From Podarcis bocagei (Eukaryota): 64,000 bases of DNA. The stretch is from assembly GCA_964188305.1 (NCBI GenBank), contig OZ076890.1; one strand, given 5' to 3'. Both the position numbers and the translations under genes were made by a program. Under the pieces are notes generated by a model. The model had not been told where the DNA came from, did not search any database, and saw nothing but the letters and a program-made list of their open reading frames with translations. Below are positions 1 to 64,000 of the stretch, one piece after another. Within the stretch, counting starts at the first letter, position 1. The number at the start of each line of letters is the position of its first letter.

Positions 1-1251
1 AAGCACAAATCATTTTTCTCTCAAGTTTTGCTAAACCCATTAATACTGGTGAGTTTTGGCTCCATATATGCCCTGGCACATTGGTTCTCTGCTCTGTCTG
101 GTGCATTCTCATTAATTCTTTATTGCTGGGACTGTCAGCAGAGGTTCCCCTAAAATCAAAGACTTGGACTTCCCTTATCAGTGTTAAATTGCATTTAATT
201 ATCATTAGAAAATCTAACAGAAGTTCCAAGCATCCCTGAGAAACTATCATTAAGCCAGCAGTACAGATGGTCCCAAGATTTGGGATAACTCTTTCTGTTA
301 CTCCTAGACTGAAACAGTTGGCTAGCCAGTGCAATCTTCGCAAATGCAGCATTCTCTATACTCTATTATCTACTGCAAGGGAGCATAAGATAGTCATTCC
401 CATCCCCTCATGAAAGTGAGGGAAGGATAGAAACAATGCAAGTGGGAGTAATTGTATCAGAAATAACACAACATGCTGATGTTAACAGAACCACAGCAGC
501 TACCACTGAAACAAAATCAGACGTAATGATGTTAGAGAGAAAGTCAGCAGAAATTAATCCTAATTCTGGGAAATAATGTGTCAAAGCAAGACAAGACAAC
601 ATTCAGGGCTAAGAACACCACCTTTACTTGCGTAAATTACAGTATGGCCCTAGCTAATCGAGAGTCAGTTTTCTGTGTGTAGTTCTCACAATGCTGGGGT
701 AAGGTTTTTCATTTTAATGTGGCAGGGAGCAGTGACATGGGTAGTCAGCAGATGGATACCTGCACAATCAGCCCCGGCCCATGTGAATGTGTCGTATTTA
801 TCTAAGCTTTATGAGAGTCATTGGTGGAAAACCAGCTCCCACACACCTAGGCCAACTTATAAATGCCCCCTAGATTTCATCCTGATCCATTTTACCATGC
901 TAAGTAAGGGCTATCATATACTAAACTGTCCTGCCAAAGCTGAGCATCTTAGTGGAAAGACCTAGTGAAAGATCCATTAGTGGAAATTATTAGTGGGAAT
1001 ATTAAGCATGATCTTAAGTACATTGAACTCAGTGGGACTTTAATGGGCATGACTTTGGTGAGACTTAACCCCAGCATTGTAAACTCAGTTTCTGTACTTG
1101 GTGCTGCCTACTATTATGTTTATGTACTTATGAAAATGCCCACTTGAGTAAAATCTATATTATATATAACTGGCATATGGCAAAAGCAAGAGTCCTAGCA
1201 TATCTTAAATTATAACACATTTCTTGTGACAATACATTTGCTAGACTTTAT

Positions 1252-1312
1252 AGTGCCATGGGAATCTTAGCTGCTTATGCTGCAACAGACTAATATGGCA
1301 ACTCCTCTAGAA
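1252..1312 (+). mobile_element. Degenerate Penelope-like element end fragment
   Basis: tgctgcaacagactaatatggcaactcctctagaa resembles the sauropsid PLE terminal motif as recalled. Confidence 0.35.
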
Positions 1313-2285
1313 TTTGTAACTGTAATGTAAAATCAGATTGCAGCTAATGGTTTGGTAATGGCAGGCAGGAAAGAACAAGTGAAACCTTCTTAGTCTTAAC
1401 AAATTGATGCAAACCTATCAGTGTGAGAAGCCTCTGAAAGTGTTGCTCAGTGCAATGTCTGCCTATTTGTAGCAGCACCTGATCACTGTGATGGAAACAG
1501 GGTCTAGTCCCCCAAAAGGAATTAAGGCCCACACCAATTTAGGAATACTTCCACAAAACCATGTATTATGACACTATGCACCACTGGTAACAGCAGAGAA
1601 GTATCAAACTCAAATTAGATTAGGAATCACCCTTGGTCTTTCCCAGAGGCAATAAGGTAAGGCAGGTGCACATTTGCAACACAGCAGGGTATTTAATGCC
1701 CACTATCCATGTAACAGGTCAGCAAAGAAACGTACTTCCAGCTGTGAGCACGCATATGGCTTTTTGCAACTCTCTGTCTCAGGGCTCTTTGAAACAGGAG
1801 CCAGAAGGATATGATGGTATAATAAGGAAGTGGCAAGCAGAGACTAGAGAAGCAACATTTCACATATTTGCATTTTGTCAGGTGCCAGTGAATAGAAATG
1901 AGAGTCCAAAGCTGCCGTTGAAATTTCTTCTCCATAGACAACAACACGTTACATTGATACCAGGTAGCTTAACTTGTAGGCTTTTAACAGAACCCCAGAG
2001 ATCCTTTTTAATTATATATAAAAATAACAGAGAGAGCCTATAAACCACTGCCAAGACAATCAACAAAAGGAGTGACTCAGATTTGAAGAAAGCATGCTCA
2101 CCACTAAATTGCTAGCACACAGCAAGCATGCAACATGGATGGAACCAAATTGAGTGCACTGGACTACGAAGCTAAATTTATTATCCTCATATGTTGATAA
2201 AAAACAACAACTAGGGATTACTTAAATGCTGGGAGAAAGGGAGAAGATGCTGAAGCTGTACAGATGAGAATACTATTTATGTCCT

Positions 2286-2301
2286 TCTCTGTCTCTGTCT
2301 C

Positions 2302-2354
<53 letters not shown>
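2286..2354. repeat. Compound (TC)n(CA)n microsatellite
   Basis: Seen directly. Confidence 0.95.
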
Positions 2355-2575
2355 AACTGCAACTCCGTGTCAAATAAGCAGTGACAAAAAAAAGTCATTT
2401 TCATGCTTGACATAATTTCCCTGTGGCATTGTGCCACCTCCACAAAGTCATCCATAACTCTTCTCCTGCTTGAAACAATCTCTAACATGCCAGTCTCCTT
2501 AATGACGGAGGTACCCCCTGACGGTGCTTAACATTTAAGAGTGCTGGAGCACCACGTTTGCCCAAGCAACCTTTT

Positions 2576-2795
2576 NNNNNNNNNNNNNNNNNNNNNNNNN
2601 NNNNNNNNNNNNNNNNNNNNNNNNNNNNNNNNNNNNNNNNNNNNNNNNNNNNNNNNNNNNNNNNNNNNNNNNNNNNNNNNNNNNNNNNNNNNNNNNNNNN
2701 NNNNNNNNNNNNNNNNNNNNNNNNNNNNNNNNNNNNNNNNNNNNNNNNNNNNNNNNNNNNNNNNNNNNNNNNNNNNNNNNNNNNNNNNNNNNNNN
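2576..2795. other. Assembly gap (220 N)
   Basis: Run of N. Confidence 1.
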
Positions 2796-3251
2796 ATATA
2801 TATATGCTGAAAAAAACACAAGAGGACAAAATTTGAAACCTGGGCTGAAGGAAACCTGTGACCCATTTTCTCCTCAATAACCTATGTTCTGACACCTTGC
2901 CAAATATGTACTCTGCATTATAATCTCTTTTCCTCATCTGCAGTTGTCTTTTAACATCAGCATTCCACCACAATCACAAAACGTTATGTCGTATCAATGG
3001 CATGTACCATAATATTATGCTTGCAACTTGTTAAAAGGTTTCACTTTCCTTATCTGATGCAAACAACACAATCTAGCTGACTCCTCCATCTACCTTTAGG
3101 AAGGATTTGGTTTTAATGGAGAAGACTTGGCAGCTGGCAAAACCTTGTAATAAAATGATAGACAATAAAAAACAAAACATTTGCTCGACTAAAAAAGGCT
3201 ACAAATCTCCATGGTATGGAAAGCACTCCTTCACTCAGCTGCATTTCCATT

Positions 3252-3375
3252 TAGGAAGATTTAAGAGAGATAAAAGAAAATACTTCTTCATGTGGCACAT
3301 GGTCAATCTATGGAACTCCTTGTTCCAGGAAGCAGCAATGAACACCAGCCTGGATGGCTTGAGAAGGCAGATGAA
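3252..3375 (+). mobile_element. CR1 LINE ORF2 3' fragment
   Basis: Encodes GRFKRDKRKYFF..VNLWNSL....SLDGL, a typical CR1 ORF2 C-terminus. Confidence 0.75.
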
Positions 3376-5053
3376 TGCAAGGCCATTTCTCAGGCTAGAT
3401 TTGAAAGATGCTTGCTTTTTTTTAGGAGTCATACTGTTGCCTAAACAGGCATGAAACTGGGAGCTCCAAGATTGCAAGGGGTGAGGTCCCCTCCCAACAA
3501 CCCACACACCTAACATTTATTGGGGTGTTTTCCTTTCAATTGCAGGTTACAAATTAGCCCCTCTCTTGTATTAACTGATTGTCAAGAGTGGGGCTGCCCT
3601 GCTTGCCCTTGCCCTGAACGCCCACTTGGTAGTGTGAACATCAGATCCAAGGAAGGATATGGGTGAACCACCACATGGCCCCATGTTGTAGTACCCACAT
3701 GAAGTATCCTTCACGTGATGAAGGCATGAAGGGGGTTATTGTAACACAAACATATATGCTTAAAATGGGGTTGAAATGCAGAAGGACATACTGTAAAAGG
3801 CATCTGCAGACATTAGATTATTATGCTCTCAAATATTATCCCCATAGTACTCATGCAATTATTTTCCTGATCTCCAAAACATCCACTAATTACTAATACA
3901 GTATATTCAGCATTCAAAACAAAGTTATGGTGGAATTCAACATCATGCTCTTCCAGTTGTTTCATTGGTGCAAGCATTTCAGTCTCTGCATTTCTGAACA
4001 CAGCAATAGTTTCACAGACTTGATAGCTATTGTAGTCAACAATAAAATGGAACTGTGGTGTCACAATGGTAGATGAGGCCATGATAGTACTAGTAAGGGG
4101 GGCTCTTATTTAGCCCTTGCACTATTCTACGGAAAGCTGCTTAACCCTTTCCCTCCATACTCCTTATTCACTCAAAATCATCCACCCAGCTGCTTTTCTT
4201 CCATTAGGGAAAAACTATAGGAAACACATAATGTTCCTCTCCTTCCATAAATGAAAAAGCGGCTGAGGAGGGAGGGAAAATCTGAGGAAATGAGTAGCAG
4301 GAAAGGAAACAGGTCAGCAGCTCACCACCACTGCCCCTCCCCTGCATTCAGTTGCAACAAAGCACTGAAGGAAACTGCATAAGATGTAAAAGCATCACAT
4401 GACCTCCGACCATGCTCTGAACCCCTCCCTCTTCTCATCATTAGAATGCGAGCTGGAGTCAGATGAGCAAAAGGGAAAGGGATGAATAAAAATTACCAGG
4501 ACTGCCAGATCTTGTATCTGAACACACGTGTTGCATAATAAACAGGAGGAAAACCCATTTTCAAAGGTTATCTGAAAGCATGTTAAATAGTTGACTATTC
4601 AGCGAAGCGAAAAATAGATCCAGCGGATGAAATAATAAAACTCCTGGGACAACAGATCCACACACTATTTAGCAGAGAATGAGGTTCTGTATAAAAGGCA
4701 ACAGAAGCAACATTTCCTATGGTACTTATGGAAAATGATGGCATGCAAGCAAAGACTAGTGAAACATTAAACTATTCAGCAACAGCTGTTTAGAGCTTTT
4801 TCTTAGAAGATGCACACAGCTGCATTTCAGGGTGGTAATGCATCTTTATTTTATTTCTTTCCTGAAGCTGTTTCCCATGCAGGATTTCAGAGGAAAATAT
4901 TATGCTCTCTTGAAAAATATATTAAAGCTGCATGGAGAGCAGTTGTTTTGTTAAAAATGTGCACTCCAATGTAATGAAACCTTACACTGATTTTTGTTCA
5001 AATGCACTTTACAGGTTTAGCAATACACCAGCACTCAATATTCAAAATGAATC

Positions 5054-5056
<3 letters not shown>

Positions 5057-5098
<42 letters not shown>
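5057..5098. repeat. (GT)n microsatellite
   Basis: Seen directly. Confidence 0.95.
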
Positions 5099-5099
<1 letters not shown>

Positions 5100-6217
5100 C
5101 AGATAAACTGCTTAGAATGGTAATTTATTATAGACTCGTACATGGTAAATCTACAAGTTTCGCCGCCTTTCCATCAACAAAGAGGGATATTTAATTTAAT
5201 CCTTCATCCACTCCTTGTCTGAAATAAGCAGATAGTAAGTCTTCTTCTCCTACAGTTATGCACTTAAAATAATGCCACTGTCAAGTGCCACCCCAGCAAG
5301 CCAGAAAATTACATGCTGCCACACTCTTCATGTAGCTTTTGACATGCTAATATTTTTATTTCATTTTATGACCATATAACAGACTTTTTGCCCTCCTATA
5401 AAAACATTGTTTGACAAGAACTAAAAATAAAATAAAAATCCTAGGAAATATATTACATAAAGGGGGGTTCGTGAATAAATAATCCAGCAATATGGGGAAA
5501 GTAGACATTTCTACTTGTGACTATATCGCTCTAAAAATTTGGAAAGTGTACAAAAAGCTATAAAGGACTGAATGAGCCCAGGGATATTTTTACATCATGT
5601 GCCCGTCAAAGGGGTGGGAAGTTGAAACTTGTAACTGAACAATGTCCCCCCCCCCAAATTATACAATATTTTCCTGAATTATAGCAGAGGTGGGCAACTT
5701 CCATATACTTTGAGACTATTTTAGGCTCCAGACAGTGGCCGAGAGACTGGCAGTGTATTTTACTGCAGAACCTGACCTGCTCCCAATAGCTTAGACAAAT
5801 GTTGTTTTTAAAAGGCTTCCTTACATATCTTTGTTTGCTTTCTGCAAATTGCTGCAGCACTGCTTGCAAAGTGTGCAGGGTCATACCACTGTATCTGTAG
5901 ATACATGGAGGGAGCAGATGCCTTAGCCAGCAGCAGCCTTTTGCTCCAAGGTTAACATCTCTCCTAATTTATCAAGTGAACTGAAATGCCTTGAATTCCA
6001 TTACAGACAAGTTCACACTGGAGTCTGTGAACCAGACCCCACATGTACAGAAGCCTCTGGCTAGCTGTAATAGCTATGGATTCTAGAGTTGCTGCTGGCA
6101 CCTGGGGAGTATTCCTGCTCAATCCCTCTGCTTCCACCACTCTCCATCTCCGTAGTGACTGCCTTCTTTGGGCAGCAGAGAGGAAGGATGAGGAGATTTT
6201 TGATGACAGGATTTTGT

Positions 6218-6710
6218 CAGCACCAACACTTTGAATTGTGCTGGAAACGTACTAGGAGCCAATGCAGATCTCTCAGGACCGGTGTTATGTGGTCCCGGTG
6301 GCCAGTCCCAGTCACCAGTCCAGCTGCCGCATTCTGGATTAGTTGTAGTTTCCAGGTCACCTTCAAAGGTACCCCCACATTGAGCGCATTGCAGTAGTCC
6401 AAGCGGGAGATAACCAGAGCATGCACCACTCTGGCGAGACAGTCCGCGGGCAGGTAGGGTCTCAGCCTGCGTACCAGATGGAGCTGGTAAACAGCTGCCC
6501 TGGACACAGCATTTTCCTGCGCCTCCATGGACAGCTGTGAGTCCAGAATGACTCCCAGGCTGCGCACCTGGTCCTTCAGGGGCACAGTTACCCCATTCAG
6601 AACCAGAGAGTCCTCCACACCTTCCCGTCTCCTGTCCCCCCCCAACAGTATTTCTGTCTTCAGCCTCAATCTGTTAGCCACCATCCATCCTCCAACCACT
6701 TCCAGACGCT
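6218..6710 (-). mobile_element. L2-clade LINE ORF2 fragment
   Basis: ORF 6217-6699 has RSLGVILDSQLS, SRLDYCNAL, KLQLIQNAAA and HITPVLRDLHWL, all L2 hallmarks. Confidence 0.9.
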
Positions 6711-8429
6711 CCTACACACATGCCTACAGACATATGTACAAACACCTCACAATTGAGTTACAGCTCAGCTTATGGACAAAGCAATACTGAAATGCTTTTA
6801 CTTTACCGAAATGTTCTGACATTAAGGTAGAATTAGTAGAGTGGAGTTATCAAAGAACTGACAAGTCTAAAGCCAAAACTTACGTAAAGCACAAAAAAAC
6901 ACTGCATTTAACGTGCAGGCACCTTTTGACAGGCAACAGGTTGATAAAAGCTTAATGGAAGGGCGATGCCATCAGCAACCTGGCAGCTGGACTTCCAGAA
7001 CTCCCCCTTCTTCCAGTCAAGGCTGTGTTGCAGCCTCCCCCAGCATGTAACATGGAGATTTTGAAGCCTTCTAAGGACAACTGTTCCTTTCAAACTCATA
7101 CAGTTGGCAGAAAGATTCATGGACATATTTGAGCCATAAATAAAATAACTTTCTGACTTTCAAGCTGCACTACAATTTTTCACCGGAGAAGCAAGAATTG
7201 CCCAGACAGCTGCCAAGTCCCTCAGAGATGCAGTTTCTCTGGTTAACTCATTCCTTCCACAGGTTTCACACTTGAAAATCAGATGCCTCTTTTGCTGTTC
7301 CATATAGCCACCTTCAATTTATGCCTTCAAAAGCAAAGTCTCCTGTCAGGTGCGGTAATTGTGAGACAATGTTTCACAGTCAACAAATAAGCAAGTGAGC
7401 AGGAAGTCTCCTATTTAAGCACTCACTTCACCAGCTAGCCTTAGGCAAGCTATTTTCCCAGCCTCAAGCTCCAATTGTGAGCAATAATATAATTTAGGGT
7501 ATTGTTATGATTAACATTTATTGATATGGTGCTATCTATGCACATGGTTCTGTACACAATTAAAATAAGAAATGCTAAACCAAGGGGCACCCAATCTAAA
7601 TCAATGGATATAGAAAATACAATAAAAATTAATAGTTTAACATATACACTTCGAAAGTCATTCTATCAGGCATAATAAAACCAGCTAACCAAGGCTTCAG
7701 AAAAAGCTAAGTTTTCAAGAAAAAAATAATAATATATGGAGAGGGGGCAGTCCACAAATGTTCCAGAAGACAATTCCAAGCATATTGAGCAGCAAGAGAA
7801 GGAGGACAAAGATGCAATAAAGAACAAAAAACCCTAGGATGAGGAGGAGAGAGACCAGGCCTTTAGCATGACCCCAAGGCTGAAAGATAGGAAGGAGACT
7901 GACTGTGAAGAGCTTAAAGAGTAAAGGCAAGAAGCTTATGAAGCATTCTAGAGTTAGCAGCCAGACGGTGGAGAGACTACAGAAGATGAGAAATTGCAGA
8001 AGAGGGTCCAACTCCAGGAAAGTAATAACGACAGTAATAACCCTGCAAACTGTGGTATGAATTACTGAGAAAATGTACATATCAAGTGCTATGAATCATC
8101 AGATTATTATTATTAAACCTTAACTTGATAATGAATAAAATATCATCCTATGCACACTTAGGTCACAGTAAGACCCATTCAAATCAATGGGGCCTACCTC
8201 TATGTAGGTCTGCATAGGACTGTACTGTTAAATGCCAGAGAGCTGCTCTGCACATTCCACTGAGAGACAAAAACTATACAGACTAGAATAAAAACTAGTA
8301 AAGGGCAGTGTTAAAGAAGCTTTGTTAGCTCCTTGCTCTTGGTGTAAAGATCAAGCTTGAGTTGGAAGGTGCATTTATCACTGTTTCTTAGATGGATACG
8401 GCAGATTTCACTCTCAGTATCTGTGGCAC

Positions 8430-8900
8430 AGTAGGTACCCTGCGGTTCTTTAGCTGTTGTTGAGACTCCAGCTTCCATCAGCTCCAGCCAGCATGGCCAG
8501 TAGTCAGGGATAATGGAAGCTAGAGGCGCCAGGAGAAGGGGAGGGGGCAACATTGTGCAGTGCGTCGCATTGCGTGCAGGACATCTGGATATTGGTGGAG
8601 CCGAATACAGTGGCAGCACAGCGGCAGCACAGGAGCTGAGTGGTTTCAATGGCCAGCAGCTCCTCCTCTTCCTGCCGCCACCACCAGCCAGGGGATGCTT
8701 TTGTGCTCCTTCTCCTCTGCGGCAGGAGGAAGAGGAGGAGGAGGAGGTGGTGGCAGCCACTGAAGCCTCCTCTGTTGCTTTTGAACATTGTGGGAGCTGG
8801 CCCAATCCCAAAAAGTATTGGGCGGGACATAAAGGGCTCAGCTCCTAGGAGATGGGACCCCTGATGGAAGCTGTATGGAGGGCCACGGGTTAGCAATCTC
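8430..8900. mobile_element. Old palindromic squamate MITE split by a younger insertion
   Basis: The ...ctccagcttccatcagctccagccagcatggccagtagtcagggataatggaagc core resumes after 8871 (tgtatggagggcca). Confidence 0.55.
8521..8863. mobile_element. hAT-type non-autonomous element
   Basis: 8-bp TSD atggaagc (8513-8520 and 8864-8871) with degenerate TIRs tagaggcgcca / tgggacccctg. Confidence 0.7.
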
Positions 8901-9814
8901 TCATCTAAGAGATGTATTTTGCGTTCTATTTCTATTGGTAGTCCAGTGTGGATGAACCAGTCATTCAAACTTCAAACAGAGAGCTGTAAATAGAATAGAA
9001 ATAGAAACAGAAATACTTTATTGTCACTGTACCACTTGTTTACAGTGAGATTAAACAAGCCCCCCTCCCCCCAATCTCTCAGTCCTTGTTACACTCTGTG
9101 TGCTGTCGTACGACCACCAACCCCAAACATCAGCTGCAATGTTGCTATCTTCCATTCAGCACCCTCATGACCCACGGGTAGAAACTGTTCTTTAACCTGT
9201 TGGTCCGGCTTATCATGCTTCTATATCTCCTGCCCAAGGGCAGGATATTAAAAAGGTGCTGCCAGGGTGTGAGTCATCCCTGAGAATGTTCCTCGCTCTT
9301 CTGAGGCAATGGTCTCCTGTGATGACATCTAGCGGACTCAGGGGACAGCCCATGATATCGTGTGCTGTCTTTTTTTTATATATATATAAAATTTTTATTA
9401 GGATTTTCTCATTTTTTAAGACAAACACACAAAAACATAAACATCAACCTTACACACAAATAACACATATAATTTCAAAATCTTATTTTCTTAACCACTT
9501 TCCCGGACTTCCACCACCTCCCCTTCTTGCATCCCCATTCAGAATTTAGCCCAGCAAGTTCTTTGTACCCAAATTAATCCCTTATAAATATTTTACTTAA
9601 ATTTTCTTAATTAACCATTTTCAAACTTCTATACCTCATTTTAATACCCACAGCAACCCCTTTTTCTAAGATCGATCCACATTCCCTTTCACGGAATTCC
9701 CAATTATTAAAATATTTACAAAAAATCTTAACAAATAAGAGCATATACTTGTAACCCTTTGGATTCTAAGGTTCTTCCCCCCCTCCCCCGGTTTTGATCC
9801 CTAAAAAATTGTTC

Positions 9815-10417
9815 TCAGCCTGGATCTATCACATCCGAGGCCTTTAAATCTCTTTCAGTCCCTTTCAGCCGGTTTTGTTGACTGTCCTTTATGTTGAATA
9901 TCCAATCTCGGAGCATCTTTGACCCAAAAGGGTCCAAATTTTTTCCAACCAGTCCTCCATATTCAAAGGAAGAGTCCAGATCCTGCTTCTTGTTCTTTCC
10001 AAGTCCAAATATCCCAAATGTCTCAAACGTTCCAATTTTCACCTTAGCCAAATTTGTAATCCATAAGTCTTCCGGACTCCCCATGGGGAAAAATCCCCAC
10101 TCTTCACTCTCAATTTCAAACCAAATTTTTGAGATCCGAACTTTATCTTCCGTATGTCCTGACCTTAGAGGCCTCTTGTTGTCCTTTTTCACTTGCATCA
10201 TTTCTGCTCCTTCTCCACATTCCTCCAAAACAGCACATATATCTTGCTTCCCAGCTGTAGATTCTTCTTGAGTCAAATCCACCACCTCAGCAGAGTTGTT
10301 TATTTTAAAATTCAAGATTGTCAGATTCGTAGCCATAACAAAACTCTGCTCTTGCAGCTTTCCCAGAAGTTCAAAGACCCTATCCAACTCTGCTTGTAAT
10401 TTTCCATCTGCAGCCAT
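9815..10417 (-). CDS. 200-aa ORF of the retro-insert; heptad-like N-terminus, ends DVIDPG*
   Basis: ATG in strong Kozak context (acaATGg) and 603 nt uninterrupted. LQAELDRVFELLGKLQEQ..LTILNFKINNS looks coiled-coil-like. Confidence 0.6.
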   Translation of the reverse strand: MAADGKLQAELDRVFELLGKLQEQSFVMATNLTILNFKINNSAEVVDLTQEESTAGKQDICAVLEECGEGAEMMQVKKDNKRPLRSGHTEDKVRISKIWFEIESEEWGFFPMGSPEDLWITNLAKVKIGTFETFGIFGLGKNKKQDLDSSFEYGGLVGKNLDPFGSKMLRDWIFNIKDSQQNRLKGTERDLKASDVIDPG

Positions 10418-11166
10418 TGTAATGTCCCAAATCCCCTCTAGAGGGATTTTGGTTACTAAGTGTTCTTTTTCCAACAATCCGGATATTTTGTTATTATTGC
10501 CACTCTAATTTTAAAAGCTTACAGTCCAATGTAACAAAAATAACCGGCACAAATAACAAAAAACAGAATTTCTTGACTTTGACAGCTCAGTTGACAGCTG
10601 TCAAACTCTGTAAATATCTTCACAGGCTCCCTCACGGGTCGCTCCCGGATCCGGGGGGGGGGTTACTCTTCAACTCTAAAGATCAATTCAAATCCTCCAG
10701 CGATAAACTTATAAGTCCAAATCGTGAAATTAAGAATTTTATCTCAAAAAGAGAAAGACAGTCTCTCGATCTTAGTTGTTTAATTCTTGCTTTAGATTGC
10801 CTGCAAGGGGAGGGGAGGCGGACTTCCTTTTGACACCTCCCCCCGTCGTACCGAATTCAATTAAAAGAATTTTTAATTCGAAATTCCGTATTACTCACGG
10901 GTTGTTGCATTTTGAGTCCAAATGTTCAAGGAAAAAAGTCAGCGCTATCCAGCCATGGCTTGCTGCTTCACTCCGTGGAAGAAGCGGTCTACTCACAGCA
11001 CCATGCCACTCCCCGCACCCTCTCCAAAGCCTTTAAAAAGGCTTCTTTGTGGGTCGGGGGGGTGCAAATGGTGCCCGCCGAGTCACCAAGTCCACAGGCA
11101 TCCGCGCCTGTGGTTTCTAAGGGTCCCCGCGTCGCCGCCGCGGCAGGACCCCTCCTCCACTGAGCC

Positions 11167-11226
11167 GATTCCCTCCGGAGCTCGGAGGGAATCCGCCATT
11201 AGCTGGTCGCACCAACCCGGAAGTCC
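11167..11226 (-). promoter_or_regulatory. L1-type internal promoter signature at the 5' end of the insert
   Basis: Minus strand reads GGACTTCCGG (ETS-like, 11217-11226), then AATGGCGG (YY1-like, 11193-11200), overlapping a perfect 11-bp hairpin at 11167-11193. Confidence 0.55.
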
Positions 11227-11377
11227 TAACTGTAGCGATATCGTGTGCTGTCTTCACCACCCTCTGTAGGGACTTTCTGTCCATGGCTGTCAAACCAGCG
11301 TACCACATCATAATACAGTATGAAAGAACACTTTCGATTGTGGACCAATAGAAGGAAATCATCAATTGCTGTCTAAC

Positions 11378-11534
11378 CAGTGGTGTAGCGTGGGGGGTGC
11401 AGGGGGGGCCGGCTGCACCGGCCGCAACATCGGGGGGGGGCACGAAGAAGAGACTCGAGTGCTAAAATCCACGGGTTAGGGGGCGCAAATTACTTGCCTT
11501 GCCCCGGGTGCTGACAACCCACGCTACGCCACTG
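11378..11534. mobile_element. hAT MITE (157 bp) nested in the Rex1 LINE
   Basis: TIRs cagtggtgtagcgtggg / cccacgctacgccactg and 8-bp TSD tgtctaac. Confidence 0.92.
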
Positions 11535-11947
11535 TGTCTAACATTGTTCTTTCACAAGACCCTAAGGAAATGAAGTCTCTGTTGGGCCTTCCTAACCACC
11601 TGGGCTATATTGACCTTCTACGTAAGGTCTTCACTAAGATGGACTCCCAGGAATTTAAAGAAAGAGACTCTCTCCACACAGCCCCCCGATATACAACGGG
11701 GCTAGCTCCCCTCTCTTCTTCTGAAAGTCCAACACCATCTCCTTTGTCTTGCCAATGTTTAGGTGCAGATTGTTCTCTGAGCTCCATGTGGATACCTTTT
11801 GAACCTCCCCCCATACGCAGATTCGTCTCTGCCTGTAATTAAACCCATTATGTTCGTGTCATCAGCAAACTTAATAATTGCAGTAGAAGGGTCAGATGAA
11901 ATGCAATCATATGTATACAGCAAATACAGGTACTTCAGTGAGATGTC

Positions 11948-12150
11948 TTGTTGTTGTTGTTTTAGTGTTTATAATATTAACTTGTAAGATATGGATTTGT
12001 GGGTTTTTTGTTTTTTGTTGTTGATTTTTAAAAAGTTTTTGAATGTTGATTTTTGTGTGTTGTGTATTGTTATTTTTTGATATCTTTCGTGCTGTTGTTG
12101 TGTGGAAAATACTAATAAAATTTATTTTTTTTAAAAAAGGGAAAAAAGAA
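11948..12150 (+). mobile_element. Short 3' end of an L1-type poly(A) element
   Basis: T-rich 3' UTR, aataaa and A-rich tail; possible gagatgt duplication flanking it. Confidence 0.45.
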
Positions 12151-13652
12151 GAAGAGATGTTACACTGCAGAGTGCAGGGTAGATGAGCTCCTTTGGGAGA
12201 AAGAGTGGATTATAAACTCAATAAACAAACAAATTACGTTCTACATGGACCTTGTGGAAACAATGCAGGGGTGGAGGAGGAGGAGTTTGTTTTGGAAATG
12301 TAGAATGCTCCTTTGAATGCATGAACCAACTTTCATTCCAGCAGCTCAGTTATAAACAGTAGCCAGCTGGCAGTGTTTCGGTGAATTTTGAAATCTGAGC
12401 CTAGCCTGCCTCACAAGGTAATTAAGAGGATAAAATGGGGTAACCCACAGCCACGTCTTCCACAGATAGATGGAAGAACAATGGGATGCAAATGGCGGAA
12501 GCATGGAAGTAGCATGTAGCACAGAGCCTGCCATTTCCATGCCAGTGAGGCTCATTGTGTTATAAGGACAATTGTCCTACCTGCTAACATGGGTTTAATG
12601 TAAACAACAGACACCTTAGTGAATTTTGAAATTCTGCAGGAAATCCTTGCCAGAAAATGAAAGAATGCAGCATGTCCTGTAAACCAACTCTCCAAGATTA
12701 AAGCACTGGCAAGTAGCACTCCTGTAGAAGTTGTTGGCATCTGTCTGTCTCAGGAGACAGTGGAGGAAGTTTGATAGATGACATTGCCAATCCTGCTGTG
12801 GAAAACGTACTGAGGCTGTGCTGCCTCACACTGCTGTCGTACTACATTGCATTCTGTTTTACATCCTTTTCTGCTCCTCCTAAAAAATACCTTTGCGGTG
12901 GGGTGCCCCAGAAGAAATTGTGCTCGAAACACACAAGAGCGTCCTGAATGCACACGTGAACTTTCATTTTGATATTCAAATCTTGCATTGCATTACACAT
13001 TTCCCTCTCTACTTCAGAAAGAGTGCAGAGGCCAAGCTTCTATTTAAACTAGAAATGTAGATTTTGGCCTTGCTCATCATCAGCTGACAGTGGGGAGGGG
13101 GGTTGTCCCTGCAACGCACACCTGACCTTAGCTTGGCTTAGTCACTGCAGTGCACTGGAGCAGAGGGGGGAGGGGTGTGGCAGCAAGGTTGGTGTGGTGC
13201 AAATGTGTTTGTCGGAGTGCTGAATTGGCCCATGTGGGTGCTTCCATCGCATCAACCTCCTCACTGTTGTGCCCATCCCCCTTTCCATCCTGGTAGGTTG
13301 CAGAAAAACAGCCAGAAAATCAGGTGAGATGTGCAACCTACCATGCTATCTGCTCCTGCTGCCCATTAATATCAAATTTCATTCCATTATGCCAGTCATT
13401 ATCTCATATCAAGTAATTTTGCTACAAATGTGCATGTTGAATTCCAAATGGGTGTGCTAAACCAAAGGAGTCACCTCTCTCAGCCAATAGGCTCTTTTAG
13501 TGCTGTGATTTTTGGCAAGTCGTTCTATTAAATTTTGCATATATCCAACTTGCAACCATTTTACCAAGCTTGGATCTTGTAGACATGTATGTCATGTATC
13601 AAGAATATTTTGGTGGCTCTCTTAATTTCTCTTGTACCCCTTCAGTCTAACA

Positions 13653-13772
13653 CAGCATTTCTCAACCTTGGGTCCCCAGATGTTGCTGGACTACAACTGG
13701 TCGGACCAGTAATCAGGGATGATGGGAGTTGTAGTCCAACAACATCTGGGGACCCAAGGCTGAGAAACGCTG
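13653..13772. mobile_element. Palindromic hAT MITE
   Basis: Long inverted ends cagcatttctcaaccttgggtccccagatgttg / caacatctggggacccaaggctgagaaacgctg; imperfect TSD gtctaaca / gtctaatg. Confidence 0.85.
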
Positions 13773-16425
13773 GTCTAATGTATCAAGGCGAAACAGGAGC
13801 CCAGTTCTACACAGTATCGTAAGTAATGAGAACACCAGACCAGTGAATACAAAATGGTGGAGTGAAAGGTACTATTGGGTGACGCAAGGACATTTGGTGA
13901 AAACTGGACACAATGCAGTACGAATGAAAGAAAGGCTGAAATGTTTGCAGATTGGGGTTAAAAGACTGAAACAATTTTGAGAAGTACTTGCTTGCATTAA
14001 AAATGTGTGGAATCCCAAGCTACATAAGTTTTTATTTAAACAATTACTTTCTGTTCTGCTTCCATAAGGGCTGACCATGTAGCCCTGAACAAGAACAATT
14101 TTGTAGTGGTACTGCTGATGTGCCCAGTCTCTCAAGTTTTTGCATGAGTTTTCAAGGTTAGAAAATGCATAGGGGATGCCAGTTTGATAATCATTACTCC
14201 ACCTACAGTGTTTGTTTGTTTTTTTAAAAAAAGAACAGAGACTTGGACAGTGGGAAATATCCATTAAGAGGATTCTGGTTAAAAAACAAAAAACAGCTCA
14301 TCTAAAAATAAGCCAGGATTGCAGACCTGTAAGTATTATGTTGTGACTTGCCTTAATAAACTGCTTTAATTTATTTATGTTAGTTATTGTGGGGCCAGCT
14401 GCTTGCCCTTCAGCCAAAGAGTAAATAAAACATAATAACGGTAAGGTACTTTGGCAGTTACAGTACCCCTTATTATTTATTGAAGACTTTCATTACTTAG
14501 CTAACTTGGTTTTCCATATAGGAAAATGTCTCCCAGACATCAAAAGAACTTCTATTCACCAAATGCCACCCAAAAAGAAAACTGAGATGCACAATCTAAC
14601 ATACCTCTCCAACTAAATAGGTTAATCTACAAATGCAAATATAGGGAAACGATCTTCCCTTCATTTTATTTATTTAACCAATCTATATAGTCTACCTTTC
14701 TGACATTTATATCATTAAGGCAGCCTACAAACACGACCCGCCAGGAGTGGGTTTCTGCATGTAGATGTTACACCCTAGAAGTCAACATATTCCTTCATCC
14801 TATGCCTTCTGTCAAGTGGCAACTATTCAAGCTTTCTTTCAAAATCATGTTGTGCGTGGATGGCGATACTAGAAGCTCTGAGTCCCAGGGCAGTGACATC
14901 ACTGAGGGCAAAAATACAGAAAGCTGTGGGGCTCTCTTTAGCACAGCGGAGCATCACTCAGGCGCCAGAGCCCAGTAAAGACAGGGAGGGAGAGGCTACA
15001 GTGTTTGTGTGTGTGAGAGAAGGGGAAGGTCTGTGTGATAAGTATGTGTATTTGTGTGAAGTGGGGTCGGAATGTTTGTTTCAGTAGATTTCTTTCACTT
15101 TTGGTGTGTTTGGGTATGCCTGCAAGTTTGCAGGCCCACTGCCACCCACCAAATGCAGCCTTTGGAGCCAAAAAAATGTTGCCGACCCCCAATGTAAGCA
15201 ATGCCTTCAACCATTAGGTGATGCTGTTCTTTGTCCTTACCACTTAGCTAAGGTTCAGTATCATTCCCAGGTTTTGTGTTGGGAAAGTTCCTGTGAAAGT
15301 GCAAATCTGTGCCAGACGCCTGTGATATGAGAGTAATTTGCATGCCATGTAATGAAGTTTGTTTCTCTAAGCAAGTATAATACAATACCACTTCAGCTTC
15401 TGTTCCCATAGCTCCCTCACATCAGAATTGGTTGAGGAAGTAGGAGTATATATAGACTTTTTAAAAAAGGTACCAAGATAACAAGCTCAGTCCATCTCTT
15501 AATCTGAGAAGCTTTTAAATGTCAAAATCTAAAGATACATTCAATAAAACTGAAGCATCAAATGCTGATTTATCTTAATCTGAATGTTATTAGAGGAGTG
15601 CTGAATCATTGATTTTGAATTATTTATTTGTTGTTGTCGTTGTCACTGTCATAGAAAAAATAATAATACAGACTGCAGTACATAGCACATACTGATGGGT
15701 GAAACTTAAGACCCAAACTTTTAATTTCATAAGCTAACCTTCAACTGACTTTAAAATTGCTGGTTACACTGAGACTCTTCTACTAGCCACCCACCAACAC
15801 ATTTTTATTGAAAGGCTGCGGCTATAATCCATTAGTTAATGACTAAGCTGCACTTGCCAGATCACATTCACGCTCCCAAGGACTGGAAAGTGGCCGGATT
15901 TTCAAGGGCTTTGCAGTCAGTAATGATCGAGCCAACCTCCTTTTGTTCAGTGTTTGCAAAACCAATATGCTTAAAAAACAACACTCGAATTTTATTGGCT
16001 TCTCTATTGAAAATGCAAGCCTTATCTTCTAAGGCCATTGCTTTGTCACAGTAAATTTATTTTCTTCTCCTGAACTGCATTGTGCATATTATGTTCAGCT
16101 CTCCCTCCTCAAACAAGGCTTTAACCTAGGTAGAGCTCCTAACTTCAAGATTTGTTCAAGATAAAAATCAATCAGAGATATACCAGCAGTAGATTTATCA
16201 CCCCAGCAGCATGGTAGAAACAACTATTACTCAGTTAAAGCTTAAATGTCAAAACTAGTCAATTAGCCCAAGTTACTGTGGCAGTGATGGCGATGTCTCG
16301 TTGCCAAGTGTAGCTTTGCGTGCGGGGGGGGGGTGATATACCACAAGACGGTGATAGAAAACAATAAGCAATGATTCTTACTTCAGAAACCACAAACCCC
16401 CATATCCTACTGTAACTAAACTTAA

Positions 16426-16774
16426 AGGTAAAGGGACCCCTGACTATTAGGTTCAGTCATGACCGACTCTGGGGTTGTGGCGCTCATCTCGCTTTATTGG
16501 CCGAGGGAGCCAGCGTACAGCTTCTGGGTTATGTGGCCAGCGTGACTAAGCCTCTTCTCGCGAACCAGAGCAGCACACGGAAATGCCGTTTACTTTCCCG
16601 CCAGAGCACTACCTATTTATCTACTTGCACTTTGACGTGCTTTCAAACTGCTAGGTTGGAAGGAGCAGGGACCAAGCAACGGGAGCTCACCCCGTCGCGG
16701 GGATTCGAAATGCTGACCTTCTGATCAGCAAGTCCTAGGTTCTGTGGTTTAACCCACAGCACCTCCCGTGTCCC
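16426..16774 (-). mobile_element. Sauria SINE (full length)
   Basis: tRNA-like head, agtagataaataggt core and (accttt)n tail on the minus strand; TSD gtaactaaacttaa. Confidence 0.95.
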
Positions 16775-18775
16775 GTAACTAAACTTAAGTATGAATAAAT
16801 GAAATAAATATATATATTCACTGAATTATAGACTGTATGCTCCTTGGGGCAGGAACCTGTCATTTAGTGCTGCAAAGCGTCATGCAGATTCACAGCCCCA
16901 TAAAAATAAACACATTCCCTCACCATGGAATCTCAGAGCACAGAAACAAACCACTCCCAGGGGATGACCTGAGACATTTTGCAGTCAACGGTGATTGTAA
17001 AATAGTATAGTAAGAAACCCAATATTGAAAATTTGCTGCCTTTATGAGCCTTTTGCTGTCTGGGGGAAGCTGCCTTATCCTGTATACAGGTAGGGCTGGC
17101 ACTGCCCAATTCAACCAATGTGAACTGTGTAGCAGTGGGGATTGAGGCAAGTTCACCTTGTCGAGCAACAGTGAGAAACGTGTACTCTCTTGAAATTACC
17201 TCTTCCACAAAAACTAATCCAAGATAGAAGAGCTCTCTTTCCTCTCTTTGTATCTTGTAGGTATCTGTTTTGGATTTATTTTTCTCCTGCAAACTCTGGC
17301 CTTCATTTAGATAAAATTATCATTGTGTTTACATCTCACTGAAATCAGTGAGACAGGTTTGTCACAACCAATTTCAATGAAAATTAGGCACCACTAACTT
17401 TATAGTTGGGCATCTGTCGTCAGTTCAAAAATAACAAATGCACAGATGCTAATGGTAAATCCCATTTTAGACCCACTCTTGTGGGTCATAATCCACAAAA
17501 TTACAGCCACTGGTTTAGGGAGCAATCTGATAGACAAGAAGCAGGCGTAAAGCAAGCCTGGTGAAAGTTTAAGTAGCACGAAGTATACCAGATCCAAACT
17601 CTGTTCAGGAGCAAGGTTACTGCTGCTTGAGCCAGCCTGAGTCTGGAGGGGTGGCAGGGAGTCTATTTTGCAATTATTTTGGAATTACACCAGAGTTTCT
17701 GCCATCTTAATTTATGGGTTGCCATGTCACAGGGACCTTTTTCTGGAAAGACAGACACTCTGAGACTCAGCTATGGCCCTTCCCTTACAGCGAGAACATC
17801 TCGGTGTATGGCAACCAAATACTCTTCTGAAAAGACAGATTCATCCAAATCATTTCATCCATTCCACAAACTGTTTTTGTGAGGAAATTCCCACCTTCCT
17901 TTTCTCTACACCCCCAGCTGAAGAAGATAATACATGTTTATTGGTATTATTAGTGTTGCATTAAAAAAAATACTACTACTATCATCATCATCATCATCAT
18001 CATTATCTGTACTGGTCTCCATTTTTTTTTCTTCCAATCTCGAATAAACCCTCTGAACTAAAACAAAAAAAGTGCCAAGAGCTTTAAACACTGATTGATA
18101 CCATTTATTTTACTTCAGATAAGCAGGGAAATTTATTTGCAAGTTTGTTCTACAAGCTTTCTCTAGGAGTGTCACATATATAGCCATAAATATAAGAATA
18201 TGTCACACTATTTAAAAATACTGGCGTGCTGTTGATTTCTTTATGATTAAAAATATCTGCTTACAGGAGGAGTTGTTTGATGATGGCTATTAAAAAAAAA
18301 CACACAAGACTGCTATGAAAGCTATAGACCATGTGAGTAAAATAAACTTTAAATCCAAATTGCAAGAAAGCCGGTGTAATTTACACTGGGGTAAAATGCA
18401 CACTGGATGCAATTTGCCTGTATTCCAAATTCCACTCAGCAGTGGTTACTATTGGCTGAGCTGGCCTCAGCCTGGCAGAGGAAAAGCAAGCCTTTATAAT
18501 GCTACACTTTTTGCCAGTGTAACTTCTGGCATTTTGCTAGGTCACATTACTGAGCAGAATTGAGTCTGGAATAGGCATATGGATCTCTATCTCCTGTCCC
18601 ACCCCTGTCATTCCCCTGGAATGTCCCAGTGTGAAAGAAAAGCATGCAAAGCACACCCCTACCTCAAACACACCATACCTAACAACAGTCGTACAACCTC
18701 TATATTAGCACAAAAGACCAACAGCAATAACCATTTCCAGAATGAGTAGTTAAAACAGCATTATATAATATACTT

Positions 18776-19709
18776 AACTGATGGGTTCAAAATTGGGAAA
18801 GGAGTTCGACAAGGCTGTATATTCTCTCCCTGCTTATTTAACTTACATGCAGAATTCATCATGCAAAAGGCTGGACTGGATGAATCCCAAGCCGGAATTA
18901 AGATTGCCGGAAGAAATATCAACAACCTCAGATATGCAGATGACACAACTTTGATGGCAGAAAGTGAGGCAGAATTAAAGAACCCCTTAATGAGGGTGAA
19001 AGAGGAGAGTGCAAAATATGGTCTGAAGCTCAACATCAAAAAAACGAAGATCATGGCCACTGGTCCCATCTCCTCCCAGCAAATAGAAGGGGAAGAAATG
19101 GAGGCAGTTAGAGATTTTACTTTCTTGGGCTCCATGATCACTGCAGATGGTGACAGCAGTCACGAAATTAAAAGATGCCTGCTTCTTGGGAGAATAGTGA
19201 TGACAAACCTAGACAGCATCTTAAAAAGCAGAGACATCACCTTGCTGACAAAGGTCCGTATAGTTAAAGCTATGGTTTTCCCAGTAGTGATGTATGGAAG
19301 TGAGAGCTGGACCATAAAGAAGGCTGATCGCCGAAGAATGGATGCTTTTGAATTCTGGTGCTAGAGGAGACTCTTGAGAGGCCCATGGACTGCAAGAAGA
19401 TCAAACGTATCCATTCTTAAGGAAATCAGCCCTGAGTGCTCAATGACAGATGCTGATGCTGAGGCTCCAATACTTGGGTCACCTCATGAGAAGAGAAGAC
19501 TCCCTGGGAAAGACCCTGATGTTGGGAAAGATGAAGGGCACAAGGAGAAGAGGATGACAGAGGACGAGATGGTTGGATAATGTTCTCAAAGCTACTAACA
19601 TGAGCTTGACCAAACTGCGGGAGGCAGTGGAAGACAGAAGTGCCTGGCATGTTCTGGTCCATGGGGTCACAAAGAGTCGGACACGACTAAACGACTAAAC
19701 AACAACAAC
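18776..19709 (+). mobile_element. Bov-B (RTE) LINE, 5'-truncated
   Basis: GIKIAGRNINNLRYADDTTLMAESE RT motif, premature TAG at 19362 and (caa)n tail after gagtcggacacgact. Confidence 0.96.
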
Positions 19710-21448
19710 TAAATGTATACCAGGGTTGGGGAGCCTGCAGCCTCCAGATGCTGCTCAACTCCAAATCCTGTTAGTCCCAGCCATTTACATTCAGTGAGGA
19801 TGACTAAAGAGGAGAGGGCGCAACACTGAAAGTGTTCATCCTTTACTTTTACCTTTTATTTTATTTGTTAGTTGTTGCTGGCCTCCCGATTATGCAAGAT
19901 AGAAACTACAGACTGACCAATGTTCTAAGTCCATCAGCTTCACGTGGATTCTAACATGGAAGGACCAGCTGAACCATAGAGTTCCCCTCTGCAGATGCTA
20001 CTAGAGTAGCATGGACTGAACTTGTCGACATTGCAACATGCCTTTGGAGGAAGATCACACATTTGTTCTCTTCCTACCTTTCCTAAACATCAGTGTGGGC
20101 CTGGGAACTTCAGATGACCTCCTGGACTCATAGATGCCACCACAGCTGAGCTGCATGAGCTGCACAGTGGACCTTGCTGAAAATGTTTGTGCATCTGTTT
20201 CCCAAGTTTTTCTGTAACGTTATGACCTTGTTCCTTCAAGAGTTTTCTGAGCAGTAAATGCAATAAATGATCATGCTGTGGGAATTGCAAGCAAGGTTAA
20301 AGCGCCATTACCCACTGGGCTTAGTGACAGTGACAATATAAACCAAAGTTCTTCGCATGGAAGGATTAACTTCCCCCTTTGGGGCTAGGTCATATGACCA
20401 ATGTAATAGAAGACACTCTCGAACTTTAATCATAATTAAACCACTGCCACAAAGATATTTCTACTTATTACTGGAAATTGTATTATGATTTAACTCCCCT
20501 GACATCATTTCACTAAACCACTACAGCATTAGGTTTATTAAAATGTGGGATATTTAGCATTCAAATAATCTGTAGTGTAGTGGGGGGGCAGTGTTGCCTG
20601 AAGGTGGCTATTTTAGACAACTATTAAAGACAATTTGTAACAACAGTAAATTCCTTAGTTTTAAAAATCAATACCAAGGAATAATAAGGCTACATTTTAA
20701 ATGTGATGTTCAGATACAAACTTCTAAGGACAACTGGGATTTTCTCCCAAGCCTGATCATCAACATGGCAGCCATTATTTATGTTGCTTACTACTCTCAG
20801 TAGAAGTTAGATAAACCTTTACTTAGCTTCATATCCAAACACTGAGGGACATAAATATAATTCTACCGCCCCCCCCCCCCTTCTGGCTCTTACATCAATG
20901 GAATTATTGTGCATATTCATCTGCCATGGATAGGAGGCTCTCTCCCTAAAGCAGTTCCTACACTCCTTTAAATATATGCTATTCCTATTTATCTCTTTGA
21001 AGAAGAATGAATCACATCTGCTGCTCGCAGCTATCAAAACGTAATTTCATCAAGCAGGCTCAGGAATGTACACATTTCCACAGCTCTACACTAGGAGGCA
21101 AGTTTTCCCCACACACCAGCCTGCTTCACTCTTAGCTGAATTGTGCGTAACCAAAAGATGTTTTGCAGCTTACCGCCATTGTCAGACAGTTTCCTTACAT
21201 CGCAGTTAAGAAAAAGCAACACACATACCAATGTTAGGCTGAAATCCTTCACACGGGCTTCTGATACTGTACTGAGAGCCTAATGTTGATTTAAAAGTGG
21301 TTACAGATACGAAAATAGCATATTTCCAAAGTTATTCACGTAATGGTCTCAACATGATTTCCCCTCACTAATTTGATTACCAGATATGTAAAATTATAAC
21401 ACTGGATTGTTTCAAATGGCCATTTCAGTGAACAAAAGTTATGTGTGA

Positions 21449-21775
21449 ATAATAAATAATAATAATAATAATTTATTTGTACCCCACCCATCTGGCTAGT
21501 AATTAGTAGTAGTAGTAGTAGTAGTAGTAGTACCCTCGCCCATCTGACTGAGTTGCCCCAGCCACTCTGGGTAGCTTCCAACATATATAAAAACATCCCT
21601 TCATCTTCTTGGCAACTGATGGGAGGGTGTTCCACAGGGTGGGAGCCACTATCGAGAAGGTTCCCTGTAACTTCACTTCTCACAGTGAGGGAGCTACCAG
21701 AAGGCCCTTGGTGTCCAGGCTGAATGATGGGGGTGGAGATGCTCCTTCAGGTACACAGGGCTCAGGCCGTCTAGG
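21449..21775 (-). mobile_element. L2 LINE 3' end with (AAT)n tail and an internal (TAG)n run
   Basis: aataataatttatttgtaccccacccatctggct tail; GLSPVYLKEHLHP on the minus strand. Confidence 0.75.
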
Positions 21776-21986
21776 AAAGACGCATGTCTATTGCCTGGCA
21801 GTACCCATGCTGCTTCTAGGCTCACTTGATGCCCAATGTGCATGCAATTTTGCATAGGGCCAGCCCACATTATTATTTCAAAATACTGGAGAGGAGTGGC
21901 TGGAGTGGCATGATCAGTATCCAATATGCAACCTGAGAGTTGACCATGACTTTCAGGCCTATACATATTGGTTAAGTCTAACTTCA

Positions 21987-22372
21987 TTGTTGTTGTTGTT
22001 TAGTTGTTTAGTCGTGTCCGACTCTTCATGACCCCATGGACCAGAGCATGCCAGGCACTTCTGTCTTCCACTGCCTATCACAGTTTGGTCAAACTCATGC
22101 TGGTAGCTTCGAGAACACTGTCCAACCATCTCGCCTCTGTCGTCCCCTTCTCCTTGTGCCCTCCATCTTTCCCAACATCAGGGTCTTTTCCAGGGAGTCT
22201 TCTCTTCTCATGAGGTGGCCAAAGTATTGGAGTCTCAGCTTCAGGATCTGTCCTTCCAGTGAGCACTCAGGGCTGATTTCCTTCAGAATGGATAGGTTTG
22301 ATCTTCTTGCAGTCCATGGGACTCTCAAGAGTCTCCTCCAGCACCATAATTCAAAAGCATCAATTCTTCAGC
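21987..22372 (-). mobile_element. Bov-B LINE 3' fragment
   Basis: RVPWTARRSNLSILKEISPECSLEGQILKLRLQYFGHLMRR, (caa)n tail and probable TSD ttaagt(c/t)taactt. Confidence 0.95.
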
Positions 22373-23731
22373 ATCAAAAGCATTAATTTAAGTTTAACTT
22401 AAATCCCCTTAATTTCAATGAACCCAGTACAAGCATGGCAAGTCTGGCTCTAGCCCAGGCCAAATTTTACAACCACTCATATTCAGCTGGAACACCCAGA
22501 GGAAGGAGAATTCCATCCAGTGAGTAAGATGGATAGGGGCAATATCACTGTCATGCACAGCTATTAAATTTCAAATTAATTTGACACAACTATTTAATTT
22601 GGGGGCAGGGAAAATTGAGATGATTCCATATATCACATCACTCTGACCATATTTTTTATTATTACTGTTAACCAGCAAAATAAGTATATCAAAAATTTAG
22701 AATGTTTTCCTGAAAATTTAACTATGTAACTATGAAAACATTTCCACTGGAAAGTTTTCTTATTATTCAAATACATATGGAATGCCCTTCTTCAAAATAA
22801 ATTGTATATATTTCCAACATGTTTTGGCAGTAAAACAAAATAATTCTGTCTTCTGCACATTAGATCATAAACACAATGTGAAGCTACAAATTGCAGAACA
22901 GATGCAATAAAGTCATATTGTCAGTAAGCAATTAATCATGGGGTGTCATGCTATTTGCTAAGGCAGTTAATATTTTATGCAATTTTGAACATGCAAATTT
23001 GAGATAGTGAAACATAATGCACAACATTAGTCAAACTTCTGTGAACATTTCCCCCATTAAGATCTGAACAGAAAATACAATCAGGAATAATATTTCTAAA
23101 ATCTGATCATAACTTAGCTAAACAGAAGAACCTTGACTTCAATAAGATTACAGCTCTTTAAGTCAGGAGTGGAGAAATTGTTGATGCTGAGGGCCACATT
23201 CATGTAGGGCTAAACAGTTAGGGGCCACATGGTCCATTTCTGGTCTCTCACCAATTATACACTCCTTCCCTCTCAGATCCTTAATAACAGGTTGGCCTTT
23301 GAGTTGCTCTCCATGCCTGCTTACCTCCAAATCTGTCATTCTCCTAATGGCAGCCACCACTTTTGCAGAGAAGAAAGAGAGAATGAGAGATAGGTTGTTT
23401 GCTGTGAATGGAGTTACTGATGAAGGAGCAGGTCAGGTGAGGCACCCACCTTGAGCGGCAGAAGCCCAAGAAGGGTGCCTGCCTTGCCTCCACTGCCTGC
23501 TCCACTGCATCCAGTGCCAGCAGTGGCACCAGTGTCTGGTGAAATCTTTCAAGATCTCACAGACTGCACGAGATTTCATGAGATCTTGTGAGAACGCAGA
23601 ACACAGAGCCGCAGAACAAAAGGGAAAGAGGTGTGGCACTGGCAGCATGGCAGCACCAAAAGGGGATGACAGCAAGGGGGAGGTGGCAGGCTGTAGGAAA
23701 ATGGGATGCGCCACCCCTGGGGAGGCAGTTA

Positions 23732-23949
23732 CAGTGGTACCTCGGGTTACAGATGCTTCAGGTTACAAACTCTGCTAACCGAGAAATATTACCTCGGGTT
23801 AAGAACTTTGCTTCAGGATGAGAACAGAAATCGTGCGGCGGTGGCGGCAGGAGGCCCCATTAGCTAAAGTGGAACCTCAGGTTAAGAACATTTTCAGGTT
23901 AAGAACGGACCTCCGGAACAAATTAAGTACTTAACCCGAGGTACCACTG
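23732..23949 (+). mobile_element. Tigger/pogo-type MITE
   Basis: TIR cagtggtacctcgggtta and TA TSD; same family as 53093 and 54604. Confidence 0.92.
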
Positions 23950-24423
23950 TAGATTGTTCTTCTCTTTCTTTTTTTCCCAGATTACGAGACTAACGCTCTT
24001 AACCACTACACCACGCTGGCTCTCATTGCAAAGAACATTGCATAAGTGCAATTCTTCTTTAAAATGCTTGAATTGGAAGTCCCCTTCGTCACCTTGTTAA
24101 GTTCCTATGGTCAGTGCCACCCACTGCTGCTGCCCAGTCCCACAACATTTCTAAGAAAGTTCTGCACGCACCCTTTTTGGAGGCATCTGTGCTTCACTGC
24201 AACTCCCTCAAATGGCCAAATTTAATTCACTGCAAAATCTGGCACAACTTTAGTTCTTAATGCAAATCTGTAGGGAAGTTGAGACCAATAAAGACTGAGG
24301 GCCAAACAGTAGTTAAGTGACTAGATAGAAGAGATACAAAGGAAATGAAACAGCAGCAGCAGCAGAAGAGGAAATCTTCCTGATCAGAAATGATAAGCTG
24401 TACACCTAGAAGCTGGACACAAT

Positions 24424-24425
<2 letters not shown>

Positions 24426-24478
<53 letters not shown>
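24426..24478. repeat. (CT)n microsatellite
   Basis: Seen directly. Confidence 0.95.
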
Positions 24479-24481
<3 letters not shown>

Positions 24482-25524
24482 GCCCAGGGGGGAAGTAATA
24501 ATAATATTATTTACCCAGCCTTCACCAGAATGTTCAGGGGGAAAATGCAAGAAATTAAAATTCAGAATTGAGAACGGTTAAAACAGATTACAGTCACAGG
24601 AATAGGATGGACCCTTAAAAAGCAATTTCGGACGTCAAAGACCAGGGTCAAGGATCTCTTTAATAAGAAACTCCACTTTGCTAAAAACAATATCCAGCCT
24701 GATTTTCATCAGCTTGCTTGGCCCTCAACTACACATTTTAAGCCAGAAAATTAGGAAAACAATAGCTGGGAAATGAATATTGTCATGCTGGCTGCACTTC
24801 TTGCCTTGTTCATACAGTGAAGAAGTTCACAAAAGTACACAACCAAAACATTGGGAAACTTTTGCCACATCAGATATTAGGCCGCATTCATTAATGGAGA
24901 CGATTTCATTTATAGCAACTCTGTCATTTTCATGGTAATGATTGATAACTGACCGCAATTAATTCAAAGTGTAAATGACAAAAATATCAAGCTCGTTAGC
25001 AAATAGTTTATGCTGTGATTATGATGGTGAATGGACCAGAGGCTAAATGGAGCCTGGCCTAAATTGAAATGAAGTCAACCACCCCTCTGCCCCATACTGT
25101 ATATTTGGATACACAACTGCATGAAAAAACACAAAAGAAAGAAAAACGCCAGTGTTTACTGCAAGCAACTTATAAAAGGATAATTGCTGCTGTTTTTGTG
25201 ATCATTGCCCACTGCAGAGTTAGGGTTAAGCTTTTCAACATTTTTCATCTGTTGAGGGAAGATCAAGGGATGCAGTGCATGAAAGCATCTAACACACAAC
25301 CATAGAGGTGTCTCAAGGCAAACCCACCTAGTTGCAAACTCAGTGGGACGAAAGAGAGTCAATCCCCCCCCTCTCTCTCTGTGTGTGGCAAATCATTGTC
25401 CCCCTACCACATAAATTAATAAAATTAAACAATGAAAATATAAACAACAGCTTTTCAAGTACAGCCATCAGGAGGCCTGTATGTATGATGCCCTGGTTTT
25501 TGTGATCTTTGATCTTTTAAGCGA

Positions 25525-25758
25525 AAGAAGAGTTTGGATTTGATATCTCACTTTATCACTACCTGAAGGAGACTCAAAGTGGCTAACAATCTCCTTTCCC
25601 TTCATCCCCCACAACAAACACTCTGTGAGGTGAGTGGGGCTGAGAGACTTCAGAGAAGCGTGACTAGCCCAAGGTCACCCAGCAGCTGCATATGGAGGAG
25701 CGGGGAAGCGAACCCGGTTCACCAGATTACAAGTCCACCGCTCTTAACCACTACATCA
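25525..25758 (-). mobile_element. Squam3-type tRNA-derived SINE
   Basis: Minus strand gtagtggttaagagcggtggact...gggtgaccttgggctagtcac...caaactcttct. A short head fragment also occurs at about 23978-24024. Confidence 0.85.
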
Positions 25759-27057
25759 TATGCATCTGGGGGCTCTGTTTGGACCATCCATCTCACCTGT
25801 GGTTCTGCTCTAGCAGAGTTCATGTCATGAATTGCATAAATTATACTCCCATCAGGATTCCCTGCACATCAATAACATTAGGATTAAGTACTATGCATGG
25901 TCAAAGCAGATGCCAAGTAGTTACCACCAAGGATGTTATCACAAGAGTACAGTCATATGTAATTATTCCAGAAACTGAGGTAAGTATGAACTGTATCTTA
26001 ATAAACAGGATAGCGGTGTGTGAATAATAAAGCTAATGCTGATCTCTCTCGCACTTTCACCCAGCATGAATGATTGCTGGCTTTAAGATTAGCTGGATGA
26101 ATTTTCTCTCACTGTGCATGGCTTTTCATTAGGCTAGGGTAATTGTATAACTCTCTTGTCTCTTTGCAGGCTGGCAACACTTGGAAAATATAACAATGTA
26201 TCTCTGGTGCACTGGTTCATTAAGCCTGGAGAACATTTAACTCATTCTAGAACACAGTATGCTTTTGAAACCTAAATACTAAACTTGGTATCAGCAGCAA
26301 AATACCAATATCAGGAGGCATCGACTACTAGATGCTACGCAGCTATTAACCAATGATTCATGTGAACCTGGAAACAAATGGCCCAAATTGTTCTCACCAT
26401 GGGGCAAAACACTCAAATCAAGGGAGAACATCAGCAGCACAATACATGAAAGTGAGATTGTATCAGAATTGGCATTTAAAAGGCAGGCAGCACGGCTAGT
26501 TCGGCTGCGCATTTAATGTTTGCAAAGCTACAAACAAATTTATATAAAAAGTGATGCCCCTGTTCTTTGTTTCTGAAATGAAAACAATTTTTTCCATACC
26601 AACTTAAAACATACACTCACACCTACATAAACCTTGAAGCATCTGCCACAGAAAATGTGCAGAGTGATTGCTTGTTAGATAGGGGGGGAAATAGAATTTG
26701 CCTATAACGAACAAAAAAATGAGTGCACAAGAAAATAACCAAAAGAAAAAGGGTGGAAGTTGGATAGCTTTTCCCATTTAAAGCTTCTCAGTTCATAGCA
26801 TTAAAATATTGTTCCATATACTGAAGAACAAACCATTGTACTTTGTTAAATGCCACTTAAATGTATAAGTAGCATTTAATAGAGTAAAGGGGGGGAGCAA
26901 GGGGGCAGGGGGCAGGTCTTTGACCTTTGGATTATATTCCAGAGGGGTTACACCATCAGGTAACAACATCACTGTATCAGGGCAACACAAAGACATACAT
27001 TTTGGTGGACCAGAATCCATTTTGTCAGCTGAAAGAAACTCTTTCCTGACACAAATG

Positions 27058-27149
27058 TGTATCTGAAGAAGTGTGCATGCACACGAAAGCTCATACCAAG
27101 AACTAACTTAGTTGGTCTTTAAGGTGCTACTGGAAGGAATTTTTTTATT
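27058..27149 (+). mobile_element. 92-bp Penelope-like terminal fragment
   Basis: 12-bp TSD ctgacacaaatg (27046-27057 and 27150-27161); ttagttggtctttaaggtgctac end motif. Confidence 0.8.
27059..27096 (+). ncRNA. Minimal type I hammerhead ribozyme motif
   Basis: GUAU-CUGAAGA-A-GUGUGCAUGCACAC-GAAA-GCU-C-AUAC: conserved core, helix I GUAU/AUAC, helix II hairpin and palindromic AGCU helix III. Confidence 0.75.
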
Positions 27150-27599
27150 CTGACACAAATGAGTTCAAGACAGAGTGGAGAACCTTTACAGCAAGCTGGG
27201 GACTTGCTAAGGCCATTTCAGAAATTGAAAAGAACGAGCCAAATTTCAGCTATTTAAAAATAAATGAATGAGTGAAATCAGTATCTCCCTCTTGCATATT
27301 CATGAAATTTCAATTGTCGTCCAGCTTCAAGAACACATTGCATTCAATTATTTGAAATTTCAGAATTTCAAATTTATTCCAGCTCTTCAGCATACATTTT
27401 TTCTGTGTTGATATTAGCACCAATGTGAGTACAGCTACACTAATTTTCAGCTTATTTTAAGGACATGGTGGCATGGAAATTATTGAGGCATCATGGATGT
27501 GTTGATATAAAATATGTGATCTGTAATCTCTAGATAGTTTGAGTGGCATATTGTGAAAAAATGGTGAAGTCAACATAGATTAGAGGGCTGACATGGTAG

Positions 27600-27600
<1 letters not shown>

Positions 27601-27648
<48 letters not shown>

Positions 27649-27705
27649 TTATTTGTACCCCACCCACTCTGGGCGGCTTCCAACAAAGATTAAAAATACA
27701 TTAAA
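27601..27705 (-). mobile_element. L2 3' tip with expanded (AAT)n tail
   Basis: About 15 AAT units, then tttatttgtaccccacccactctgggcggcttcc; the same family tail as 21449 and 34938. Confidence 0.75.
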
Positions 27706-28904
27706 ATCCACAAATCATAGTGCCCTTCCCCACCCTGTGGGTACTGCTTCTGAGATATCACTGTGTAGTAAGATAGCACACCTAAAACCTAGACGTCTCC
27801 CATTCCCTAATCCTTATGTGAGTCAAAAGCATCTGTCTGTTCAGATTAGTCTTTTAACAAAACTATATTAGCAAAGAGTCCATCATTTGTGATTAATATT
27901 ACATGTTCTAATTCATTTTACATGACACATTTGGAATTTTTTCTCTAATGCAGAAGTACTCACATGCAGCATCTTCAGAAAAGGACTACAGCAATTGGGA
28001 CCATTCCTTGCTGAGGACTCAAATTTATTTCTGGATTTGTCACACAGTATTAAAGCCAGTACTCAACTCTGTGCCATCAAGGCTAAAGGGAAAGTCTACA
28101 CAGGTAACAAGAAGACTGTCTTTTTGTCGCTTAAACCGTCACCTCTAGTACATAAAAACACAAATACTGGATTGTTCCATCTAAGTTGCTTAAAGAGATA
28201 ATAGGGTTTGCCTGGGAATCCATAGACTTTATTGACATTCTGGCAATTTAATTACTTGCATTTAAATAAGGTTACCACCATTTAGAAAGTGTTGCTTCCA
28301 CTTTCTTGGGTTATTATTCTAATAACACCCAGAGGTGGTTTAGACCAAGGGTGTAACTCAGAAAGAAAGAAATTGCGTGTGGGCCATTATCCAGCTTTTA
28401 CCACCTTGGTCAGAGGCCAAGCAAACATATGGCCAAAATGAATGAATGAATGAATGAGCCATTCTGGAGTCTGCTGCAGCGATGGTGTGTATACATACAA
28501 TCTTTTGATAAAAATATTTTTTTTAATTCTAAATATTTATGCTGTTTTCTGGTAATTAATACACATAAAATATTAATAACTATACACCCCCTCAAGTTCC
28601 ACCCTAGTTTAGACATTAGATTTCCCAACGTGTTCTTGCCATATCATACTCCAACTTATCCTCTTCTCTCTCAACCTGAAACGGAAGCCCTCTTATTTTA
28701 GCTGCAAAACCCAGAGCTTTCCCTTCCGTGAAGCATCTGTGGGGTAGGTGCTGGGAAGAGATATTTTATTTCTGCTAGCACAAGGCTGCTGCTCCTTTTT
28801 GTATACCGTGTGCCAATTTGCACAATGACCACTCCCCACATCAAATGGGGGCGCCTTTTGCGTGCAGCCCCCCGGATCTCAGTGTGACTCCTGGTAGTTC
28901 AGGT

Positions 28905-29720
28905 TGGCTTCAACCTCCCCAGGCTGGATACCTGGAGGTCTCCGCCTACCTCAGCCAATCGCCCAATCCCGCCTGGGGAGGCGCTGCCAGGGGATTGGCC
29001 AGGTAAGGGGAGGGACCGCCCTGCCCACACAACAGAAGGTAAATCTTACCTGCGAAGCGGCAGTCGGCTCCAGAGCTTCTCCCACCCTCCCCTCCCTCAG
29101 TTAAGTCTTCTTTTGCAGGTTAACCTCTTCTCCACAGGTACGCAGGCGCTGCTACGTCAGGGTCGCTGCTAAAGGGCCGGAAAGGAATTTTCCTGCATTG
29201 GCAGGTTTTGCCTTTCCCGTACCAAATGTCACAACTTTGGCAGTTTCAGGCCTTGGGCAGAATCCTTTAGTCTATCTTCCTAAATGGGGGGGGGGTTTGA
29301 AGCGGTGACCCACGCCCCCCTTGCGGTTGTGATCCCAGGGTTCCCCGTTAAAGGGGTCTTGAGGGGAGGCATTGGCCATACGCTGAGAGGTTGTCATTGC
29401 TCTCCCCTCCAACGGTGCCAAAATGGGGGGGGGGGCTCTCTGCTTGAACATATGTTCTCCAGAGCCAGCCGAGCCCAACATTCTGGATACCCCTGAAGGC
29501 TCCCAGATCCCCAGCTGGGGATGGGGAAGAATAAACACCCAATACCTGAGCCAAGTTCTCCCTACACCTGAAACTTAATAAAGTTGTGGCCAATTTTAAC
29601 CCCACAGCATGTTGTCTTGAGTCATTATTCCACTCGGGGGTCGCCTGGGGTTGGGGGGACTCCATTGCCTGTCCATGCAAAGGGTGGGGAACCTATGCCC
29701 CTCCAGGTTGGACCCCGGCT
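28905..29720 (+). mobile_element. LTR-like or Ngaro/DIRS-like non-coding repeat, copy 1
   Basis: Homologous in inverted orientation to 46572-47290; carries the aataaagttgtggcc end motif. Boundaries approximate. Confidence 0.55.
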
Positions 29721-29806
29721 CCTATAAGCCCCAGTGGACAGGGAGGTTGGGAATTGTAGTCTGACAACATCCTGAGGATGTCCCCCACTCTGGACCACAT
29801 TCTGCA

Positions 29807-30136
29807 CAGTGCCGGATTTACGTATAAGCTAAGCAAGCTATAGCTTAGGGTCTCACTCTCTTGGGCCCCCCAAAAAAACTAAAGGAAAAAAGTGGATGTA
29901 CATTTCCAAAATATAAGATAAAAAGCAAATAAAATAAAATAAAACCTACATACAGCAACAGTGCTTTTGTGTTGTGTAGGTTCCTATGGTGTAATTAATG
30001 GGCCCTGCATATAGCATATATTCAACACAAAAAACAGCGGAAATTTGTTGTTGACAGAGGACAGCTGGACGTATAAAGGGTCCAATTACCTTCAATAGTT
30101 CAGGGCCTCATCGAACCTATGGTAAATCCAGCCCTA
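29807..30136. mobile_element. hAT MITE
   Basis: TIRs cagtgccggattta / taaatccagcccta and 8-bp TSD attctgca. Confidence 0.88.
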
Positions 30137-30719
30137 ATTCTGCAGGAACAATTGTCTTATCAAGCCATTTAACAACAATACAAGAATTCAAGAGCAGGAT
30201 ATTAACATGTTTATTGTATGTAAATCCCACTGAGTTGAACAACAGTTACTCCTTAGTAAGTCTGCTTAGGACTGCAGACTTAGGTTTTCACCTTATTGAT
30301 CTCAATTCTCCATATGCTCACCATGTGTCTAGGTGCATTATTTCACAGTTTCAAAAACCACAGTTGTTCTCAGGAACCAGACCTCCACGTCTGCCAGAGC
30401 ATTTGAAATCGATAGCCAAATCTATAACATCAAAGAGCTTTGGAGCTTTTATGTCTGCAGTAAAGAAGCAGCTTCTCACAACAGTAGCCCCCCCCACCCC
30501 CACCCCACCCCCGTGCCACACAACATGCTACTTTGGAAACTTGTAAACTCTTCAGTAAACTCTTCCCTAGTGAAACAGCAGGAAAAGGTGAAGCCATGTA
30601 GGAAATAAGTAAAGTATAGTGAGTACACATATGAGCTCCTGACATGCATTTTTTATTTCTTCACATTCCAGGCTATGTGCAATTCTATATTATCAAGGCC
30701 AATGTTACCAGGCCAAGCT

Positions 30720-31115
30720 CAAGGTGTTGATACTAACATATATGTCCCTATAAAGCTCAAGACTAGGTTTCTTTAGAGCGCGCTTTATCCCTTCTACACC
30801 CAGCTGCAGTCTGCACGAGTCTCTCCTGCAAATTCCAAAGATATCTAAGCCTGCTCTGCAGTAACTGACAGCAGGGCTTTTAGTGTGGCTGCCCCTGTTC
30901 TGTGGAATAGCAGTCCTGTCGAGATCCAAGACTGCACTTTCTGGAAATGGCTGAAGACATTTTTGTTACAACAGGCTTTCCCAGCTAGATAGATGGGTCT
31001 TTTCCATTTGTTTTAAATCTATTGGTTGTCTTTGTATTTTTAATTGTTTTAATTGCTTTATGTAAATCACCTGGATATTGTGTCTTAAAAGGCAATTAGC
31101 AAATTAATTGTAACA
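30720..31115 (+). mobile_element. Old L2 LINE 3' end
   Basis: RAFSVAAPVLWNS and LKTFL..QAF motifs followed by a T-rich 3' UTR. Confidence 0.7.
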
Positions 31116-31490
31116 ATAATAATTTCAATGCCTTTAGGAAACATCACTGTAAATTGATTGCCCTTTAGTTACTTATATTTTTTACACTTCTAATCAAAGT
31201 ACATAGCTTTTGATTGGAGTCAGAAAAACTATTTGCTTTAAAATTAGTCTGCTTCCTATATTATGAACCACGTGTCATATTCATAGGCTGGGGAAAATCT
31301 AAAAAGAGAGAAAATGCACGTGTTACCATTGCTAGTGAAAGGATCTTCAGTAACCACACCACAGAAAATAATTGTGTCTGAATACAATAATAACGAAAAT
31401 ACGGTTGCACTTTTCCCTCTGCCTTTCCTGGATGTCTGCTTGTTTGGCAGCGACTCCACCTATTTCGCTGAGAAGCGCAAGCCATCATCG

Positions 31491-31567
31491 TTACACCTGA
31501 TGCTCCATGCCATTGTATATGCCGCCACAGATGTGGAGGACGCACACACAAAACAATACAGGCCTAC
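31491..31567 (-). CDS. PCDH9: Candidate alternative terminal coding exon of PCDH9 ([25 protein letters not shown])
   Basis: Follows a 73-nt GT-AG interval (31568-31640) with a branch-like cccgac and a long pyrimidine tract ttttttgttttccttcttctatatag. In frame with the upstream exon, with stop TAA at 31491-31493. Confidence 0.4.
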
Positions 31568-31640
31568 CTATATAGAAGAAGGAAAACAAAAAAGCCATGT
31601 CGGGATGGGTGGGCAGGGAAGGCTTGAAAATGCAACTCAC

Positions 31641-31842
31641 CAGAGTTGGGATCGGAGTTGCCGTCCGCTTCGGTCCTCTTGTCCGGTGAGGCCTGGTCGT
31701 AGAATTCGTCCTGCGGCTGAACCAGAGGGAGAGGGTGTGAGATCAGGGTACCACTACCCACAGGCTCATGATCTCCTAGACCACTGTCACTGCAGCTTTC
31801 CTGGGAGCCATCGGGGAGGTGAAACGTAACACGGCGCTGGGA
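31641..31842 (-). CDS. PCDH9: Protocadherin-9 cytoplasmic-domain exon (CM3 RRVTF PP1-binding motif plus CM1)
   Basis: Acceptor tgctcttctttgtag|TCC and donor TCTG|gtgagt; 202 bp, phase 0 to 1. Translates [67 protein letters not shown], matching the PCDH9 tail as I recall it. RRVTF lies at 31822-31836. Confidence 0.96.
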
Positions 31843-32207
31843 CTACAAAGAAGAGCACAGGACACGCTGGATTAGTGCTCTTCTTTTACCTACCGGAACT
31901 CTCTTTTAAAAAGTATCTTATTGCCTTTTTGTCACCTCCCCGCCCCCAACCATCACCTCTTTGCTGCAACCCAGGAAAGAAAAGAAAGCATGTTGTCATG
32001 GGCAACTTCACTTATTTACTGCACTTATTGACTCCACCTGGTTTTGACAGTACCTGTCTCCTCCCTTGGTGGACAGTACCTGCTCATATGCAGCCAGTGC
32101 GGAAGGAACAGAGCCCTTCCATAGGCTCCCCTCCCAAGTCCAGAAGCCCAGAGACCTCCCAAGGGCTGCAGGTCAGAAAAAGAGGCCTAGAAAAACAGAT
32201 CCAAGAG

Positions 32208-32297
32208 CATAGCTGTCAACATTTCCCTTTTTTAAAGGGAAATTCCCTTATTCCGAATAGGATTCCTCGCAAGAAAAGGGAAAAATTGACAGCTATG
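32208..32297. mobile_element. 90-bp hAT MITE
   Basis: TIRs catagctgtcaa / ttgacagctatg; TSD tccaagag / tccgagag. Confidence 0.88.
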
Positions 32298-34489
32298 TCC
32301 GAGAGGGAGGGAGGGAGGCAGACCAGGAAAACCTGCTATGGATGGCAGCTAGGGAGCGTAAAGGGGATCCAGGAAACAAAGACAAATGGGGGGGAACCAA
32401 AAGGAGGGTGGAAATCCCTCCCAAGAAACCTCCTACCAGTGGCTAAGGCAGGAAATGGAACTGGGGCAGGTTTGCCCCTCAAAAGATTTTTTTAACTTCC
32501 TGGGTGGAGACAACCTACATAGTGGATCCCAATCCATGGGGGCAACTTGTTTGACCCCAGAAAACACCTGGTAGTGGAAAGACTCCTTCCACAAAGCCTG
32601 TGGAGTCAGTACCAGTCAATGGAGACCGGGCTTTGCAAAAAAAAGTGGATGGACTGACTCCACATGAGACAGATTCGAGCGTATGGGATCTGAACCCGAT
32701 TCAACTTTACTTGCCAGCTACACCTGTCTGGGTTGTATACAGATTTATCATGGGAACTGGCATCCCTGTGGAAAACTTCCTGATTTTTTGGCCACGTTCT
32801 TTCAGTGGCACGTCATCTGGTAGTGAGCTTCCCAGCCTCTTACAATGGGATAGCTTGAATTGCATGGCATGTTCTACCAAAGGAAATGGCCTGGGCAGAT
32901 AGGAATGGGTCAGAAGGAGGGAACATTTAGTCCAGGCCTTCCTGTGCAACTTATTTGAGACCCATATCTCACAACTTTGCTAGTGTATCCTTATTTTTGA
33001 ACAACAATAATAAAATTCTGAAATTGTTAGTAGTTTAGGGTAGCAAGATGAAATGTGACATAGCAAGGCAAAAGGTATGCATGTGGGTTATCTAAACATG
33101 AAAACGTGCTTCTAGGAAGTATTAGTTTGTAGTTAACATTTCATCAATACATAATATTTCAAAAACTCTTAGCAACAGACACATGTAACAACAATTTGCC
33201 TGCAATCTGCTAGAGGAGAGGAGATATCTATCTAGACAGAACTACGTAAACCACTTGGCGATGTATAACGCAAGATAGATCAGATTACTTGAAAAACCAA
33301 ATAAAAGTGCTCCTCTTATTCTCTGCTAGCATTACATAGAATAAATTAGGTTTTGGGTTTTTTCCAGGCACTATGGGAAGGATTAAAGGATATGTAGAAT
33401 AAATTGTGTCATTGCTGGGATATATTCTAGTAGTTCAGAAAGGCAGCTTTAAAAAGAAAAAGAAAGAAACTCCCAGTGGGCCTTAATATCAAGGATTTCA
33501 GTCTTAGTCGGAAAAACTTACATATATGGCATCAAATTTAACTTACTTATCACAAGGGGCAAAGAAACAGCACAAACGCAGCAAGCTTTGGCTTACTTTT
33601 TTGTACAGAGAAGCAATATCCATATTATGCACACTGACTTGTGTCACTTTTTGGCTTCCCAACTCCTGAAGGCTGCAATCCTAACCCCTGGTCAGCATTA
33701 GCAGGGCTTAATGGATTGGTGTGGAAACTGCCACAGCTACTGTCTTGCCACTTGTGCTAGTCAGGGTGGAAGGTGACTGGGGGTGGGTGGGGAATCCATT
33801 CACTGTGCCAGGACTCAGACAAGGGCAGCAGCTCAGGGTCCAATGGATACTGTGCCATGTGCCACTATGTGCCACTGTTAGCACCCCAAATGCCCATTTG
33901 GGGTGTTCCCCCAGCCTAATACTGGTCGTACCTTCTGCCTATCCACCATTTGGGCAGACATGTTTGGTTGCCCCTCACCAGCAGGGCTTCTGGTTGCAGA
34001 GGTTGCCAAGAGTTGGCCATCTAAACCCATTCCAACATGGTGGATTGGATTGGAGTGGGTGGGTGTTGGATATCTCTGTTAAGATGCTTTCCCTGCCCTT
34101 TCCTTTTTTTAAAAAAAATACCAACTTTATATTCCATGTGTATGCAGGACAATATTTTTAGTCTACCTGCTGAACCAAGGGCCAGGTGTCATGTGACATT
34201 AACTGTGTTGTTTGTTCTTGAGTGCTTTATTTTTCTTTCAGAAACAGCGCAGGTCTCCAATCTAGACTGAGACTCTGGTGTGGCATATGGGGAACCTTTA
34301 GCCATTTGGCCACACACCACAAACCAGCCCACCCCACAGTCCTGCACTTTGCAGAAAGATTGTGAGCACTGTAGGACTGGACAGAGTTTATGAAATAAGA
34401 CGAAGTGCTTAATGTGCTTAATGGCTCTCAACCCCTTGAAGTCTCTTGCCTTGCTTTTCTATTAGAAATGTGGTAAACACAGCAACACA

Positions 34490-34685
34490 TGTCAGTGTGC
34501 GAGCCATGAACTTGGAGCACCCTGGTTCAAATCTCACCTAAAGTAGGAACCCAGCCTTATCACATCTGCACTACGGGGATAAGAATACTAACCAGCCTTA
34601 CAGGAACAATGGTAAGGATTAACTGGGATTATGTATGTGAAAGTGCATTGCGCACATTAAAAACAGCTATAACAATAAATAAAAA
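34490..34685 (+). mobile_element. Ancient MIR/CORE-like SINE
   Basis: B-box-like cctggttcaaatc, core-like ccttacagg..gtaaggatta and L2-like tail. Confidence 0.55.
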
Positions 34686-36527
34686 AATGCTCCTTTATTT
34701 TGCTATCTATTGGACAAATCAGAAATGTGTTTTTTGGGCTGGACTTCAATAATAGATTATCCTTCCTCTGGAGATTCACCAATGTCAGAGTCCAAGCATC
34801 TCCCAGAAGCCGTGTAAGTCACTTTTTATTTGCACTGGGCTGAGGAAAAAGGGATAAAGTAAGAACATAATTATAGATTATGCGCCATTGAGATGAGGCA
34901 GATAAAGAAATTTGATCAACAATTCTATACCTTCTTATAATAATAATAATAATAATTTATTATTTGTACCCCGCCCATCTGGCTGGGTTTGAGTAAACCT
35001 AATGGAACTCCGTTGGGCTTAATTCTCAGCAGACATGTTTGGGGTGAGGACATAGGCTGGATCCTAATCCTCTTCAGCCAAGTCTTGTGACCTGGAAACC
35101 TGACATAAATTAAGATGGCAAAAGGGGTGATATCACTCCAGGCTTATCCACACCTCCTCTTGCCCTGCTGCTTACAGCAGGCAAAGACTACTCTTCAGAG
35201 TTCGATTGGAGCAAACAGCAATTTGGGGTTTTTCCAGACTTTCCCTGGGAAAGAAGCAGTGGGAAACTGCCCATAGCTGTAATTTCTAGGCATGGGACAA
35301 GCAGAAGTGTGAAAAAGCCCCCCAACGTTATTTTAAAAGCATGTTTTCCTTCTGCTAGAGTTAGGTCACTTCAGGCATCCTTGGCCTGCTCCTGGATTGA
35401 GTTTGTATCTGGTGTACATTTCACCAGATTATCTTACGCTGGGCTTCCTTTACACCAGCTTCTTGTGCACTAGATTGCTCCCTTAAATGTTTACAAGTAG
35501 GATTCTCCCTTAAATGTCTAAATGTACGGTACATTTTTTAATGTAGTATTGTGTATATGTGTGCTCTTTTCTCGGAAAATATTGCTAACATTGTTTGAAT
35601 AGGGAGTTATTATGCTCTACTTGTCAGAGCATATTAGATTTCATGAAAAGACTGGTTTTTGTTATTAGCTATTGTGAATATTTAAAAAGATGCTCCTTAA
35701 CTTATCTTCTTCAAGTTATGTCACACTTATTGGTTGCACACACAGAATTAATAAAATCTCTCTCTCTCTCTCTTCTTACAAATTGTCTATGCAATCTTCT
35801 TCGCTATACTTGGAATCATGAAAAGTGGCAGACCAAACCAAAATCCACTCTCAGACTGGAGAGAGACAAGCAATTGTTAGTTTGAGTGTTATTGTTCGAA
35901 AAAGTTAGGACTGTATGAAGAAAGCATTGTGGTTTCTATGTAAACCTTTCTAATTTATAAAAAGTTTCACATACCATTTCCCCCCAAAAAGAGGGGCCAT
36001 GAAGTTTTGTATGTGCCATTATCTCATATCACTTCACATCTTGTATATTTTTTAGATTGCAACTAGAGATATGATGTGGGCCTGCGACAAACACACATTT
36101 GCAAGCATACATATGTAGAGGTCAGAGTGTTCGGCCACAGATTCCTAACTAAGCACCCATGGGTAAACTTGTGTTTGTTGCTGCACGTAATCACATAAAG
36201 CTTGTTGGATTGGAGATTATAGTGTCAGCAGAACAAAAATGTATGTGTACACCATAGGAAATGATGTCTATTTGCTATACCCTCAATGTTGGTAACTATT
36301 GTCCTGGGATGAGATATAATCCACCATCTGTGTCATTTCTGAGTGATTAGAATTCCTGGTTCCCTACAATTCACACACAGATAGATGCCAGACCAAGTCA
36401 AACACGCACACTCTCTCTTACATACACACTTAAAGCAATAAACCCAGAGAAGGTGAGGTTGGACCTCGAAGGTTTACATTTCCATATTCTCCAGAGCCAA
36501 ATACCCCCCCAAGGGTCTGGTCTAGAA

Positions 36528-37007
36528 CAGTGTTTCCCAACCACTGTTCCGCGGCACACTAGTGTGCCACGAGATGTTGCCTGGTGTGCCGCGAGATGTT
36601 GCCTGGAGGGAGGCGGGCGAGTCGGGCGGCGAGAGGCGGGGCGGCGGCGGCGAGGAGAGGCCGCCCAGCGCGGGGCTCTCGCCGTCTGCCTGCCTGGCTG
36701 CCTGCGAGCTCGGCGGGCAGCGCCTCCGTCCGCAGCGCCCGCCTCGCGGCTCTCATTCCCTGCCAAAGCTCACCCAGCCAAGCCGCGCTCTCCTTCCTGC
36801 CTCGCTTTGCTGCCTCCTCCCCCCCCACCCCCAAAGCTTGGAGGTTCCCCGGCAAGGGGGAGGGAAAAAAATTGAAACTTACACTTTCGTGCGTCCCTCC
36901 CAGCGTGACGCTGCGCGCTGACGTCACGGGGCTGTAATGGTGGTGTGCCTCGAGATTTTTTTCATCAAACAAGTGTGCCTTTGCCCAAAAAAGGTTGGGA
37001 AACACTG
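36528..37007. mobile_element. hAT (Charlie/Buster-type) MITE with CpG-rich interior
   Basis: Perfect TIRs cagtgtttcccaacc / ggttgggaaacactg and perfect TSD gtctagaa. Confidence 0.95.
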
Positions 37008-38475
37008 GTCTAGAAAGAAGCCTTTCGCCAACACAGATGCCTTGAGGTGCTCACCTATGCAACTTATTTTAATATTTTCTAACCTCCCTCCACTCCGATA
37101 CATTCCATTAAACAGTGAACCGCTAGTACTGCACTGTATCGGGGGGAGGAGAGGGGAGGGGTGTATCCTATTAGGAAGAAAGGACACTGGGAGGTGGGAT
37201 TTTATCTTCTTATGCCTCTTGACCTGACCATGGGGTTGCCTGCATTTTAGCCAAACATCTACTTGTCTCCTTACATACATAATTTTACTTGTATGCTGCC
37301 TTTCCACAGTTCAAACCCTGCTCAAGGCAGCTTACAACATGGAAAATCCATAACTACTGCATAACAAAAGTAGTCATGAACAATAAAGCATTAAAACTTT
37401 GAGTTTCATTCACAAACCAAAATAGTTGAGAAAGGTATGTATTAAACAATTAAGAAACAATGGGTATCATTTTCTGTCTGTGTGTGTGAGAGAGAAAAGT
37501 TTTGTTCTTTGCATCAAACTTCTCTCAACTGTGTTACAATTCCCAATCAAAAGGTGACACTTCAGCTACTGACAGGGAGAGTAATATTTTATATTTTATT
37601 CCAGCTATTCAATTAGCAGAAAATCATCTTTTTTCTTCCTTAATAAAACACCCAGTATCTATCTACACTTGTCTCAACTGCAAAGTGAAATAAATTTCCC
37701 TTTAACAAGCAAATAAAGTGGTACAATTTAATCTAATCTAACGCCTTGCTTTATCTTACTCAACTGGGAGCCAGCTAATGCTAATAATTTCCTCATTTTA
37801 GCCTTTTAAAACAAGAATTAATGTGTCTGAAGCTTAGGAAATCAATTCCAGTCTTATGCTTAGGTTAAATTAGCATTAGGTAGTGATGGGTAAGATCCTG
37901 ACCACTTGTGCCATAGGAAGAAAAAGTGAGGATGCAATAGAACACCCTGGTTTTCATTCTTTCATTCGTGTGAGACTTGTTTGAACTAACTGGCTGATTA
38001 TTTTGAAGGAGTCTAACATAACTGATAACTTTTGATAAAACATAATTCAATGGGATCCTGTTCCTATTACCCACAATGCAGCATAGCTGGAAATTAGGTT
38101 CATGTCCTCTGGTACCTGAGATATTTCATTCCCTACCTCTGATGCTTGAGGTACCCTAATTGTTTTGGGTTTTTATTTAAGGATTCATGAATGTTCTAAG
38201 AAGCCATTACAATAACATGCACACATTCATATTTGCTGAAAAATGTCCACCAAATTACACATAGTGGGAGGAACTATTTATTGCAGCCCTCGCCACCCTG
38301 CATCTCACACACACACACATACGCACACCTGAGTCCCTGAAGGTGGAGGTTCTGCCACCAGCTGTTAGGAACTGCGTTTTGGTCTATACTACAATGTTAT
38401 CCCTCAAATTTAATACCTTAGAACCAAACCAGGTATAACACAGTGCATCCTTGCTTAGGATCGTCCCATTTTATA

Positions 38476-39611
38476 CAGTGGTACCCCGCAAGACGAATGC
38501 CTCGCAAGACGGAAAACCCGCAAGACGAAAGGGTTTTCTGTTTTGGAGGCGCTTCGCAAGACGAATTTCCCTATGGGCTTGCATCGCAAGACGAAAGCCC
38601 ATAGGGAAATGCTGGCGGTCGGGAGCAAAGACTTTCGCCCACAGCCGGCCTTCAGAAGAGGACCTCTCCCCGGGACAGCAGAGAAGTCGGGAGCATTTTA
38701 AAATCTCCCCGTGTCCCGGGGAGATTTTAAAATGCTGGGGGGCTGCCGACCCCCAGCATTTTAAAATCTCCCCGGGACAGCAGAGACTTCTCTGTCCCGG
38801 GGAGATTTTAAAATGCTGGGGGTCGGGAGCGAAGCGCTGCCGACCCCCAGCATTTTAAAATCTCCCCCTGTCCCGGGGAGATTTTAAAATGCTGGGGGTC
38901 GGCAGCGAACGCTTCGCTGCCGACCCCCAGCATTTTAAAACGCTGTTCCGAAGCGGGGGGCGGGAACAGCTGCCCCAGCCGCCCCGCTTCGGAACGCTGT
39001 TCCGAAGCGGGGAGGGGGGGCGGGAACAGCTGCCCCAGCCGCCCCACTTCGGAACGCTGTTCCGAAGCGGGGAGGGGGGCGGGAACATCTGCCCCAGCCG
39101 CCCCACTTCGGAACGCTGTTCCGAAGCGGGGAGGGGGGGCGGGAACAGCTGCCCCAGCCGCCCCACTTCGGAACGCTGTTCCGAAGCGGGGCTGGGGGCG
39201 GGAACACCTTCTGAAGGCGGGCAGGGGGCGAAAGTCTTTGTCCCCCCTGCCTGCCTTCCCAGGGGCTTTTAAATCGCCCCGGACAGCGGAGAAGTCCTCC
39301 GCTGTCCGGGGCGATTTTAAAATGCCGCCCGCCAGCATTTTAAGATCGCCTGGACAGCGGAGAAGTCCTCCGCTGTCCCGGGGTTTTTTAAAATGCTGGG
39401 GGTGGGAAGAAAAGCACTTGTCCCCCCCCCAGCCTTCAGAAGAGGTCCGGGGACAGACTGTCCCCGGACCTGGTCTGAAGGCGGTTTCCCTAGGAACGCA
39501 TTAATTGATTTTCAATGCATTCCTATGGGAAACCGTGCATCGTAAGACGAAAAAACCGCAAGACGAAGAGACTTGCGGAACGAATTAATTTCGTCTTGCG
39601 AGGCACCACTG
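38476..39611. mobile_element. 1.14-kb Tigger/pogo-type non-autonomous element with repetitive interior
   Basis: TIRs cagtggtaccccgcaagacgaa / ttcgtcttgcgaggcaccactg, TA TSD and subterminal gcaagacg repeats. Confidence 0.92.
38941..39207. repeat. 54-60-bp GC-rich minisatellite (about 4.5 copies) inside the Tigger-type element
   Basis: Unit cgctgttccgaagcggggagggggggcgggaacagctgccccagccgccccacttcggaa. Confidence 0.95.
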
Positions 39612-39794
39612 TATAGGTTTCACTCTCTCCCAGAATATGAGTTCCATGATCTCCAAACTAGGCAAGCTAATTCACCTCTGCAATCACATGCCTTCATACA
39701 TGCACAAACAATAGAATGACTTAGCTTGGTCTACGACACATAGTGACATAGTGCATTGTCTGTCACAGAGTGGTAGTATGCAGAAGTAATTTGA

Positions 39795-40158
39795 TGCCAT
39801 AGTCCCGTGCTGCCCAGCCACGGCAGAGCTCAGTGGCAGGAAAGGCCAGCCAACCAGCCACGGCTCAGGGGGGTCCTTGCCTGGAGGCAGAGTCCATATG
39901 CAAGGTTCAGTCGAGTCCTAAGGTCAGGAGTATCTTGGTTCACGTAGTCAGATGGTCCAGGGGTCAAGAAAGCCGAGAGCCCAAGGTCAAGAAAAGCAAG
40001 AAGCAGCAAGGTCTGGCCAGGAACAACAACAAATGTTGTTTCTAGCCACTGACTGAGGCTGGAAGCAAGAAGGCTGATCAGCAACAGGTGGAATCACTCT
40101 GCCTTCTGTTCCTTCAGGTTGCTGCTCAGCAGGTAAAGCCAATTCCTGGCCCATGACA
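39795..40158 (-). mobile_element. Degenerate solo LTR (Gypsy-like)
   Basis: tgccat...atgaca ends and repeated ggtca motifs; TSD not clean. Confidence 0.5.
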
Positions 40159-40246
40159 CTTGGATGAATAGGACATTCTCAAAATGCTTTGGTTTTCCTT
40201 AAAACACCCACATTTGGGGGTTTAGCACTGGTTACTACTAGCAGGA

Positions 40247-40598
40247 GGGACGCGGGTGGTGCTGTGGGTTAAACCACAGAGCCTAGGACTTGCAGATCAG
40301 AAGGTTGGCAGTTCGAATCCCCGCAACGGGGTGAGCTCCTGTTGCTCGGTCCTGCTCCTGCCAACCTAGCAGTTTGAAAGCACATCAAAGTGCAAGTAGA
40401 TAAATAGGTACCACTCCGGCGGGAAGGTAAATGGCGTTTCCGTGCGCTGCTCTGGTTCACCAGAAGCGGCTTAGTCATGCTGGCCACATGGCCCGGAAGC
40501 TGTACGCCGGCTGCCTCGGCCAATAAAGCGAGATGAGCGCTGCAACCCCAGAGTCGGCCACAACTGGACCTAATGGCCCTTTACCCTTTATCTTTATC
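40247..40598 (+). mobile_element. Sauria SINE (full length)
   Basis: gggacgcgggtgg head, cctttac tail and TSD actagcagga. Confidence 0.95.
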
Positions 40599-41199
40599 AC
40601 TAGCAGGAGAACAGCCAGGGGAAGCCTGCTAGGTGAAGCTGGGGCTCTGTAAGTAGTCTTACAAACAATACTTCACAGGATTGATTTAGGTGACAGCATG
40701 AAAAAGGACAGATGTAGACAGGAACTGATGTCTCAATAGTATTTGCCCTGTAGGGAAAGCACCACTTAGACTCCACTTCAAGCAGTGAAATGTCACTGGC
40801 TAACAGTGATACTTCTATTGCATTGACCTTGTTGGAGTGAGGCACTTGAAGCACAGCACAGCTTAAGTTAATGACTTTTAAGTCCCACCAGTTTTAGCGA
40901 GAAAGAATTAAGGAGTATGCTTAAGGAGTCAGTGGGATTAAACACTCTTCCCTTCAGCTGGACTGTGCCCTACCTCTGCCTCAGGTTCGATCATCCTTTC
41001 ACAATCAACCACTTATTAAAACAGTCCAGGAATTTCCCAGCAGAAAGTCTCAAAGCTACCACTGATACCCATTTAAATTCCACAGAGCCTCCCATGTCTA
41101 CTGATAGCCAACAAGAGCTCATATATGAATTTGTAACTTACTGTAAGTCCTCTGGGTAGTGTATAATACAAAAGTCTTTTTTAAAAAATCAAGCAAAGG

Positions 41200-41395
41200 C
41201 AAACACATAGAGGCGCAGAGAAAGGCACAATAAAAAATAGAAGAGATAAAGGCACCACCAATAAGCCATAGATAAAATATCAAAAATAGCTTAAGCATTT
41301 TAAATGCCTGGGAAAACAAAAAGGTCCTCACACGGGCAGAAGGCACGCTTCTTTGGAAAGGGCATTTCATAACGAGGGCACCAGTGCCAAATAAA
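41200..41395 (-). mobile_element. L2 LINE 3' remnant
   Basis: RVRTFLFSQAF on the minus strand, followed by a T-rich 3' UTR. Confidence 0.55.
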
Positions 41396-42573
41396 CCCCC
41401 ATAGCAACTGTGCTAATAATTTGACTTAACTGGTCAGTTAAAAATAAGCTTTTCTGGTATGGTTGGATACTAAAATGAAACTTATTTTTTTTAAGAAATG
41501 GGATTCATTTTTTCCATAGTGAATAGTCTTTATAGGTCAAGAGGATAAGATTCAGAGCAACCATTGCTTCTTGCCATCTGTGGGACATTCATAATCTGGA
41601 TGTTGTTTTATAAACAACTTATTATGTGCCTCTAAATGTCACAATATGGAAAAAATGTAGAAAGTAGCATTATTTGTAATGAGAGTCACATTTATCAATA
41701 CAAATTGTGGTCATAGCGATTTAATTAGTCACAGTGCAAAATTACAAATCCTGCCAATGGGAGTTTGCTAATTATATTAAATACTAGAGAAAGGTCCAAG
41801 AAAATGCCTAAGCAGGAGGGAGGAGAGGGAGGACTTTTCCACTTACCTATGTTCTTCTACACCCCCTCACTGGAAATATTTCCTTTACTCTCTTTCTCCT
41901 CCCCCCTCTGTTGCCATTTCATTCTGGCTTCCTCCTCTCAATGCCTGGCTTGTTCTTTCACCATTCTCTCCAATATCCCCCAGGCCAATTTATGACTGGC
42001 CTACAGGGCCAACGGCAAGGGTTGGCATGGTGGGACAGCTGTCAAGGGTCCACACCTCAGCACTGAAGCCCCTGGACCTGTTCCTCCACTGCATGCTTCT
42101 TCACCTGCCTCTTGCTATGCTTCAAATAGCAAGAGTCGTTAGAAGGAGGGACAGGAGATGCCGCTGCTCACGGATGCTCACAGGTTCCCTGCCTGGCAGG
42201 TGACAGCAGTGATGAAGAAGAAGAGGCGGAACAAGATCAGCCAGTGATAATGGTGGTCAGGAGGTAGATTCATGGAGGGAGGGGAGCCTGGAGGTTTTCT
42301 TGCCAAAAGGCCCTATGTAAACTGAACTGGGACAGCTGAAAATATAGCCATTGCGCCATTCCTCCTGTACCCACCCACTCCAAAGTCAAGATACACAGCA
42401 CCCAAGACCAGACCAGCATCCGAGACAGAAAATCCCAGAAGTTCCTGTCACTCTGGCAGTAAAAGTGTCTACATTTACTACTGCTGCTTAAGATTTTAGT
42501 GTTGCTTCATGATGCCCAAAATCAGCTTCCTAAGGCAGGCCCCTCACTCTGCCTTGCCAGGCCTTCTCCTCCC

Positions 42574-43018
42574 TGTTAAGATTCCTGCTCCGTGTTTGCA
42601 GTCATGAGATTGTTGTCTATCACATGACGGTGTATGTTTTCATTCCACAGTGTGGGAAGTGACAGAGACAGGGCGTTTTTTATTACTGTGTTCCGTGAAG
42701 TGGGACTATTGTCCTTTATTTTTTCTTTCTTTGCTGTCTGATGAGAAAGAGGAAGGAGATAAGTCGGAATGCTCCGAGTGTACTATATGTAAATAAAAGT
42801 AGATTAGCCAAAATGCTGTGCTACTGAGTTCTGTTACACAAACTGCGAATACTCTGCAGATCCCTAAGCGTGCTAATGCCTTTTGGTAGCAGTCGCTGTG
42901 ATGTTCGGGTTGAAGAAAGTTTTAGAAGCTCCTGAACGACAGACCAGGAGGGAGAGAACCTGCCAGTTGGGCATGTGTCTCTGCCCAGGTCCTACATGAG
43001 AGTAGGACGATCCTAACA
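42574..43018 (+). mobile_element. Solo LTR (445 bp)
   Basis: TGTTA...TAACA inverted ends, 5-bp TSD ctccc and internal aataaa near 42792. Confidence 0.9.
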
Positions 43019-46000
43019 CTCCCTTTCCCCAATACTACTCTGCTTTCATCCCCCTGTCTTTCTCTCCCCTCCCCTGCCCAAGGGCTGTACTTTCTGTTTT
43101 CCAACAAGAATGACAGCATCCACTTGTGTAGGGGGGGGGGGACTTAAGCAGGATGGGGCAGCATTCAGGAGTGACTGGGGTGGGCATAAAGCCACCTCCT
43201 GCCTACACAGCCCCATCCTGAGTTGTGTTTTGCTGCCCCTTGAAAATGTGACAGAATGTTCAGAAGTGGCTTTTGTATGCAGGAGATACACGGAGGTCTT
43301 CTGCGGTCTCATGTCAGGGATGGGGCTTGATGGAGCATTCCTTCAAATAATTATTCACTTGGAAAACAGGCTGCACTTATGCTTTGCTTAGTGTCACTCA
43401 CACAAGCTGAGATTAAAGTTCATGTGGGGATAAGAAGGTAGGAACCTTCCAATTGATCTTTAAGGGATTCTTTTTTTAAAGAGCCAGTGAAAATCCCTTT
43501 AGTATTCCATTCTGTTAGCTTTCTTTAGCACAGCGTATGACCTTGGCAATCTAGGAGGCCACGGCCCTTGTGTAAAAGTAGCAAGCTTTTATCTAATGGG
43601 ACGTGGCCCTCCCTGTACGTTATGATTAACCTCAGGTTTCAAACACTTGACTTACAAAATTGTTCACTTAAAGAGAGTTGTGGCGGTTTTTGTTGGGTAT
43701 TCTTTTTTTAAAGCATTTGAAACTTTTGAAGCAGACGAGCTTAACAGAGCAAGACCAGAGCTAGCCCACATAGTACTTCTTTTTTTAAAAATGAACTAAT
43801 TGCCAAACAAAACTGTTTGACTGCATAGGTTTCATAAGAAGAGCTTTAGTAAACCCTACAGCATTTTACTAGTTCCAAACCCTTTGAGATACACTAATAG
43901 CTAGTGTAGCATAGTGCTAAGGCTGCAATCCTAAACCCAGTGACCTGGCAGCAAGTCTCACTTGAACCCAGTGGGCCTTACTTCTGAGTAGACATGTATA
44001 GCACTGCACAGTTAGAGGATGAGCAGTGAGCCAGAAGCTGTTGGTTAAAATCTTGCTTCAGCCAAAAATTCACCAGGAGACCATAAGCGAGCCATATTCC
44101 ATTAGCTTCATCTCCCAACCTGCAGTAACAGAGGCTCACCTTCCAGGTGAGAATTGCAAGAATTACGGAGATAAGGTATGTGGCATGGTTGAATATCCAA
44201 ATATGCTGTACTTGATTGGCTATTATCTGCCTATCACATTGATAGCTTGTAGTTCATCCAAGGAACCCAGGACCTTGTGAAAAGGGTTATCCCAAATTGT
44301 TCCTCATCAGGCAGTTTCTCCCCTGCCCTGCTCCCATCTTGTGTCCATTGATACACTAAACATGTACTAAGTGAGCCAACCTTGCACCAATTCCCACCTG
44401 TTTGTTGCCTGAGGTTGCTTTGCAACTCAAAACTAGGTACGGTAATCCGATTCAAATAAGCATCTCTATGACATTCTGGTCAGCACTATAATAGTGTAAA
44501 AACAATTCCAATGAAGGTTTGAGGAAAGTCTGATACCTAACTCTCCTGTTTTATGACTATATTTTACCTGAAACACACTATGAAGGGAAAGAGTTAAAAA
44601 GTATTATTTCAATCGTAATGAAACAAATAAGAAAACTGTTGTTTATAACCCCATTTACCTGGAAGTAAGCCCATACTGAATTCAATTGGACTTTCTGCGA
44701 AGACATGCTTAAAATTCTGCTGTAAATTGCTTAACTATCAAATAATTTGCCAAGATGGATGAATATTTATGTGTGTGTATACGCACCCACAAAACCCCAT
44801 AATGCTGAAGTGGGGGAAGAGTCTAAACAAGATGTTTAGAACATTAAAGTTATTGGGATTGATACTTGGGGGGGGGGCATCTTGAAGATCGGTAGAAACA
44901 GCTGATGTGTCAACCGTGGATTTTATGAAGTGCATATGTTCATTTGAGTGTTTCTGATTTTGTTGATCTTATCATAAGAATAAGAATGAGAATAAGAATG
45001 GTGGAGGTATTGACTTTATCTTCTCATATTTCCCTGGCAATATCTTCACTCTATATTTTCTTCACTCTTCACTCTTTAATATCTTCACTCTTTATTTGCT
45101 ACATTCTTTAGGCTAAAATCTCCCATTTTGTTTGTTGCATCTTCAGTCTCCTCACTCCTCACTGCAAGACTTGGTTGCACAAGATTACTTATATAATAAG
45201 AGTCTAATAAACAGATGAACATATGGGGAACAAGGGGCAGCAAGAATGCAGAAAGAGCAATCGCACAAGTACAAATTCCTATGCACAGCCCTTAATTAAG
45301 CATACATTTAACAATATTATAAGAGGCGCGGACACATTCCTGTGCAAAAGGGTGTGCTTTTTTAAAAGCAGAGTCTCAATAGAGGGCTGCTGGAGGGGGA
45401 ATAGCACATTAGAAAATTGCCTCCTGCACACAAGTACTAGTGCGTGTAATGGATATCTGTCACTGACACCTCGCTGGGTTACAATTAATTCTGAGTCATC
45501 AGTCATGCCTTCTCCTGAGAGCACAAAAAAGTAGCAGCAGCATCAGGATTGCCCTTTGAGGATAAGCTTTTGTAACATGCTAGGATTCTAGAAGGCAGCT
45601 ATACATCTACTAAAGCCACAGACACCACAGCTGTCAGCTTAGATAAATGGAGCCTGTGCTGAAAAGCAGAAAGTGGACATGGATTGTCAAAGATAATATG
45701 GCTAACTTAGTACATCATGTGCTACATATGACTTATCCCAGTGCTTAATTCAAATATTTTAAGTCCATTACTCCGAACTACCTCAAACTATTGACTCTAG
45801 TATTGAAATCAGCGATTTCAAAAGCATCATTTAAATTGGTTTGTTGGCTTCAAGGGGCACCTAAATAGAAGATGCATCTATTTAGATACAGTTAGTGCTA
45901 TTTCTCTAGACAGAGAGGTGCCAGAATTCACCATGAACACCTCCCTTGTTCTCTCATAATAGCAATGGTGCCCACCTGAGAGGAGCTGGAACTGAGTTCC

Positions 46001-46571
46001 GGTGTGTTCCGGTTGAAAAAAGTATTATTTTTAGATAAACTCCACAGATCATTCAAGCCATCCGTGGGGCTCTGCCTTATTGCTGCTCTCAAGGAGCATG
46101 GCTTTTTCTGCTGTGGGACCCAAGTTGCAGGATTCACTGCCAAGGAGACCGGGTTGAACAGAGACTGAAGAACAGTCTACAGCTCTATTTGGGAATGCTG
46201 CTTGTATGCAAATGCTATGTGTGAGCAAGGAAAGCAAAGATCCGTGTGCTAAGCTCCATTCCTTGTGTCGCAGCAACAACAAAGAATCCTCAGAAATGTA
46301 GGTTCCAGATCATACGGGGAGTCTCCAACTTGTGGGTGGGGGTGGGCTTAGCACCCCCATCACCTGCTCATGCCTGAATAGGGTTTATATAAAAGCCATC
46401 CCATTGTACCAAGAAACAGATGGGATGCATTTTGATCCTCAGTTGGATGATTGAGTTTATCCCAGGGATTGCTGGTGCAGAGAGCAAGATTATATCCTAT
46501 CCCAATGGTCTCCCCTTTACTTTTCATTTAGGGATTAATTGCAACTATTCTATTATTACTATTATTATTAC

Positions 46572-47290
46572 GTGACCAGGCAGCGACACCCCCAGCCCCC
46601 AAGGATCATAAGGAAGGAATAAAGACTCTGACAATGTTATAGGGAATTAAAATTAGGCCACAACTTTATTAAACTTCCAAATGTAGGAAGACCTTGGCTT
46701 AGGCCTTGGGCGTGTATCCCTCCCAGCCCCCCAGCTGGGGGTGCTCTGTGAGACGTAAGTGTAGCAGGCAGCCCATCCCATATCCCCTCACGCAGGGTGG
46801 TTCACTGACAACCCTTCAATGTATGGCCAGTGACATCCATACATATAACCCCTTTAAGAGGGGGACCCTGGAATCGCCACCACAGGGGGGTGAGTCACCA
46901 CTTCACGCGCCCCCCCCCCCATATAGGGAAGGAAAGACTAAAGGATTCCACCCAAGGCCATAAAATTTATTCCTGGTCCTTCAATAGCAATCAGTCAAAG
47001 ACCATAGCAGTGCCTGCTAAACAGGAAGAAAAAGTTAACCTGCAAACAAGAAACATTTAAAAAAGGGAAGGTGAATCTCCAGAGCTGACTGCCTGGCTAT
47101 TGTCAGCTCCACCCCCTATTTATAAATGGGGCTGGCCCCACCTCCCAGCAAGAAACTTGATTACTGAGGCTGGGTGTGAACCGCCAAAAATTAACACCGA
47201 GAGACAAGCCAGCCCATTTGCCAGTAAGCTCCCTGGGAACTGTAGCACCACACGCGATCCCACAAAGGGCACCCACAATGTAAAGTGTGA
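46572..47290 (-). mobile_element. LTR-like or Ngaro/DIRS-like non-coding repeat, copy 2
   Basis: Reverse complement matches 29250-29600 (gccttggg..gaatcctttagtct..G-run..gaag.ggtgac; aataaagttgtggcc). Confidence 0.55.
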
Positions 47291-47667
47291 GTGATGATGA
47301 TGATTTGGGGGGAGGGAATATAGTGCTGCAAACCAATGTCACTGCAGTAAGGGCAGAAACCACACTTCATCTCCTCCTTCACTAATAGGGATCTGCCTAT
47401 GTGTCTGAGCACACATGTGCATGCAATGGGAGGGAATCCACTGAAAGACACAGCCATGCAGCGGACCTCTCGCCAGCCCACACCTCTTACAATGACAGAC
47501 ATTTCGAATGAAGAACAGAGAGAAGGCAAACAAACAAATAAATGGAAAGGCATATGGGTAAATAGATAACAAACAGAAAGGCATCAGGTGTCAACGTGTT
47601 CTAATGCAAGGATGGGGAAACCTTTTTGGCTCAAGGACCACATTCCCTTCTGGAAAACCATCTAAGG

Positions 47668-47919
47668 CAGGGGTCAGCAAACTTTTTCAGCAGGGGGCCA
47701 GTCCACTGCCCCTCAGACCTTGTGGGGGGGGCAGACTATATTTTTTTTTGGGGGGGTGAATAAATTCCTATGTCCCACAAATAACCCAGAGATGCATTTT
47801 AAATAAAAGGACACATTCTACTCATGTAAAAACATGCTGATTCCCGGACCACCTGCAGGCCGGATTTAGAAGGTGATTGGGCCGGATCCGGCCCCTGGGC
47901 CTTAGTTTGCCTACTCATG
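47668..47919 (+). mobile_element. hAT MITE resembling the OposCharlie1 (OC1) group, nested in an older hAT remnant
   Basis: caggggtcagcaaactttt...gggggccagtccactgcccctcagacc; perfect TSD atctaagg. Confidence 0.85.
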
Positions 47920-50545
47920 ATCTAAGGGGCAAAACAGTCTGGTGGGTGGGATCAGAGGCACTGCAATATCTGCAAATGTTATCTTTGCACAGGAGGCCAG
48001 CTTCTGCAGACACCCACATCTCTACCTTACATCTAGCCATGCAAAGAGGCACTATCTGAATTCAAGGATACATTGCAGCAAGGCAAACCACCACCCTCAG
48101 GGTGTAAAGCAGGGTCGGTGAGGGGCATGGCATCAGAAGAGTGTGGTTTTTTTTGGGGGGGGGAGTTCCAAGAAGAGAGTCTTGTAGGGCCGCATTTGCC
48201 CTCTGGCCTCAAGGTTCTCAATGGCTGTCTTAAAATGTCCTATCAGGGCTTAAACAAAGAGCTCTTTAAATTTGCTGCCACAGAGGAAAGAAGACTCTCA
48301 CACAACATGCTAGAAACCTTCTGAGCTGGGAAATCAGGGAGCACCAGAGGGACAAACTGGAGCCACAGTGTCATAAAATGTTCCAGATCCTCTGCCTTCC
48401 AACATGTTGCTGACTGAGACCACCAGGTTGTTCCCTCCACAGCTATTCTCCAATTCTCTGGCCTCCCTTGGATCTGATTTCTGCTAGACTTTGACCTGCC
48501 AGCCATACTTGCTTGCTATTAATTTTGTGTCTGACACTACCAATATAAGTGAATTTTGATTGATTCAGAATTGATTGGTGTATGTAGTTTCTTTAATAAA
48601 GAAACAATACTCCCCCCCCCAACCCTCAAACACACACCCCTCCCACCTTTCAATATTATATTTTGTCTGCACTGGGCTGCAGGAATGCCAAAACATTTTA
48701 AAGCAAATTTGCGCCAACTTAACTACAATATGATGAAATCAAATATTTTTCATATCACAAAGATTTCTGATCTGAAACATGTCTTAGGCTGAACGATGGA
48801 AGCAAATAAAAATGGCAGTACTTTGGGATTTAAGGTGTTATCTCTCCATGGAATATATCATAGAACTTAATGTTTGTAGAAGTCATCTTATCTCAGACTT
48901 CACAGGCTGACAAAGTACACAGAAAATGAAGTCAGACTCCTGGTTTGATCCTTGACTTTGACAGATCACAGATATGAAAATCTTAGCAATTTTCCATGGG
49001 GCCTGTAGGCAGGTTGATAACTGATGATGAAAAGGAGCAGGTATCCATAATCAGCTTCAGAAGTAGCCCAACAGGAGAACTCCTTTTTCTGCACAAGAAG
49101 CATAAACAGACACTGCCTGCCTCAACTACATAATCAAGATTTAGACAACGATGTCTAACTTTGCTATTGGAGAGAGAGAGAAGTGCACAACTGCACATTT
49201 ACCAGCTTCCATTTTAAAGGCCGCTAGAATGTTTAAATACTTTAGAATACTTTGAAGCATGAACAGCATGAGAGACAAAGTTACTCTGCATGATGTGGCT
49301 TTACTTGATTACAACAAGGTTGCTGTCTCTGTGTGAGTGAAGTGATTGTATGGCAATAAAACTAGCATCCTCTTGGTATCAGTAATTTGAGGACTCTGCG
49401 CTGAACACTGTTCACTGAGGCCATCACATTACTTCTTCTCTAAGACTGGCTTCATACACCACAATTGCATGTGCATAGGTACAAGAGCATTACACCACTG
49501 CTTCCTGCAGCAAAGATATCAAGTATGAATGACAGGTGCCGGGTCCTTCTTTACTCCTCCGGTTTCAGTAAGCCAGAGCCAATCAGGGCTCTCAATCACA
49601 CTGGTGCTTAAGGACACAAAGGTACTATTCCTTTTTTAACTTAGTTACTGAAAGAAATGCATAAGAAAACATTATTTTAACTGTACACGTTGCTTGTTGT
49701 CCTATTTAATATCTGAAATAATTAAAATGTTGCAACAAGAAAACTACCTATCATTGCTTTGATCTTACTTCTTTTGTTCTACTGACATTGAACAGTTGGA
49801 CAGCCCATGATTTGCCTGGTTGAAAAACATGGTAAGCCTACAATATATAATACAAACCACTTAAATCGGATATATAGAATAAAAAGCAGGGAAATGGAGG
49901 AGAAATTTACATTGGAAATTTCAGTTGGGGAGGTCTTCAAAAATGATCCCAGTGCATTCTTCGGTCCAATAAATCCTCATTCTTTTAAAACAGCCTTTTG
50001 TGGCTCCAAACCTTCAGTTACAATTAATTCGATCCAAATTAATTGCTTTGACAACGCAGTAATTTGTGTCAAAAGCTCCCCATTGCATTATCTGCACTGG
50101 ATAACTACTGGCTTATGTATCACTCCCTGGTGACACAGCAGCAGCTTGGTCCTAGGATGGTTTGAACAGATTTAATTATATCTAGATCAATTTTTATAGG
50201 AAGTCACTTCTTGACATGATGCATATCACTTTCTTTCTCTCACACAAACACACAGTAAGTTCACTCATTCCTTCTCTGCCTGACATTTTGCTGCTGAGAG
50301 AGAAGTAGAGAGGGGTCCCTTGGTTTGCTTCATAGTGCAGTGTGGGTTTACATTGTCTGGCTTTTGAAGATCACTTACTTTCACCATCAAGAACCCCATT
50401 CAGTTTCTGCCATGTTCACAGCCACAGCCAGGCTGCAAGCTTACATGGACTTATAAAAGAGTTAGGGCTGTTTTGTTTACCTTTGGAGGTACAGTTTTTC
50501 CCCTCCAACTTTGTTCCTTCTGAGCTCACCTGGGGATGTCATCAG

Positions 50546-50727
50546 NNNNNNNNNNNNNNNNNNNNNNNNNNNNNNNNNNNNNNNNNNNNNNNNNNNNNNN
50601 NNNNNNNNNNNNNNNNNNNNNNNNNNNNNNNNNNNNNNNNNNNNNNNNNNNNNNNNNNNNNNNNNNNNNNNNNNNNNNNNNNNNNNNNNNNNNNNNNNNN
50701 NNNNNNNNNNNNNNNNNNNNNNNNNNN
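50546..50727. other. Assembly gap (182 N)
   Basis: Run of N. Confidence 1.
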
Positions 50728-50882
50728 CCAACTATTTCTAAACCAAAACAGAAAAAAGAAATGATGGGGGGGGGACTTTCTCTGTTAACAATTAAGTGCA
50801 GTAAAAATCTTCCAAACTGTACATGATCTATTTCCAGTTTACCCTACTGTTCTGCCCAGTAGGGACCTCAACATTGGTCCAC

Positions 50883-50969
50883 AATACCGATCCAAAGAGA
50901 CTGTTTATCTGTAGAGAATACCGATCTGTAGAGAATACCGATCCAAAGAGACTGTTTATCTGTAGAGAA
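50883..50969. repeat. Complex local triplication A-deltaA-A
   Basis: 34-bp aataccgatccaaagagactgtttatctgtagag, then a 17-bp internally deleted copy, then an exact 34-bp copy. Confidence 0.95.
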
Positions 50970-53092
50970 CATGTTTCATCTACAGAAGGTCCAAGGTTAA
51001 CTCTTGGCACCTACAGGTAGGGGTACAAAAGACTCCTGGCCGATACCCTTGGGAGGTCTTGCCAGTCAGCGCAGCAAGAAGAAAGACGGAATAAGTACCA
51101 AGGAATCAGAAACAAAAAGGAGGCAATTTCTGGTGATTCTGGTAATTAACTATTTTAATTTAGCTTGATGCATTTCAGAGAAGACACCTTCAATAGGAAC
51201 TGTATGAACACTTCAATTTCTCAACTCCATCAAGATCTGTACCTGTTGGTCAAAACATGAACACTTTATTGCAGATAACTCTAATCACAGGGTGAGACAC
51301 CTGGTCAATGTGGACAATACTGGGCTAATGAGCCAACAATCTAGAGAAGACACTTTCATATGTACTATTAGATGGACCTGTGGTCTGACTCATACTAATG
51401 CAGGGTCCTACTACCTTCCTATGAACCAGGGGACACCTGCATAAAATATGTGCTCTACCACTGAGCTGCACTGAGAAAACACAAAACATATTTAGTGATA
51501 ATTCAAATGAGCAATATTACTTCCCCCCTTTGTGCTGCAGGATTATAAAAGAAAACGGGAAAATAGCAGCAATTGAGATGCAAACACCACATAGTTAATT
51601 TCATTATGAAGGATCCAAACGCTTGCATGTAATAAGGGGAAAATATGATCAAGTGTATGGCCTGAATTGACAGATGGAAGGAAAGAGGAAGGCAGATGTG
51701 CTCTAATTTCTTGATTTTTTGAAAGATGACTAGCGTGCACAGATTAAACTGCTTGCTTGGCATCACTGTCTGAAGTTATACACCAGAGCAATAATGCAGA
51801 TTTTCATGCCCCCACTCAGAATTTTACTCACTAGTGCAGTTTGACATGGAACTCAGGAACAAGTCAAATGCCCAACAGCTGGCGCTCTGCAAGGGAACCG
51901 TGGAACACCAGCCAGGTCCAGCATGTATATCCCTTGAACTAAGCAGAGCCATATGGGAATGCTAGCCTGAATCTTAACCATGGAAATCAAGGGCCAGGTC
52001 AGACAAGCAGCACTTTTCAAAAATTTATGACGCTGAGTTTCTAAGCTAAACCAAAAATGACAGATGAGTTAACAAAGACGGAAGAATACAAGTCGGTCCA
52101 CTTCTTTCCCCTGCAGAGGTAAAGGTGGCTGTGTGATTAAAGCTCAAGTCAGGGAATTGTGGCCAAGCGGTTAGAGCTCTGGCTTCATTAGAAATGTATT
52201 GGGTGACATTAAGTAAGCTTCAGTTAAAGACAAACCATGACTTAATTCAAGTTGAGGAGGAGATAAAACCACCCCTGGACTTTGGACCCCTTAGACTATT
52301 GCAGAGTGCAATATTGGAGCCCAACATTAAACAAGGACTGTAACAAAAACAAAACAAAATCTTCTTTTGATACCTGCGTTCTTGCTAAGGCTCCTTCTTC
52401 TGTTTCTGCTAGCAACAACCAGTTGTCTGCCATTAACTTAAATTACCTCAGTAGGAACTAATTCACGTGTTGCAGTTACTGTGGCCAAGCTGATTTCTGC
52501 CTGTGGAAGTAAACAGTCCCTGGCCTGCTTTCTTGAAACGCAGATTTTTTTAAAAAAGCTGCTGATAAACTGGTTTACTTTAAAAAATAAATAAATTAAA
52601 AATTGCCTACTTATTTTTCTAGGCTTCACTGTAGCTTTTGATACCATACACCACAATATCCTTCTGGATCACCTCTCTGGGTTGGTTATTGGTTATCCCT
52701 ACCACCACTCTCTCTCCCCCTCTCTCTTTTCTCCTCCCCCTTTCCCTCCAGAACACTAGAATAGATTTCAGAAGCTACTTTCACATTAATATTTTAAATG
52801 AATTCTTAATTTAGTATAATCTCCGTGGTCCATACTTCAATTGCTCAGTTTACCAACTATATAAACTTTTAAAAATATGCATTATGAACTAAAACCATAA
52901 ACCTGTGCAGATATGTTCAAACAAATTGTGCACTGATAAATATCTGGAGCCACGCCTTTAAGATTTCATCTGCATGGGCTTCTACAACTAGATTCTGAAT
53001 ATACCTGGCTTTATGTTCAAGATATGCCCTCCATTTTTCAGGGTACAGACTGAATGGACTCAACATGCATGAATGAAATTGATATGCATATA

Positions 53093-53318
53093 TAGTGGTA
53101 CCTTGGGTTAAGAACTTAATTCATTCTGGAGGTCTGTTCTTAACCTGAAACTGTTCTTAACCTGAGGTACCACTTTAGCTAATGGGGCCTCCCACTGCCG
53201 CCACCCCGCCACCATGCAATTTCTGTTCTCATCCTGAAGCAAAGTTCTTAACCCGAGGTACTATTCCTGGGATAGCAGAGTCTGTAACCTGAAGCGTCTG
53301 TAACCCAAAGTACCACTG
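53093..53318 (-). mobile_element. Tigger/pogo-type MITE
   Basis: Reverse-orientation homologue of 23732-23949; TA TSD. Confidence 0.92.
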
Positions 53319-54603
53319 TACCCTTGTACCAGAGCATTGGCTATTGAACTTCACTCCGCCACAGACATACACATGTGACACGTTCAGCTGAATGTGCTTT
53401 GAACATCTGCCCTGCTCTACTGTCTTTAGTAAACAAGGCCTCAAAATCAGGTACCGAAGAATCTAGACTATACTTTTGCATCTTCTAAAAAGCAGGAAAT
53501 GCAGAAAACATCACAGTAAAGACAAAGGGATTCAACATCCTATCCCCCAGCAAGAAAACTGACTCATCACATCCCCGTCAGTCGCAAAAGCAGATGTGAC
53601 AAATGTTTGTGCTGAGCCATTCCTCCAATATCAATTCTTCACCACTGTACAAATGGCAAGTTTTGCTGGCATCAAACAAACATTCTGAGTGTGTTTCCTT
53701 GCGATTGCCTTTAATTTCGTATTGCAGTGATTAATCAGAGCAAATGTCTTTATTTTCTGCTGTTTTAACTACAAGAAATGATCGCTTCAGTTTTTATCCT
53801 ATTATAAGGATTGTTGCAAAAATGGGAAACAATTAACACTGGGTTTAATGTGCAAGGGCTATAGAGCTGAAGTAATTGCGCTCAAGCTCTGCTAACTTTG
53901 TAATGAGGCATTTGGTTGCAAGCTGCTCACGAATGATTCTCAGAGAGGAACTAACACTTGGAGGAAGAAGGCAGGTGTGCCAGAAAAGCAGACATGTTGG
54001 CAAAACAAATTAAGACTCTGAAGGGGAAAAGAAGCAGAAACCAGAGAACATTCTCATCAGGAATCCGCTGCCTAAGCTCTGACTACAGCTGATTAAACCA
54101 ATTTGTAGCCAGGCTATTGCAGAGTGTGAGACTGCACATGCAAATGTGTAAATTTGAGCTGTGTGCAGAAATCTGCATCCAGAAAAGCCACAATTTCCAT
54201 TTAGAAAACAAACAAGCCTACCACCACCACATTTCTAGTCCTTGCATAGCCCATCAAGGTAAATATAGTTGGCTGCCTCCTAGGGATTGGAAAAAGAGTG
54301 AGGGGTCTTTCACATGGTTCACACATCATGCCAAGTTAAACCATGAATTAGCACAAAAGCATGTGTGTGTGTGAACATCACAGCTGCTTCAGACCTCCCT
54401 AGTCGTGTTGCTGCTACACGATGATAAGCTCAGCCATGGTTTGGCTTAGCATGCCATCTGAACCGAATCTCATGGTTTAGCTCTTCTAGACAAACCATGA
54501 GCCATAAAGCGTAGGACAACCACTGATTACAGATTAGCCATCTTGTGCCAGAAGGGGCTGAGCAGAGCTTCAGTGATAAGTGTGGATCAGATGCACATAT
54601 ATA

Positions 54604-54824
54604 CAGTGATATCTCGGGTACTTAATTCCTTCTGGAGGTCTATTCTTAACCGGAAACTGTTCTTAACCCAAAGCACCACTTTAGCTAATGGGGTCTCCCA
54701 CTGCTGCCGCACCGCCACTGCACAATTTCTGTTCTCATCCTGAAGCAAAGTTCTTAACCCAAGGTACTATTTCTGGGTTAGCGGAGTCTGTCACCTGAAG
54801 CATATGTAACCCGAAGTACCACTG
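54604..54824 (-). mobile_element. Tigger/pogo-type MITE
   Basis: Same family as 53093; TA TSD. Confidence 0.9.
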
Positions 54825-57800
54825 TAATACACATATATAATTTGGTTAATTTATTCAGGTCAAAGGAATCAGCTTTTGTTGCCACAGAAAGTACTCTCTA
54901 CTGTTCTGTGTTGAGAGTACTTAAAAAAAAATAGCACAAAACACACAGACCAATAATGATTTAAAACATAACTGTAACACAAGAGTGAATCAACTTAATT
55001 AAAGGAAGAAGAGGTGAGATTTCCATTTGCAATTGGAATACACAAACCAGCAGGGCTTGGTAGACATGTTCAAAGTAGACAAGTACTCAGGATGTTTCAA
55101 CTGCAGTTCATCCCACATGGAACAAATGACCCATTTGCAAGAGTTACACTTACAGTATTTGACTTCACACAATGAAATTTGAAGACTTTAACTTCAGAGT
55201 TTGAAAGCTTATATCTGAATCCTATTTCTCCTGGAACTGGCAGAACAGAAGGCTTACTTGCTTTTTAGCTTAAGGCTGGTTACTGATTTTCCTTTTTTGT
55301 TTTTGTTTATATCTAGAAAAAAATAATGCAATGTGATAATACATTCTTTTCCTTTTAAAAATCAGAATAGTTTCAACGGCACAAAGTTCCAGTTACATCA
55401 CAAGCCGAACTCTCGATTTGTTCTGACTGTGAGACTTTAATTAAAGCGAACTGCCTGGTCCACCCAAGGTTTTCACGCCATTTCTAAGCCAAAGGGATAT
55501 AAGATGTGATAACCGATGACAGCTCGAGGACAGCAACAAATAACAGTCTAATTTCTGTGCACCTGCCCATCATGTATTCAGCTCAGTGTTCCCGCTCTGT
55601 CCTTTGCCTAAAACCACCAATCTCAGTCACCCTTTCCCATTATCTGTCACCTAGCCAAAGGGACATCATACAAGGAAAGAAATGTGAATGACATGTATAT
55701 GAGCACACACATGTGTACTCATATTCACAATTTAATCATCTGGCACTTTCAAAGCTCTCTGACCTGGGAGCAACAGTTGAGGAATGATGCCAAAAGGGTG
55801 GAGAATGACCATGTCAGCAGCTAAGAATTTCTTGGGAGGCAAACAATCCCATTTGCTGAGATAGCTTTCACCAGACGAAACAGGCATGCTCTCTTTTAGA
55901 CACTTAATAGAACTCTAAAATATTTTCCCTCTGCACTGGGCAAAATTTGACCAAGGCTAGGATGGCAAGCACATGTTTCTTCACATGTAAGATTCCAATG
56001 GAGCCGTCTGAATAGACAGCTGGTATACTCTGATGCCAAAACACTGAAATCAGTTTGGACCACACTGCTGATCTTCAAAGGTCTCAGAAATCCATTTGCT
56101 GCTACCCTTTCAGAAAAGGGGAGGGGGAGCCAAGAGACATTCTAAACAAATTGTGTTTGGAGATAAATATACTGAAGTTTTTTGTGGCTTCCTGTATCAT
56201 AACCATTGCAGGGCATCACCCTGTTTCACCTTAGTGCTTATGTACCCTGGCTATCAGAACCAATGGAATAATCAAAAGCACAGAATTCATATCCTCCAAC
56301 ATTTCTCTGATTAAAATAGGAATGTTCTATTCTACATCAGGAAGCTCCCCATGTGTTTTATCTCCTGCACACATAGACGCATCAACATTTGTCACCTTGA
56401 GCCAACTGCAACCACTCTGCCTCACCTACCTCACAGGATTGTTGTAAAGAAAAAAAAATGTGTGAGTGAAGGGATCATGCACAACACCTTCTACAGATAA
56501 AGGGAATGAAATAAATTTTGGTGGTAAGCTGCCTTGAGTCTCTGTGAGGGAAAAAGGCAGAATAACATAGGAACTGTGAGACTAATGAACATGCCAGAGA
56601 GCAAATCCTATTGAACTCAGTGGGACCTACTGTAGTTCTAAGTAAAAATGCTTAAGACTGCAGTGTAAGGCTGCCCAGTCTTCACCCAGTTACCTGGGAG
56701 TAAGCTCCATTGAATACAGTGGGACTTCCGAGCAGACAGTGTAAGGCTCCATTTACAATAAAGGAATCAACACTCCACATGTTTCATTTGAAAAATCTAG
56801 CTGCTGAGGCATTGCAATTTAAGGTGGATTGGTGACATTTTCCTTCAAAATTATAGGAAGGGCTCTGTATACCAGCTTCACCATTTTCTTCATTTGATGC
56901 AGGTATTTTATTTTCAGTATAAACAGAACTCTGTTTTAGCACCTACACAAAGGAACACACCACTTTTAATTGTTCTCTGATATGTGGAGGGAAAGAAAAA
57001 TAAGAATTGGGACATTCCAGGGTCAAATTCCAGTGCAAAGCTAAGTTTTGACCCTCACGTTAATTTTAGAAGCACAGATCAAGTCATTTTATACAGGAAT
57101 TTGGAATTTGCACAAATTTAAATCTTCAAGAATTTCTAATGTCTGCATCATTTGTAGTCCATGAATTATCATCCATCAGCCATGTACTGTGGTCCATCAA
57201 GGCGACATTGCTTAGGTAAGACTCCTGCTTTGCTGAATGACTGGGACTGCAAAATAGGGGTGGGTTGCAGCTACAAGGCATGGCATGTGGACTGCACTGT
57301 TGGACCTGGAGAGTCACAAAGTTGTGGAGGCCCATTCTAGACCTACTAATCCTTACTGAAGAAGGAAAACAAAATCATTCTGGAAAAGAAATACTTCAGC
57401 ACAGTCATTAAGAAATCAGAAAGCCCTATGAATGGAAGTTCCACTGTGACATGCTTAAGAAGGATTTGTTCTGAATGTAAAGCTCTAGGATTATTTACTA
57501 ATTAAAACTGTTTTAGCACAGAGAAATCCCTTGAGATTTACCTCCTGTTTCCAAGGGTGCAGGAGTGTGAAATTATGGATGAACAAACTATAGCACTATA
57601 ATTCCCTTCTGCCAGTTTAATGAAAAGGTTTGAAGTGAACTGGCAAAATTAGTTCCTAGCACTTTTACCCACCAGTGAATACAATTTATGTTTTTCTGTG
57701 AAAAGGTAAACATGCTTCCAAGACCATTAATCTGAAGGAAGAAGATAAATATAGCTACTTTTCCTATCAAGGTCAGCGCCCGTTTTTCAAAAAGTGGTAT

Positions 57801-58395
57801 TGATATTCCTATTATTATTATTATTATTATTACATATATATATATATATATATATATATCACAAAATACATCAACAAACAAATAAAACTCCAGGCCAGAG
57901 AAAAAGTCCAACAACTAAAATAGCACGGCAACTAACTAGCATAATATTTTTTAACATTATGTGTCTTATATGGAGCAAGACAATAACCACTATTGTATTT
58001 GCTAAACATAGGGACTTAAGCCAACATAGACAATATCAACCAATTAAATATTTTTCCAAATTGTCACATATTGGACTGGAAGTGTCCTTGTTCTGTCAGG
58101 CTTATTCGTAGGAAAAATTAACCTGTTCTGCAAAAAAACCTGTCCTGCTTTGCTAGCCCCTTGATGACATCAACATGGATGTAATGCGTAGGTTCAGGGC
58201 TGGCCAAGACATTTTGGCACCTGTGGCAGACCCCAAAATGATGCTGCTCTCTCCACCAGGGAAGAAGGGGTGTGGAAAGACAGGGGTGGGCAGAGAGATC
58301 ACATCGTTATTTGCTGCCCCTGTGGATCCTGCCACCTGAGGCAATCACCTCATCATGCCTCATGGGTGGACCAGCCCCACATAGGTTTCTACATA

Positions 58396-58784
58396 CCGTA
58401 TTTTTCGCCCCATAGGGCGCACCAGCCCATAGGTCGCACCTAGGTTTTTTTGGGGGGGATAAAGAAAAGAAATTTAAATTAAATAAATTTTATTTTCCCC
58501 CCAGGCATGGGGCTGGCACGGGGGAAGCCCGAGCTTCCCCCGACCCCAGCCCCCAGAACAAGCTGCTATCCGCAAGCCTAGGGAGCCCGGTGGGAAGTTG
58601 CGCAGCTCTCCCATGGTTTGCGGATAGCTTCCTGAAGCCTGGAGAGCGAGAGGGGTTGGTGCGCACCGACCCCTCTCACTCTCCAGGCTTCAGCGAAAGC
58701 CTGCATTCGCCCCATAGGATGCACACACATTTCCCCTTCATTCTTGGAGGGGAAAAAGTGCGTCCTATAGGGCGAAAAATACGG
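58396..58784. mobile_element. Tc2/pogo-type MITE
   Basis: TIRs ccgtatttttcgccc / gggcgaaaaatacgg and TA TSD. Confidence 0.92.
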
Positions 58785-59399
58785 TAATAACTGTTTTCCA
58801 AAGTTTCTTGTTCCAGATATTAACATAAGCATCCTATTGTTCTTTCATAGTTGTGTTATCACAGGTCCAGTAGAAAAACCACACAAATCAAATCAAGCCC
58901 CGCCATACTGTATTCCCCCTTTTCTACAACAAACATTGAATGCAACATTAGTTTGGGTGTTTCAACAATAGTATTCCCAGTTATGACATGGATTTCCTTG
59001 AATACCTTTCCCCCCAAACTCACGGCCTACAGATATTCCCATCACATATGAATATAAATACCTTATTGACGCCAACGGTCTGGGGACATTGTATCCAACT
59101 CATGCATCAATCTTGCTAAAGTTGAATACACAATCTTTGGATTGTTTTTAATATATTCTCTCTGATATATGCAGAAACAGATCAAAGTGGTTGCACCTTC
59201 CAGATTCTGTCTCTTTGACTAGGTGGCATTTCCTCTCCAGTTAAATATTAAAGAGGGCAAAGATGCCAGAAAGCCTAAAATTCTATATTTGAAATACTAA
59301 CAACTGAGGTGTTGTTGTTTAAAATAGTAAATGTGGCATCGATTGCACAATCCTAGGCTTCCGCAATCTGTATTACAAGTCCACCACAGTGCACCAGTA

Positions 59400-59905
59400 G
59401 CAAGATGAACTCACTGGTTTTGATGTCAGTCTGGAGCTGCAAAAACTGAAGGATGGCAAGTATATTGCAGGTCACAAGGGTCAGGAGCCGAAGTCAAGTG
59501 TAGGTCAGCAATAAAAAACACGGTCTAGTCATCACAGCAACTCTTTTCAAGGTCTTGCCCCAATGAGGCAGTTGCGAGGACTGAAGGATCCCCTCATCCC
59601 AGCATATGAGTCTCTTCCTATCTAGGGTCTTTTCCAAGCAATTGCAAAATGTGTCTGCACACAACCAATCTCTGTTCTGCTCTTTTGATTTCTCTGCATG
59701 TTCAACTCTGCCTCTTGACCCCCCTCCTCTCCAGCCTCTGCTTCTGCCTCTGATTCTAAACTGCTCTCTGCCAGCACCTCTTCATGCTCCCTAAAGCCTG
59801 TTGCCTCTACTGCTTCCGACACCTCCTCCTCCCAGGCTTCTCCCTCTGACAACTCATTGTCATCCCACCACCAATCCCCTGGCTCTCAGACTTCTTCCTC
59901 TGGGG
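59400..59905 (-). mobile_element. Degenerate LTR-like remnant
   Basis: Pyrimidine-rich block (purine-rich on the minus strand) resembling lacertid Gypsy LTRs as recalled; ends unclear. Confidence 0.4.
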
Positions 59906-59908
59906 GTT

Positions 59909-60212
59909 GCCTAGGTCTTGCCGATCAGAAGGTCAGTGGTTCGAATGGGGTGAGCTCCCATTATTGGGTCCCTGCTCCTGCCAACCTAGCAGTTTGAAAG
60001 CATGTCAAAGTGCAAGTAGATAAATAGGTACCGCTCCGGCGGGAAGGTAAACGGCGTTTCCATGCGCTGCTCTGGTTTCACCAGAAGTCATGCTGTCCAC
60101 ATGACCCGGAAGCGGTATGCCGGCTCCCTCAGCCAGTAAAGCGAGATGAGCGCCACAACCCCAGAGTAGTTCACAACTGGACCTAATGGTGAGGAATCCC
60201 TTTACCTTTACC
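59909..60212 (+). mobile_element. Sauria SINE, 5'-truncated
   Basis: Colinear with 40280-40598; cctttacctttacc tail. Confidence 0.93.
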
Positions 60213-60278
60213 CAGATGCTTAGAAAGTTGAGGTAATTTTAATCTATTTAAGTAGCTTAACTTTTGTATGCTTTAAAG

Positions 60279-60413
60279 CAGGCATGCCCAAACTCAGCCC
60301 TCCAGATGTTTTGGGACTACAATTCCCATCATCCCTGACCACTGGCCCTGTTAGCTAGGGATGATGGGAGTTGTAGTCCCAAAACATCTGGAGGGCCGAA
60401 TTTGGGATTGCTG
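60279..60413. mobile_element. Palindromic hAT MITE
   Basis: Near-perfect hairpin ccctccagatgttttgggactacaa / ttgtagtcccaaaacatctggaggg and TSD ctttaaag. Confidence 0.92.
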
Positions 60414-61375
60414 CTTTAAAGGATTCCCCTGCTCTATTTTATTGTTTTATCTTTTTGTAAACCACTCTGAGGTTGAGGGGAGGGTTCCAATCAAGTGGTT
60501 AAACAAACAAACAAACAAACAAACTTGAGACTCAAAGGGAGGATTCTGGAAGAGAGGGAGTTGTGTGTGGCATGGGTCTAGGGCATTTTTTTGTGCCCCC
60601 TTTCTGCCATAGGATGGCTTAACAAAATCTATTAAAATCATTTATGCTTTGTACACAATCAGGAACAATAAAAGCTGCAGTTAAATAATCAGCAGCAGAC
60701 AGATGAACTCGACAAGGCAAAATAACAAGACAATTTACCTTCCAAAAGTTCAAGTACTGTAAACAATCCTCAAATCTGAACATAAAATCTTCAAGTATTA
60801 GCTGCCCTTTTCTCTACTTTGATTATTGGCATTTCTGAGCCAAGTATAAACTTGTCAAGTTGTTAGATATATTGACAATGCAGGAAAGCATATATTCTCT
60901 AAGTCTAATATGCACATTTAAAAAAAAATGCTTTAGTGTTAAGCCAAAACTAGGTATATTTATTTAGTAAGCAAATTGCTGCTACTATTAAATAAACGTT
61001 GTTGGTTGGTTGGAAGACTTTCAGCACTATGGTTCAAGTTAATGGAAAGGAGGGGCAGAAAAAGCCCACTCACAAGATTTGTCAGTTTAAATGTGCTCTC
61101 ACACAGCAATTGCATGCTTGGAGGATCAGAGCCAAACTAATTCATTCATTGTTCTCATTACATATGAAATAATACGATTCCTTGGAATTGCAACTCTCCA
61201 AAATAATTCCATTGCCTCATTTCAGAATCTAATCCTGAGCAAACTAGAATCATAACCCAATTATCCAAGCACTAGTTTCATCAAAAGCACATTTAGCGGG
61301 TAAATATTTCTCTTCTTCTCACAGATTTTTATTTACAAATGCTTAAGTGGGAAAAGCTTCAAACAGCTAATTGAG

Positions 61376-61377
<2 letters not shown>

Positions 61378-61415
<38 letters not shown>
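61378..61415. repeat. (CA)n microsatellite
   Basis: Seen directly. Confidence 0.95.
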
Positions 61416-61417
<2 letters not shown>

Positions 61418-61846
61418 CATACTGATGTATCTGTTGTGATAGAAATATTAACATGCCTACTCAGAAGTAAATATGTTTGCTCCTAGGTATGTGGGGTTGG
61501 GATTGCAGCCTAAATTCTCATTCCCTTATAATTTCTCAAAAACAATTAGGCAGCACAGCTTGCAGGTACATGCTACCTACCATTTCCTTCTTCTCCCATA
61601 TCCAGAATGTTGCCCAATGTTGCCCAACTTTCATCCAAGAAGATCATAAATAAAATCATGGTACCCAGTTATTATTATTATTATTTTCTTCTTCTTCTAA
61701 GAATTCTAGTAATCAGTTCCTGCAACAGGGATGAGCAAATATTTCTGGCCCATGTCACTATTGCATGTTTTTACCCATAATTCAGTTCCATTTCATTTTT
61801 GCATTAAGGTTTTGAAACTATTGACCATGGTATCATTCTTGACAGG

Positions 61847-62806
61847 TGATGCGGATCCCACCACTTCCACCAAAATGTAGAGATCCCCCTCCCTCCACCC
61901 TGGCTACCAATTGCAGCAGTTCCCACCTATATATACTCTATATAACCACCACGGGTTATCTTATGGTTTTTGTATGACGGAGACTCAGGCAGAAGTTGAA
62001 CAAATAAGCCATATTTATTTAACAGAACGAAGCTGATAAAACAAAGGATGTGTCAGGAGATAATGTTCTTTCGGAAAACAGTTAACTTATTATTAACTGT
62101 ACTAAATCTAGTGGGTGTTACAGGCTTCTAAACAAGGTAGTAAGCACACAGCTTCTTTTAAATGTTGGTTGCTTAATTCAGTTATTACTCCGCAGTTAGA
62201 TGTTACAGGTTTCTAGACTAGATGGTGAATGCTTAGCTTATTTCCAGTTATTCTGCTTCAGTTCCTTAGCTTAGTTGTTGCATAGGTGTTACAGCTTAAT
62301 CCTTGGGTTCTTAAACAAGGTGTATTTCTGTCTGTTACCCAGCCTTTTGACATTCACACTCCTGGGGTATTTCCAAATAGTACAACAGATCCAGGGGGGT
62401 CACCACACCCCTCTTAACTGGCTTGGGAGTCTTCTCTTCCTAGAAGATCTCTCCCCTCCTGACTGGAGATGGTACCCAAGGAGACAGTGTCCTCACAGTT
62501 TCTACTTCTCCCGGGTCAAACTCAGCCCTCCAGTTCACTCCTGTCTTTCTATCTAAGCTTAGAGACTTCCTTCTCTGGCTACAGATATTTTCCTCAGAGT
62601 GGATTTTACACGCATAGATCCGAACCAACTCTCACTCCCTCCTGCTCTCTCTTAAACCATCTCCCTCTCTGAACCCTCTCAAGAAACAGCTCCTTTTATT
62701 TTCTCTCCCAAACTGCTGGCTCCACCCCCCGACTGGTAGCCAATCAGAGAGAGGCTCCAGCCCTCTGGTGGAATTCTGTGGGACTGCATAAACTATCTGT
62801 CACACA
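61847..62806 (-). mobile_element. Solo LTR (about 960 bp)
   Basis: TG...CA ends with 5-bp TSD acagg. Minus-strand order is CCAAT-type box (about 62740), ATAAAAGG TATA-like (about 62695), then AATAAA (about 62015). Confidence 0.7.
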
Positions 62807-62876
62807 ACAGGCTGTTTGAGTTGGAAAGTGGGGCACTGATTCTGCTCTTGTTTGGGGTCCCACTCGGCTATAATTT

Positions 62877-62955
62877 ACTATTTTTAACATCTATATGTTA
62901 CAATAATCCATCTATACTTTTTAACATCTATATTCACTATTTTTAACATCTATAT
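62877..62955. repeat. Three copies of tttttaacatctatat
   Basis: Seen directly, next to the 5' end of an L2 fragment. Confidence 0.85.
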
Positions 62956-62957
62956 TA

Positions 62958-63330
62958 GGTCATCCAGAGTTCAGGGGCAAGGTGTCATCAACATGCAGAT
63001 GATACCTAACTTTCTCATTTCCATCAAATTTAGGGGAGACAGAGGAAATGCTAAACCATTGCCCATGTGTTGGAAGGGATGAGATGAGGGCCAACAAATG
63101 GAAGCTTAGTCCAGACAAAACAGAGGCACTGCCACACCAAGTGTGCTTTGTCTGCCCAGGCGAATGATGTGTCCAGCCACTTTTGGAGCAGGTCATATTA
63201 CATCTAAAGAACTGAATGCATAATTTCAAATGCACCTTTGCCCCTGGAGATGCAGGTCACCTTTGTTGCACTGAGCACTTTCACCAGCTTAGCCTGATGT
63301 GCCAGTTATGACTATACCTGGCTGCAAAAC
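62958..63330 (+). mobile_element. L2 LINE RT fragment
   Basis: CHQHADDT and MRANKWKLSPDKTE motifs. Confidence 0.75.
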
Positions 63331-64000
63331 ATTGTACATTGGTGCACCTGGTGAATAGCTAAATTTCCATCAGCACTTATTCTGGGGGTGTGGATTTGGT
63401 GATTTGATGCTGGGATTCACAAAGATTCTCAAGAATCCCTGACCTGGAGTAAATATATCCAGTGATAGTTTCACAAAGCATGGGGAGCAGAAGAAAGGAA
63501 CATATTCCAATCTTTATGCTGCATCTATCTTCCAGACATGTACAACTCACAGCTCATGAACTCAAAGGCATTCTAGACATATAAAGCAAGGCTACCAAAG
63601 TGACCGATCAACTTTCATTTTTCTGTGTATGTCTGTGATTGAGAAAATGAAAGGGTTGTCAAGGCACAAACCGTCATTGGTGGGGTTAATCTGGTTTAGT
63701 GGGTCAAAAACTGTGCAGGTTTATCAGAGAGAGAGAAGTATCAAGTCTGCATACATACACTGGTGGGTTGATTCTTATCATACATATTCCTTCCATCATG
63801 TGAACAGGTCTCCCAAAGTTAGGTGCCCTTTGTTTCCCGCTAAGCAAGTTAAGTCTGTTAAGAGCTTGGTCTGCAGGCTACAATCATGAAATGATACTGC
63901 ATTGTTAATAATAATCGCCTGTTAATTGTACCACCAATTGAAAAGCTCTTTGCAGCTTACTAAATGAATCACTCTATCACCTCTTCTGCCTGGTTAGTGC

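Follow-up and report, generated by a model that had tools for sequence, protein, structure and literature searches.

A probable non-autonomous poly(A) retroposon family with a small orphan protein in lacertid lizards

The insert and the repeat that it interrupts

The DNA analysed here is a stretch of 64,000 nt, in the following called the window, in which two runs of N (2576–2795 and 50546–50727) were left aside. An insert of 1865 bp lies at 9372–11236 on the minus strand, to which all features described below belong, and is flanked by perfect 18-bp target-site duplications. The duplicated sequence GATATCGTGTGCTGTCTT is present exactly twice in the window (chance expectation 0), with the 5' copy at 11237–11254, which reads AAGACAGCACACGATATC on the strand of the element, and the 3' copy at 9354–9371. 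Both repeats and the insert between them had been proposed in an earlier reading of this DNA from its letters only (the sequence-only reading) and could be located as described.

Read from its 5' end, the insert starts with 12 nt, GCTACAGTTAGG (11225–11236), followed by a GC- and CpG-rich 5' domain of 288 nt (10937–11224) and by the rest of the leader (10418–10936), which is AT-richer and less conserved. An ORF of 200 aa plus stop (9815–10417) is followed by the 3' UTR, which occupies 9400–9814 if the signal and the tail are left out and measures 443 nt up to the end of the insert, and whose final ~175 nt can be aligned to other lineages with 70–73% identity. The leader measures 819 nt, in agreement with the about 820 nt read earlier along with an intact 200-aa ORF and a 3' UTR of about 440 nt. 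The proposed AATAAA polyadenylation signal is present at 9399–9394 and is found at the same place in contigs L003, L005, L009, L010 and L013. The poly(A) tail of the window copy, however, is shorter than the earlier wording suggests: the A/T-rich end (9372–9393) consists of AATTTT, a (TA) run and A6, and the tail CCTAATAAAAATTTTATATATATATAAAAAA has a pure A run of only 6 nt after the (TA) run, or 8 nt if the leading AA of the duplication is counted. On the plus strand the junction reads ...TGTCTT/CACC, which is the T-rich TCTT/CA junction noticed before. We found no second copy of the element inside the window.

The insert sits in an older repeat. Its upstream half (11255–11923) is a decayed LINE ORF2 with a FADD-type box at 11759–11923 and a frame that runs up to ...FYWSTIESVLSYCIMMWYAGLTAMDRKSLQRVV, and in the downstream half (9213–9353) the C-terminal frame of this ORF2 goes on with MGCPLSPLDVITGDHCLRRARNILRDDSHPG.... 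As both flanks carry on one reading frame (...LQRVVKTAHDI / (KTAHDI)MGCPLSPL...) and the FADD-type box lies upstream, the insert splits a LINE ORF, as had been suggested. Rex1, the name that the sequence-only reading gave to this host LINE, is a putative one: four short pieces, with the two halves queried apart, matched nothing in Pfam, and a homology search was blank as well. An empty-site paralogue was found neither in the window nor in the other loci examined.

Related copies and the 5' domain

In Podarcis lilfordi, a second lizard genome, we identified three full-length copies that are 98% identical (L008 4930–6722, L011 2183–3982 and L012 2096–3903). Each of them begins at ACTTCCGG immediately 3' of its own duplication, which is 13, ~20 and ~9 bp long, respectively. 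The 12 extra 5' nucleotides of the window copy are missing from every P. lilfordi copy aligned and may stem from a source copy that started further upstream or from a 5' end peculiar to this lineage. At least eight annotated copies are distributed over at least six chromosomes of P. lilfordi; out of four copies from this species, one has a frameshift and one is truncated at the 3' end. Older copies with 70% identity are found in the same loci, and one of them fits the other protein clade. Further copies are present in contigs from about 15 sequencing runs and have different flanks beyond tails of A5–A18; none of the contigs had a human appearance. The 3' UTR is carried by Logan contigs L003, L005, L009, L010 and L013 as well as by the collinear L001/L002; every contig covering the region downstream of the ORF runs straight into it, and the Logan contigs reaching the end show an A5–A18 tail followed by an unrelated flank. 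Further copies with distinct target-site duplications, proposed as a check in the sequence-only reading, thus exist both in a second lizard and in numerous sequencing runs.

Across the copies the target-site duplications are 8–20 bp long and start with AAGA.., AACT.. or AAAG.... The motif AAGACA, found behind the tail of L003, L005 and the window copy, was considered as a site-specific target and rejected, as the P. lilfordi inserts lie at AACTGTT, TATAAAAG and TAAAGC. What remains is an L1-like preference for duplications that open with an A-rich run, often AAGA. Together the duplications of 18, 13, ~20 and ~9 bp, the A5–A18 tails and the T-rich nick site correspond to the hallmarks of retroposons mobilised by L1, for which duplications of about 7–20 bp are expected.

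Since other copies with their own duplications and A tails exist, the comparison of these sequences supports the insert as a member of a retroposon family and not as a one-off processed pseudogene. A family of processed pseudogenes could also arise if L1 had repeatedly copied the mRNA of a host gene that evolves fast. The AATAAA, the A tail and the duplications are marks of L1-made retrocopies in general, the 5' end resembles a housekeeping CpG-island start site, and a short mRNA would be expected to give full-length copies. We nevertheless regard such an origin as very improbable. The young copies, 98% identical, lie on several chromosomes, none of the contigs contains an intron, and at least two deep lineages, with ~30% protein and ~70% DNA identity, are present within one genome and in the same P. 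lilfordi loci. Moreover, purifying selection (see below) acts between lineages that are each known as retrocopies. The searches retrieved no named gene product from an annotated genome, the only named database entries being those of P. lilfordi as ‘hypothetical predicted protein’, which fits the earlier statement that no known host protein was seen in the ORF. At least lacertid lizards carry the family, and judging by the 98% identical copies in P. lilfordi, the intact ORFs and the unspoiled CpG-rich 5' end it seems sufficiently young for activity.

The first 300 nt of the insert have a GC content of 0.62 and a CpG observed/expected ratio of 0.74, and both motifs that had been noticed there were found again: the ETS-like ACTTCCGG at 11224–11217, with which the 288-nt domain starts, and the YY1-like AATGGCGG at 11200–11193. 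A hairpin is located at 11196–11164. This domain of ~290 nt, a putative internal promoter and structured head of the RNA, is better conserved than any other part, showing 82–94% identity to the P. lilfordi copies in comparison to about 50–70% elsewhere. Its predicted fold has a minimum free energy of −154.4 kcal/mol (z −6.3). In a comparison confined to four independent sequences, the pairs are preserved in 80% of the cells in other lineages compared to 38–48% in slid controls, and 13 pairs have changed on both sides compared to 2–6 in the controls. These changes show a fold that would be maintained by compensatory exchanges between the lineages. Only five upstream ATGs, each opening a short ORF, are present in the entire leader. 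A 38-codon upstream ORF that begins in the YY1-like motif is as long in the young P. lilfordi copies as in the window copy; we do not regard it as coding, since in the old P. lilfordi copies a stop ends it after 5 codons.

The ORF and its protein

The start codon of the 200-aa ORF lies in a strong context, ATTACAATGGC, which is identical to the letter in the window copy and P. lilfordi. The protein begins with a helix, continues with a variable and probably disordered middle and ends in a basic, conserved C-terminal tail with DPG as its last residues. Between lineages the middle is poorly conserved, contains indels and cannot be aligned. Only about 20 homologues were found, each 130–215 aa long, even though the search included 1.84 billion representatives and had no length limit; a longer relative was not present in these protein libraries. 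As such protein searches find open frames only, the collection is biased toward intact ORFs.

The sequence-only reading had described the element as lacking both a reverse transcriptase and an endonuclease, and the 200-aa protein indeed shows no Pfam domain, neither of these two included, up to E≤10. It had also seen no signature of L1 ORF1p, the RNA chaperone that forms a coiled-coil trimer and carries an RRM and a CTD. In agreement with this, none of 20 members has a meaningful Pfam match or matches the L1 ORF1p families (Transposase_22, RRM or CTD) at E≤1, and a profile search against the PDB sequences returned, at E≤10, nothing beyond coiled-coil noise (neuroguidin, SB1 and spike S2' with E 0.45–1.5). 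A feature search in the ESM Atlas reached a best score of 0.80, corresponding to low recognition, and gave no lead. The AlphaFold2 (AF2) model shows a confident helix at residues 3–42 and no folded RRM; the remainder has a pLDDT below 50 (143 of 200 residues), and the protein outside the N-terminal helix is predicted to be disordered. The protein is thus an orphan that cannot be recognised as an L1 ORF1p.

When residues 1–60 were modelled in three copies, the chains lay parallel and in register as a bundle held by heptad contacts. Its ipSAE is 0.45 compared to 0.10 for the best of three controls, with the runs agreeing in at least 58% of the contacts and a partner pLDDT of at least 67. The score mark used here was calibrated on one-chain pairs and not on three copies as in the trimer job: 21 of 30 proteins whose solved structures are such pairs reach it, compared to none of 23 single chains, and for eukaryotes 17 of 29 pairs and none of 30 single chains do. 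The N-terminal helix is accordingly predicted by the model to form a parallel coiled coil.

A coding role had been made dependent on the dN/dS of the ORF across copies. Values of 0.25–0.7 between lineages show that purifying selection acts on the ORF. Several independent pairs lie significantly under 1 (for example 0.25 for L004/L005, p=1.4e-7, and 0.42 for the window copy and L002, p=4e-4), and the two terminal segments, the N-terminal helix and the C-terminal tail, have the smallest dN/dS (0.11–0.3). This selection also bears on the idea of a parasite acting through its RNA only, for which the 5' domain and the poly(A) end would suffice and the ORF would be baggage, open owing to the youth of the copies and to the way in which they were discovered. 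The conservation of the 5' domain far above that of the ORF, the unalignable middle without a fold in the AF2 model and the frameshifted P. lilfordi copy would all agree with it. On the other hand, besides the dN/dS values, the ORF is still open at 176–215 aa in sequences at dS 0.7–1.0 and its strong start context is unchanged, making the RNA-only explanation improbable.

Mobilisation in trans and comparison to known elements

From these data we consider it likely that the insert represents one full-length copy of a non-autonomous poly(A) retroposon of ~1.8 kb, whose family is dispersed and is mobilised in trans by an L1-type enzyme. The partner is probably an L1, judging only from the length of the duplications, the A tails and the T-rich nick sites. 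In the proposed mechanism, RNA polymerase II would start at ACTTCCGG from an internal CpG-rich promoter with the putative ETS-like and YY1-like sites, a promoter that would travel with the element when it is copied. The first ~290 nt of the RNA would form a closed multi-helix domain, and the strong-context ATG, 819 nt into the insert, would give the 200-aa protein. Its N-terminal helix may oligomerise as a parallel coiled coil and its basic tail probably binds the RNA of the element itself or a partner protein, although the role of the protein is a guess. The polyadenylated ribonucleoprotein would then borrow in trans an ORF2 protein supplied by an L1-type LINE; this protein would nick T-rich sites such as TCTT/ and start target-primed reverse transcription.

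The HAL1 (‘half-L1’) elements of mammals are non-autonomous L1 derivatives with ORF1p as their sole coded protein (PMC5753468). Like HAL1, the multi-copy element described here has no ORF2, a single ORF flanked by a long 5' UTR and by a 3' UTR, a poly(A) end and L1-type duplications, and it is presumably mobilised in trans by the L1 ORF2 protein. In contrast to HAL1, whose ORF is plainly an L1 ORF1p, no ORF1p domain is detected by Pfam, the PDB profile or the fold model, and the host is a lizard and not a mammal. The element is most likely HAL1-like in its logic but not in its protein. A search for a HAL1, half-L1 or ORF1-only element in lizards found none in the literature covered.

The element could still be a genuine HAL1 that arose from a lizard L1 by deletion and kept its 5' UTR, ORF1 and 3' UTR, with an ORF1 that shrank and diverged so far that only the coiled coil is left. 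An L1 stripped of ORF2 would show this arrangement of promoter-bearing 5' UTR, first ORF, 3' UTR and poly(A), and an N-terminal coiled coil is also present in L1 ORF1p. In addition, the Logan contigs of one lineage, four in number, all end at the same break ~150 nt from the 5' end of the element, which would fit a 5' module common to other repeat families. We regard a shrunken ORF1 as less likely: no member of the family matches an L1 ORF1p domain, solved L1 ORF1p structures would be expected in the PDB profile search that gave only noise, the 1.84 billion representatives tie the family to no longer ORF1p, and the model lacks a folded RRM. A coiled coil alone is not diagnostic of L1 ORF1p. The two proteins share the (modelled) N-terminal parallel coiled coil followed by a basic region, and they share the position as first ORF after a leader of ~0.8 kb with a YY1-like site near its start; they differ in the RRM and CTD, which are missing here together with any sequence similarity. 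L1 ORF1p is also longer than ~200 aa.

HeT-A of the Drosophila telomeres likewise lacks a reverse transcriptase; this non-LTR retrotransposon has one gag-like ORF as its only ORF, is ~6 kb long, targets chromosome ends and encodes a Gag with zinc knuckles. Both elements keep a first protein of their own under selection and rely, presumably in the present case, on the reverse transcriptase of another element, but the element described here is 1.8 kb long and dispersed, and its protein is predicted to consist of a coiled coil and a disordered region. With SVA, SINE-type passengers of L1 and processed pseudogenes it shares the presumed use of the L1 machinery in trans, the A tails and the duplications. 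Different from these, it encodes a selected protein, has a conserved 5' domain of its own and exists as several lineages of long standing, and it has neither a tRNA, 7SL or 5S head nor a VNTR. In the insert, no match to Rfam was obtained on either strand at E≤1 and no tRNA-like sequence or VNTR-like array was found, and with an ORF under selection a SINE was rejected.

L1 proteins strongly favour the RNA that encoded them, and successful passengers consequently need a way round this preference. Alu uses SRP9/14 at the ribosome, and HAL1 has kept ORF1p. Tentatively, we suggest that the present element may be an independent parasite of L1 and not a shrunken L1, combining, in a ribonucleoprotein of its own, a structured and covarying RNA head of ~290 nt with a coiled-coil and disordered protein that arose de novo or from an unrecognised source, both of them kept under selection in several lineages that co-exist in lizards. 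If this is true, it would represent a third solution, beside SINEs and HAL1, for capturing the ORF2 protein in trans. The suggestion of a novel protein-coding passenger family holds as far as the literature and protein databases are concerned, the family being multi-copy with a selected ORF and no recognised relative. A passenger with a small, unrelated and, according to the model, oligomeric protein and a covarying RNA domain offers a testable system for what a passenger-encoded protein adds to trans-mobilisation and for the binding partners of the 5' RNA fold. As lizards reportedly keep many L1 lineages alive together, it might also be used to study how lineages of a parasite follow those of L1. 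The copies annotated in P. lilfordi as ‘hypothetical predicted protein’ should be masked as repeats.

The family and its mode of insertion

The 1865-bp insert, which lies in minus-strand orientation at 9372-11236, belongs to a family and is no one-off. A protein search with its 200-aa product returned six full-length relatives (84–34% identity) and a profile search 15, with lengths of 129–214 aa across both searches. Among 1.84 billion cluster representatives, searched with no length limit, 11 proteins matched; all are ≤215 aa long, and therefore neither a fusion to a reverse transcriptase (RT) nor a longer relative exists among them. The named matches, at least eight entries from at least six chromosomes, are called 'Hypothetical predicted protein [Podarcis lilfordi]'. 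Contig DNA is collinear with the insert across leader, ORF and 3' UTR and shows no introns there.

Three full-length copies in P. lilfordi are mutually 98% identical and begin exactly at ACTTCCGG, each inside a target-site duplication of its own: L008 (4930-6722, AACTGTTTCTATC / AACTATTTCTATC), L011 (2183-3982, about 20 bp, TATAAAAGAACTGAAAAGAG) and L012 (2096-3903, TAAAGCTTG). Thus the family status suspected in the sequence-only reading is borne out by full-length copies with distinct duplications. At L012 (1-1946, minus strand) a copy with an intact 194-aa ORF lies about 150 bp or less from a called 1358-aa ABC-transporter gene, and P0021, the 167-aa product annotated there, begins 27 codons after the conserved ATG of the family. 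A fourth P. lilfordi copy, in L007, lacks its 3' end. These loci also hold older copies with an identity of about 70% (L007 from 3500-4242 onward; L008 1348-2057), of which the one in L007 matches the other protein clade (P0017). In these two unrelated loci the young copy sits just downstream of the old one (L007 3500-5100 and 5149-6521, almost abutting; L008 1348-2057 and 4930-6722), an arrangement that may stem from high density, from nesting or from a preference for local insertion.

In a third lineage, known from sequencing-run contigs (L009, L010, L013), tails of A15–A18 are followed by three different flanks, and in two further such contigs (L003, L005) tails of A5–A7 by others. The sequence after the tail often begins with AAGA(C/A) (window 9371, L003 ~985, L005 ~1055, L010 ~1367, 3' junction of L013), so that the bottom-strand nick would be TCTT/; since the Podarcis copies depart from it, the pattern is a bias rather than a fixed site. 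Insertion by target-primed reverse transcription is shown by the duplications together with the A tails and the T-rich nick sites. The element carries no RT or EN domain, and we consider it likely that it represents a non-autonomous poly(A) retroposon family mobilised in trans by an L1-type enzyme. Pol II transcription would begin at the ETS/YY1-type start, the coiled-coil protein would be translated and join its own RNA, and an L1-type ORF2 protein would be used in trans. BovB/RTE elements leave different insertion scars. HeT-A of Drosophila has a way of working similar to that of this element. HAL1, a mammalian L1 derivative, encodes only ORF1p (PMC5753468). The element resembles HAL1 in how it works but not in its protein, and no lizard HAL1 or ORF1-only element was found in the literature searched.

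Anatomy and 5' domain of the window copy

The 18-mer GATATCGTGTGCTGTCTT occurs exactly twice in the window (9354-9371 and 11237-11254) and is not expected at all in shuffles. The 819-nt leader, the 200-aa ORF (10417-9815, minus strand, ATG in the strong context ATTACAATGGC) and the 443-nt 3' UTR with AATAAA at 9399-9394 (minus strand) agree with what had been read from the sequence alone, and so do the L1-like, T-rich junction (plus strand TGTCTT/CACC) and the GC- and CpG-rich 5' end (GC 0.62, CpG observed/expected 0.74 in the first 300 nt) with its ETS-like ACTTCCGG (11224-11217) and YY1-like AATGGCGG (11200-11193), both on the minus strand. The poly(A) tail was described too generously: it is present, but after a (TA) run it comprises only six A, or eight with the AA opening the duplication. 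As to the promoter ascribed to the element, the full-length copies share one precise start, which implies a promoter inside the element or, at the least, a start site that is fixed. No second copy was detected elsewhere in the window, and no Rfam family, tRNA or VNTR in the insert.

The window copy starts at 11236 with 12 additional nt, GCTACAGTTAGG (11225-11236, minus strand), preceding the usual start; 5' transduction from an upstream start of the source copy and a lineage-specific start are both conceivable, this copy alone representing the 5' end of its lineage. Only five upstream ATGs are found in the leader, each opening a short ORF. One of them, inside the YY1-like motif, opens exactly 38 codons in the window copy (11200-11084, minus strand) and likewise in the young copies of Podarcis (L011 2208-2324); in the two old Podarcis copies this frame stops after five codons, and therefore it is probably a by-product of a conserved RNA and not a gene.

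A hairpin with 14-bp arms is located at 11196-11164 (minus strand). The first 250 nt are 82–94% identical to distant copies, compared with about 50–70% for most of the remaining element and 22–24% for the middle of the ORF. For the 288 nt from ACTTCCGG a closed multi-helix fold of -154.4 kcal/mol was predicted (z = -6.3), and 0 of 200 dinucleotide shuffles were as stable. With RNAalifold (7 rows) 17 of 92 pairs were kept despite changes on both sides, among them a 12-bp long-range helix in which compensated changes separate the window copy from Podarcis at three or four positions. In order to guard against circularity the window copy was folded alone and its pairs were then counted in three other lineages, where 80% of the cells can pair versus 38–48% with the partner slid by 1–3 columns, and 13 pairs changed on both sides versus 2–6 in the slid controls. 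As only four independent sequences are involved, this is suggestive of a conserved RNA fold rather than proof, and the domain may serve as a promoter, as an RNA structure or in both roles.

Four contigs from four sequencing runs (L009, L013, L014, L015) are alike from position 1, all starting with CGGGTGCCTTAAGCGCC, and their shared break point lies about 150 nt from the 5' end of the element. Such a common break suggests that the first ~150 nt possibly also occur in other repeat families, an L1 perhaps among them, and would suit a much-reduced true L1 derivative. We regard this origin as rather unlikely, since the protein is devoid of the RRM/CTD core of L1 ORF1p and differs from that of HAL1.

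The encoded protein

The ORF codes, as the sequence-only reading had proposed, and is under selection. Pairwise dN/dS (Nei-Gojobori, nine sequences) is 0.25–0.71 with a significant synonymous excess in independent pairs (L004/L005, 0.25, p = 1.4e-7; L009/L011, 0.42, p = 1.7e-4; L006/L011, 0.36, p = 2.9e-4; window copy/L002, 0.42, p = 4.2e-4), with the reservation that protein searches return open frames only and that one Podarcis copy in four has a frameshift. Residues 1-45 and 166-200 are most constrained (0.11–0.3 in closer pairs; middle 0.4–0.8). In the alignment of 20 members both termini are conserved (MAA.GKL.AEI.R.F.LVG.LQEQ and ...KDYQQNR.RGTERDLRASDVRNPG), and the indel-rich middle sets apart two clades within the family; the window copy belongs with P0001, P0002 and P0016-P0018.

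AlphaFold2 (20-row alignment, mean pLDDT 48.7) was confident only for a helix at 3-42 (10-residue blocks 75–92), and residues 44-181 stayed below 50. Three copies of residues 1-60 were predicted as an in-register parallel bundle with contacts in a heptad pattern (3/4, 7, 10/11, 14, 17/18, 21 and so on), at least 58% contact agreement between runs and a partner pLDDT of at least 67. Its ipSAE is 0.45, whereas the highest of three controls scored 0.10. In the calibration the mark was attained by 21 of 30 proteins whose solved structure is a pair of one chain and by 0 of 23 whose solved structure is a single chain (eukaryotes: 17 of 29 and 0 of 30); the bundle departs from that calibration in having three copies, a strand number that was imposed. 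The model supports self-association of this region but is no proof of it. Pfam gave no family for the window protein at E ≤ 10 and nothing beyond scattered single matches for other members at E ≤ 1, PDB sequences no match past coiled-coil noise, and the Atlas search no lead; the lack of an L1 ORF1p signature or known protein noticed at first sight thus persists. Models and searches together therefore describe a predicted coiled coil, disordered linker and basic tail.

The split LINE and other LINE remnants

The interrupted repeat, earlier called Rex1, keeps one reading frame across both flanks, with KTAHDI present twice and a FADD-type box upstream; therefore a decayed LINE ORF2 was split, as had been recognised. 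Pfam and homology searches, in which the halves of the frame were queried apart, gave no name for its clade. The only RT found in the window is a BovB/RTE-type fragment at 18861-19364 (plus strand; RVT_1, E = 6.8e-10) with the motif RYADDTTL, and a LINE-tail-like ORF (…RRGRQRRDGW…) lies at 22095-22328 on the minus strand.
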